From positions 10,540,001-10,604,000 of the forward strand of contig OZ176052.1 in assembly GCA_964247055.1 (NCBI GenBank): a stretch of DNA of 64,000 nt, read 5' to 3'. Numbering within the stretch: the stretch's first letter is position 1; the number at the start of each line of letters is the position of its first letter. Below the pieces are notes generated by a model. The model made no database searches. It had not been told where the DNA came from and saw only the letters and a list, made by a program, of their open reading frames with translations. Positions 1-64,000 of the stretch are shown one piece after another. A program made the position numbers and the translations under genes. The stretch is from Paragordius varius (taxonomy: Eukaryota; Animalia; Nematomorpha).

Positions 1-639
1 TCTGTAAATCTGTCAACAGCTATGAACACAGTTTTTATAGTTTTTAGCATTAATATTTTATAGAAGATTTATCATATTATTTATGTATTCCGACCCTATC
101 GTTTAAACCTTTTCAATCAATTGATCAAGTAATTATCATATTTTGCAATATTTGATTAATATGTTTTTTTATCAAAATAAGCGATTAATCACTCTTTGTA
201 ATAGGAAATTAACTGTTGATTAGTGCGGTTACAATTTCAAAGGTGTGGGAGAAATTAACCATGCCATAGCTGCTTTATAGTGACATTAGATATAACTTGC
301 CTATTCTAGGCCCTTTTCGCTTAGCACTTTAGATTAATGTTTGTTTTTTATATATTATTATAATTGTCAAAGTTTCTTTTTTTTTATTGAGAATCTTTTA
401 AACGTAAAAATGTAATTATAGGCTGATATTTTATCTTTATTGATGAAAGCAAGACTCTGAAAACATTCCTTTTTTTTCAAATAAAGTGTATATATATATA
501 TATGATCTTTTATTAAACGTTTTTTCCAGAATCCTTATGTTTAATAGTGTTTTTTTATACATATATCTAAATCTTTACTTGTTAAAAAATTATTTAAGCC
601 ATTTTTAATTTGTACCACCCATTATATTTTTTATTACAG

Positions 640-3600
640 TTGCGCTCAAGATCGACTTATTATTTTGTGGGATCTGATTGTTGGCCGACCCCTAAAATTA
701 TTTCAAACGAAAGCTTCACTATGTGCTGGAATATCCCTAATACCCAATCAATTTAGCAATGTATCATCATTAGAGGACAAAATTGATACTAATGATTTTA
801 ATAATGACAAGGATTTGCAACACAAATATTCATTTATCACTATTGATGCCAGTTCTGACCTGGTCTGTTGGTGTTTACAACTGTTTTCATCATCTGATAC
901 CACGAAAAGCATAAATGATGATGATACTGTTGGAGATAACATTGCTATAAAAGGTTAAATTCATTTATAATTTTCGTTTAGCATTTCAATACTTTTTCGC
1001 ATCAATATACATGTGTGTAAATATTGTAAACATATAACTTAATTGGTTAAGTAAATTAATTTAACCTCAAGCCTCTAATCGTTTTTCCATAAGCTTGTTG
1101 ATATTAAGTCGCGTTTGTCGATGTTATCATAATAAAATCTTCCGCATAAAGATTATGGGCGTACCGATTGTCATATCTTTAATTATTTCATTTTTAAAAT
1201 AGCATATTGATGAAGTCCCTTATTTAATGATTGGGAAGCTTTTTGAATCCAATTGACGCTATTTTTACTGTAATACAGGCAGAAAACGCACTATAACATA
1301 TTTATGAAACCCGCTTTTGACATGAGAGAACTAACTTCTAATATAGGTAGCCATATAGGGATTTCTGAAACTATGTTTTATAATCAAACAACAAGAGCCC
1401 AAAATCAAATACCATGCACGCACTAAAATAAAGCTTCCTTCTAAAAATAAACCCCATAAAGGATCCATATTGAACCCCATCTTTTTAATAAATTCCTTTG
1501 CTGACGATTAATATTTATTATTTGTATTATTATTATATTTGAATGATAAATAATGTGTTCATAAATTATCGTTTTTTATTTCAGATCCATACAAGTTATC
1601 CCGCATATATGAAACAAATTTGCTCGATCAGTATATGGCAACCACCTCTTGCGATTTTGATAACCGAAATGTGGACATGAATGATCAAATTGATAATATG
1701 AAAATGGAACAAGACTCAACTAATGTCAATATTAACAGGGAAAAGGTTGCTGATGCATTACAACCAGTATACTCTTGCTACAATCATGCTACACAAAAGT
1801 TTTTCATTGTGAATCATCAAAAAGATATTGCATGTTTCGATGTACGAAACAAACGATGGGCCCAACGGGTATTTAGTTATGATTATTAATACTTTTTTCA
1901 AAATTTTAATGCCTAATAATCTGCAAAATTGGTAAATTTACAGTTTGTGGGCGAAATCGAAGAAATATGTGCGCTAAAACTCTTGAAATATCCAGAATGT
2001 TTGGACGGAACAAATACGTCCTTTGATGGTATTCAAGCTCTAATGGCCATTGCAGATAATACACCACAAGTATTTACAATGCAAAAATTTTACAAATATA
2101 TAAGCAATCAATTGCGGATTTCTTATATATATTGCTTTCTTTCCATAGATTAAAATTTTTGAAATGCCATCTTTTGAATGCAAATTAACGTTGTATGGTC
2201 ACTCAGAAAATGTTTTAGTGTTGGCCACCGTTCCTAATCACTCCGATATACTTGTTTCCGCATCAAAAGTATCAATTAAATTAATATATGATTAAACCTT
2301 GAAAAGTAAACATATTTTAACCATTTGAATACGCGCTCATCATAAGATTGTTTGGTTTCTAATGGAAAATATAATTTTATATATGTTTAAATTTTAAAGG
2401 ATAATAGCATAATTGTGTGGAAGATTGAAGTTTGTCCCAACAATACTGATTCGTTCCAATATCAAATTTTACAAACTTTATATGGCCATACGAATGCCGT
2501 TACTGCTTTATCCTGTTTTAAGTAATTTTTATTTCTAATATAAAAATAATACATATCTTGTGTAATTTATTTGCATAAAGGTTAATTTTTGCTACTATAT
2601 TTGACAATGCCTAAAAAATATATAAAATTAAAAACACTAATAAATGTTTAAAAAATGTCATTATTATTTTAGACGTGTTAATATTACATATATAAGTCGG
2701 TACATAACCGTTTTTAGTTTTGTGGTACATAAATTAATAAGACGACTATTTTTTAATTATTTTTTCAAACAATATCTACCAAAATTAGATCTCCAGGGGA
2801 TTCATTCTTCACTATTGCAAGTTGTTCATCCGATCATACCCTTAAACGATGGGACATTACACTAAATAGTATTCCATCAATAACTTCCAACTCGAACAAA
2901 AAGATTAAAAAGAAGGATAACAAAAATCTTAAAAATGAAAACTTAACTTTAAATAATAATAATAATATAGAAAACGTGGTTTCCCATAAAAAATCCAATT
3001 TTTATGTGTGTTGTTTTACCATCGTTGCGCATGAAAAAGCAATTAATTGCGTAGCCATAGAACCAAGAAAAGCCAAATATATTGCAACGGGTAGCATGGA
3101 TAAAACTATCAAGGTTTAATTTTTATTTTATGCATTATACCACCGTTTAACCATTTAAATATTTGTTAAATTTATTTTACAAAATAATTAATTAATTGTT
3201 ATTGAACACAATTTTTGTTTAAAATACCATATGTATGTATCTCTCTGTTACGACATCCTTTATAAATTTTCCAAAAATTTTACCGAAAATTCCCATTTTG
3301 AGATAAATAATTAATAATTTGCATCAGATTTGGGATTTCCTAAACGGGACCCTAATTTCAACGCTGAATGGACATAAACGCGGTGTTTGGGATTTGACTT
3401 TTTCTCATCAAATACTTGTCAGTGGTTCAGGCGATTTTACTATCAAACTTTGGTCTCTAACTGATTTCAGTTGCCTTAAAACGCTGGAAGGACATTCAGC
3501 CCCTGTGCTAAAGTTAGATTTTCTTAGCAATGCAATGGCAAAGGACAGTGTGTCAAAACAAATTATCTCTTGGTAATATTTATTTAAGTGCTCTATGATA

Positions 3601-5157
3601 AATTTTAGGTGTCTATATAAAACAAAGATTTATACGTCTGTTTTACACTAACTTACAATTATAACATGTTATTGTTTATTGTATTCGAATATATCTAACT
3701 TTATAAAACCGTGAGTTATTTTAATAATGTTTTTTTTCAGTTCTTCCGATGGTATATTCAAACTATGGACGCTTGGAAACGAAGATTGCGTAACGTTAAA
3801 GAATGGTCATGATGGTAAAGTATGGGCCTTTGATTTAGATCCGACGGGCTCCAATGCATATTTTGTTTCAGCTGGAGCGGTAGACGGGAAAATTATTGTG
3901 TGGAAGGTTATTAAAATTTTAAAATAGTAATATTATTGGAAATCAATTAAGAAATATTTTGTTTGTTGCATAAGAGTTTTGCCACAATTTGTAAATTCAT
4001 ATTTTAACTACTTTAGGATGCTACCAGTGAAGAGTTACAGGAAATAAAGTCTAAAAAGGATTCTCAAATTTATGGGTTTGTTATTACCTTTATCGAACAC
4101 TAACTTTAAATTATGGCTTTAATTCAATATGCATATTACATATATATAAATTATTTTTTCGTTAACACAGAAATCAAGAATTATCCAATTTGATTAAACA
4201 GAAAGTTTTCAATGAACGTGTTGTCCAGCTTACAACTGAATTGGAAGATCGTGATTCATTAATTAAATCAATACAAAGTTTTATTTTAAAATATTATACA
4301 AATTTTGTTCAGTTATTTCATATCTAATTAAATTTTATTAAATAGCTGCTTTGGAAACGCATCAATTCAATTTCATTAGTCTACAGACAATTATAAAAAA
4401 TTTGGATTCAGCTCATTTAGGTATCACATTGATTTTATATTTATCTTTGAATTCTATATTTCCACTCTCCTATAACTACCCCAAAAAAATTAATGGCTTA
4501 ATATCCGTAACGACCTTTTTAATAAAAAACTTAGCTTGATTTTAATTTTTTTTCAATAATTTATATAAAAATAGGACGTTTTTATTCTTATTTTTGTCTA
4601 ATTATGTGGTAATATTTACAAAATAGTAAGTTTATCATGAGGTTTATTCAAATTAAAACGATTTTTTTGTCATTGTAAATTATCAGTATGGGCATAGTAG
4701 TTTATACAATATTTTTGTTTAAAAAAGGTTTATCATTGGAGGGGGGAGGTTTTTACTTAACATTAAATTCTATTAATATATCTTTCTTTAGATACTTTGT
4801 TGAGATTTATTGTTCATTGGAATACGAATTCGCGAACATGTCATGTGGCTCAATTATTTTTGAATGCCATACTACGTAGCATTCATCCACAATCTTTGGC
4901 ACGGCTCCCAAACATCACATCAACTATTCAAGCAATATTACCATACTCTGGTAAAAAAATTGCCTAGTTTTTTGAAAACATATATATATATAGGTATATA
5001 TTTAATCAAATAAATTTAATTTTAATTCAAGTTTTTTACTTTATATTGCATTTATTTAGATCGGCATTTTGATCGACTTTCAAAGTTGTACCAAGATTCC
5101 AGTTATCTCGAATATTTAGCGAATTGTGCTTGTATACAACCAGTTTTATTATCATGA
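640..5157 (+). CDS. TBL3: Transducin beta-like protein 3 / U3 snoRNA-associated protein 13 (WD40 repeats + Utp13 C-terminal domain); multi-exon, 5' part not resolved or outside the window
   Basis: GT-AG exons (approx. 640-953, 1585-1868, 1944-2069, 2149-2268, 2400-2521, ~2797-3113, 3328-3572, 3741-3906, ~4018-4074, ~4171-4279, ~4346-4419, ~4791-4950, ~5061-5157) translate to WD40 repeats (CAQDRLIILWDL; GHSENVLVLA..LVSASKDNSIIVWK; AHEKAINCVAIEP..IATGSMDKTIKIWD; GHKRGVWDLTFS..SGSGDFTIKLWSLTDFSCLKTLEGH). They end in LLRFIVHWNTNSRTCHVAQ...ILPYSDRHFDRL, the hallmark Utp13 C-terminus as recalled from TBL3 orthologues. Stop TGA at 5155-5157. Confidence 0.93.
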
Positions 5158-6558
5158 TATTCAATTGTTTTTATGATTGAAATGGCAATGCATATAATAA
5201 ATGTTTCTATTCATATAATCAATTGGTCCATATATTTATTTAAACCAAAACAAAAATTATTTATCAATACAGTGGTAATATAAATTAAAACTTTATGCAA
5301 ACGATAGGAATGCTATGTAAAAATAAATCTTATTTTTCCATCTTTTTTTTCTTTAATAAACAATGTAAAGCGTCTTTTATTGATTATTAGCGTCAACTTT
5401 TTACACTGAACCGAATACGGCATTAAACCAATCAAATGACACTAAAATTATTTATTGGATTTAAAAATGATCCGTACAACATATACTGAAAAATAAGGAA
5501 AGTATTAATAGAATTTTTATTGAACTCTAGTCGATATTGATGAAACATTTGCCATGATAGATATCGACATTAAATTATCTTAAAAAGTGTTTTGAATATA
5601 AGTTTTTATTATTTATGATGGTCTGAAATTTATTTTTAAAAAATATCACCAATCCCAATTATTCGCGTTTAAGTGAAAATTAAATTTTCTGTGTATACTA
5701 TTTTGGGCATAAGGAATCCAATAGGAGAATGGCTTGCTTAAAGTATTTGTTATTATTTTAGCTCTATTTGACCGATAATTTCGCATATATAAAAAAAGTT
5801 AATAAATTAGGGGTGTTAATCAAAACATATAATAACTTAGGGATTGAAATTGGTTGATTAATCTATCATTGAGCACAATTAAAATAATATAATTCACTCT
5901 CGGAAATAAAGCATCTCAGATTTATAAAGATATCTTACTTTATTAATATAATTATATATATTTAATGCATCCTTGAGAATCATAACTTCAAATTATTTAT
6001 TCTAAAGATATTTAAATATTTTTTCCATTTTTTTATCTTTTACAACCTCATCCATATAAAATTTTTGGAAATTTTGATTAGAACCAATTATCTCTCATAT
6101 ATATTTAAATGACTTACTGCCGCTACAGAGAGAAGATTTTCAAGCTTTTATAAGTTATTTATATTTGGCTATGAATTCAATTCGGGTTATCTAAACCATT
6201 ATTGTGTATGTCATTTTGGTAATTATATATTTAAACATTAAAGCATGGCTGTGAAAAAACCAAATTTGTTGTCATTTATATTAATATACCTTTTAGAACA
6301 ACACTAACACGCAATTATATAATGACCGTTAAATGATAGAGGATATTGAAAGCGATGGTGTTGAAGTTTATTGTATTTCTCATTTTAAGTAGATTTTATT
6401 CAATGAAAAACAATCTATTAAATCATATGATAGGTGGAACCTAACACCCATAATATACATATTATCGGCACTTTTAATTAGTTTGATTTGTTTAAATAAT
6501 ATAAATGAAACTAGCATTACTCTGTTGCAAATATGCGAAAATTGTATTTTTAAAGATC

Positions 6559-6723
6559 TGTCCATGTTTTAATTTTGTGAGTCAAGGTCAAAACATAGCA
6601 AATAAATATACCCCCGGTGTAAGGGTCGGAAATATAAATGGTGAAGCAAAAAGCGAATTTTATGAACCACCAGAAGAAGAAGCCCAGGCTTTTATAGAAG
6701 TTTTGGAAGCCTTCATAAAATAA
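6559..6723 (+). CDS. Possible terminal exon of an unrecognised small gene
   Basis: AG-preceded open frame (ICPCFNFVSQGQNIANKYTPGVRVGNINGEAKSEFYEPPEEEAQAFIEVLEAFIK*) with protein-like composition and higher GC than its flanks. No family recognised and upstream exons not resolved. Confidence 0.3.
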   Translation, partial: CPCFNFVSQGQNIANKYTPGVRVGNINGEAKSEFYEPPEEEAQAFIEVLEAFIK

Positions 6724-8439
6724 ACGAAATTCAATTCACGATTATGATAAAATTAATTTAACATAAATTTGCATGTTTATATGATTTAATTAGTATAGAT
6801 ATATTCTTTAATCTGATTAGTTAATTTTTACGCATTAATCACGGTCTTATTTGTGGCATCCACTGTGCTTTATTTTGTAATAATATATGTGATAATTTAC
6901 GCTTTTATATCACAATGCACACAAATGTATGTATATATATTCGGATAATTAAACGTATAATGATTCTCATAATGCTTCTCGTAAGCCAATGTTTTCAAAA
7001 AGTTTTAGTATATATATATATATATATATATACAGTGCGCATGAACAAAATCCTGGTGAAATATGTATCTGATATAAACTGTATCAGCATCACACACTAC
7101 ATTTGGTTTTGGGGCTTACTAATGATATAAGAAAGTTATTGCACGTTTGTGGTAATGCTGGGTATAGAAAACCGTAAATGAATCCTAGAATTAAAAAAAT
7201 ATTTTTAATAAAAGGCTAAATGATTCTGTAAAGATGTAATTTATGGTTTAGATATAGTAGATGAATAATGTTTGGTTATAAGATAAATTATGATTTCGAT
7301 ATATTGTGTAAATAAGAATATGCTGGGAGATTGAGAATGTATGTTTTTATGATTGGGTGTCACTATTGTGTGGGTATTCGTATGAGATTAAAAGAATAAG
7401 TAATGTCTTTTAGTGTACTTATGCTCATCTCATGTCCATGTGTTTTAACAGCTTTATTTAAGATACATTAAATTATATATTAAAATATATTTAAACATAA
7501 TAATATTTAGATTTAATTAAAATTTTAGTTAAGGGCTCTGATATTAAATTTTTGGGGTTAATTTTTAAAATAGACACAAAAAGCCGAAATTTAGTATTTT
7601 AGGTATATTATGACATTAAAAAAAGCATTTAATTTTTGAAATTTCGTTAAGCGAACTGTATCTATGATGCATGAAAGAAACGGTATGAAACAACTTTTAG
7701 TTTCAATGTAATTCGAAGATGGTGAACATTTTATGACCTCAGAACCGTTAAATGTTTATTTTCAAATTTATGTTAAATATTTTTACAAAAATTTATCCTA
7801 AATTGCAATCAAATCTTTAAATTAAAATTTTGCGTCTTTTCATAGGAACATGTTTATTTTGGACGGTGAAAATTTGAGTGGGGATCCGACAACTGAAATT
7901 AAATTTTTAGAAAAATTTTTGTTTTAGTGTTTATATGGTTATGAAGCATTTAGCCAAAAAGTAACAAAAAGTGAGCGCATTTTCTGATGAGCAGCTGTTA
8001 CCACGAAGCGTTTATAACTTTTTTATCCCCCGTAAGGACCAAAACTAAAAATACCATAATCATTCTCATCATTTTTCTATCAGAAATATTATTTGAATAG
8101 GATGTTTTTTTATGAATTTTGTGCAATGGATGTGTGCAAATTTTGCCATTTTTCAATAAGGCGCGATTGCCAAAGGGTGACATTTTTCTGATATCGTAAG
8201 GCTCAAACCAAGAGCATCATGAGAATCTTTTAACATCTATCTGTCATAATATATAGAATGGTTGGCGGGTCGCATTTGCAAAATATACAGGCATTAACGA
8301 ATATTTTGTTAGATTTAAACAAGGTTTCTAAAAACTACTATATATTTTATTGATACTTCAGGCCGAAATTCAGGGAAATTTATTGATAAAGTATTTTACT
8401 TATATTCGCTAAAATTTTGTATCTGAAATTTGTGGGAAG

Positions 8440-8850
8440 CAGAAATATTTGTGCCGCGTGTTGGACATCCCTGATATAGACAATAAATAATATATAGCAT
8501 CTGATTTTTTTCTATGATATTATTCAAATATATTTTTGGATCAATCTAAAATGAGCAAATTAAAATTTTATAATATTCTAGATCAGGGGTGTCAAATACA
8601 AATGACCTTGCGCGCCAAATTTGTGACAAACACAAGGGGCCGCTTTTAAAATATAAATCGGCATCATGAATCTTTTTCGAAATTTAAAACATCAAACTGT
8701 ATATTACAAACACAATATATAATTTTTTAAGTTCATGCCTATTGGATACTAAATTAAATTTGCTAAAGAAATATTATTTCAAAAATTCTGTGCGCATATT
8801 TTTGCAAATGGATTTTCAAAATTTTTGAGGGCCGCTTGTTGGACATTTTG
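8440..8850. mobile_element. hAT (Charlie-like) element ends / MITE fragments
   Basis: Right-end motif TTGGACATCCCTG ending at ~8473. Left-end motif CAGGGGTGTCAAA at 8584, preceded by TTCTAGAT (fits the NTCTAGAN target typical of Charlie hATs). GGGCCGC subterminal motifs and a degenerate right end GGGCCGCTTGTTGGACA at ~8829-8846. No matched TSD pair found. Confidence 0.5.
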
Positions 8851-11169
8851 TCCTAAATGAATGATAATTTTAATTTATAAAATTCATATAACGAAATCCA
8901 ATTTAAAGATTATATGTGATATATATGTATATATTTCAACGCCATTAATAACTCTTTCGAGAACGATTTATGGTGTCAATAAACAAAATAGATATAATTT
9001 CAATTAATTACTATAAATAAATATTTCAGAATTAATAATTTTATAATTCTACTTACTCAAATTATAAAACGTATTTCTTATTTTTTTCAAATTTTTTACG
9101 AGTAAAAAATTTTTAAAAATGGTTTAATTTATACTTAATACATCTTAATACTGAACATTTTAGATTTTTATGGATGAAGTTGCTAAATATTTTCGAATTC
9201 CCCATCTGCATGGTCTGTTAACTTAGTATGAATTGCTAATTTTGTGGATAACCTTTCGACAGAACTTGGGAAAGAGGCGTTATATGTAATTAATATTACT
9301 TAAAATTTATTTTGTAAACATTTAATTCGAGAGAATTTACCCAAAAATACAAAATTCAAAATTATCCGATTGCTCTCGTTTGATAATTTTTGTTTCTACC
9401 TATTTATGCAAGTGTTTTGCATAGTTTCAATATAATAATAAAAATCAAAACAAATTGAAGGTAATAATTAATGTAAAAATTGCTTATTGAAATGTTTCAA
9501 CAAATGCCGATTCAAATAGTATTGAGATTGGTTGGAAAAATTTATTGTTACAGTCATGTAGACTTTATATTGTTAAAGATTTACTTTTTTTCGTTAATTG
9601 GGTATTAATATTTGGTAAAGAACATAAATAACAAGAGCAATTTGGTATTACCATATCATATTCTTTAAAATAAAAAAAGTGTGGAGGAAGGGCGTCAGAA
9701 ATCTTTGGTAAAAAATGAAAATCTTAAATATTGTTTAAAGGGGAATGGTAATATTTTTGTTAATTTTTTGCAAAATTTTATATATTTTTTTTTTTATAAA
9801 ATTTTTATTTAAAACCTAGATTCAAATTGGGGCTAAATATACCCCAGACTAAATTTGAGTTAGGATTTTTAAAAACTAGTGAAAGAAACGGTCCCAATTT
9901 AAATTTATGCTTCTTTCCTAATAAAAATTGTATTATGCCAAAATATCTAAATAAAATTTTGTTTTGAAAAAAGTTCCATGTCAATCAACTTCGACGCCAT
10001 TTTTATTTTACAAAATATTTGCAAAATGTCGTCTTCATTTACTGTAAAGGGTAAAATTAAAGATAATTTTTTATTTAAATCACATCTAACCTTAATAGAA
10101 ATAGAAGAAGCGATTTATTTTGTTATTCTTTTTCAATTGCACACATGTCACGTTGACTAAATTTTTACCTTTAGGTTTTAGCTTAAAAAGGAATGCGTTT
10201 TATCCAAGTGTTAAATATAGATTTTTATGTATCGATAAAGAAAATATTTATTATAATTTTTTAATAGGATATCACATAAATAAAACAAATATATAACGGA
10301 CAAATAATGAATTGTGTGTATATATAAGGGAAAACATAGGAAATGAATATGAATTATATAGCGTTTATAAACAAATATATTCCTAGAGTCATGCTTCGTC
10401 TCATAGCATTTATATAACTTATAGACATGTTCAAATCATTTACAAAATGACAAGCGATAATTCGTGATTCCTGGGATTCCCGAAAATTTTATAGGCCTTA
10501 GGCTTTTTTTCAAATGACCAAAAATTATATTCTAAAATTAACAAAAACGGTACTTTTCCTTTTTTCTCTACCGTTTAATGAAGTTGTCATATTTTCATTC
10601 CCGATCTCATTAACACCTAAATTCTAAATGAAAAAAACCATCGTTGCCAGGCACAATATTTTGTGTGGGTCTTATATTTTCGTCAACATAATCTGAATCT
10701 AACATTATAAAGGAAAAAAATACCCGCAATACCAGGGTTACATCCTAACGTTAAATCAAATTGATTATTTAATATAGCATCTATCGTAAAAATTCCTTCT
10801 ATCGTTCCTATATCAAAACAAAAAAATTATAATTGAGATAAAAATTACCATTTTCCTAACCCTTTTATACAATAATTTTAAGTGAAGGGTTAGTAGTTAG
10901 TGTATTTTCATTTTTTACCAAAGATTTCCGACGCCTTTCCCCTTCATTTTTTACTTTTTTAAAGAATATGATATGGTAATACCATATTGCTCTTGTTTTT
11001 ATATTCTTTACAAAATATTAATACCCAATTAACGAAAAAAAGTAAATCTTTAACAAAAGAAAGTCTACATGACTGTAATTAGGAAAATAAGGAGGTCGTT
11101 TGTGTGTAGATTCCAATGAATTAGTTGGAAGGATATAATGGTTAAAAAAAGATATATATTAATTTATTT

Positions 11170-11826
11170 TTATATTTTTTGCGTCCACTGTATTAATGAT
11201 ATCACATTACACTGCTCAACAAGGTTTTGCACCACCTCATTATTTTTGCATTTTCTGATACCTAATGGCATGGAAAGGCCAAAACAAAAAAGAAAATTGA
11301 GGCCACCAATAGGATTTTCCCGAAATTTAATTTTTAAATTGGTATTTAATTTAAAAATAACAATCATTCCTCGTGTACATATGTTTAAATATTCAAACGA
11401 ACAAGTCGATACAAGTAATATTCCATGCATGAATAACAAAATTCTAGGCATTAAATAAGATACTAAACAAGCTAAGAGCCAAAGTATTAAAAAGGGCTTA
11501 TGTATAGTGTGATAGATCCAGGCGGCTGCACAAGCTCTGCATATCCCCCAAGCGATCCAATTATGCCAGATATGAAGATAACAATAAGTAATCGTAAAGC
11601 CCGATAAGAGAGACTTGCAAGCAAAATCCAGGCAAATTGACATGTCAATTTAACCAATTCACAGAATAAAGTTAGATAAATTTTACAATTAAATTGAATA
11701 AAAAGATTAGGTAAATACAAATGGTCCAATCCCATAATAGTAAATTCTATTAAAAGTGGCTACACAACATCCATCTGAAATTAAAAATACAAAACAACCA
11801 ATAATTTTAAAAATAAAGTATATCCA
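11170..11826 (-). CDS. Divergent rhodopsin-family (class A) GPCR-like fragment, roughly TM4/5-TM7; possibly degenerate
   Basis: The 157-aa ORF has hydrophobic segments in GPCR order: FTITYCYLHIW (TM5 end-like), FLILWLLACLVSYLMPRILL (TM6 CWxP-like), FEYLNICTRGMIVIFKLNTNLKIKF (TM7/helix 8-like, NPxxY degenerate). An upstream frame WIYFIFKIIGCFVFLISDGCCVATFNRIYYYGIGPF can be spliced in phase. TM1-3 not found. Confidence 0.4.
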
Positions 11827-12910
11827 CTAGGTATAAATAAAGGATTTTTTGTAAGAACCAACTCAAGGAAATAAGCCTAATAAATACTCGAAAGAACGAA
11901 AATTAACAAAAAAAATATAGCTTATCTAAAAGCCGAAGGTTTAAACCATAGAATGCCTTTTTTAGTATTTTTTTAAAAATTTTTAATTAAAAATTCACTT
12001 GAAAGAAAAAGACTAAATTTTGACGTTTAAGTCCGTACTATTTTTTTCTCTCTGATATTTAAATGACATATTTATATTCAAAAGATAGAGTTTAAAACGC
12101 TTTTTTAAATGATATTAAGTTTATAATATAATAACATTTTATTATAAAGTTATATTTAATTTTCTCTCGATTTTCCCTTGTTTTTGAAAAATTGAAAAAC
12201 CTATAATATTTCAAAATTCTGATTGGCGAGATCAAAAATTTTTTCACATTCGGTTTTAAAACACTGAAATTAGTCATAATTTAAAAGTTTGAGTGGTGGT
12301 TCTCAAAAATGTCCAAATTTGTCGACTAGTGTTATGGATTCTGAAGGTCACTATTAAGTTTGCGCTTCGTTAACCTTTGCCTTGGTTTTCAACTCCACAA
12401 CGATATCAATCTAATATCTTCAATGATCTGTAGTATCGGAGAATTTTAAAATATGCATTCTATGGCTAAGCGCCTTATTTTAAAAAATTAAAAAATGCCT
12501 CCTAAAACTGCCGCCATCTTTTAAAAATAGATCGCAAAATATTAGAATGTAATTACATATTATAGTAAAATTTTTTATGTCGATTGTGTTCAAATTTTTT
12601 ATTACAATATCAAACTTTTTTCAGATAATCCGAATTAGGCTCGAGATTCAAGTTTGTAAAAACTAAAGGTTTTTTTAAGTATTTTGTTATGTCATATTTT
12701 AGCCATGATAGAGTTAAAAGTTGAGCCATATAGTTTAATCGTAATGACGTGTTAGTCAGAGTAAATGCAATAGTAATATTTATTTAATAAATTTTCTATC
12801 TAAATAAAATAAATCACATATTTTAGATGGATGAATAATTGCATAATCTTCCCATAATTTTTACCCAGTTTAGGATGTATAAAATATTAAATTTTATTAG
12901 AATCTACTAT

Positions 12911-14084
12911 TTAATTGCCATCTTTAGGGTAAAGCCAGATTTCCCAACTCTTTTTTAATAAAATCTTCATATTTTTTAACCAAATAATATGGTTGTTTTT
13001 CGCGTTGACACACCGTATCTTTCCGTATGGCATAAACAAAGTCTGGTTGATTTATCTTTCGGCTACAAATCAAAGGCATCCCCAAATCATTCTATATTTA
13101 TATATTGTAAATTGTGTTCATTAGTTTACTAAATAATAGCTTAGATAACTAAAATTTAAATAACCAAAATATAATCAAGACGAAAATTAATATAATTTGT
13201 AATTTACTTGGCATTCATAATCATAGTCTTCTACATATAAATTTTTAACAGTGATTTCGGAATCATTTACTGTATCAAACTGTCTTGGGCGAACTCTGTG
13301 GTATTCCCGATCAGTGTTTTGGGATATGGTTTTTTTACTTGGGTAAAAAACTAAATTTAAATAAATTGTTATTAACGTATATATGAATACAAACAAGAGA
13401 AAATTAAAAAGTATCAAATCTTACATGATTCTACTTTATTAGTCCAAGCTTGATATACACCAAACCTGTACATATCGCAAGCGGAATAAGGATCAAATTG
13501 AGCAACTAAAGAAAGTGGTGATACATCTTGTTCTTCTTTAAGAACTACTAAGGACAAAGGATTATTTTCGGGCCCGTTAACAATTCGTTCTACTTCAAGG
13601 TTTTGATTTTCTAAAGTATATCCACCTTGTATCGATATATTATCTGGTCTATATAATACAAATAACATTTTAGGTTTCACAATTTTAATATTAAATCTTT
13701 TTATATTAATAGGTAAATATCCCCCTTTAAAGAGATTGGAATACTTAATTTTTAACATTGAGTACAAACTGAAAATTTTAAAGACTTTTAGCGTAATTGA
13801 AATAGATAAAGGATTAAAACAAATAAATAGTACTCAACGTCTTCCACACATTCTTTCAATGTTAGGATGTGTTTTGTAGAAACGTAGCTACCTTGACAGT
13901 TTTTTGATGGCATGACAAGTTTAACCTATTACAAAATTTATAAATTATCCAAAAAATTATTTTTTTCAAACATTATAAATACGGTGTAAAAATATTCTAC
14001 AACATATATTTACATGGTATGGTTTATCCTTATAAGATTTTTCATAACCACTTTCATCTCTTGGAGGATCAGGTAGAACGTAGC
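12911..14084 (-). CDS. Catalytically inactive trypsin-fold (S1) serine protease homologue; first (signal) exon unresolved
   Basis: Six GT-AG exons with consistent phases (14084-14014, 13925-13834, 13768-13425, 13350-13208, 13091-12981, 12949-12911) give KPYHVKL..NCQGSYVSTKHILTLKECV (cf. PWQVSL..CGGSLI..ILTAAHC), NNPLSLVVLK (cf. NDIALLKL) and YECQNDLGMPLICS (cf. ACQGDSGGPLVC). Confidence 0.75.
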
Positions 14085-14159
14085 CTATAAAACATAAAAT
14101 CATAATTATTTTTACATGTTAAAGAATAGCATTAAGAATGGATGTATACAAGTCTAAAT

Positions 14160-14200
14160 CAGGGGTCTATAACACACAACCTAAGCGATCCGCGAAAAAA
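14160..14200 (+). mobile_element. Isolated hAT-like left end
   Basis: CAGGGGTCTATAACAC preceded by GTCTAAAT (Charlie-like target). No partner end found. Confidence 0.3.
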
Positions 14201-15155
14201 TTGAAAATTTTTATAATTCTCTAATTTCTAAAAATATGATTAATAATCTCAATAAAATTAATATCATTCGGAGTACTAGGAAATACTTTTTTTGTAAAAT
14301 TATTAAATAATTACCCTAGATTTGCCAGCTAAACATTTTTCGTCGGATAACTTTTATCTTACTTAATATATTTAATTTTAAAAAATTTAAATCGAAAACA
14401 AATACGTAATGATAGTAGGCAGTCAATTTGGATAAATTAAACAAACGAAAAATTGTGATCAAACATTGATAAATCTTATAAATAAAAATTGTAAATCAAT
14501 AATATAATCAAATTTTTCCAAATTTTTCCAAATATTTAACTATTAATCCATTGTTTTCCATTTATAAGTCGCAAAATAAATTGTTTGTGCATTTATAACG
14601 CCAGTTATTTAAAAGCGGTTGAGACAGTTATTGACGGTTGTGTTAAATTATAACTCGAATTAGTTTTACCCCTAACCATAATATCGTTTTAATTAAACGT
14701 ATTGACATGGCAAATTATAATTTTAAATACTGCATTGTAAAATGAAACCCATAGGCCCAAATTTTTTATGATATGTATATATTACCGCCCAAAGAATTTC
14801 CGAAAACCAGTGATGTCGTGATTATTAGAAAGGTCAATTTCATTGCAAGAAATAAAAAAACTCAAAAATATTAAAACGATTTTATAATGAGGTTCGTTTT
14901 AGAGGGCTGCTTTTTATAATATTTGTGTGTGATTGCGTTATATAAAAATCTGATGTAATAATCAATTTTTATGACAACCCTTTGTACAGAAGCAAATATG
15001 ATGAAATCGGTTATCATTTTGTTAGCATGTCTTTTGTTTAAGCATCCATCTTATATTTTATGAGATATTTTTGACAATTTCATTGCCTAACCCATTTTTT
15101 TAATTGTTGTAATAACAAATATTAGGATAGTCGCTCACTCAATAATTCAATATGT

Positions 15156-15158
<3 letters not shown>

Positions 15159-15191
<33 letters not shown>
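15159..15191. repeat. (TA)n microsatellite
   Basis: Direct reading of the sequence. A shorter (TA)n run lies at ~7010-7032. Confidence 0.9.
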
Positions 15192-15192
<1 letters not shown>

Positions 15193-17245
15193 GCTGCAAT
15201 AATATTGCAAAATGTATATTTATTTAGAACGTGACATCAAATAAAGATGTGACCTTGACCAAAATATACATCAGATTATTTGAAAAACTATGGGTTTATT
15301 TGCCGATGCTTTTAACTGTGAGAATTTAAGATATATCTTTTAACCTTGATCAAATTGGACATTATTTGATATGTTAATTGTTGGGAAATACGCTTTTGTA
15401 AATTAAAATCAGTGGCGGAGCGAACATTTTAGACCGGGTAAATATATACCATTTGGACTTAAAGAGTATTCTTGAACACTTAAAGTTGGTCCTTCAACAC
15501 TTTTATTTTGTTTTTAATTTATATTAAACAAATGTGTTTTATCATCATTTATTTTATCATATTTAACCTGTTCTCATTATATAAAAATTATAAAATCTAT
15601 AAAACTTTTATTATTTAGAAAATGTATTTCTTTATAAATTTTTTGAAATATAAATATTAATAAGAATTAGCACATAGAAAAATATATAACTGGGTTATTG
15701 GGGAAAAAATTTTTTCGAAACAAATGATTTGGTTTTTAAATGTGAAATATCAAATTTAAATGAATAATTATACAATAGTTAAAGAAATGGTTAAAAAATA
15801 ATAAAATTAAAAAAATACATGCAAAAATTATGGTTCAAGCTTAAAAATTTAAAACCCAACTTGTGTACAATTAACTTGAAGTGTTTAATGAAACTCTTGA
15901 AATACAAATGGTATTTTACAATACTTCCTTCATCTAAATATGCCGTTAAAAACATACCTAACAGGTTCTGAGACACGATTATTACCGGATATCATATTAA
16001 TATTTGATTGAAAACAGAAAGCTATTTATATACAACGTTTTCCAAAGTGAAAATAATAAGGCAAGAGAATTGATAAGTTGATTATAACATTAACAACTAA
16101 TTCAATGTTCATTCAGAAACTTTTACGGTATTATGTGTGAATCTACGAACCTGAACTATTCTCAACCTTTTAGATGGCATTATACTTATTATCAAAAATA
16201 ATTTTTTCAGGTCTCAAGAAAAAACATTATCATATTTTTATGTTTAGAAGAAATCAGAAAATCGCTTCCATTTGATGCTATAATATATTCGATTAAATGG
16301 TTACCTTATTTCATTGTATATAAAATGTTTTTAACGAAATCATTTTTTGAAACTAATGTTTTCTGAATTCATAACGACAATAATCAAAAATGACGTTGTC
16401 GTTATAAAATCGAAGTGGACCGAAACCTCTCTTTTTAATCTGCCATAACAAACGCTAGTGATACTATGACACTTTATACCATGGCTTACATAATCAGTAA
16501 TATTTTTAAAGTACCATAATAGAAAATATTTGTCTGTTCAATATAAAAATCTTTTTAATCCATTTGGTTTAAAAGGTTACTACTTGTATCTAACACTGTT
16601 TTTATCCTCCCTATTTCAGCAATACTCAAATTCAGAATCAAGAGCTAATATTTTTTTTATTACGTTTTAAAGATAGAGTTTTGATATATTATTGTAAGGT
16701 TTATGAACTATATAGTTCCGTTAAAAAAGCTTTCGCTTTAAGAAATATGTAGTAAATATATTTTAAACCTTAGAATATCGGTATAATGTTACATTTAGTT
16801 TTAACATAATAGGTAAAAAAATTAGACATTTTGCTTAACAATTATTTAAAAAATTGACACTTAAATGTCCTTAAATTTTATTAGAAGCGAAGTTGCAAAA
16901 TGATTATAAACAAAAGGATGATTTTACAAATGTTCACAAATAAGTAACAAATTCAACTGATACCTTTTTTATTGTGCAAATATTTTGTTTTACCAACTAA
17001 TGTAATAAGAAAATATGATTTGATTTTTTAAATATGAAACCAGACCATATCTCTTTTTATAAAGGAAAACTTGCATTTTATCCTATATAGCTAAGGTGAC
17101 CAGATTTTTGGAAGGAAAAAGCGGGACAAATCTGATAGGGGGGGAGGGGTCATTGGGGGGTACAAATGAAAAATTTTCTACAAAAAATTTATTGTAATAT
17201 TTATTTATTTTTAACACAAATACATTATAAATATAAAAAAAATTG

Positions 17246-18067
17246 TACCTTACAGGTTGTTTGTACCTTATTCAATAAATTTACATGTGCACGAACAAAG
17301 GGTGAAGGGATTTTAATATTCTAGAAAAAAATAATAAAGACGAAATCATCACAAAGTGCGCTGGGTGATGCAAGAAGCGGCACAAAAAATATTTTTAGCG
17401 AATAATCTTAATCAAAACATTATTGGCAGATACACAACGCTATTTAAACAGCTACTGATTTGTTATCCCTGGATGTGGAAAATATAGATGTTAAAATGCT
17501 TGGATATTGTAGAACTGTTGGTTAGCTCTTTTGCCAGAGATTGAAATATTTATAAAAATGTGATCTCCTAGAACCCTATTTTTTATCACAGGACAAAGGT
17601 CAAAATTCCAAGATAAAAAAGGTTAGAAAATAATTTCATACCATTACCTAATCGCAATATTATAAAGCATCTAGAAAAACAAGGGTCAATGAATAGCCAG
17701 CTTTTAAAAATGTTTTATACAAACAGAAACGAATATTTAGAAGACAAGACGGTGCACAATGACACTTTTTTATGAAGTCTCATTATTAAATAAATATATT
17801 GACTGAAAACTTATATTATGGACAGCAGAAAAAAATACGTAGGATAGAAATGGTTAAAATAATCATTTTTAAACAAATTATCACAATAATATTTTAATTG
17901 TAGAATTTGCATTTCTTCACCTGAACCACTGCTATTGAACGCGTTTTTCCACAGTGAATTAAGTAAGGACACGGAATCAAATTTAAATGTTGAATAAAAG
18001 CCATTTGATGTGTTCAAATATAATATGTCAAATTATGAAGACTTATACAAGATTTTAAGTAATTTTG
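17246..18067 (+). repeat. Inverted, deletion-riddled copy of the element's own transposase gene (pairs with ~18160-19650)
   Basis: Plus-strand blocks match the transposase sense strand colinearly, e.g. TTACATGTGCACGAACAAAGG, AATCTTAATCAAAACATTATTGGC, ATGCTTGGATATTGTA, TTTTATCACAGGACAAA, GGTTAGAAAATAATTTCATACCATTA, AAAAATGTTTTATACAAAC, CGCGTTTTTCCACAGT, AATCAAATTTAAATGTTGAA. Confidence 0.92.
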
Positions 18068-18110
18068 TTTATTTTTTAACATAAAAACTTTATAAATATA
18101 AGAAAATGTT

Positions 18111-19967
18111 TTATTCTTTGGGATATTTTTTGTTTGAGTGAATGCGTTTTAGCAGATTGTCATAATTTTTTAAAATATTGTAGAAGTCTTCACAAGAATT
18201 TGTCAAATTATATTTGACAGATAAAACGGCATTTAAAGTTTCAACATTTAAATTTGATTTTTCCGATGTCCACACCTGATTTACTGTGGAAAAAACGCGC
18301 TCAGTAGCAGCGTTGGTTCCAGGTAAAGATAGTGCGAATTTCACAATTTTTAAAATATTATTGTATGTAATATAGTTGGCTTCAAAATGATGAAATATTT
18401 CCAACCATTTCTTTTCTACTGTATATTTTTCATTTGTCCATAATTTAAGTTTTTTATTATTAATATATCTTTTAACTAATGATACTTCAGAAAAAAGATC
18501 ATTTTCTGAAAGATTACTTTTTGAGAATTTTTGGGAGCAGATATAATCAAATGATTTTTGAACATCGCACCAATTAAATTCTGGTTTTAATGTTATCCAA
18601 TGAAAATGATCAATTTCATTGAATTGCGTCGTCCAGTCTTCCAAATAATCTTTACAGTTTGTATAAAACATTTTTATATGGTACAGGACATCTTGGCGAT
18701 TTATTAAGCCTTGTTTTTCTAAATTATTTATTATATTGCGGATGGTTAATGGTATAAAATTATTTTCTAACCGTTCTTGACATTAGAATTTTAGGTTACT
18801 AACTTCATTGGCTACTTCGATTGCCGAAATTTTGTCACTTTCTATCAATTTAATAACATTTTGAAAGAGAGAAGCTTGATTATGTAAAAATTCTAACCAT
18901 ATTTTTGAAGAATCACTTTCAAAAATCTTTTTTAAAGTTGTAGGACATTTGTCCTGTGATAAAAAAGATTTTAAAGGATATACATTTTAAAAAAAAATAT
19001 AGCTGGCATAAACGCTAACCAACGAGTTTTACAATATCCAAGCATTTTTTGATATTGAACTTCTGCATTTTCACAGAATTTTTTAAGCGTTTCAACACGT
19101 ACCGTGTATATATAAAAATAGGAATATATTTTAACAACTACATTTTCCACATCTAGGGGTAACAAATCAGCAGCTGTTTGAATAGCGTTGTGTATTATAT
19201 GCGCTGCACACCCAACGCCAATAATGTTTTGATTAAGATTATCTGTTAATTTATGAAAAATATTTTTTGTTCCCCCCCCCCCTTGCTTTTCCACCAAAGT
19301 TCGTATTGGTGTTGTCAGCGCAATATGCGATAATTTTGTCTTTTAAATTATTTTTTTCTATATATATGCATTATTGATGTAAATATTATTTCGGAATTTT
19401 CACCGGGTAGAGAAATTAAATCTAAATTTTTTTTTACTCCGGTTTCTGAATCAAAATATTTTATTAAAGTGGGAAATAATTTTGTTTCATAGTGATTTGA
19501 TGCATCAGAGTATAGGGATAAGAAATTAATTTTCAGCAAATTTTTTTGTATTACAGAAAATGCATGTGGCGAAATGACATTGCACACAATGGCTTCAGCC
19601 TTTGTACGGGCACATGTAATAACGTGCAAATAATCTGTGAGGTACAGTCCATAGATCTATAAGAATGATTTTGATTAACGGCGTGAAAAGATAACACGCC
19701 CTCAGCTAGTGCCAAATTCTTTTCTTCCTCTCCAAAAGCGGTTTTTCGAAAAAAATCGCTCATTTTGTAAGATGATGCCGCCATATCTAAACATTTTTTA
19801 TGTTTCTGTGTTTCCATATGTGTAATATCATGCTTGCCGCCATGTGCTAGGGTGAATTCCCCCTCGCATAAAGAACATATAACAAATGATTCATTCTTCG
19901 TTTTTTTGATAAAAGGAAAATCTTTCATTAATTCATCGTTGAATTTACAACCTCTTTTTGTGCTCAT
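18111..19967 (-). pseudogene. hAT transposase, disrupted
   Basis: N-terminal zinc-finger-like CSLC..HGGKHDITHMETQKH, catalytic-region YCADNTNTNFG, GCAAHIIHN (CxxH), KTRWLA and C-terminal PGTNAATERVFS. Split over four ORFs by frameshifts (~19620, ~19360, G11 run at ~19272, ~19000) plus an in-frame TAA near 18790. Confidence 0.93.
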
Positions 19968-19980
19968 ATTTATAAACTAC

Positions 19981-20250
19981 TATTAGTATAATAAATATTA
20001 TATTACCTTAATTTTCTGGAATAAACGGGTAAGGTACCGATTTGTGGTATCAATTTGTCTTTTAAGCTACCGATTTATGGTATTAATTCGGCTTTTTAAT
20101 AATGTTGGCAAGTATAAAACTAAAATATTAGTATGATAAATATTATATTACCTTAATTTTCTGGAATAAACGTGTAAGGTACCGATTTGTGGTATCAATT
20201 TGTCTTTTAATCTAGAGATTTGTGGTATTAACTTGGCTTTTTGATAATGA
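19981..20250. repeat. Two-copy direct tandem duplication (period 146 bp) upstream of the transposase ATG
   Basis: TATTAGTAT(A/G)ATAAATATTATATTACCTTAATTTTCTGGAATAAACG(G/T)GTAAGGTACCGATTTGTGGTATCAATTTGTCTTTTAA starts at 19981 and again at 20127. Confidence 0.9.
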
Positions 20251-21759
20251 TGACAGTTAGGAAGGAAAGTGTCTAATTATATGATATAAATTCGAAAAAA
20301 TTAATATTTTTAATTTTAAAATAAAAAATTTTAATTTAAAATTTATATAGATTTTAAAGATATTTAATGATAAAAAAATTAAACGGATAAAAAAAATTTA
20401 TTTGTATTAAAAAAAAATTTTTTTATATAATCGTGAAAAAGCGGGACATTTTAAAAACGTAGCGGGACGCGGGACAAAGTGTGAAAAAGCGGGACTGTCC
20501 CGCCAAAAGCGGGACGTCTGGTCACCTTATATATAGCCAACATTTGGGCATCATATGAGAGTAGCAAATAATTTATTTCTAAAAGTTGCGATCTTTTTTG
20601 GGATTTTACAATTTCAATATTTAATTAGTAATGTACTTTAATTAATATTTATAAAGTTTTATTTTTCGAATTGCATTGCACATAAATCGAACCCTGGTTG
20701 ATAAATGTATAGGATTATCATGGTGCTTTTGGTTTCGGGGCATACGAGCGATGTAAGTTTTCACTTTTGTGGTTAGTGCCCTATAATAGCAAAGTCAAAG
20801 CACATTTTTTGGAAAGCTACTGCTTTCCAAAAAATATCATTGAAATATATGATATATTCTAGTTAAAAAGCAATACAATATTTTTATAAAATTTTAAAAT
20901 GTGGGCTGAGTCACAAATTTATGTCCATTCCCTCTAAAATGGATTAGATTTCTTAAAAAAACGCAATAATGTGTGATTTAAATTTTTTAAAATATATGCT
21001 AGATTATGACATCAACAAAAGGGTTCAAATATTTTAGCAATTTTTTTTGAAGTCCTTACTATTATACATGGAATTATCATTTTATGATATTATAAAAACA
21101 ATTTTCTATTAAATTGGATGATGCTTAACATTTCTATTACCATAATTTTGAATTAAATATTCGTTTGTTTTTAAATTTATACTAGATATAAATAGTTACA
21201 AAATTTACCACTTAAACCCGTGTTATATAAATAAAGTGTTTATATAAAATCGAAAAAAGTTTTTTCACAACCTTTCCACCGTGCCTCAAAATATCATAAA
21301 ACTCGTTTTACCATATTTACCATAAATTAAATTTTTGAGCAAATATTCATTTTTTTGGATTTGTCAAAATATAGCATTGATTAAAAAAATTTGATCGCGC
21401 AAAAACAGCCTTTATTTTAAAAGAACTGGCCTATTTTGGATGATGAGGCTTTCGGGGCTTAAAAATTTATTAAAATATATTGTTTTGTCTATTATATGTT
21501 TATAGAATGAAGTATTTATCTTTCAAATTTTTTTAGCAAAACGTACGCAAACTTTGCTTGTTATTCAGCACTTACCACAAAAGTGGTATTAACCTTCATA
21601 TCTCACTCGTAATTAAAATCAAAAGCACCATGAGAATCCTGATAATATTCGGGATATTATTTTGTTAACATATGTTAAGCTCTCTTTTATTACAATAAGA
21701 ATAAGAATATTTGTTATTAAAAGAACCCAACATAATTTAGATAGAGTATAAAATGAAAT

Positions 21760-24700
21760 ATAATAATAATAATAATAATTACATTATATGATATCACTCT
21801 TTCGAGCGGTCATATCCGTAAACTATTTTGCCATAGAACCCTGTCTAAGGCGTCTTCGCGTTTTAGGTTCAGTTTTGCCATTTCCTCTTAACTGTATCTA
21901 TCCATCGCGTTTTAGGGCGCCCTTTTCCCCTCTTGCCTTTTACAATATAATCATCAATCTTTTTACCAATGTAATTTTTATCTCTTCTTTCAACATGTCC
22001 AAACCATCTTAAACGATTTACCATCATCTTTTGCGTTACCGATTTGATTTCCGTACTTCCTCTTATGTAGACATTCTTCACCTTGTCTTTCCTCGTTACA
22101 CCGCACATCAATCTAAGCATTCTCATTTCAGTAACCTAAAAAGTGCCTCTCTTCTGATTTCTTTATTGCCCATGTCTGTGAGTTGTACATCATTGTTGGT
22201 TGTACAACAGCACTGTAAATCTTACCCTTTACTTTTAGGTCAATATTTTTGTCGCACAAAACACTTGAGATCTTTTTGTAATTTGCCCAACTATTTCGAA
22301 TTCTTAAATTAATTTCAAGTGTTAAAGATCCATCAGCTGCTAATATCGCTCCTAAATATTTGCATTCTTCCTGACCTTTTAATACCCACCCTTCTTCTAA
22401 TTCTATTTCTCGTTTTTTCCCGCCAAAATTTATCAGTTCCGTTTTCTTTTTGTTAACTTTTAATCCGCATCGTCGTAACACATCAATCCATTTACCCACC
22501 GATTCTTTTAATTCATGCAACTCGTCGGACAGCACTATTAGGTCGTCTGCATAAAGAAAATACCAGCCATCATGTTGTCCTACTTCTTTTGAAATTTCGT
22601 CCATGCATATTATAAATAATAACGGGCTGATTGCAGACCCCTGATAGACCTCTTCGTTTATTTTAATAGGACCTGATATTCCCTGGTGTGTTTTAATTTT
22701 GGTTTGGTGTGATTCGTACATGCTTTTTAAAATCTTTATGTAACTTTCAGGGACCTTTTTCCGTCTTAAGCTCCACCATATTGTGCTCCGAGGTATTCTG
22801 TCAAATGCCTTTTCAATATCAATACAAATACCATGCAACTCCTTTTTCATTTCTATATGCTTCTCGATTAGCCTTCTTACTGCGTGAATTGGATCAATGG
22901 TGGATTTTCCTGGAATAAAACCAAATTGATTACCCTCTATACTAACCATTTTTCTTATTCTTTTCTCTAGTACTTTCTCAAATAACTTCATTGTATGCGA
23001 CATCAATCTTATCCCTCTGTAATTATTACAATCATTAATATCTCCTTTACCCTTGAAAATGGGAACAGTGAAACTCTCCTTCCATTCGGTTGGTATCATA
23101 CCTGTAGTAACTACATTATTAAAAATATCCGCTAAAAATTCAATACCTTTCTCTGACAATATTTTCCAACAGTTTATGTTAATATCGTCTGGACCTGCAG
23201 CCTTATTTATTGACATCTCTTCTAAACTAGCCTGGACTTCTTCTTTTGTTATACTTTCAATATGCGCAGAATTATAATCTGGTGTTTCGGGTAAACTTGT
23301 TTCACTGACGCCCAATTCAAGATCCTGGAAATATTCTTTCCACCTTTTCAATATTTTCGCTTCCTCAACGAGTAATTTGCCTTTTTTATCTTTAATAGCT
23401 GTCGCGTAAGGGGGCAGGTCCAGCTTTCTTCTGTGTCTTAGTCGAGCAATTTTAACTTTGTTTAGACCTTGCTTACTGTTCAACTCTTCATATAATGATG
23501 CCGTCTTTTCTTTTTTGACTAATCTTACAAGCCTTTTAAGTTCCTTATTAATCCTTTTATATTTTTCCTTGTCTTCTGCTTGGTGGGTAAACCTCCACAT
23601 TTTAAAAGCTTTTCTTTTCTCTCGCGATTTCAGAATTATTTTTTCGTCTTTCAGCCATGCCTCTCTATAAACCTGGTTTCTGCCACCTTTCATTCCGCAC
23701 ACCTTAACTCCCGCCTCTCATTTTTTTTGCCACCTGAGACCAAACACTTTCTGGATCACTGTTCCTGTCTAGTATGCCTACCGTTTCTACAAATCTTTCT
23801 TTAATGTTTCTTAGAGAACCCATTTAATTACCTTCGGCGCTATAAGCTTAGGCTTTTTGGCATTTATTGGCATATCTGTCATATATTTACACATAATTAA
23901 ATTGTGTTGTGTGCTAATCTGCAAGTTAGGTATCACTTTGCAGTCCAAAACAAACTTTAAAGACTTTCGTGGCACTAGAATATAATCAATTTGTGACTTC
24001 TTATTTCCACTTTCGTAGGTAATTAAATGGCTATCCCTTTTCGTAAAAAAAGTATTTGTTATAGCAAAGTTATAAGATTGGGCAAATAATAAACTAGCCC
24101 CTTCTTCATTTATAACCCCGTAACCTTTTCCGCCGTGCCAAGGCTCAAAACCTCTCCTATTTTGTCCCACGTGCCCGTTGAAATCACCACAAAATATAAT
24201 TTCTCTGTCTTTCGTTAATGAAGTCATTTCTGCGTCTAACAAATCATAGAATTTATCTTTCTCCGGTTTAGTTAAACCTATCTGGGGGGCATAAACGCTA
24301 AAGATAGTAAAAACCCTCTTATTTAACAATACGTCGACACTTATTATTCTACTGTCAGCACGTCTAACCTCAATTACTTGATTGGCAAATCTTGGGCACA
24401 CTATTATGGCAACCCCACAGTAACCATCCGTAGAACCTGAATAAAACATTTTATAATTACCCTCTAACGTCTTAGTACCATTTCCACGGTATCTGGTCTC
24501 CTGAATGCACAAAAAATTTACTTTTTTTACCCTCATAGTTTCAACTAAATCATATAACTTACTTTTTAACGAACCAACATTTATACTGGCAAAACACATT
24601 CTACAACCTTCCTTATCCCTAGTGGCCCCTACCTCCGTGCAGCGACTGGCCGGGTCTGGCCTGCACGCCTTACAAAAAACACTCATAAAAAACAAAAATA

Positions 24701-24930
24701 CAATAAAGAAGAATAATATAGATAATAAACTCTAAGATATATAGTAACTAATATGTAAAGCAACTAAAAAAGAATCAAAAAATTTTAACCAAAAATATAA
24801 TAATAATAATTAAAAAAATACATAAATATATATCAATTAGTAAAAATAAAATACGAATCCTATTGAATTGGAATATTTTACTAAGGTAATTTCGTGCATT
24901 TTTTGAATGAATGAGAAAAACTGATAAAAG
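21760..24930 (-). mobile_element. RTE-clade non-LTR retrotransposon (APE endonuclease + reverse transcriptase), near full length, disrupted
   Basis: APE domain (ASINVGSL, LCIQETR, IFSVYAPQ, CGDFNGHVG, TYESGNKKSQIDYIL) in 24695-23811. RT domain (NYRGIRLMSHTMKLFEKV, QFGFIPGKST, DIEKAFDRI, QGSAISPLLF, YADD, YLG) in 23702-22128. C-terminal EMRMLRLMCG..LRWFGHV..GRPKTRW. (ATT)n tail at ~21761-21780. 5' boundary approximate. Confidence 0.93.
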
Positions 24931-25699
24931 ATAGTATAAATGAAACATAATACAAGTAAATGTGCTGTATTGTTGGTTAATAAGATATAGATAAAGGATA
25001 TTTAATCAACTACTATAAATCAAATATTGTCTAATTTAATTATTTTGCAAATATAATTTAATTAATCATTTGCAGTTCTCAATCTGGGAACTGCTACATT
25101 TTCGATGTATAAGCAGGGATCAATTTATAAAGGCCCAAAACCAACAATATTGATTTTATATGGAAAATACCTTAAACATTGTTTGAAACCATCATAATCT
25201 TTTATCTGTTTGAAAAATTGCTTAGACACGCTCGTATTTTAGAAAATAGGCTTAAGCTTTAAAAAGGCGCTGGATTAGATTTTATATGCAAAACCTGAAT
25301 CCTTATTGAATCCATATCAACTTATCATCTATTTGAATGAACCTAAACGTAAAAATTATTTCCCATTCTATTTTGGACAGCTTCTTTTTAAGCCATTTAA
25401 AGGAGTGAGTTTTTATTGCGGGAATAGTATGAAGAGGCTCGAGTATAAGCAAATTTATAAATTAAAAATTCTTTTATTATGGGGTACTTGTTTTCAGGAA
25501 AATTTTCAAAGCCTCAATCAACATTTTTGTAAATAAACTTTGTCATATTTGATAGTATTTAATGCTAATTTTTATTTTCATTTATAGCCATAATTTTATA
25601 TTTAATCATACAACATATTTTTAGGATATAAATCAAATCGGAGTTCTGAAATACCGATAAAAATGAAGTGTTAAATGGACAAAGTAACATTATTATTAT

Positions 25700-26700
25700 A
25701 CCAGTTGTAGTCATGTCTTCACGATTATTTGACAAAAAATACGTACTTTTGGGGAAATCAATTATTTTTTTAGTGCTCGGCTCTACAATCTCCCATCTCT
25801 CTGGATACGAGAAAAACTTATTGTCTTTTTCGGTAAACCATTTTATCAATATATTCGTATAATTGGAGCTCTTTCTGCGTGTGCCCTATTGATGCAAAGG
25901 GTAAATAATCAAATGGCGCCAGGTCAGGAGAAAAGAGTGGAAGCGATCTCATCGAAGCGATTATATGGCGTCTTTAACAGGTTTAGTTGTGTAGCATCTG
26001 CGGTAAATTCACTCGTCGTATTTTCTGACTATTACGGTTTTTCGATTAATGCATAGTTTAAATTAGGTATTGTTGGCTATAGCGCTTTGGATAAACGGTT
26101 TCACTGGGCTTCAAAATTTCATGGTACATAATACCGTTCTGGTCCTAACAGACATAGAGCATGGTCTTTTTGCGAAGAAAGTTGGCCTTGGTTAGGAGAG
26201 ACTTTGCAAGTTGAAGCCAAGATTTTTAATTTGGCTTACAAAATATAGCCACCTGTCATTACACATCATATCTCTTTACGATTTTTAATATGAAGTTCAT
26301 TCTTCTATTGGAGACAATCAGCGAGGTTTTCTCTCACATTGCTAATAAACATTTACTGATTTTGTGATACAAGTAATGCTTCAGCCAGTACAGTTAGGTT
26401 TGAGTTAATAAATAACTGCTTTTATCGCGTTGTTGTGTGGTTTACAAAAGCTCAACTCTTTTTCATATGAATTCACAACTTCTAAACGTAACCATGTTGT
26501 TACAATAAATGGGGCCACCATATGGTTCTACCAGTATATGATGACTTTAAACACATTGAAATAAGAAAACTGCTCACCAAAATTCCTCGAATACTATATC
26601 TAGATAAACAGCCATAGGTAACTCTAATTGTGTGAAGTCGATAAATATAAGATAAAGAAATGGTGTCTGTATCTAAATAAACGGCTGTGTACTTTGCAAA
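25700..26700 (-). mobile_element. Decayed mariner (Mos1-like) element
   Basis: TA-CCAGTTGTAGTCAT end at 25698-25715. Minus-strand remnants KKTMLYVC.DQNGIMYHEILKPSETV, FSPDLAPFDY.PFASIGH and KWFTEKDNKFF..PERWE parallel the Mos1 transposase motifs as recalled (KKTMLCVWWDQSG, YSPDLAPSDYHLFASMGH, PERWEK). Confidence 0.82.
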
Positions 26701-27059
26701 GACGACTTCTATTTGTTATCAGATAAGGAGCATTTGACTACACGGGGTTATTTTCCTACAATTATATTTTCTCGTTTTTGGTTTTAAGTGCAATATACGG
26801 TTGCAAAAAATTATATCAATTCATGCACTACATCTCTAACAGTATTTAGAATTTACAAAACCAACATATTTAATTTTTAAAACATAAAAAATAGTCAATA
26901 ATTTTTTAAAAATCTAATTAATCTTGGTTTAGAATGTAATTCACCTCTAAAAATAAATATACGATTTTCAATTTATGTGAATGAGATACTGGACAAAATT
27001 AACATTTATATAAATATATGTACCTTTGTTTTTTTTATGATAAATTGATCGAAAACAAC

Positions 27060-28005
27060 ACAGTTGTATTTATAAGTATTTAACGGTTTCTAGGTACAAA
27101 CACGGATTTTTATAATATCATCATATATTATATTCATTATTCTGCGAGAAAGCTTCCCATAGATGCGTAGATGTATTAGCGAAATGGCGTAAATTTAGGA
27201 GACTTTAGTGAATGCGGAAAAAATTCCCATCCAAGCCAATTTAACGTGTCTTTACCTGGTTTACTGTGCAATAAAATTTATTGTTATATAGCAAAATCGT
27301 TTAACCATGTTTTTCTAGATTCCAGATGTTTTTAAATTGCATCGTTTTAATTGGGTTGTTAGTGATAGTGATAAGCAATTTTACGAGACTTCAAAAGTCA
27401 AAATACCGTCCTGTTCCCCTAATGCACATGGCATGGTTTTTTGTGGAAGCGATTTGGCCTTATTGCTAATGGAACGGGTTGGCCAGATAAATCGATTTTG
27501 TCCGTTCCAATTGGATACAATGATTTCTTTAATCAGGTATTTACAAGTATATCTGCATTTCCGCTTGACGTTCAAATTGTGTGGGACACATTAGAGTTTC
27601 AGGCCTTTACCATTGCTCAATGACAACTATTGTTGTTTTTATAATACAGGTATGTCAATTGTTGTATTAATTATTTCATCATTCAATAACTCTTAAACTT
27701 TACCGCACACTCTTTCACATGAAATCACAACTTTAAAATTTCGAAATTATGCTTCACATGAATAATCGAGGGAGCATGTTTACCATATGTTTCTGCCCCC
27801 GCAAACCGTAAATTTCAAGAACCTTTTTCATCTGATGTAATGAATGCCGCATCTTTTTCAGGCACAATTCGGTATACTTATTGTATGATAAAAATAAACG
27901 CTACTTTTTGGTGAAGTCAACAAGTCAGATGAACAAAATGTATCGAATCAATTGTCTGTGTTCTTTTATCAAAAATATTGTTTTAGTTACACCGGAATTA
28001 ACTAA
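27060..28005 (-). mobile_element. Decayed mariner (Mos1-like) element
   Basis: TIR-like CAGTTGTATTTATAAGTATTTAAC at 27061. Remnants include KAKSLPQKTMPCALGEQDGIL (cf. RFGKKTMLCVWWDQSGV) and CCGAATTGTGCCTGAAAA at the start region, shared with other copies. Confidence 0.75.
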
Positions 28006-28309
28006 TGAATCACCAAATCGATGCGCTAAAAATAATTTCCTTTTTCTAATAAATTTATCTGAAAATCCCCCCATTCATATAATTCCTACCACAGTAATAA
28101 AAAACCATTAAATAATGCAAATACAAAAGCAAACATATTAATATATTATCACATGCAAAATAATTAAAAATGGCAATAATTAAGGCCTAATAACTTGCTT
28201 TATAAAAAATAATAAATTAATCATAATAAAAAATATAGTATATATATATTTATTATATATATGTACAAAGAAAAAATAAATTAGAACATATAATATACAT
28301 TCATATACG

Positions 28310-31300
28310 TTAATTTGATTTGGATTGTTCATACTTGGTGGATGAATAAATAAATACTAACTTATTACGTAAACTTATATCATTCAAATTTCTTATATAC
28401 TTTTCAATATCATTCTTTATGCCATCCCCCGTGTACATATATTTGATATGATACAATATTCCACATATCAAATCACTGAACGCAAAGCAACTTTTTCCGG
28501 GATTTATGGCAGAGATTGGATGACTAAAAAATATTTTTGTCAAATAATTATAACGCTACAGATTTAATTAGAAATGTAGATTAGAATTAGTTTTGTTAAC
28601 ATTTATATATAATTAATGCCTTAAAGATTTATATTTTTTAATTAAGGCATTATATGACCGTGAATGCTAATATAAATAATGTGCAGGAATTATACGTTTT
28701 CAAAATGATATGTAATATAAATATAACTAAATCATTTCAAAGCTATTGGAAGGGAACATTAAAATTTAATATTTGTAATTGCTTATGTTGAGAAAAAAAC
28801 TTAATTGGATATTTTTTCAAAATTAACATTGATTAACTAGTTATGACTATAAATGACTGCATTCATAAACCATTATTTATCAGTCAAAAACTTTTTGTTG
28901 TGATTTAATCATTATACTTGTCGATTTCCATTGGGGACTCCTCCGGCAGAGTTTTTTTAACAACATCTTTCATCAATATACTTTTATTATTAGAGGCGAG
29001 AATATTATCTATTCGATTTAACATATCATAAATTTCAATGGTAAGCTCAAGCAAACACCGCGTTTTCTCCAAATGAAATCGTTGTAAATATGGACCAACT
29101 AGATGACACAGGTAGAGGAATTGTTTTTCACACACTATAATTGGTTTGAGTTGTTCCCTATCATATACAATGATTAATTATGTGATGATATAAACATATT
29201 ATAACGGCGTTTAAAAATCAATATAAAGAGCACAACAAAAAAAATTCAGCCATTTTTGATTAAACACCTTCGCCCTAGCATCCATTATAGCTAAAAAAAT
29301 CTGACAGGTGTGTTAATCCATAATAACATTATCAGTCAAAGGGAGAAACGAAAAAATCAACATAGTTTTTACATATAACAAAATAGACATTTACCCTCTA
29401 CTAAAAAAGAAAGAAAACCACATAGGCATTGACACATTTTATATTTTATCCTATTATATTATGATTTTTTTATCCACACATTTCTTTTATTTTCGTTTAT
29501 TCAGTAAAGATTCTACCATGTATCAAAAATTTTCATTGTTTAATTTAATAAATTTTTTTGAGAATTCAAATTTTTATTTAAATTTCTATCTATATTTCAA
29601 AAAAAATTAAATTTGATGCATACCTAACAAATTTGGGTAAATACGTCAGTTGAGATAAATTAGAATGCATAAAGAGTGTGTGAGAAAAATGAAGAAGGCT
29701 TTGACTAAAATCAAAATTGTGAGATGATTGCTTATTTGTGTTGTCCATCACTTGTAAATGTTTAGGATAACTTTTGTTTGAGGCACTAACAAACATTTAA
29801 AAAACGTATAAATTAAGCTGTTCTAGTATTATACGGAAACTGTCTGGGTTACCAAATAATTTAAAAGTTTATTAAAAACCAATTATTTACACAAAACAGA
29901 TAAGCTAATAACAATTAGATATAAATATTCTTGAATTTAGGAAAAATAATATTTATTCAATATCAAGCGTATACCTTGAAATGGGTTGAAAAACAGATAA
30001 CACTCCTTCTGGTAGGTTTTCATCTATGTTTGTCGTATTCGCCCTCTTAGATATATTATAAACCTTTAACAGTAAAACAAAAAAAAAACTCGTTCATGAA
30101 TTTTATTTAATTGTCCAATTTGTTGAAACTCTTGTACCAGGCAGGAATAGAATGCCGTTCGAAAACATTCCTATCATAATATAAAGATAAAAAATGATTT
30201 ATATATAATATTTAATATATAGTTTAATTCATTGCAACAAAAATTAATAAAATATCTAACTTTTACCAAATTATTATGAATTGTTTTTATTTATTTTTTT
30301 TACAATAATATTAGTTATTTCCTTTTGCGTAGTTTAGCCATATGATATTTAAACGGTCAAAAACTCTACTTTAGTCATATAGACCACCTACCGGTAAATG
30401 TACTAGAATCAGACTGACTCCCATAAATAAGTCTTCTTGATTGCATTGCATTAAAATACAAGAATCATTTTTATCAGTGAGCGATTTCAAATTATTATCA
30501 GGTATATTCTCATTATGTGAAAAACTAATTGGCTTGTTAGTTATCTTTCCTCTTTCCCGTAAAAGTTTTGTGAACCATTCCATTAGTTTTTGACTTATAA
30601 TTGACCCGTGATAAGGTTGTGCTAATAACTCAATCGATATAACATATGTGTAATGAGCTATATCATTGCTGAATTCATCATATCGCCAATCCCAATTATT
30701 ATTTGTATTATTACTATAGGTGGTTTTATTTGTAGGGTATTTATGCTGAATTATGGCTGCAATAAATAATAGGAGAAATTGTTAAATTATCAACAGAATT
30801 ATGTTTATGACAATATAAATATTTCCCAAAAAATTGTCAATTTAATTATAGAATACCTTTGACTATTCTCACAAATAAGCGATCAAAGTATTCATGGGTA
30901 AGGGGAAACGGTTTGAATGACGTACTTTGTAAAGAGGGATCTTTACTTTGTTGTTGAGCAAATTTTATATGCTGTTGTAAATTAGCATAAAATTCGGGTG
31001 TTAGAAACCAATCATGAGATGGATTATTCAAACCTATAGATATAAAAAAGATATTTTCACACATTTTTGTAAAGATTTATACCTATGTTGAGTCCTTGTT
31101 TTTAAGTATGGTAATTGAAATGCGAATATACTAAATTTCAGGTCAAACGCTTATGTGATAAATCGGTAAGCCAAATATATAAATCCGAACCAAAGCGATA
31201 ATAAAAAATACCTTCGTTTGTTTCCATTAGAGCCTGTATGATATTTTTGGTTAATCGAGCTTTGATTGCCATACATAGTTGTTCAGCTTGGGCCCCATTG

Positions 31301-34300
31301 TTAGGATTATGCAGTCGTTTATCGTAATAATACGTCAACGTTTCATAAATGAAATGTAATGGTTTAGAATGATATCTGTAAAGTAGCACATAAACACATA
31401 AAAATTAGAAAAATACATATATTAAAAACTTTAGATGCCAAAAAATATGGTGTTTTATGTAAAACCCGCCTTGTTTGTCTCATGTGACTGAATTTAAAAG
31501 CGATAATCAAAACATTTGACTTTTCCTAGATCATGATATCAATAAATATAAAAAAGTTTGAAATAGTATAGTATTATTGAAGGGCATTTTTTGATGATTG
31601 TCGCCTAATGGTACAAACAAATTGTTTTTTTATTTTTAAATGGCCCATTAGGTGTATTCATAAGGTATTTTAAATAAAAATTAATTATTGGTTATATTCA
31701 AAAGATTGTGCATCGGCTTCTAAACATGTGCCTATCTCAGGTATTGTGTAGGTGGCGTCACCGATTGACTTTTACAAAAATCGAAATTATTGAAATGCTG
31801 TACTGCGAGGGTGATCCCCATAGATGCGAATAGTCCTATCGCCAGATCAGGATTGTTCAACAGATGCAAAAAAATTCCCATCGAAGTGATTTTATTCATT
31901 TTTCACTATGAATCGATTCAAAAAGGAGTTCTTCCGTACATAGAAGCACGATTTTTTAAATCTGCGATGTTCGATTTGACGTTCATTTAGTTAAATCGTG
32001 CGAAACGCATTTACCGGTTTATTTGTCTTTGTCATTACTCGTAGTCATTTATTGATTGTTTTTTTGTGATACATGTATGCCATTTATTGTTAATGTTGGT
32101 AAGTTTGCATTATTATTATAACTCTTACATTTTGGCGTCATCCATTTATGTGGTCTACCAAAGCGACTCTTTCAAATGAATTCACAACTTTGTAATTTAA
32201 AACTTAGCTTCAGAATCGATAGGGATATGCTTCAGCCAACAGATATTCAATACCCTTTTTTCTCATGGTAATGCGTACTGACAATGTTTTCAGGCACAAT
32301 TCGGCATAAATATTTAATGATGAAAATAGGACGCTTGGCGAGATCAACTTGTGTGTATTATGTTAGAATGTGAAATGTGGTCCAAATCAAGTTAATCGTC
32401 GCACCTTTCGCTATTTGTTTTCTTACTTAAACCAGTATTGATTTAATACAATTTACACATACACAATTTCATCCTTAAAGATAAATTTAAACATTTATAC
32501 TGATCTTAAAAAAGATTAGACATAATTTTGATGATGAACAGCTATTTTTACAGAAGTCAATACATTCAAACAAAAATAAATATTGTGATCTTATCTAAAT
32601 GTTGTATTTTACCGTTTAATGGATAAAAATTAATTCAATAAAGGGTCAATAATCATATATGTTCAAAATTTTTTTTCAGGAGAATCTTAAAAGCCAACAA
32701 ATTTACGGATGAGTTATACTGAATATATATGGTTAAAATATATTTTATACACATAAAAATAGGGTACTTTGGATTATGCCTTTTCGCCCTACAATCTAAA
32801 TAATTTATTTTTACCGTTTCCGATCTCTCCATTTTAAAGAGTTGAGAATCAACAATTTAAAATTCTATTTTCAAATATAAATTGGCTTATTATTTATTTT
32901 TGTGTCCGCATTATCCCATATAAAAATAAATATACCTATATAGGCTCCCCATTCTATCTAGAAGTGTTCCAAGAGATTTGTACATACCAGGTAATTCCAA
33001 ATATCGGTGTATTAAAATGTCAATAATCTATTCATTTTTTCGTTAAAATAAATATATAACAAAATCGCTAACAAAATAGAGAACTCTAATAATTTTGAAG
33101 ATAAAAATTTTTAAGAATAAATATACAGGCAAGAGTCTGAAATAAATGTTTCCAAACATTTGAGGTAAAACACTTTGATTTGCATTGGTGTTTGACTCAA
33201 AGCATCTATAATGTGTTAAAGTTAATAGATAAATAAATGGGCCAAGTTAATTTCAATGCTATAAATATATATTATAAAGAAAACTCCATTTTTACAACAA
33301 AAAACACAATACTTTTCCGAATATTTAGTTATGAAGTTGTTGTGTTTTATGTGCCAATTCAAAAGGTTAAAATGTTTGCTCGGATAGAGAGTAAGGAAAT
33401 CGGTATAGCGTTGGTTTAAGAAGTCTGGCGGTTTTAACAAAAGTAGTTGGCAAATGAAAAGACTCATTTGTGATGGTATATCCTGTATAGCATGAGCATT
33501 ATAACTGTTGAAATCTAGCGAGAGATTGAACAGAAAACAACAAATTATATGTTATATCCAAATAGATATATATTTTAATAACATATAGAAATGAATTAAT
33601 TTAATTTCCAATGTTAAAAGTACGCAAAAAATAATAATATTATATAAACCTAAAGATTGCGCTGATGATTTTTCCATCATAATAGTATCAGATGAATCTA
33701 TTCCATTGATATTTTTATCATTTAAAACATTTGTTGTTGGAGATGCGTTTTCATTTATCAAATTAGTCGTATTAGATGGATTTATGACGCCAGTTTTGTT
33801 AATAGTATGAGCCTTACAAATAAGTATGAGCAATAAACGATCTAACGGTAATAACCCCTTAACCCAAATCATTTCATTCAAGGCTTCAAGGTATTTTGAA
33901 ACGAGGTAGGCATTACTGTTACTCATAATACCCATACCAACGTTTCCACTATTACTATTGTTTCCCGTATTTGCGTTTGATCCATTTGTTTCTAAATATA
34001 TAGGCAACGCAAAAAAAAGTATTTTAACATCGACTAAAATTTATTAAATACAAAATTGGCTAAATAGAATAATTTTTAATGATTTAAACTAATAAAGGAG
34101 TCCGTTTTCTACAAGTAAAATAAATTAATTTTGTATCCAAGAGTTAATACAACCTTGATTAGTACTATTAGAGGTGGTGGCCGTACATTGACAAAATTCG
34201 GTTATGACATAATCCATAAAAATTCTATAGGCGTCAGTGATTTCGGCATAGTACAACATATAAGGTGAAAGGTGTGATGATATGTCTTTGTCTAAAATAT

Positions 34301-37300
34301 GACATAAAATTATATTATTATTAGGTCACAAACATTAATTTATAAAAATGAAAATTATAACAGTAAACTGGCTGTTTTCGATCTAATTTAAAACTAAAAA
34401 TGAGTAAATTTTTTAAAGATATATAAATTGATTTTAATATTTAATAATCAACAATATCCTAAAATGAACTGCTCCATAACGAGTTATCAATATAGAGGTA
34501 AACTAAGAGGATACTGGTTTTTTGTTTTTGTTTTATTTTAAGAAAAATTGCAAAAAATAGACTTTTACAATAAATTTTATTTTATACCATCAACAATTTT
34601 TATATTTGAGGAGGGATCCTGATTGTTTTCATTTCTTTGCAATGATAACTTTAGTTTCTCTTTATAATATTTGGTTTCATACAATAACATTTTCACCGTC
34701 TGCCCATCATAATCGGCAATTTGGGGTGATGCAGATCCCCTATAACACGCAACAAACATATTAGTAAGTGCTATTTACGCAATTTTTTTGGATATTATGT
34801 TAAAAAAATACCATAAAAAGAATTAATAAATTGTATACGTAAGCAGTACACGGATTTTATCGTTACGGCGACACCTATACTATATTTCGACTTAGTATTT
34901 CAAGCACGAATAAACTGCTTTAAAAATTAAAAACCTCTAGGTGAGATATAATTATTACACAAAAAAGCAATATTAAAATATTAACCTAGCATATACTTAA
35001 AGTAATAGCACATTCACTCAATGCAAATTAATTTTTCCAAATCGATTAAAAAACTGTATCCCTAGTAAATTTTATCGTTTCAATTGATTGAGTCAATTAG
35101 CGATGAAAAAAAAGACAAAATAATAATACATACCCATTTCCATTTAGAGCTTGATGAATCCTTCGTTGTACACCAACCTTCCAACAAAGACAGAGCAATA
35201 GAGCCCTAGGGGTTCGGCGCATATCAACAGGCATTTCTTCAATAAAGGTATGCATTATGCCAGACGTATTATTGGTTGATTTATTTGGATTGTTTTCTGG
35301 TTGTAAATTGGCGGTAAAATTTACCATATTAAAACTTTCTACCTGTGACTTGTAAGTTGACAGGTAATGTGTTAAGGCTTGTGTAGATGTCAAAAATTCT
35401 GACAAAAAAACGAAACAAAGAAAATTTTGTTAATACTAAAAAGTATGAACATAACACAAAATCTTTTCGTAAATATCACAATTGATGTTGTACAAGGACA
35501 AAAATAATCCAAAAAAATCTTTGCCGGTATTAAAAAATTATATAGCGCATTATTTATGGGTACCGCTTAAAAATAAATATGATAAATATATACTTTTTAT
35601 GTTTTTAAATTCGTCATTGATCCAAAGATTGAGGGATTTTATTTGTTTTCCATTCTTGTTAACAATATTATTATAGCTGTTTGCTGCTTTGCTATCATTG
35701 CCAATTTTAATACCGTGATACATTTGCGCCAATTGATTAGGCATATTTATATATGTGTGCATAGGAAATGTATGTGGTGTTTTAAGTTGAGCATTTTGAA
35801 TTATTTCATGGCACCTAAACACAGATATATATAAAAATAAAAAAGGTTCTTACACAATTATTTACATACACGGCTGATCTTAACTTTAATTCCTTGATAT
35901 ATCATTTCGGATATTTGTGATTAATGTTATTAATGTCGTCCCTTCTTATTTTTCTATAAGAGATCGAATATTGTAACAGTTTACAAATACCTGATGATTA
36001 ACATAAATGACAGGCACTTTTACATTATGGTACTAGATAATCAATTTTTAAAAAATATTGAATTTGTAGGGGTAAAAATGATAGAAACATAATTGTTGTA
36101 AGGGGCCAGTAATAATTTATTATTAGTGGACTTGGTTTAAAATGTGGCATGTTCCGAGGATATTTAAAAATCCAATACTTTAATAATTTATTAGGACCAT
36201 ACGCACTCGATAAGTTAAATAAATTATGAGTACCATAGACCAGAGGCTGAATCAAATCCCCCATTGATAGCTATATTCTTGGCTAAGGTATATATCCAAA
36301 CTTTATTATGTTCTTCACTATGGGCTTGGACTAAACTCTTACAATCAGCGACAAGGTAACGCGTTATTTGTGGTTGTAAATCAACGTTTGATAAACTTGC
36401 AATGTAATTCAAAGATATGTTATCTATAACATTAAGGAGCATAAGGTATTGTGATATAGTTATAGAGTCATTAACAGTGCAGTTAATGTTGCTATTTGGC
36501 TGATTTGAAGCATTTTGTGATAAAGAGTTTGAATGTTGTTGAGTTTGAAAAGTTGACGATAATATTTCATCAGAATCTGTTTCGTTTGAAAGCAATAATT
36601 TGGAAAGATTCATGGCAAGACCTTGAATGTAAGTCAAGATCTGTATTCTAATTAAAGATCATAATATGTATTTCAATATATACATTTAATCAAATGTCAT
36701 GAATCAACGGAAAAAATGAAGAATATATGTAATTATACCTCACAATCAACACAAAATCCAATTATATATTTTATAGGCAAACTTTAAATTAGCAGTTAAC
36801 AAATAGGGAACAAATTTACTTTTTAAACGCTTACCAGGTGTATTCATAAGTTTTAACCAGTGAAACTAAAAGAAAGTGAAAAAAAAGGTACGCGTAGGAT
36901 TAATTTAATACACACCCTATTTTGTACATCTGACATTTAACAAACACAAACCAGCTGAGTTCACCAAAAACTAGCGGCTTATTTTTATCATTCAGCAATT
37001 ACGTCGAATTTTATTAAAAGGGATGTGTGCGGCATGCATTTTAACTGCTAAAAGTTATCGTTTGCGGGCAGAAACATATCGTGTATATGTTCCATCGATA
37101 CATATAAAAGTTATTTAATGTGAAAGAGTGTGGGCGATTTGGTTAACTACCCAACTGCGAAGAGACTAAAGTGCCATAGTTGTTGAAGGATGTCCCAACT
37201 CAAACTTAACAACAATTGGCAAAAACATTACATGTATCACCAAGAATATAAAATGTCTACAAACTATGGGAAAAATAAAAACTCGATATGAGTCCCATAA

Positions 37301-40300
37301 AATTTAAATGAACGTCAAATAGAAAATCGTAAAGTGACTAGTGAAATCATGCTTATTATCCTCACAAATTATTTTTGCATTAAATTAATGCGCGTGATGA
37401 GAAATGGCTTTTTTTGAAAATTTAAAGCGGAAAAATCGTGGCTTTCATCTTGCCAAGCCGTAATAAGGCCAAATCGCTTTGGTAAGTAAACCCTGCTGTG
37501 TGCCTTGAAAGCCCCGTAAACTTGTTAATACACAACAAACTATGGCTGGCAAATCCTAATTAAAACCATCATTATTCAAAGAAAACATGAAAAAAAAAGA
37601 TTCTGATATATGATAATGATTTGTCTCGTACAATAAAAAAAGTAAAAGACACCTAAAACCATTTCGATGCAAATTTATTCCGCACTTGCTGAATTCTCCT
37701 GAGCCATCTGACTAAAACAACCTCGCAAAAATAACCCTCGCAGCGCAGCACTCAACTAATTTCCAAGACGTTGGAATATTGGACGAATGGTTTGCCGCAG
37801 AAATCAAATATGTTACGAGAAGATGAGCAAAATGTGTAGAAGCCGGTGTATAATAATTAAAATAAAAAATTGATTTCCCATCAAAATTACATGTATTTTT
37901 ACCAAAAAAAACCCGTAAAAACTTATTCATACACCTGGTATATAAATTTTTATATATTGATTTATACTTATAGTGTGTGGATATGTAAGGAAGTCTAAAA
38001 GCCAATAATTCCAACAAGGAATACAAAATTGACCAAGACTGGCATTTTGTAACAGTAGGTAATAGATGATCTAAAATATCAAATATATTAGTAAAACTTT
38101 CTCTATAATTTAATAATTGAAATAATTTACTTATGAATCCTTTGATTCCAAGCGATTCTGTTTCCATGTAAGCCAAAAGTCTCGCATATGTTTCAAGTAT
38201 GGCGGATGTTATACGGTTTAACCGATTTTGTGATGAAATTTTGATGATAGTCCCGGCAATGTTGTGTATCAGACTTGACAATATAATTATAAAATCAATA
38301 ATTAGGTTTATTTAAAAAGTTAGTAAGGGTAAAATTATTGTATTAACAATATTAAATCATTAGCCAAATGTTATGTTAGAAAAAGAATATTAACACCACA
38401 TGATAAAATCAACAGTCACACCTATTACCTCATTTTAGTGTGCACATTAAGGACGTCCAAAAAATCCATTGAGAGTGGTTCTAAATTCCCAGTGCTAGCA
38501 CCCAATGAGGTGTTGGTTTGTTTGAGAGCATATGGTGTTGGATTAGATCCTCGTACAAGATATTCCATAATAGCTGATATCAAAAGGTGGAAACGTTCTG
38601 CCGAAAAACTATAAGCATTACAAAGGATAGGGTAAACAGGGTTAAAAGTCAATTGTTCATTGGATTCAATTGATTTGTTAGCAGTATTAGGGATTGACGC
38701 AACGTATGGTTTGGATGACACATCAATGTACAATGAGTTGACTGTTAGTAAATACGTTTTATCATTACCAGGAAGTGTTACAGTCAAAATTTGATTGCCA
38801 TCTCCCAAGCCCTTTTCAGGACCTGTTGATGTGTTAAACAGTGTGAGTTGATTCGCAAACTTAGATTCAAGATCAGTGATGAAAGCATATTGAGTGGTAA
38901 AAGCAAATGGCATTGGCCATTTCATTATATTGGTATCGAGCGTCGTTTGTGCATCATTGATTTCATTTAATTTTGTGGGAGTGATTTTTTCAACATTCAT
39001 ATTAGTTGTTGTGGATAAGCTCTTGAGTTTTTTGGAAACGTTCATCCATAAACTAAGTCCAGAAAATTGTATGACACAATCATTCATTTGCATGGTAGGA
39101 GTGTTTGGGCGCGACAGTGTGGTGGTAATATCTTCTGCCAACTTCGTGTCACTTGTGTGTTGGAGACCCCCACTCCAATAGCTCAAAGAAATCTGATCTG
39201 GAACCTTTAATGGTATATTTAAAGTTATCGTCGTATTATGTTGGGGATGATATTTTGCATTAGCATACATAGCACTTTCTGGAAAAAGAATGTCAAAAAG
39301 TGTTATTATATGCGTATAATCAAGGCTAGATGATTGCACATTTTGCAGGTTTGCTGAAACGATTTGCAACAAGAGCCAAGCTAAATTATGACGCGTTTGA
39401 CCAAAACATTGTATGGCAATGATTGATTCTTGCATAGTATGCAAAAAATGATCGCCTCGTCTTATAACAGTTATATTTTCTTCCACTTGGTCCTTGATAT
39501 GCGCTTTGATTAAACGAATCAAAGCATCTAATATACCATACAATGAACAAAAGTGAAATAGGATTAGAAAAATAATTTGGGACGCTAGGTGTTGCCATAC
39601 ATTTAATTTGTTCAAATCAACTATCATTGTGGATGGGGAAAATGATGATGTATTATTGCTTTGACCAGGAATGAGTAAATCAAATAGGATGTGAGCTAAA
39701 ACATCCTCCAAAATTTGGCAACGAATCTTTTGCTATAGAGATGAAAGTTTTATGTGCTAAAGGTGTTTTTGCAATTTTTTGATTTCATTTAAATTATGTA
39801 AATTTTATGAGATAAAAAGTTATTTTCCTATTAAAAAATTAACAAAATGTATAAGGGTTTAAACAATTACTTATACATTGGATACGAGATAGTTACCAAT
39901 AACAGCTTAATTACTATTTATTTAAATTTTCAAATTCCTTTATTCAACGCCATTATATTTTGTTTTTTAATAAACCGAATATAATTTCATATTATTTGGT
40001 AATTTTATTTAAATTATAAATCGTAGGGGTTTCAAATTTTTTAAATTAAACTGAGTCATTAATTTGTAGTTTATAGATGTATGTTTTTCACGCTATCCCT
40101 GTCAAATAAATCCTTAACCCTAAATCACTTAAAACCTCATTTTCCAAATGGGCCAAGTAGCTTATTAAAAATTCGATGGTTTTTGAAAAATAAAATAAAA
40201 TAAATGTGTTAATTTTGTCATCAGAACATTGGATGATTTATAGAAAATCTATTGGTTTAAACTTTGAAATTTTTTGCGCTAAATTATATAATTCTATTGG

Positions 40301-42832
40301 TTGCTTGGTCAAATTACCCCATTGATTTCCACGTCTTTTAATCTTTTACCGTTACATTAAAATCGTTCAATGTCATCTTAGTTTCATATTAAAATGGAAT
40401 ATATTGTAGATTTGTTATTTAAAAAATAGAGATTTTAATAATCCTTGAGTAAATTAGGAAAGATAATATCATACTTTTTTTATGATTGCAATAAAATCTT
40501 TAATACGTTATTCGCAACATAAAACATTAAGAAAAAAAGTTATTTAAGAATATATATTTTAAGTAAGGTTATCAGTTAAAGAGTACATTTAGACTTAACT
40601 ATATGAAATTATTTTATAAATTACCTGTTTCTTTAGTCCAAGTATGTGACATAGCAAATCTCTTGAATAGGGCTGAAAAATAATGTTTCGTATTATTTCG
40701 CGTTGTGGCACTAAATATTTCTAAAATTACGAAATAAAACGGTAAATAACGAATTTTTTTAGTTTTCTTTAGTTTTTTTAATTTTTGTAACACATTAATT
40801 TATTTTTCTATATATGCATCCTAAGAAAATTAGTTAAGGTTATAACAAAAAACCTTTAAATAAAACAGGAGCCTTAATTAATTTTAAAAGATCTAAAATG
40901 TATAAAAAGTATTATATTTCATATATTGCTAGATATTAATATTATAATATTCTACAATTATAACATCAACAACACTTTTATAGTTCATAAATTAAGCATT
41001 TTAACCTTTTCATAAGGTAAGAAACCACGGATTGGGAATTTTAATGTAGAAGATTCCAATCTCCATAAAACATTATTCGGATTTGAAATACCAATGACGG
41101 GCCACATTTTATCTCGACCTATAATAGCAGTATAAAATATGCATTCATATATATATGAAATACTTTTCTAATATTTTACAATGTTTTTATATAGAAATAT
41201 ATTAAAATTTTAGGTCCTTTTAGATTCTCCAGGGAAACTGAAAAATAGAAACGTCATATTATATAAACATAGGCATTAAATAGTTAATTACATATATTTA
41301 GCCGTAACTTTTATTTAATGAAAAATACATAAAAAATAAGCCATTTATACATCTAATGCACCCTTGGACATAAATTTTTTTAATATTGAGCAAAAATAAT
41401 ACAATTGAGAATAAATATTTTTCTTGTTCTGGTATTAAAGTGAGTTGATTTGTTAATACCATAGATATTAAGTAATAACTCAAACGAATTATTCTTCTAT
41501 CAATGTAAATAAAAAAACTCAAAATGTAGCAAACTTATATAATAAAACCAACAAAATGTTACGTCAATGAAAAATGTTTAATTTTGCTTGAGTAATTTAA
41601 AACAAATCATATATTGTTAATGGTTGCCAATTATATAAGAAATGTTGTAAATTTGAAAATGTTTGAAGAAAAAAAAATACAGTTTCCTTATTTCATACTA
41701 TATATGGGAATTCGCAACACAGTAGTGTATGGAAAAAACTACAAACAAAATTAAATAACCATTTATTTCCTTTCTTTTTTCCATACACTTCTGTGTTGCG
41801 AGCCCTACTATAAAATGTGAAATAAGGAACCATTAAAAAGCATACTGTAAACGGTATGAAACTCAAAATTTTTAACGCCTAACACAAATTTTAAGGTTTA
41901 TTCGGAATTGAATTTTAGCAGGTTAAATTTTAAAAGCAAAAATAAAAGCCTTTTACAGTTTTAATTTGGTATTATGTTATAGAGTATTTTTAAATCATTT
42001 CAAGGCACGCATACGATTAATAATATTTTCAATCCCATTAATAACTACTATATTCACCGATTTTCAAAATATATCCTAATATAAAATACATATAAGCCTA
42101 CCCATTATAAAAACGAGAGTAGAGAGTGGTATAAAGCTGTTAATATAATCAGCAAACTGATTATTTAAAGTCCAATGCGGTGTCACAATATTATCTATCA
42201 CGATTGAATTATTATCGGAGGATATGTTTTGTTGATTACTATTCAATAATTTTTGCAATTCATTAACTACCAGATAATCAGGAATATAATTTGTAGATGC
42301 GTCACATATTAAAAATCTAATTAATTTTGTCAATTTCGTTAAGCATTCATAAAGTTCCTTATCAAGGTACTCATTATCAAACAGTGAAAATTTTTGAATA
42401 AGCGGAGAAATCAAATCTCTTATTCCCTAACTTTATTAATAAAAAAAACCTTATAGTCAATACGTTTGAGATTTTGATATATAAAGTCCAAAGCATTACT
42501 CCACAATTCTTTATAAAATAAATTAATTTGGTTATTGTTCAATAACAATGAACATATGGATCTTCTAATATAAGTATTTTTACTTTAAGTCTACGTGTGT
42601 TAGTGGTTTAGTAAAATTATAAAGCTTTTCAAACCACATGCTAATGTTGGATAAATTCTTTTCATAATAACAATCAATAATCACAACTTTAACAAATTTT
42701 TCAACAAGATAGGCGGGATCCAGCTTATAATTAATTTGTTTAAACTTTAAGATATTGTTCAAATTCAGCGATAAAGGTTTTAATCAAATCAGGGTTTTGA
42801 CTTAACTCAAATTCCTCAATCAAAGAAAGCAT
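28310..42832 (-). CDS. MED23: Mediator of RNA polymerase II transcription subunit 23; multi-exon, extreme 5' end uncertain
   Basis: Ordered exons match recalled MED23 motifs: LDPAYLV..HVDLKGIRDLI, YIPDYLVVNELQK..PHWTL, WRLESSTLKFPIRGFLPYEK, PYSRDLLCHILGL, WQHLASQIIFLILFHF, LCNAYS, LDVLNVHTKMSLIH, ETYARLLAYMETESLGIKGFI, SEEHNKVWIYTLA, WCHEII..TPH, LNEMIW..LDRLLL, QLLLLKPPDF, LPQMFGN..HRYLEL, DWRYDEFSN, HLVGPYLQRFHLEKTRC and LYHIKYMYTGD. Stop at 28310. Confidence 0.95.
31648..32460 (-). mobile_element. Decayed mariner in a MED23 intron
   Basis: TTAGGTGTATTCATAAG TIR at 31648. Remnants LNERQIEHRR, NSFLNRF and PDLA..LFASMG on the minus strand. Confidence 0.82.
36834..37938 (+). mobile_element. 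Mariner element with both TIRs and TA TSD, in a MED23 intron (antisense to the host gene)
   Basis: TA-CCAGGTGTATTCATAAGTTTT...AAAACTTATTCATACACCTGG-TA. Decayed transposase (TMGKIK, LNERQIENRK, RDEKWLFF..KRK, RPNRFGK, LDEWFAA, KCVEAG). The second half of the listed ORF 37712..38281 is this element, not MED23. Confidence 0.92.
41680..41847. mobile_element. Tc1/mariner-type MITE (hairpin) in a MED23 intron
   Basis: TA-CAGT...ACTG-TA termini. Long inverted arms TTCCTTATTTCA..TCGCAACACAGTAGTGTATGGAAAAAA / TTTTTTCCATACACTTCTGTGTTGCGA..TGAAATAAGGAA. Confidence 0.8.
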
Positions 42833-43899
42833 TTTAAATTTTCAAATGATTATAACAAATGATCAAAAAAATGTGATAATGAAAAGTTGCAAATATATAA
42901 AAAGCTATAAAATTATTTTGCTAAATTATAAAATAATCTCAAAAGAAATATTTTAACGCGTAGGGATCAATAGGTAATGGGTTACAAAATTACCAAATTA
43001 CATTGTTTGATTAAATCGACGTAAACATGCCAAAATTTTATCATATTTTTATTTTTTCCGACGATTATATTTTAGATGGTTATCTCAGAACAACTTATTG
43101 AAATTGTTTTATAACATTTTCAGTAGATTTGTGATATTATTTTATATTCTTTTTACCTAGCAGATTATTTCAAAATAAATGATGTTTCATATTTCCAATA
43201 AATGCCACATCATATATCCCCGAATAAGAAAATCAACTTTGCTTTTACATATTGTTAAATAGATATCCTAATTCATTGTTTTGTTGAAACAATTATCATA
43301 TCTTAGCTTTTGGGTTAGTATCATATCCCAAAGATATGTAAAATCATGAAATACAATATATTATTAGTCTAATTGGTAGATATGCTTTCTTTAGATTAAG
43401 TGCGAAGCTCAAAAAAATTTTAATAAAAATATTCTCATCTCAAAGTTTTTTCGCCAATTTTTCTTTGAAGTTTTTAAATCGCTATACAACAGGCAAATAA
43501 TATTACAGTATTATGGTTAAAAAATATACATAATTATATGCTTTCCGGTTACATTTTACTAGCAAACATATGATGATTGTACATTATAAATAGTTATTTA
43601 TAATCGTGTGTTTAGCTGTCTCAATTAAGAGCACCAGTTTAAAATATTTGAAATATAAGATTTTTAATTGCTATAAGGAAACAATGTTTGATGATTAAAT
43701 TTTTACCAAAACAACTTTCACACAATAGTATGTTATATTATAACTTAACTCTGAGGTAAAAAACCTTCCAAAAGAAATGAAATGTTGTAGAGTAAAAAAT
43801 AATCCTTTTGAATGTTATTTGTGCGCCGGAATTGTTATAATTGCCTCCGAATTCGGGGGTTTAGAAGATTCGGTGAAATATATATCTGGTAAAAAATGT

Positions 43900-44700
43900 A
43901 CCAAATTATTATGGTGCATATGTTAGCACTCACAGATTTAAGAAATTTTACACTTTTGGGGTAACAGCACTACTATATTATAGAATGCCAAAATTTTGGC
44001 ATATTTTTTAATAAAAAAATTTTTGGCTAAAGCTAAATGCTTTGTTATCAAAAATCATAACTACAGCTAATAAAAACAATTTTTTTAGCATATATAGCGT
44101 ACTTAGTACTCTTTTGAGGAACCGAAAACGGTATAAAAACGCTTTAAGATATTGTAAAAACATTTTTTATATATAACTCAAAGATGTTGAACATTTTTAT
44201 CGCTTTATTTTAAAAATATATTTTTGCTTTTAAATTTAGGTGATTTGTTATAAAAAAAACATTTAAAAATAATTTAAAAACGAAAAAAACTTATAAAAAG
44301 TGATAAAAATGCATTATCGAATTAAGTGTTTTCATAATATCTAAAGCGTTGTATATCGTTTCCGTCATGTATCAAAATAGTATAAAGTTCGTTTCAGCAA
44401 AATTTCGCTAAAATTATATTTTCGAAAAAATTATGCATTTTTTAAGAAATATTTTTGGGTAAAATGAAGCATATATTTTAACTTATGACATTTTCTTTAG
44501 TTATTTAAATAAAATTACCTCATAGAAGAGCTAAAAAATTTGGGATTTGGGTTAAGTGAAAATTATATTATTCAAAAAATATTGTTTTGCTTTTTATATG
44601 TAGCCTATAATATTTTTAATAATATTTTGGAATAAATATTAGCTCTCACTATAAAAAATTTATTTAAAAATGTGCGCATTGGCTACTTTCTTATGTGTAA
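43900..44700. repeat. Degenerate foldback-like repeat, related to the dispersed family at 54.8-57.2 kb
   Basis: Inverted pair AAACGGTATAAAAACGCTTTAAGATATT (~44127) / AATATCTAAAGCGTTGTATATCGTTT (~44336). The block TAGAAGAGCTAAAA..AAAAAATATTGTTTTGC at ~44524 is shared with 54885 and 56246. Confidence 0.45.
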
Positions 44701-45734
44701 CGCTTACCATAAAAAGTAAATAACTTCCTCACACCATGAACTTTTGGGCTATTTAGGTGTAATATATTAAAAAAAATTTACACACATGTAAATTGTGCAA
44801 AGGTTTAATTAGATAAAAAAATAAGCTTGAATGTGTATAAAAAATAAAAAACTATATTCTAATTTTATTTTGTACGCATTTTTTTTAAATAATTTATATT
44901 ATATAAAATGCGTAATTCTTTCAATTTTGTGGTAAAAATTAAAAAATGGAAATAATAAACTTTAAAAAGCGTTCAGGCTACATAAATCTAGCATAATTCA
45001 AAATAATCGCACAATCTTAACATTTTTGAATTACTTTAACATTTGGATACAACACATTCATTTCATTCCTAAATTTAAAGTCTCAGGGAACCCCAGGTCT
45101 AAATAAAATATTTTTAAAAATAAAAAAAATCAAAAACATTGCAAATGTTTGTTTGCATTTATATAACATTGATGCACCTATATAAAAGATTAATATTAAA
45201 AAAACTTAATACTACTTATTTTATGGATAAACCTTAAGGTAAAATATAACATGACATGTGTGCATTAGCCTAATATAATACTAATGCAATATGAACCATT
45301 TATTCTGTTCATATCTATTAGATGTGATATAAAAAATAGTTTACCACGAATTTTTTTTCAAAATTTAATGAGGTATATTGGCTCATTTATATAACTTTTG
45401 TTATGATAGAAGCATATATTTAAATTGTAACCGTTTTTCTAGTTGTTTTTTGAAAAATATCATAAATTTGTTTGGGGTCACCACCCATATAAATCGGTGT
45501 TTAAGGAACTAGTCCATTTTAGAGGAAGTATTTTAAAAAAGTTATGTTTTGGTTTTTTACATTTAGTTTATTATGTTTTTATTGATATTTTTTGGCATGA
45601 AAGATTTAGTCTTCACCAATTTTATTTAGCATACTTACGAAATCTGATTTTTTTCTAAAGGACAATTACCACCCACACAAGTGTAAGTATCTTACACACG
45701 CAGGACCCTAAACCGACTAGAAAATTCTTTTTTA

Positions 45735-47329
45735 TCTATCAGTATATATATTTATATCATATTAATATTTTTAAAAGTCCCTGATATGCACAGTGAATAC
45801 ATAAAACTTTTGTTTTAGGCATCGAATCCGAAAATCTTAATGTATTTCAAATAAGATTAGTACAAATGGCGCCGAAACAGTCAAATTGGAACTTTTATCA
45901 AAACTTATCTAGAATATTTTAGCCAGAATTACTCAAGAAAAAAAGATTTAAATTGGAATCGCGTGATCGGTTAGTTCTTAAAAATATTATTTAAAATTGG
46001 CTTGAGGTTACCAGCTACCCCAATAATTGAAGTAATATTTTAGTAAATATAAAACAATTTATGTACTCATTTGCTCAAGAATTTTTTTATAATCTATATA
46101 TTTATAAAAATGGAAAATGCTGGCTTTGTGATCTGGTACAGGAAAACCGGTAGACCCATTCAAATCCAAACTTCGAAAAAATATAATCATTAATGAATGC
46201 CCCGACAATAGCTTCGCCCTTTTTTTCAAATAGGCACCCAGTTCGGGCCCACCCCGTGTGAAAAACGGGTTTTTTTTGAAAACAGAAGTCCACAAAAATC
46301 GTGTCTTTGAGACAATTTTCCGGAAAACGTGTTGGACCATTCAATTTCAAATATAATTTTTGTTTACTTATTTTCGATTGCGCCGAACATAGTCGAGTCA
46401 CTTTTTTGATTTAGGCCCTCTTTTTACCCCCTACCCCCGTAAAATGCCATTTTTTTCAAAAAACAAAGTCCATAAAAATGATTTTTTAAATAGATTTTTC
46501 GCCCTAGGTATGAAATCGTAAAAATTCTATATGGATTCCACGTGTTCCCTGTTGAAAGGCAAAAATTTTAGTCAAGCGTTTCTATGATGATAGCTGCTGG
46601 GTAAGGAGCTACCCGCTAAAAACCGATTTTTCATGTAACTTTGTGATCTGTTTCCGGGAAACCGGTGAACCCAATCAAATCCAAACATCGAAAAAATATA
46701 ATCATTAATGAATACCCCGACAATAGCTTCGCCCTTTTTTGGAATTAGGTCCCCAGTTCGGGCCCACCCCGTGTGAAAAATGGGTTGAGTCAATTTTTTG
46801 GAGAACGTGTTGGACCATTTAATTTCAAATATGATTTTTGTTTGCTTATTTTTGATCACGCTGAACATAGTCTACTCACTTTTTTGATTTAGGCCCTCTT
46901 TTTACCCGCTACCCCCGTAAAATGCCATTTTTTTCAAAAAAAAACAAAGTCCACAAAAATAATTTTTTGATTCTATTTTTTTGCCCAAGGTATGAGGCTC
47001 TAAAAATTCGAGAAGGTTTTTTCGTATTGCCTGTTAAAAGGCAAAAATTTTAGTCAAGCGTTTCTTTAATGATAGCTGCTGAGTAAGGAGCTTCTATCAT
47101 ACGTATAAATATTTTTTTTAAATCTATTTTTCCCTCAAGTAAACAATCAATGTATGAATGCACCGTATTATAATTCCTATGAGATCATAGCTATCAAATA
47201 ATGTTTCGAAATAATCCACACATGTGGATCATTTTATTGTCCCTTTTTTCAAATAATCCCCCCACCTCCCCCCCTTCAGAAGTCCGAAGGACTTCCTCGG
47301 GCTGCGTAGCAGCACGAGATTTACGCTAG
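45735..47329 (+). mobile_element. Non-autonomous Helitron-type element containing a ~477-bp tandem repeat
   Basis: The 3' end has the hairpin CTCGGGCTGC-GTA-GCAGCACGAG (47296-47318), then 7 nt, then CTAG|T. Candidate 5' end A|TC at 45734/45735 (tentative). Internal unit repeats at e.g. GATTTAGGCCCT 46410 and 46887. Confidence 0.75.
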
Positions 47330-47770
47330 TAATAATAATAATTATTAATAAAATATATTTTAAAGCATAAGTATCACTTGCGCATAATCTCACCAAATTC
47401 CAAATTAAAATTGACCTTTTTAACATCATAAATTTTATTATAGTTTGAATGAAGAAACAAAATTTATATGATATGCATAATGAATTTAATTTTAAGTTAA
47501 TTTTGACTTTGAAAAGTCTGCTATATTTTAGTTGTTTTAAAACTAAAAAACCTTATGTATATTATATAGGATTAAATAATTGGCCAAATATCATTTATAT
47601 AAATGGTATTGACAGGTAACATCTACTAAGCTAAAATTTGGCAATGATTTAGGTTGTTTTTAACTCTTACTTATTATTCTAATTTTTGAAAGGACATAAA
47701 AATAAATTTTAACTTTTGAAATTATATAAATTTTTTTTGATTAAGTTTTTATTCAAAAATACAGTGCCTA

Positions 47771-48107
47771 ATGAAATTGCTCGGTATTCTCCCTATCCTA
47801 TTAGCTGGTATTAAGCTAATAAATTAATTATATATTCTAAACAAATTCTTAGCTATATTGCATATATTTCTTCACATATTTAGGATTCGTATCGTATATT
47901 TGGGGTCGAGAGGATTTTTGCAATTTGCCAGCAGAAACTGGCCCCTGTAAGGCTAGATTTATACGTTGGTACTTTGATTCTGAATACAATGAATGTTTAA
48001 CCTTTGTCTACGGTGGCTGTAGTGGTAATGCCAACAATTTTATCACTAAAGAAGATTGTGAATTGAGCTGCCTATATGGATCAAATAATCATATATATTT
48101 TGAATGA
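47771..48107 (+). CDS. Secreted single-domain Kunitz/BPTI-type protease inhibitor
   Basis: Join 47771-47807 + 47884-48107 gives [86 protein letters not shown]: a hydrophobic leader, six canonical Cys, FxYGGC.GN.NNF and P1 Lys. Confidence 0.95.
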
Positions 48108-48763
48108 TGGATGCATTCATAAATGTACTTTTTTTAAAACAGTATTTTACTCCTTGTAAAAAATATATTGTATGTTTTTTAAATCTATTTACCAAAATAA
48201 ATTGAACGTGTGTTAGATGCAATTTTTGTTGTGTAATATCAAATAGCAGGGATAAGAATTAAGTTATAATTAAAAAAATCACATATTTTAGGAACACCAG
48301 GTAGATAACGCAAAGATTAAAAACTGGCTAATTTTTCAAATTTACTTTTTGTAAAATATATTCATATTAATGTCATATATACCAGCCAATTTTTCTGATT
48401 GTTTGACAATTCGATTACTGATTCCAAAACAAAATTTAAAATACAGACTTTTTATGTTTTTATAATTTTCCGCCATCTTATATTCATATGATTTATATAT
48501 ACAAAAAATTTCACCGCTTTAGCTTTATAACCACCGGACATAAAAGGTGGTTAAATTATAAGGTTTTTAGGTATCATTATATAGTTTATGGCCTCGGTAA
48601 AAAGTGTAATGAATTAATAAAATGGAACAAATTTTAAAGTCTTCTCTACAAATAATTTTATAAGAAAAATTGGAAAAGGAGGTCCATAAATATTTTAAAA
48701 TTTGAATATTGATTTATACTTTGGATAAGCTTATAGTTTAAACATTGGTTGGTGAGAAACAAC

Positions 48764-49435
48764 TAGGGTTGCTGACCAAGTCATGACCAGGTCAGTGAAT
48801 ATTTATTTTTTGACCATGGTCATTTTAAAAAACACCTGTTTTTTGAAAAATTGCTTGTAAATTTTTTTTGGGGGAGTAATAGGAATATTTTACTGTTTTT
48901 TAATATATTTTTTTAAAAAATATAAATATATGCTTATTCAACAATATAAAATTGTTAAACATGCATCGTTATAACATTAGCATTTAAGCATATCCAGTTA
49001 TTTCGAAAAACCTAACAATCTAGCACTTTAAAAAATATGCAATTATTCCATATATGTCAACCAATAAAATGAAAAAACATTTTATAATTGGATATTACAA
49101 TGATGAAAGAAAGTCTTAAACAAACTAGGTGAAATTTTATTTGAAATATCCAGTATTAAAAGCTATGTATTTGAAGATTCAGAAGGCCACAAACATGTGG
49201 TTGAAAACAAAATCTTGATTAAATTTGAGTGAAAATATAAAAAAATGTATAAAATAAACTTTTAAGAAAAAAATGACATTATTAGTGAAACGCAAGTGTG
49301 GTACGAACATTATATTGACAATCCAATATCGCATGATATATATTTAAGTAAAAAGGGTCATGACCGTAGCCATGACCATAATCTGACTGGGTCTGATCGG
49401 ACTTTTTTGAAAAAGCAGTCAAATGCACAACCCTA
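48764..49435. mobile_element. hAT-type MITE
   Basis: TAGGGTTG / CAACCCTA termini, 8-bp flanks GAAACAAC / GATACAAC (7/8 match) and multiple TGACC/GGTCA subterminal motifs at both ends. Confidence 0.8.
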
Positions 49436-51178
49436 GATACAACTAATCACATTTATGCGACATATTTTATAACTGCAATATCATAAAAAATATAGAGAAC
49501 ACCCAAAACTACAAATTCAAGTAATTAAGATAATTGCTTTTTAAAAATGTATATGAGGCTTCTATCTAATGAGTTTTTGCTTAAGAATTTTTACCCTAAA
49601 AATGATATTAAATTTTGATCACCAATAATTTGGGTTGTCATTTTATTATATAAACAATTTTAAAATATGATAGAAAACTAAATTAAAATTCTCAGAGTGA
49701 TTTTAGGGCAATACAAGTCAGCTAAAAAGAATATTCTACTTTTTCATAACAAAATAAATTGTTAAAGTTGAAATAAAAATTTTATATAACAAGATATAAC
49801 AATATAAAGATAATTAAATTTTTTATATTATTAAGGTACAATTTGTGAGCAATGTCATAAATTTTATTTTTGCATCATAAAGAAAATTTGCCGCGACCAG
49901 GGTTGTTCTTAGATCGTTGGTACCGACGACCATTAGATGTATGAAATTCCAAGTTTGTGGTTGCTATATTTTATTTACTTTGCCCGTGGAACAAAATTTT
50001 ACTTATCAAAATCTAATATAAATATTGAAATTCTCTAAATATTTAATTTTACCCTTTCTTTCATTAAAAGACATAGTTGAAAGTGTAACATATTATATTT
50101 ATATTTAATTTATATTCATAGCAATTATTTATTTTTAATAATTAAAAAGTATTTGCTTTTAGGTTTTTTAGCATAGGATTTTTTACAATTTTTTTCTAAT
50201 AATATAGGTAAGAATCTATTTTGGAGTATAGAATCCTTGATGACAAAAATCTGTAAATAGAGCCTGGCAGGTGGATTCAAAAGTGGAACTAGAGCCAGAT
50301 TATCAACATATTGCAACCGGTTTCTGGTCTAATCTCAATTCCTATTCAAGAAATTAAGTTTGAAACTAATTTAAAAAATGCTGTTTACGCTAAAGATTTC
50401 TAGCACATGCGAAAATGTCGGATAGAATTTAAAAAAATTAAAGATCCCTTCAGGAAGCGCAAAATCTTTAATTCGCCCTCTTTAAACTTTTACGCCCACC
50501 TATATACCTCTAAACTAGGGTATATATAATGCAATATAATATATTAATTATTATATCTTATGTAATACCAATTCTAATTTTACAAGATACATAATTGTAA
50601 ATATGATTCAGCATTATTAGCAGATTATTAGTTACACTTTACATCGGAAAAAATTATAGCTGAAATTTATATATTTTTGTTAAATATAAAACTAAAATTA
50701 AACACTAAAAATAATAATAAATTAGTCTCACTGGGGTATTATATGGCGCTATCATTGACAAATAAATTAATTGTCATCCAATTAAAAAGTCTTTAATTTA
50801 GGGCACTTGAGAAAATTGAATCAATATTTGTATATCTGAGCAAATAGTCTTTTTATAGGACATATATTTACTTAATGTGTTCTAAAAGCACTCAGAAATT
50901 AAAGCAATTAAACCTCTCTTAGGTTGTTCAGTATTTACACACCATCGAGAAATTGTAAGTTAAGGTAAAAATCGCCTTTCTCCAGAGCCCGAAAAGTTAT
51001 TAATAGCATGACATCGGAAGTTCTTTAACAATGTCTAATTAATTATTTGAGAGTTTTAAAATTGTTTAAATAGAAATAGTAATTCAAGATTATGCAATAT
51101 TTGCTTAAAAACTCTATAAAATAGGGAAAAATTATGTGGGTTATTAGATATTGTATATTTTTCTTAAAAACGTGAATT

Positions 51179-52878
51179 ATGATAAATTTTTTACCACTTC
51201 TCGCTATTCTTTTCCCAAATATTCCTGGTATAATTTAAACAAAAATTTTTACCCATTTTTCTTGTTTTAAAGCTTTGAAATATAGTTTGTCTACATTCGT
51301 AATTAAGTTTTTTTAACAAACTATTTTTACAAATATTTTTTTATAATTATTTTCAGATCCGAACCCTCAATCTTATTTGGATGTTTGTGGAATGGCTTCG
51401 TCCCGGCTCTGGTTACAAAATTGTTCAGCTGTTGGGCAAAATATTTATAAAGGGAGATTTGTACCGATCATGCAATTCCCTTGGCAGGTTTTATACAAAA
51501 TCCAAACTCAATTATACATAAATTAAATAAGGCTTTTTTTTACATTTATAATTTAATTTGTGAAAATATTTATAGGTCATTCTAAGAACAAACAAGTTCC
51601 GATGTGGAGGAACTATAATTGGAGAACGATACGTTATGACTGCTGCCCATTGCATTCCAAAGGCTGATGATGATAAAATTAGGTACAAAAATATTTTAAT
51701 GCTTTGTGGTAATATCATACAACGGGTATAATGTAATTGGAAAACATAATTTAAATTATTTAAGGGTTTAGTAAGCAATTCTTTTATTATATAGATTATT
51801 TAAGAATTCTTGTAACTAAAACTATAATATGCTAATATCATACGAATGATTGAGTTTAAAAGTAAGTATAGTGTCTTAAAAAATTTGGTTTTAGTGTCTT
51901 TGCATTCCAATTTTTCCCAAGACCAAACTTTAAAATAGAGCTTTTAACTTGTCTATTGGAAAAAAGGGACACATTTTTTCTAACTCGCAAAATTATAATT
52001 AAACCGGTAACTTAATGGCCTCAACTCTCAAAAAGATTTCTAATTCCTTGTAAAAACCGTCTCTATATATACAAACGCTTAAACTATCGAACATGATATG
52101 TTAGAGTATATACTGGCTACAACCGCTTAGAAACAACTTCTAACCCTGCCACGCCGTATATCATAGGAAAACCTTTGCCACACGTTGACTATGATCCAAC
52201 CAATTTTGATAATGATATAGCTATTTTGCACTTAGAGAAGCCCATTTCCTTTTCACAAACAGTTCAGCCAATTTGTTTGCCTCTAAATACTTTTTTTGAG
52301 GGCAATGAGATACCTGAGATTCCCGACGGAAAGGACATGTATGCCACAGGATTTGGCAATAAAAGAGGTATTTTTTAAATATATTTGAATAGCGTCAATT
52401 CCCGCTTAAACCTACATATCAAAACAATATCACTATTTTTGTGTTACATTGCATCTATTATTTTCTTTATTTAGTTGCAGGAAGTGATAATTTACTTCAT
52501 GGAGCATGTTTACCCGTTTATAATTCACGAAAATGTGATATTTATACCAGTCCACCTCTAACCAACAATATGTTTTGCGCTGGATACCTCGGAGTATGCC
52601 TTCCACAAATAACTGAGGTTTGTATTATATCGTTAACTTGCTTTCTGATATCCCTCAGTATGTTCCAAACATGTTCCAATTTATTTTTTACAATTAAATA
52701 GGGAGATTCGGGTGGTCCATTGGCATTTAGGCATTCAGATCAATGGTTTTTACAAGGGGTTACGTCTTCTGCCTGTGATTCAAAATTCACTTATCCTTCA
52801 ACCTTTATGAATGTTACAGCATATCTCCCATGGATCCAAAAAACAATTACAGAAAATGAAATTACAAATCAGTCGTAG
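51179..52878 (+). CDS. Secreted trypsin-fold (S1A) serine protease, catalytic triad intact
   Basis: Exons 51179-51227, 51357-51487, 51576-51682, 52105-52367, 52475-52617, 52702-52878 give signal-like MINFLPLLAILF, pro-region CG, FPWQV, CGGTII, TAAHC, DNDIAILHL, VQPICLP, MFCAG, GDSGGPL and NVTAYLPWI. Confidence 0.95.
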
Positions 52879-53229
52879 ATAACACATAATCACAATTATT
52901 AAAAGATATGTTTTTCAAAATAAATGTCAGCATATTTCTTTAATTACATATTTTACTTATACATATGGGTCAAATTTTGGGATCCAGTTAGATTTAATAG
53001 AATAAATTCATGATGATGGTCTTTTAGAATCTAGTAATATAAGGTTTAAACATATAAAATAAAACCAAGCTAAAGTTTTAAATGTTTATTCAGTAAATTT
53101 GTAAAATAATGAGTTCCTTATATGTATTGATAATTAAAATAAAAACATGATGATTATTGATATATACCGGTTTTTTGGTAATATAACCCGTAAATTTGGG
53201 AAATATACTAATTAATTAATTCAAAATAT

Positions 53230-54300
53230 ACATCGGCTTCTAACACTCTTCCATCTCCTGTATTTTTAATGCCGTGCCAAAAAACCGATTGAATTTTGCG
53301 GCAAATCATTCGTCTTTGACGTCTCAAAAATTATTGACTTGCAATGCGAGGGTGTACCACATTAATTTAAAGATGTATAAATTAGATGGTACTACCACAG
53401 AAGAATTTAGCGGATGTCAAAAATTTTCCCATCAAAGCGATATTGGCTGCTTTCACTGGTTTTTAAGTGCGAGATGAACCTTAGGCATGTAGTCAGCCAT
53501 GTCTTCAGGCCGATTCCGGTCGTTTTTTCTATTAATGCATGGTTTCATACGATACCATTGTGGCAGAAAAGTTATCTTTACCTAACCGATTTGGCCTTAG
53601 GTGTTGATGGGCAGGCTTACAAGTAAAAACCACGATATTTTCCGCTTTAGATTTACAACAAAGCTTCCTCTCATCACCCGTTTTAATTGGGTCAAAAAAT
53701 TCCTTTCGTGACCTTGAATCATGATTTTAAAGTCATTATGTGATTTTGATTGGACGTTTATTCAAATTATGTTAAACCCATTTATCGAGTTTATTTTCTT
53801 ATTGTTCATAAACATTTACTGATTGTTTTATTGCTATTTGTATTAATTATACTTGCCGTTGAGTTTGAGTTGCATCATCCAATAAATATTGAAAATCGTC
53901 TTTTTATGTGGCTTATTAGAGAATCCTTTTTCTTTTTCAATTTAAAATATTTAATGAAACCATATTTTAATCGTTACAGCATGTTTACCATAAGTTTTTA
54001 CCAGAAACCACTTTAAACAGCATTTTGTTCCGATGAAATAAGAAATAATGCTTGCCCGAATGGTTCTTTTAGGCACTAAATTCAATTACGGTTGGAAAAA
54101 AATCTAAAGGGCTTGGTGTATTTATCGTTTAATGTTGGATGAACAAATCGTTGATGCATTAAATCTATATGATGATTAGTTCTGCAGAAGTCTTTAGTTA
54201 AACCGAAATGACATTTGACTTCAACTAGTATAGCTGTTTTGTGGCCCCAATAAAGGTCCATAAGAGGTGATATTTGCTGCATAGAAAGCTTGGAGCAAGA
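53230..54300 (-). mobile_element. Decayed mariner (Mos1-like) element
   Basis: Minus-strand remnants IKTGDE, the AGGCCAAATCG block shared with the other copies, and KTAILVEV near the start. Ends not resolved. Confidence 0.72.
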
Positions 54301-54849
54301 TTTATTCTTCTTATTTTACTACCCGCTTTTTACTTTCTTCATATGTTAGGCATATGTTTTATTAATATTTTATAGAATAAAGTATTTACCCTTCATAAAA
54401 AAAATTTATTAACAACTTGCTCATATTTACCATTTTCTGATATGGAGCAGCCACAAAAGCAGATCTTCAAAGATCGAAAAAAGTAGAACGAAACTAAGGT
54501 GATTCCTGGATGATTGTAACCCGAACCGGCTAGGTTTCTTTAATTAAAAATAAAGCGGTGGCTCCTAAAACTTTCGAATCCGAACTGGGGATTCCTGAAA
54601 AAGTGCAAAACTGGGTTGGCTCTTTTATCTAACGATTCCAAATCCGGTTCATTAGGCACCGGTTTCATTTTGGTTCCTGACCTTTAATCAAATTTTCGAA
54701 AACTGAAAATTTGAGGTGGTAAAAATGTTCAGCATCCTCGAATTATATAGCAAAGGTGGTATTATACCATTTTCATCATGCGTCAAAATAGTATTAGTTC
54801 ATATCAAAATTTAGCCTATCGTTTAATATTTTATGGCGCAATCTCGGCA

Positions 54850-57200
54850 TTTTTGCGTTTATTATAAGAGAGAATAGCCCATTTTAGAAGAGCTAAAACA
54901 TATGAGATTTTTTGAGCCCACATCTAAAGATAAAAAAATATTATTTTGCTGTTTATATCTTGTTTATGATATATTTTAGTCATATTTTTGGAATACATTT
55001 AGCTTTAACCGAAAATTTTTTTAATAATGTTTGCAAATTGTGAGATTATCTGATGTAAAGCCCATACCACAATATTATAAAAACTTTCTAAAATACTCAT
55101 AAGAACCAAAACCTAAAGCACCATTATAATCCTAATACATTCGCCTATCAATATATATGAATATATTTTATCAGGTTATTTTTTTGGAACTGTGTTAGTT
55201 AAAAAAAAACTTATAATTTTTACATTTCTTAGGCTTCTATAGTCCTAATTCGAATATTGAAAAATTGCTTTTAAATTATAAGTAAACAACACTTAATTTA
55301 CATTTTTGTCATAGTATACATTTATTTACGGCTTGTTTTGGCGATTGTTAAAAAAAATGAAAAAATGGCGGAAAAAAATTTGATATGTTTTTACAATTAA
55401 ACATTTATTATAAAAAATATCTGTGCGCACCTGATCCAAAATCAGGGGGTATAAAAAAATAACCTGATAAATTATATATATTCTAATAGGAAATATACCA
55501 TGATTATCATGTTTTGGGCTTTGGCCCTTATAAATAATTCAAAGCTATTACACTCTTATGTAATCTCCCAATTCGGGCACGTTTGTTTAAATAAAAATTA
55601 GCTAGCGAAAGAATTTATCTTCCCTAAAAATATCATAAATATATCTTAAACACCTATTAAAAGCAAAACAATATTGAAAATTTATTGTCGGCTTCGAAAG
55701 TCCCAACTTTTTTCGCTCTTTTAAAATAGTCTAGTCTTAAAAAAACGAAAAATACCAGGATTTTGGATTAAATATTTAAATTTTGACATCAAAAAATATT
55801 TAAGAAATGCATAATCTTTAAAAAATAATTTTTAGAAAAACTTTTGTGGAAGTGTACTAATATTTATAAATGAAGGAAATAGTAAAAAACCTTTTTAGAT
55901 GATATAAACACACTTCTCTATAAATTGATGATGGTGGACATTTTTATAGCTTTTAAATTAAAATTAAGAGCATGTTTACTTTTAAATTTGGTGAATTTTA
56001 AAAAACACAATATTCAAAATTATGAGATGGGCATCCTTAAAATATAATAAAAAAGTGTTTTTATAACATCTTAAAGCCTTTTTTACCGGTTCCATCATGT
56101 CTCAAACTAATATGAATACGCCTCAACAAAATTTTGCTACAAACTAAATTTTTGAAAAAAGTATGCATTTTTTAATTTTTTACCTGTGAAAATTTATTCT
56201 AATCCCGCAATTCTGGCCTTTTCGCGGGCTTACAGTGCCCCATTTTAGAAGGGCGAAAATATTTAAGACTTTGGGGGATAAGATCTAATAATAATTTTTT
56301 AAAAAAAAATATTGTTTTCTTTTAAAAATAGTTCATAATATATTTTAAAAAACGTCCATTTCGCCATTTTCTGATATAAACACTACCAGAAAAGTGCAAA
56401 TAACTTTTTTATATTACTCGTTAGATTCCAAAACCAAAAGCACCATGATCCTGCATTTTCCTACCAGAATATATATTTTTTAATAGGTTATTTTTGTCGA
56501 CACAGTGTGCTTCTAAAAGGCTAACTAGAATATTTTTATAATTTGACCCAATGCTAATAATATTATTCAAGTTTTAATTACCCTAAGGAACGACCCGTTT
56601 TACGATTTCTCAGGTGACCGATACGAACGGACTATCAAATAATTTATTAAAATAAACACGTTATGCATTTTTGACAAAAAATTTTTGAGATGCTAATATA
56701 GCATATATCAATTCATATAGTGAACAGCATTTTACGCATTTAACGAACCAAGGCCATTTAAGATTAGTCTGAAATACAGATTTTCGGACTCATATCTAAA
56801 ATTAAAATTTTATAGATATTATTTTTCTTTTTATATACTGCTTATAATATAGCGATATTATTTGTAATAAAAAGCTTAACTTGCCTATAGTAAGTAATAA
56901 ATAGCATTCTTATATCACTCGTAAGGCCCAAACCAAAGACAGAATTAAAATCCTGATACATTTATTAAAATATATATTTCCATGATTTACATCCGCCAAT
57001 TTTCTCCACGATGTTTAGTTAATAATATATTTTTATATATTTTGGAGTGAAAGAATTTGGCTTTAATCAGAGTTTTATTAGCAAATTAGGCAAATTCTCC
57101 CATTTTCTGATAAAGCAAATTACCCATAAAAATATTTTTTTATTTTAAAGGCTCGCCTGAAGCATTATGATAATCCTGTTAATTTCTCTGAAAATAGTTA
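54850..57200. repeat. Cluster of an unclassified dispersed repeat with long imperfect inverted arms
   Basis: The motif (CTCG)TAAGGCCCAAA(A)CCAAAAGCACCATGATAATCCTG occurs at ~55100, ~55510 (inverted), ~56420, ~56915 and ~57150, and also at ~8030, ~8200, ~20720 (inverted), ~21605 and ~25130. CCCATTTTAGAAGAGC at 54878 has an inverted counterpart at ~55715. Confidence 0.7.
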
Positions 57201-57755
57201 CATATTATCAGGATATTTTTTATATTCTTGATATGCATATTTATGTAAATATCACCTGGCTTACTCTCGATGTAATTTTAAATTTTAAATTTTACCAATA
57301 ATTTTCGCTGCTGGCCTGCGATTCTCCCACGCTACTTCTTTACTTGATATTTAATTTTTATAAAATTAAGTAATTAAACATTTAATTGGCCATGATGATA
57401 TAATTATCTTACAATCTTAATAAAAACATGATTTCAAGCATCTTACATCATTCTTATGTTAATATTCCGAATATAGAAAAAGATTATATAAACCTTAAAC
57501 CTTGTAATTCTACATATGGGTCAAAAGTAAATTTATCCTATGCAAGTTCTACACGGTAAATAACCATTAACCTAATAATCTATTTTAGCTTTACAATCAA
57601 AACATTTTTTTAAAATAATCTTGCTCTTATTATTTATGACGTTGTTAAAATTATAATTTTTAACATTTTTTGTATGTGAGTCAGTCGTTGAATTCTTAGA
57701 AAAACAATATACACAATAAGTATATTTTGAAATATTTTTACCAATCTACAATTAG

Positions 57756-60362
57756 ACAAATGGTAGAAAAACCACAAAATAATTTGACAACAAATATTAC
57801 ACAATCCTCCAAAAATGAAGGTATATTTTAGATATATTTATTAACAAAATTAAAATATTTGATTTTTCGCATTGAATAATTTGACCTTAACCTTTTTTGC
57901 ATGACATGTATTGTTTTATTTAACAAATTATGAAAATATCTTTAAAGATTAAATATTTGAATTACATATTATAAATATGTAATCAATTTTATTATATTTA
58001 AAATTTATGTGCCCTGAATCTACGGAAGTGATAACTTAAAATCATCAATAATAATATTTAAAACCACACTCTTAACGCTTGATTAAACGTAACTTAATGC
58101 CTATATTTATATTTAATATCAATTAATTAATTGATACCATATTATCAATATTTCGATAACAATTTTTTTTGCTAATATATTCAATCATTTAAATATTTTT
58201 TTAAAAGGTGGTAATTACAATAAAAACATGAAATTAAAACCAAATGACGATGTGCAAGCACGGATTTTGGATAATCGGAAAAGAGATATTAAAGTAAGGT
58301 TTTTTTTAATAAATATACATCAACATATATTAACTTAATATGGTAATTTAAATTTTTTATTGAATTGATTATGTCAATCGTCGATTTCTATAAAATAATT
58401 AATAAACGAAAATCAAAACGAAAGTAAAGAATAAACTTAAACTGAACTTGAAATAGATGAAAATATTTAGTGATATGTTACAGACCCCCTTGTTCGATAG
58501 TAATTGTCGACAGCATTCAAAACTTTTTAACTTAAGTGTTTTTATATCATCATCAATATATATTCAACATTATTTTTTTGGTTTAATTGTGAAAAATACG
58601 AAATTAAATTAATATTAAAAATTAAATGGAAAATATAGTATATACTTAGGTATTTAACCTATATCAAGAGATGTATTTCGGGGGACACCCATTTTATTTG
58701 ATATTTGAATTATTGTTATAAACAGTATAAATATATTGGTTTTACTAATGTTAATCATATTTAACACTATTTAAGCACTGCCAGTACCATAAATCTTAAC
58801 TTTATTGGCGCAAAAATCATTATTTTTTTAGATAAAGCTTCATAAAAATGAGTTTTTAAGTTTTCCATTTGATAAAAAAATATGCTTATATACCATATAT
58901 TTAATAGACGACTTACGATCCCAACACAAACGTTTGCCATGAGAAATCCAACTCTTTTGTCTCTACAAGTTCCGGCGTTGAAACAGGTGGGGGAAGTGAG
59001 GATTCTGAATATTCTTATCATTACTGGAAGCCTGGGCAAACATCTAAATTACTCGGTCAAAATTTGGGTAATGATATTGATCTGTCAAACTTTAAAGTGA
59101 AATCTAGCGATAGCTTAAATGATAAGGCATTAAATAAATTAAATGCCAATAAAAACAATATAGGAGGCGGTACCTTACAATATTTGGATGTTATACCAAT
59201 CGCTAATAAAAGCGAATATATCAATTTACCATCAAATGGTGACTCTGTAAGTTTTGCTTATGATGATCTTTCAAGAAAGACGCCCAAAATTAATGGTCGT
59301 CTTGATCAAACAATACCTTTAAGCCCTGGCTCATCAACCCTTGATAAAAACTTAATTGACAATTATATTAAGTCACAAAATTTATCGCAAGTTGTTTCAC
59401 AAAAGAAATTAAAGACACCACATACCAACGTTGGGAAAGGTAAAAATACCAATAGGTATTCTATAATGAATGGTACACAGCAGGAGATGGTAACTGAACT
59501 TGTAAAAGACTCCAAATTTTATAGTACTAAAATATCAACAAATCATAAAAGGGATAATTATAAGAATAAAGGATTTTATGATAATGTTCAACCGACTATC
59601 TTAATCAAATCCACATCCTTCCCAAACTCACCGATTAGAGGAAGGGAACAGAAGAATTGCAATAACAAACAAAAAAATGTTTTAATTCTTGATTTCCACG
59701 GTTGGGTCAAACGGGTACTCAAAAAAAGTTTTTCTGCCCAAAAAATCCCCGGTGAAAATGACCGATTCAGAGAGCCAAATAATGTTAAAGGTTATTTTTG
59801 TATATATAAGCTTTTCAATAATTTATGGAAGATGGTTTATTATTTTATACGTCTTAATTTTGACATAGATTTTCTATATTTTGTTAATTTTAATTGTATT
59901 TTTACTATAGCTGGACAAAATCACTATGTAACTGGGCATCAAAGCAAAAAATGTCCAAAACAGTCTTGTACATACTCTCAGAATCTTAATACATCTCTCA
60001 TGTCAGAAAATAGCGAAAATGGTATAAAGGGTCCCAAATCTAGAATACGGCTTGTGAAATCCAACAATAAATTATGTTTGGCAACTCGGGTACGTAGACT
60101 GTCTTTAAGTTCAATTATTCCATTCGCCAAAAATAGTTTTGCTGAAAATTCCAATATTAATAATACATATGACAGACGAAATATAAAAAATGATATAACT
60201 GCAGATAATGCAGTGGGTGAAAAAAATAAACACAATGTGTTTTCGGTTCATTCAAAAGTACCATCTGAGCTCATATACCGTATAATGGGTCGATTCTCAT
60301 ACCACGAAATAGATATGGCTAAAACGGAAGCGCTTAGGATATTATCTCAACATAATTTGTAA
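57756..60362 (+). CDS. Unrecognised multi-exon gene encoding an N/K/S-rich, probably largely disordered protein; 5' end unresolved
   Basis: A long open exon runs from ~58908 through the 432-aa ORF to the stop at 60362, with a probable in-frame intron (~59791-59910, GT..AG, hydrophobic read-through). Small phase-compatible upstream exons lie at ~57756-57819, ~58208-58293 and ~58459-58535. No family recognised. Confidence 0.6.
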
Positions 60363-60904
60363 AATCTATCAAACTTTTTTTTTGAAAAAAAGATCCACAT
60401 TTTGTCCTCAAATGGTGTTGGAAACAAAATTGACTATTTGTTCATTATAACTCGTTGTATTATAATTTCATATGTTCATAGGCAATACATCACATATTTA
60501 ATCATATTTTTATACCCAAACCAATTCGTTATTGATTCTAATGATGCAATACAATATTATTTTATTATCATTATCAATATTTATTTATACTATTTAGATA
60601 TGTATGAGTATTTTTTAGATATATTAGCAATAAATTATTCAAGTTATTATTTGGTATATAAAAACACATTTATGAACATATGAATATATATTACCCCTTA
60701 GGAATAAAATGTGTCGAAAATAGTAATTATTTTTATATGTAATATGGAATTCAATCGTGTATGGCACAACATTTTATTTTGAGCTGAGGTCTATGATGCC
60801 GTCATTGCATCAGAGATAACGAACTATAGCAATAAAATTGCATTTCTCTGTAAAATCAAATGCTAAGCGCATCCACCATAGTAGAGACAAAGTCACAACG
60901 ACGC

Positions 60905-62829
60905 AATAATGTCTTTGAGTCAATTTTCCGGAAAACATTTTGGACCATTCGATTTCAAATATGATTTTTATGTATTTTATTTTAATTGCGCCGAACATAG
61001 CTCGCTTTTTTAATTTAGGCCCTCTTTTTACCCGCTCCCCCCGTAAAATGCCATAAGTCCACAAAAATGTTTTAATCTATTTTTCGCCCAAGGTATGAGA
61101 CCGTAAAAATTTAATGAGGATTCCAGTTATTCCGTGTTAAAAGGCAGAAATTTTAGTCGTGTGAACAGAGACCCGCTAAAAACTGCCCCGTCATATCGAA
61201 ATTGCGTGCCTTTGGGGCTAAATTTCAGAAAACCTATCAGGACAGCAGCTTAAAATATTACCCGTAACAAGGCTATAATTTAGGTCGAGCGGTTTTTTAA
61301 AATTAATCGTTAATTGGGCCCTGCCCTGAAAAAGGCGCTACAATAGAATCATTTTTTTAGTTTAGAGGTATTTTTTCCAAAAACTAATCAGAGCAAATGG
61401 AAACAATCATGATTTCAGATATTCTCCACAAAAAGGTGAAAATTTTAATCAAGCGCTTTTTTTGTATCAGTCTGGGTTGGGAGCTGCCCGCCTAAAACTG
61501 CGCCATCCTATCATATTGCGTTGTTTAGGAGTTAATATTCAGAAAACTTATCAGGCCATATATGTTTAATAACGGCCTGAAATATTACCCGTAAAAAGGC
61601 AAAAAATATGTCGAGCGGTTTATTTATATTAGCCGTTAATTAGGCCCTTTACGCCCTAAAAAATGCGCTATTATTGAACTATTATTGGTTTTGAAGCCAT
61701 TCTTTCAAAAACTATTTAGAACATATGGAATGAATGATGATTCCAGTTATTCCCCTATCAAAAAATTTTATCGAACTCTTTTTTTATATTGACCTTTGGG
61801 TAGGGGTATACCCACCTACAGCGCCACCATATCGATACTCTGGAGGCAAATTTTAAAAAACTTAGCATGCAATATGGGTTTAATAATGGCTTGAAATATT
61901 ACCCTTAAAAAGGCACAAATTTAAGTGACGTGTTTTTTTAAAATTACCCCTTAATTAGGCCCTTGCCAAATGCGCCACCATAGAATGACTTTTTTGGTTT
62001 GAGGCAATTTTTCGAAAATTCAATGAGAGCATATGGAATCAATCATGATGGGTATTATCCGAATTAAGGTGAAAAATTTAATCTAGCGATTTTTTGTTTC
62101 GCCCCTGTTTAGGGGGCTACCCTTTTAAAACTGCATCACCATATTGATACAGCATGACTTTGAAGCCAAATTTGAGAAAACCTATGAGACTATGTGAGTT
62201 CAATAAGGGCCTAAAATATTTATTACCCTTTAAAAAACAAATTTAGAATAGGGGGTTATTTAATGAGTCGCTAAGTAAAGTTTTAGGCCCTGAAATATGC
62301 GCTGCCATGGAACAATATTTTTGTTTTGAAACAATTCCAATAACTTATAGGAACATATGAAATCCATAATAATTTCAGATTTTCCCCATATAAAGGCAAG
62401 AATTTACCTCAGCGCTTTTTTCATATAGGTCTATATGTAGGGGTCTACCGGTTTAAAACTAGGCGCCATACAAAAATGGCCTGATTTTGGAGCTAATTTT
62501 CTAAAAACTAAAGAAGCCATAGGAGTTCAATAAAGGCTTTAAATAATACCCATAAAAAGGTAAAAATTGTAATCTAGCGGTTTTTTCCGTTAGCCGTTAA
62601 TTTGGGTCATTCACCTCAGTAAACAATATATTAGTATGAATGCACAGTTTTGAAAATTCTATAGAACACCTTTTTGAATATCCTATGAGATTATAATTAA
62701 ATAATGTTTCAAAATAATCCACATATATGGATCACAATTTTGTTGATGCTCTTTTTCAAATAGCGCCCCCCTCCAGCTCAAGAAGTCCCAAGATCTTCGG
62801 ACTTCGTATCAGCCCGAGATTTACGCTAG
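60905..62829 (+). mobile_element. Second Helitron-type element of the same family, carrying ~5 diverged tandem units of ~320 bp
   Basis: Shares the 3' terminus (..GAAGTCC..GGACTTC..CGAGATTTACGCTAG|T, ending 62829) and the first unit with 45735-47329. The TAATT(A/G)GGCCCT anchor recurs at ~61013, 61314, 61638, 61953, 62283 and 62598. 5' end not identified. Confidence 0.8.
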
Positions 62830-64000
62830 TATATAATAAAAATATAGAATTGTGGCTTTAAGGCAATTTCCTGAGAAATGTTGAGGCCCATTCAATTCAA
62901 ATATTTATTTTTTTATATTTTTTACAAATGCGCCTAACATAGTCGGCTTATATTTTTTGAATTAGCTTGTGTATTTAGCCTTTCCCTTGTAAATAAATTT
63001 TTGCAAAAACAATGTCCTCAAAAATTTGGCAATTCTTCTCCAAGTTATGAAACTATAAGAATAGGGGTTAAAGGTATTCCCTGTATAAATGATTAAATCC
63101 AACTTTTTCTATTAGCCGCTGGATAGGGCTACTCCATATAAAAATAACACGCCTTTGAATCGTAATAAAACCTATAAGACCATATGGACTTAATTGTTTT
63201 AGGTCCCATAACCAAAAATAAACAAGCGCTTTTTAAAAATAGTTCCACACACTATGCTTCGTCGAATGTGACTTTGCAGCTCTTTCAGAGAAAGACGACC
63301 AATAATTTTTAGTATTCGGTATTTCCCGTTGCGCAAACAATAATTCAAGATCTTTTAAGTTAATCCATGATGATTAGTACCCCCATAAAGATCACCCCTT
63401 TAAACAGTATCTATGGATAAATGTTATTAAGCTTATACGAGAAACAATCTTTTATCGCCTAATGATATTATCTACTAAGTCATTACGAAGCGTCCGGCCA
63501 CAATTAGTAATGTATTATATTCATTTCACATTATTTAATTTTATATTCTCCGTTGAATTTAATTGGCCTATTGTTTTTATTGGACGACTATTCTAATGTT
63601 AGTCCCTTGAAGTTAGGTACATCAAAGCCTAGTGATAAATATATAATTAAAAATTATATTTAAAAATCGAAATAATTTTATTTGATAAGTCCAAAGCTCT
63701 AAACAAAAATTATTGTAAGTAACCAAATAAGTTTTAATAAATGTCAAATGGTCATATTGATTCTTTATTTTCCTACATTGTATTCAATACTTTACCTTGG
63801 GGTAGTTTTATGACCAGAGAAATCAGAATTCGCATATAAGTATAATATATTAATCAAAATTAGCTTTATAAGTGCAATTTTTTAAAAAAAACATAAAAAA
63901 CTCTTTATCTTATAAATTTTCGGTCATTTTTCCTCAAATCTCTTATAAAAGCTAACACAGCCACAAAAAATATATATGAAATAAATATTTAATAGGAAAA

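Follow-up and report, generated by a model that had tools for sequence, protein, structure and literature searches.

An inverted copy of the transposase gene in the 3′ UTR of a dead hAT transposon, probably a decayed by-product of DNA repair

We analysed a 64,000-nt stretch of AT-rich animal DNA (28% GC; hereafter, the window), in which positions 17092-20529 form a single hAT element whose 13-bp TIR and 8-bp TSD are both perfect (Table 1). This element is a member of the hAT superfamily of DNA transposons by its 8-bp TSD, its short TIRs and a C-terminal dimerisation domain. An exact search for the TIR, TAAGGTGACCAGA, returned exactly two occurrences in the window, one at each end of the element, and the same terminus recurs in the relatives L014, L032 and L001; over its first ~40 nt, the 5′ end hardly differs from that of L014. 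GCGGGAC motifs are unevenly shared between the subterminal regions (six in the 5′ region, one in the 3′ region). The left end of the element is a genuine 3′ end, since 17092-17240 can be aligned to the 3′ UTR and the terminus of a relative from the corn snake (locus L032). No second copy was found in the window, where tblastn with the relatives matched this element only, and pattern scans of metagenome and genome contigs for the TIR together with GCGGGAC returned only GC-rich prokaryotic chance matches that are dissimilar to the element. Mediator-23 exons and a non-LTR retrotransposon lie near the element, and identity between the neighbouring reverse-transcriptase ORF and its homologues does not exceed 46%.

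Table 1 Features of the hAT element, its inverted arm and the duplicated 3′ UTR (window positions; arm/CDS matches with their CDS counterparts)
Feature	Position	Strand	Content or counterpart	Evidence
TSD, left copy	17084-17091		TATATAGC; same as 20530-20537	direct reading
3′ TIR	17092-17104	+	TAAGGTGACCAGA; terminus shared with snake relative L032 and with the end of L001	exact match
3′ subterminal region	17105-17178	-	one GCGGGAC at 17121-17127; G-rich run	motif scan; snake element 3′ end homologous
U, terminus-side copy of duplicated 3′ UTR	17179-17241	-	AATAAA at 17188, 17200 and 17204 (minus strand)	direct repeat D2, BLAST
Inverted arm	17244-18067	+	sense of transposase codons ~108-608 on the plus strand; heavily deleted, without a long ORF	BLASTN, repeat finder, MAFFT, tblastn
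Arm/CDS match 1	17244-17312	minus-strand	19646-19588	BLASTN
Arm/CDS match 2	17316-17497	minus-strand	19367-19128	BLASTN
Arm/CDS match 3	17493-17635	minus-strand	19048-18911	BLASTN
Arm/CDS match 4	17602-17762	minus-strand	18792-18616	BLASTN
Arm/CDS match 5	17758-18067	minus-strand	18503-18161	BLASTN
Junction J1 zone between arm and U′	18042-18067		resembles antisense CDS (19/25) and U (17/25)	
U′, stop-side copy of duplicated 3′ UTR	18044-18106	-	most of the hairpin loop; AATAAA 18068-18073 (minus strand)	direct repeat, BLAST
AATAAA overlapping the stop codon (stop 18111-18113)	18110-18115	-	GAATAAA arrangement also in L001, L013 and snake L032	
Transposase pseudogene	18111-19967	-	~620 codons; at least 4 frameshifts (~19620, ~19365, ~19280, ~18990); in-frame TAA 18783-18785	three-frame translation
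5′ UTR tandem duplication	19981-20255		145-bp period, 92% identity	repeat finder (D1), BLAST
5′ subterminal region	20430-20516	-	six GCGGGAC/GTCCCGC motifs	motif scan
5′ TIR	20517-20529	-	TAAGGTGACCAGA	exact match
TSD, right copy	20530-20537		TATATAGC	direct reading

The transposase product aligns end to end with homologues of 623-628 aa. Pfam placed Dimer_Tnp_hAT (PF05699) on 18111-18671 (E = 9e-8), a domain shared by the intact relatives P0155, P0007 and P0210, and P0155 is the closest protein, with 71.8% amino acid identity. No Pfam model matched the putative RNase-H-like DDE core, a region covered here by the end-to-end homology to the ~625-aa relatives. Searches with the C-terminal protein piece, and with a profile that took in all window pieces, returned no match above 72% amino acid identity, and an exact look-up of a 186-aa window ORF returned no record. 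Four or more frameshifts and an in-frame stop codon leave this copy dead, neither intact nor potentially autonomous. Proteins of the corn snake (Pantherophis guttatus) fall within the 90%-identity cluster of P0155, and the family of the element appears prone to horizontal transfer.

The 3′ UTR of this gene contains an 824-bp arm (17244-18067) that is an inverted, colinear copy of CDS 19646-18161. BLASTN aligned the two in five colinear minus-strand matches, with 67-75% identity including gaps and E values down to 1e-56, and in a MAFFT multiple alignment the arm and the CDS were 80.6% identical across 818 paired columns. In the same alignment the arm lacks 24 segments amounting to 679 nt (217, 152, 119 and 84 nt for the four largest), such that 45% of its length has been lost, whereas only 4 segments, 17 nt in total, are absent from the main copy. 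A spacer of 93 nt (18068-18160) separates the arm from the CDS. The arm also keeps ancestral bases that the main ORF has lost, namely a ~10-nt segment at ~19620 and TTGAA near 19000, both of which are present in the outgroup L001, and at 33 sites the outgroup state is found in the arm and not in the main copy. The initial annotation, made from the sequence without database searches, had described a hAT element with a perfect TSD (TATATAGC is identical at both ends) and an antisense transposase copy behind the stop codon, colinear but shortened by deletions, separated by a loop of ~90 nt and retaining bases lost from the main ORF; all of this agrees with our measurements, as does its description of the left terminus as a 3′-type end. 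It had also treated the main ORF as the less decayed partner, which fits the fewer deletions on that side and the longer arm branch described below, although the main ORF is itself a pseudogene.

When L001, L013 and L014 served as outgroups, the arm grouped with the main CDS as its sister (bootstrap 100), in support of the view that the element carries, in inverted form, an internal copy of its own family's gene. The arm is free of the main-copy lesions at ~19620, ~19365, ~19280 and ~19000 and of the TAA at 18783-18785. As every scorable lesion of the main ORF is missing from the arm, copying took place from a gene that was still intact. Long-read data are known to contain foldback artefacts, and nothing specific at this locus points to an assembly error of this kind, for example a chimeric palindromic read. 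Arms of no more than 80.6% identity, interrupted by 28 indel segments and flanked by diverged UTR duplicates, speak against such an origin, and the outgroup states that are kept in the arm at the 33 sites and in the 10-nt segment, but lost from the main copy, exclude it for practical purposes, leaving it a negligible probability.

On each side of the arm lies one copy of a directly duplicated ~63-nt stretch of the 3′ UTR (here called U and U′), and the order in gene sense is stop, U′, antisense CDS, U, 3′ terminus. The two UTR copies have diverged by 18-24%; U′ is more derived than U (13 vs 3), and part of U′ may belong to the arm. In the snake locus L032, which has a full 3′ end, the distance from the stop codon to the end of the TIR is 201 nt and there is no arm. 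Window positions 18071-18110 align with the first ~40 nt of this snake 3′ UTR, the left-end segment described above aligns with the remainder to the terminus, and both U and U′ align with one single stretch of it. In L001 the TIR ends ~123 nt past the stop codon, and eight Rhopalosiphum padi copies, together with copies from Helicoverpa and Loxostege, have 160-530 nt after the stop and no inverted CDS, so that the arm is absent from every one of the relatives examined (L032, L001, Rhopalosiphum padi, Helicoverpa and Loxostege). From the snake alignments, with which these other relatives agree, the ancestral element had a short 3′ UTR without an arm. The initial annotation had argued against a tail-to-tail fusion of two elements, and we reject both a nested and a tail-to-tail element pair: there are only two TIR matches, hence no second TIR pair, and the arm is bounded by duplicated 3′ UTR and not by termini.

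Short microhomologies lie at both junctions of the inserted block. At J1, the sequence TTCTACAA (plus strand, 17176-17183, at the end of U) is the exact inverse complement of the 8-nt sequence TTGTAGAA in the CDS (18178-18185), and the copied CDS begins right beside this TTGTAGAA site; the chance of finding such an 8-mer was estimated at ~0.03. At J2, the arm and the UTR have TGT in common. The repair template lies 0.1-1.5 kb away within the same element. Breakpoint microhomology combined with a template in cis marks the block as a product of template-switch repair, an assignment that we consider moderately secure because the sequences in which the microhomologies were inferred have since diverged by ~20%. 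J1 can be placed only within 18042-18067.

The UTR duplication, the arm-less relatives and the 8-nt inverted microhomology together indicate one snap-back template switch in the repair of a break or gap. Synthesis or resection of a strand may have run through the gene end and ~65 nt into the 3′ UTR; this strand would have folded back at TTGTAGAA/TTCTACAA, copied ~1.5 kb of its own gene (or only patches of it) in the reverse direction, and then returned to its normal template at the TGT microhomology immediately after the stop codon. The product would be stop, U′, inverted gene copy, U and 3′ terminus. Such an event, in which a 3′ end snaps back onto its own strand and then re-anneals with the partner, could have taken place during the repair of a double-strand break or of the gap left by excision, and an overlap of both strands would produce the U/U′ duplication. 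Template-switch filling of gaps in animal TIR elements, most of them hAT elements, is biased towards templates in cis and uses microhomology (PMC8277862). The reading we favour, and consider probable, is that this is a dead hAT copy in which one aberrant repair event added an 865-bp block to the 3′ UTR, and that the arm is a decayed neutral by-product of that event.

We next compared how the arm and the main copy have changed since they separated. The arm branch has a length of 0.22 for all columns and 0.19 for strict columns (0.225, 0.098 and 0.248 at codon positions 1, 2 and 3), compared with 0.056 and 0.066 for the main-copy branch (0.071, 0.027 and 0.069 at the three positions), and parsimony assigned 95 changes to the arm and 33 to the main copy. 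The stem, which was under selection, has 0.115, 0.036 and 0.357 at the same positions, and after the split both branches look unconstrained in coding. One event followed by equal neutral decay predicts branches of equal length, so the arm branch, which is 3-4 times the main branch, means that this model is incomplete. Three explanations of the asymmetry were rejected. Hypermutation does not fit a substitution spectrum that is ordinary and strand-symmetric, and alignment error does not fit an asymmetry that persists in columns at least 6 nt from gaps (45 vs 20 changes; maximum-likelihood lengths 0.19 vs 0.066). Purifying selection on the main copy would leave synonymous change and therefore does not explain the difference, as third positions of that copy changed at the same rate as first positions (0.069 vs 0.071), well short of the value of at least 0.17 expected at equal age. 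The asymmetry could be accounted for by a raised mutation rate in the block of arm and loop, by horizontal transfer followed by different clocks, or by polishing of a multi-copy repeat during assembly.

The 3-4-fold difference in apparent age, with the longer branch and many more deletions on the arm side, would be explained if the arm were, or had been copied from, a separate older dead copy of the family, whether nested, fused tail to tail or used as an ectopic template. Repeated invasions with different clocks are conceivable in a family that apparently transfers horizontally. We regard this origin as very unlikely, however, because neither a second TIR pair nor a TSD is present around the arm and because the duplicated UTR and the microhomology at its bounds fit an intramolecular fold-back. 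A relic in the same genome would also have the same time depth, and the low synonymous change on the main branch would still be unaccounted for.

When the arm was formed relative to the last insertion of the element can be judged from the TIRs and TSDs, a timing that rests on 21 short TIR/TSD pairs, all of which are identical; the probability of this is ~0.01 at the 19% divergence of arm and CDS and ~0.09 at twice the main-copy rate. Mobility of hAT elements requires the element ends only, and an arm between intact ends would for this reason probably have been co-transposed. On balance, it seems somewhat more likely than not that the arm predates the last insertion and rode along in at least one later transposition, although the rate asymmetry makes the age argument weaker than it first appears. 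The initial annotation had taken the arm to be part of the unit when it last transposed, and this claim is supported weakly: the value of ~0.01 speaks for it, but the probability rises to ~0.09 if the slower main-copy rate is the true neutral rate, and the 3-4-fold asymmetry does not fit a simple history in which an old arm travelled with a selected gene. It is possible that the rearrangement instead happened at this locus, with an element of normal form inserting here, a later break in its 3′ UTR being mended by snap-back copying, and the arm never having moved. Animal TIR elements that bear filler DNA are mostly single-copy and arise by gap filling independent of transposition (PMC8277862), and within the window a single copy is visible. 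The short, neutral-looking main branch (0.056) is also in keeping with a one-off event, as twice its rate does not reject 21 unchanged pairs. At the 19.4% divergence of arm and CDS or the 18-24% of U and U′, by comparison, such identity has a probability of only ~0.01-0.015, and a one-off event requires a faster decay of the arm-plus-U′ block of which it gives no account. We consider it unlikely, although it carries more weight than any other alternative discussed here.

The formation of long dsRNA from read-through transcripts, as proposed in the initial annotation, is compatible with RNA folding. In a hypothetical read-through RNA from 19967 to 17092, 680 of the 824 arm nucleotides were predicted to pair with their cognate CDS, and the MFE was -917 kcal/mol, compared with -565 to -589 kcal/mol when the arm was shuffled. 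The pairing is divided among 96 predicted helices, of which only four are at least 20 bp long (the longest are 28, 26, 20, 20 and 19 bp), and read-through RNA would therefore be expected to form a long but imperfect hairpin. An Rfam scan returned no family match. Two minus-strand AATAAA hexamers precede the arm (18110 and 18068), none lies inside it and three lie just beyond it, in line with the hexamers that the initial annotation had placed over the stop codon and past the arm. The two hexamers before the arm argue against routine read-through, and hairpin RNA could come only from transcripts that ignore both poly(A) signals or that enter from outside the element. The substitutions between the arms, which the initial annotation had proposed to test for a preference for G:U-compatible pairs, had no such bias (40 compatible and 42 incompatible transitions, in addition to 77 transversions).

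We examined in this light the idea that the composite transposes as a unit and that its read-through dsRNA gives rise to small RNAs that limit the family. The extent of the predicted pairing and its MFE are in keeping with such a module, but the arm is 45% deleted, the remainder is 19% mismatched and the substitutions have no G:U-preserving bias. The absence of AATAAA inside the arm, with three just past it, would suit a transcript that ends beyond the arm, yet that transcript must first pass the two hexamers between the stop and the arm, and the one overlapping the stop is conserved in L001, L013 and L032. From the perfect TIR and TSD, set against the 19% divergence of the arm, the arm may predate the insertion, but no relative examined has an arm and the transposase gene of this copy is dead. 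Precedents exist in maize and Antirrhinum, where families are silenced by rearranged inverted copies (PMC3440606; 10.1101/2020.01.07.897926; 10.1101/2024.06.24.600476), and in flies, where hpRNA loci supply endo-siRNA pathways (PMC10317233), but selection at the level of the element does not favour a variant that silences its own family. A self-silencing role of the arm is speculation, and we consider it improbable; the two AATAAA hexamers before the arm, the even split of transitions, the loss of 45% of the arm, the arm-less relatives and the dead gene leave the self-limiting function claimed in the initial annotation unsupported. Slightly more doubtful still is a mobile 'killer', in which an arm-bearing hAT copy spread to several sites by means of the family's transposase and its transcripts, whether from read-through or driven from outside, gave rise to siRNAs or piRNAs against the transposase. 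If this were true, targeting by RNAi or heterochromatin would account for the excess decay of the arm and loop block, and an animal would harbour a hairpin silencer capable of transposition. Should other copies carry the arm too, with small RNAs mapping to it, the locus would show how recognition of a DNA transposon by RNAi can start.

The locus is a rearranged hAT copy, and the kind of rearrangement is already known. Partial inverted duplications of transposase genes, arising from aberrant events of the elements themselves, have been described in Mu killer and in composite Ac/Ds insertions (PMC3440606; 10.1101/2020.01.07.897926), and the Stabiliser loci of Tam3 bear a structural resemblance to the present locus (10.1101/2024.06.24.600476). 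Like Mu killer and the Ac composites, this element has an inverted transposase duplication with the potential for a kb-scale hairpin, and Ac is also a hAT element. The plant loci, however, are transcribed (Mu killer from a flanking gene), give rise to siRNAs and silence in trans; they are also near-perfect repeats at fixed loci, whereas the arm described here is 80.6% identical, 45% deleted and situated inside the TIRs of an element in an animal host. To our knowledge, hairpin-forming derivatives that trigger silencing have so far been mainly fixed plant loci. The hpRNA loci of Drosophila resemble this one in having a long inverted repeat with a short loop, a possible Dicer-2 substrate if transcribed (PMC10317233), but they have highly paired stems and abundant 21-nt siRNAs, in contrast to the interrupted pairing predicted here. 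Large inverted repeats in a DNA transposon are also characteristic of Foldback (FB) and Galileo-type elements, in which the termini themselves consist of the inverted repeats, whereas the present element has 13-bp TIRs and an internal, asymmetric repeat of coding sequence. With animal Pack-TIRs and abortive gap repair, the locus shares extra DNA inside a hAT copy, a template within a few kb and microhomology at the breakpoints (PMC8277862). It differs from Pack-TIRs in that the filler is the element's own CDS in reverse and not a fragment of a host gene, and in its additional ~63-nt direct duplication, the latter pointing to a snap-back on the same molecule. If the arm is a repair scar, as we think probable, it is a clean natural case of snap-back template switching in an animal hAT element, for which both junctions and an arm-less outgroup are available, and it is useful for annotation and for studies of transposon rearrangement, although it would not be surprising.

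Along the hAT element, substitutions are unevenly distributed. They are approximately 3-4 times more numerous in one contiguous block (17244-18106), made up of the arm, an inverted and decayed copy of the transposase gene, and U', one of the two direct duplicates of a 3' UTR stretch that flank it, than in the main CDS (18111-19646) and the other duplicate, U (17179-17241). Neither this block nor the main CDS and U next to it show signs of constraint, and the spectrum of mutations is ordinary. The main CDS also carries a homopolymer of 11 Gs which, at its length as assembled, shifts the reading frame by +4 compared with the arm and the outgroups; another G-rich run lies near the 3' end of the element (see table).

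Features of the hAT element and of the surrounding window
Feature	Window position	Strand	Description
G-rich run	17139-17160		3' subterminal region of hAT element
11-G homopolymer	19275-19285		inside main CDS; length as assembled
Tandem duplication	19981-20255		5' UTR of hAT element; 145-bp period, 92% identity
Non-LTR retrotransposon	22128-24695	-	endonuclease (PF03372) and reverse transcriptase (PF00078) ORFs
Two long ORFs	37712-39711	-	match to Mediator subunit 23 (PF11573)
432-aa ORF	59064-60362	+	low-complexity, N/K/S-rich

At the other end of the element, the tandem duplication in the 5' UTR was not present in L013 and L014, two related loci that both have shorter 5' regions. The outermost ~40 nt at the 5' end (20490-20529), which contain the terminal inverted repeat and GCGGGAC/GTCCCGC motifs, are almost identical to positions 31-70 of L014, the transposase of which is only 62% identical to that of the window's element. 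This stretch probably comprises binding sites for the transposase that are strongly constrained.

The ORFs matching Mediator subunit 23 mark the window as a host gene region of a eukaryote, most likely an animal. The non-LTR retrotransposon and the hAT element are 1.6 kb apart, and the best homologues found for the retrotransposon's proteins are at most 46% identical. A Pfam search of the 432-aa ORF returned no match.

The closest relative of the window's hAT family was found in the corn snake, Pantherophis guttatus (L032; JAKNRS010000168.1, 3869-6076), where it retains an intact ORF of 624 aa. This element has a GC content of 29.6%, compared with 43-53% in its flanks, and is 97.8% identical at the DNA level to L013, which lies on a contig of an unrelated assembly (ENA ERZ504362). 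The 90% cluster that includes the corn-snake protein also holds a coral-snake protein, and most other members of the wider hAT family come from arthropods. Together, these comparisons make the family that includes L032 and L013 a candidate for horizontal transfer.
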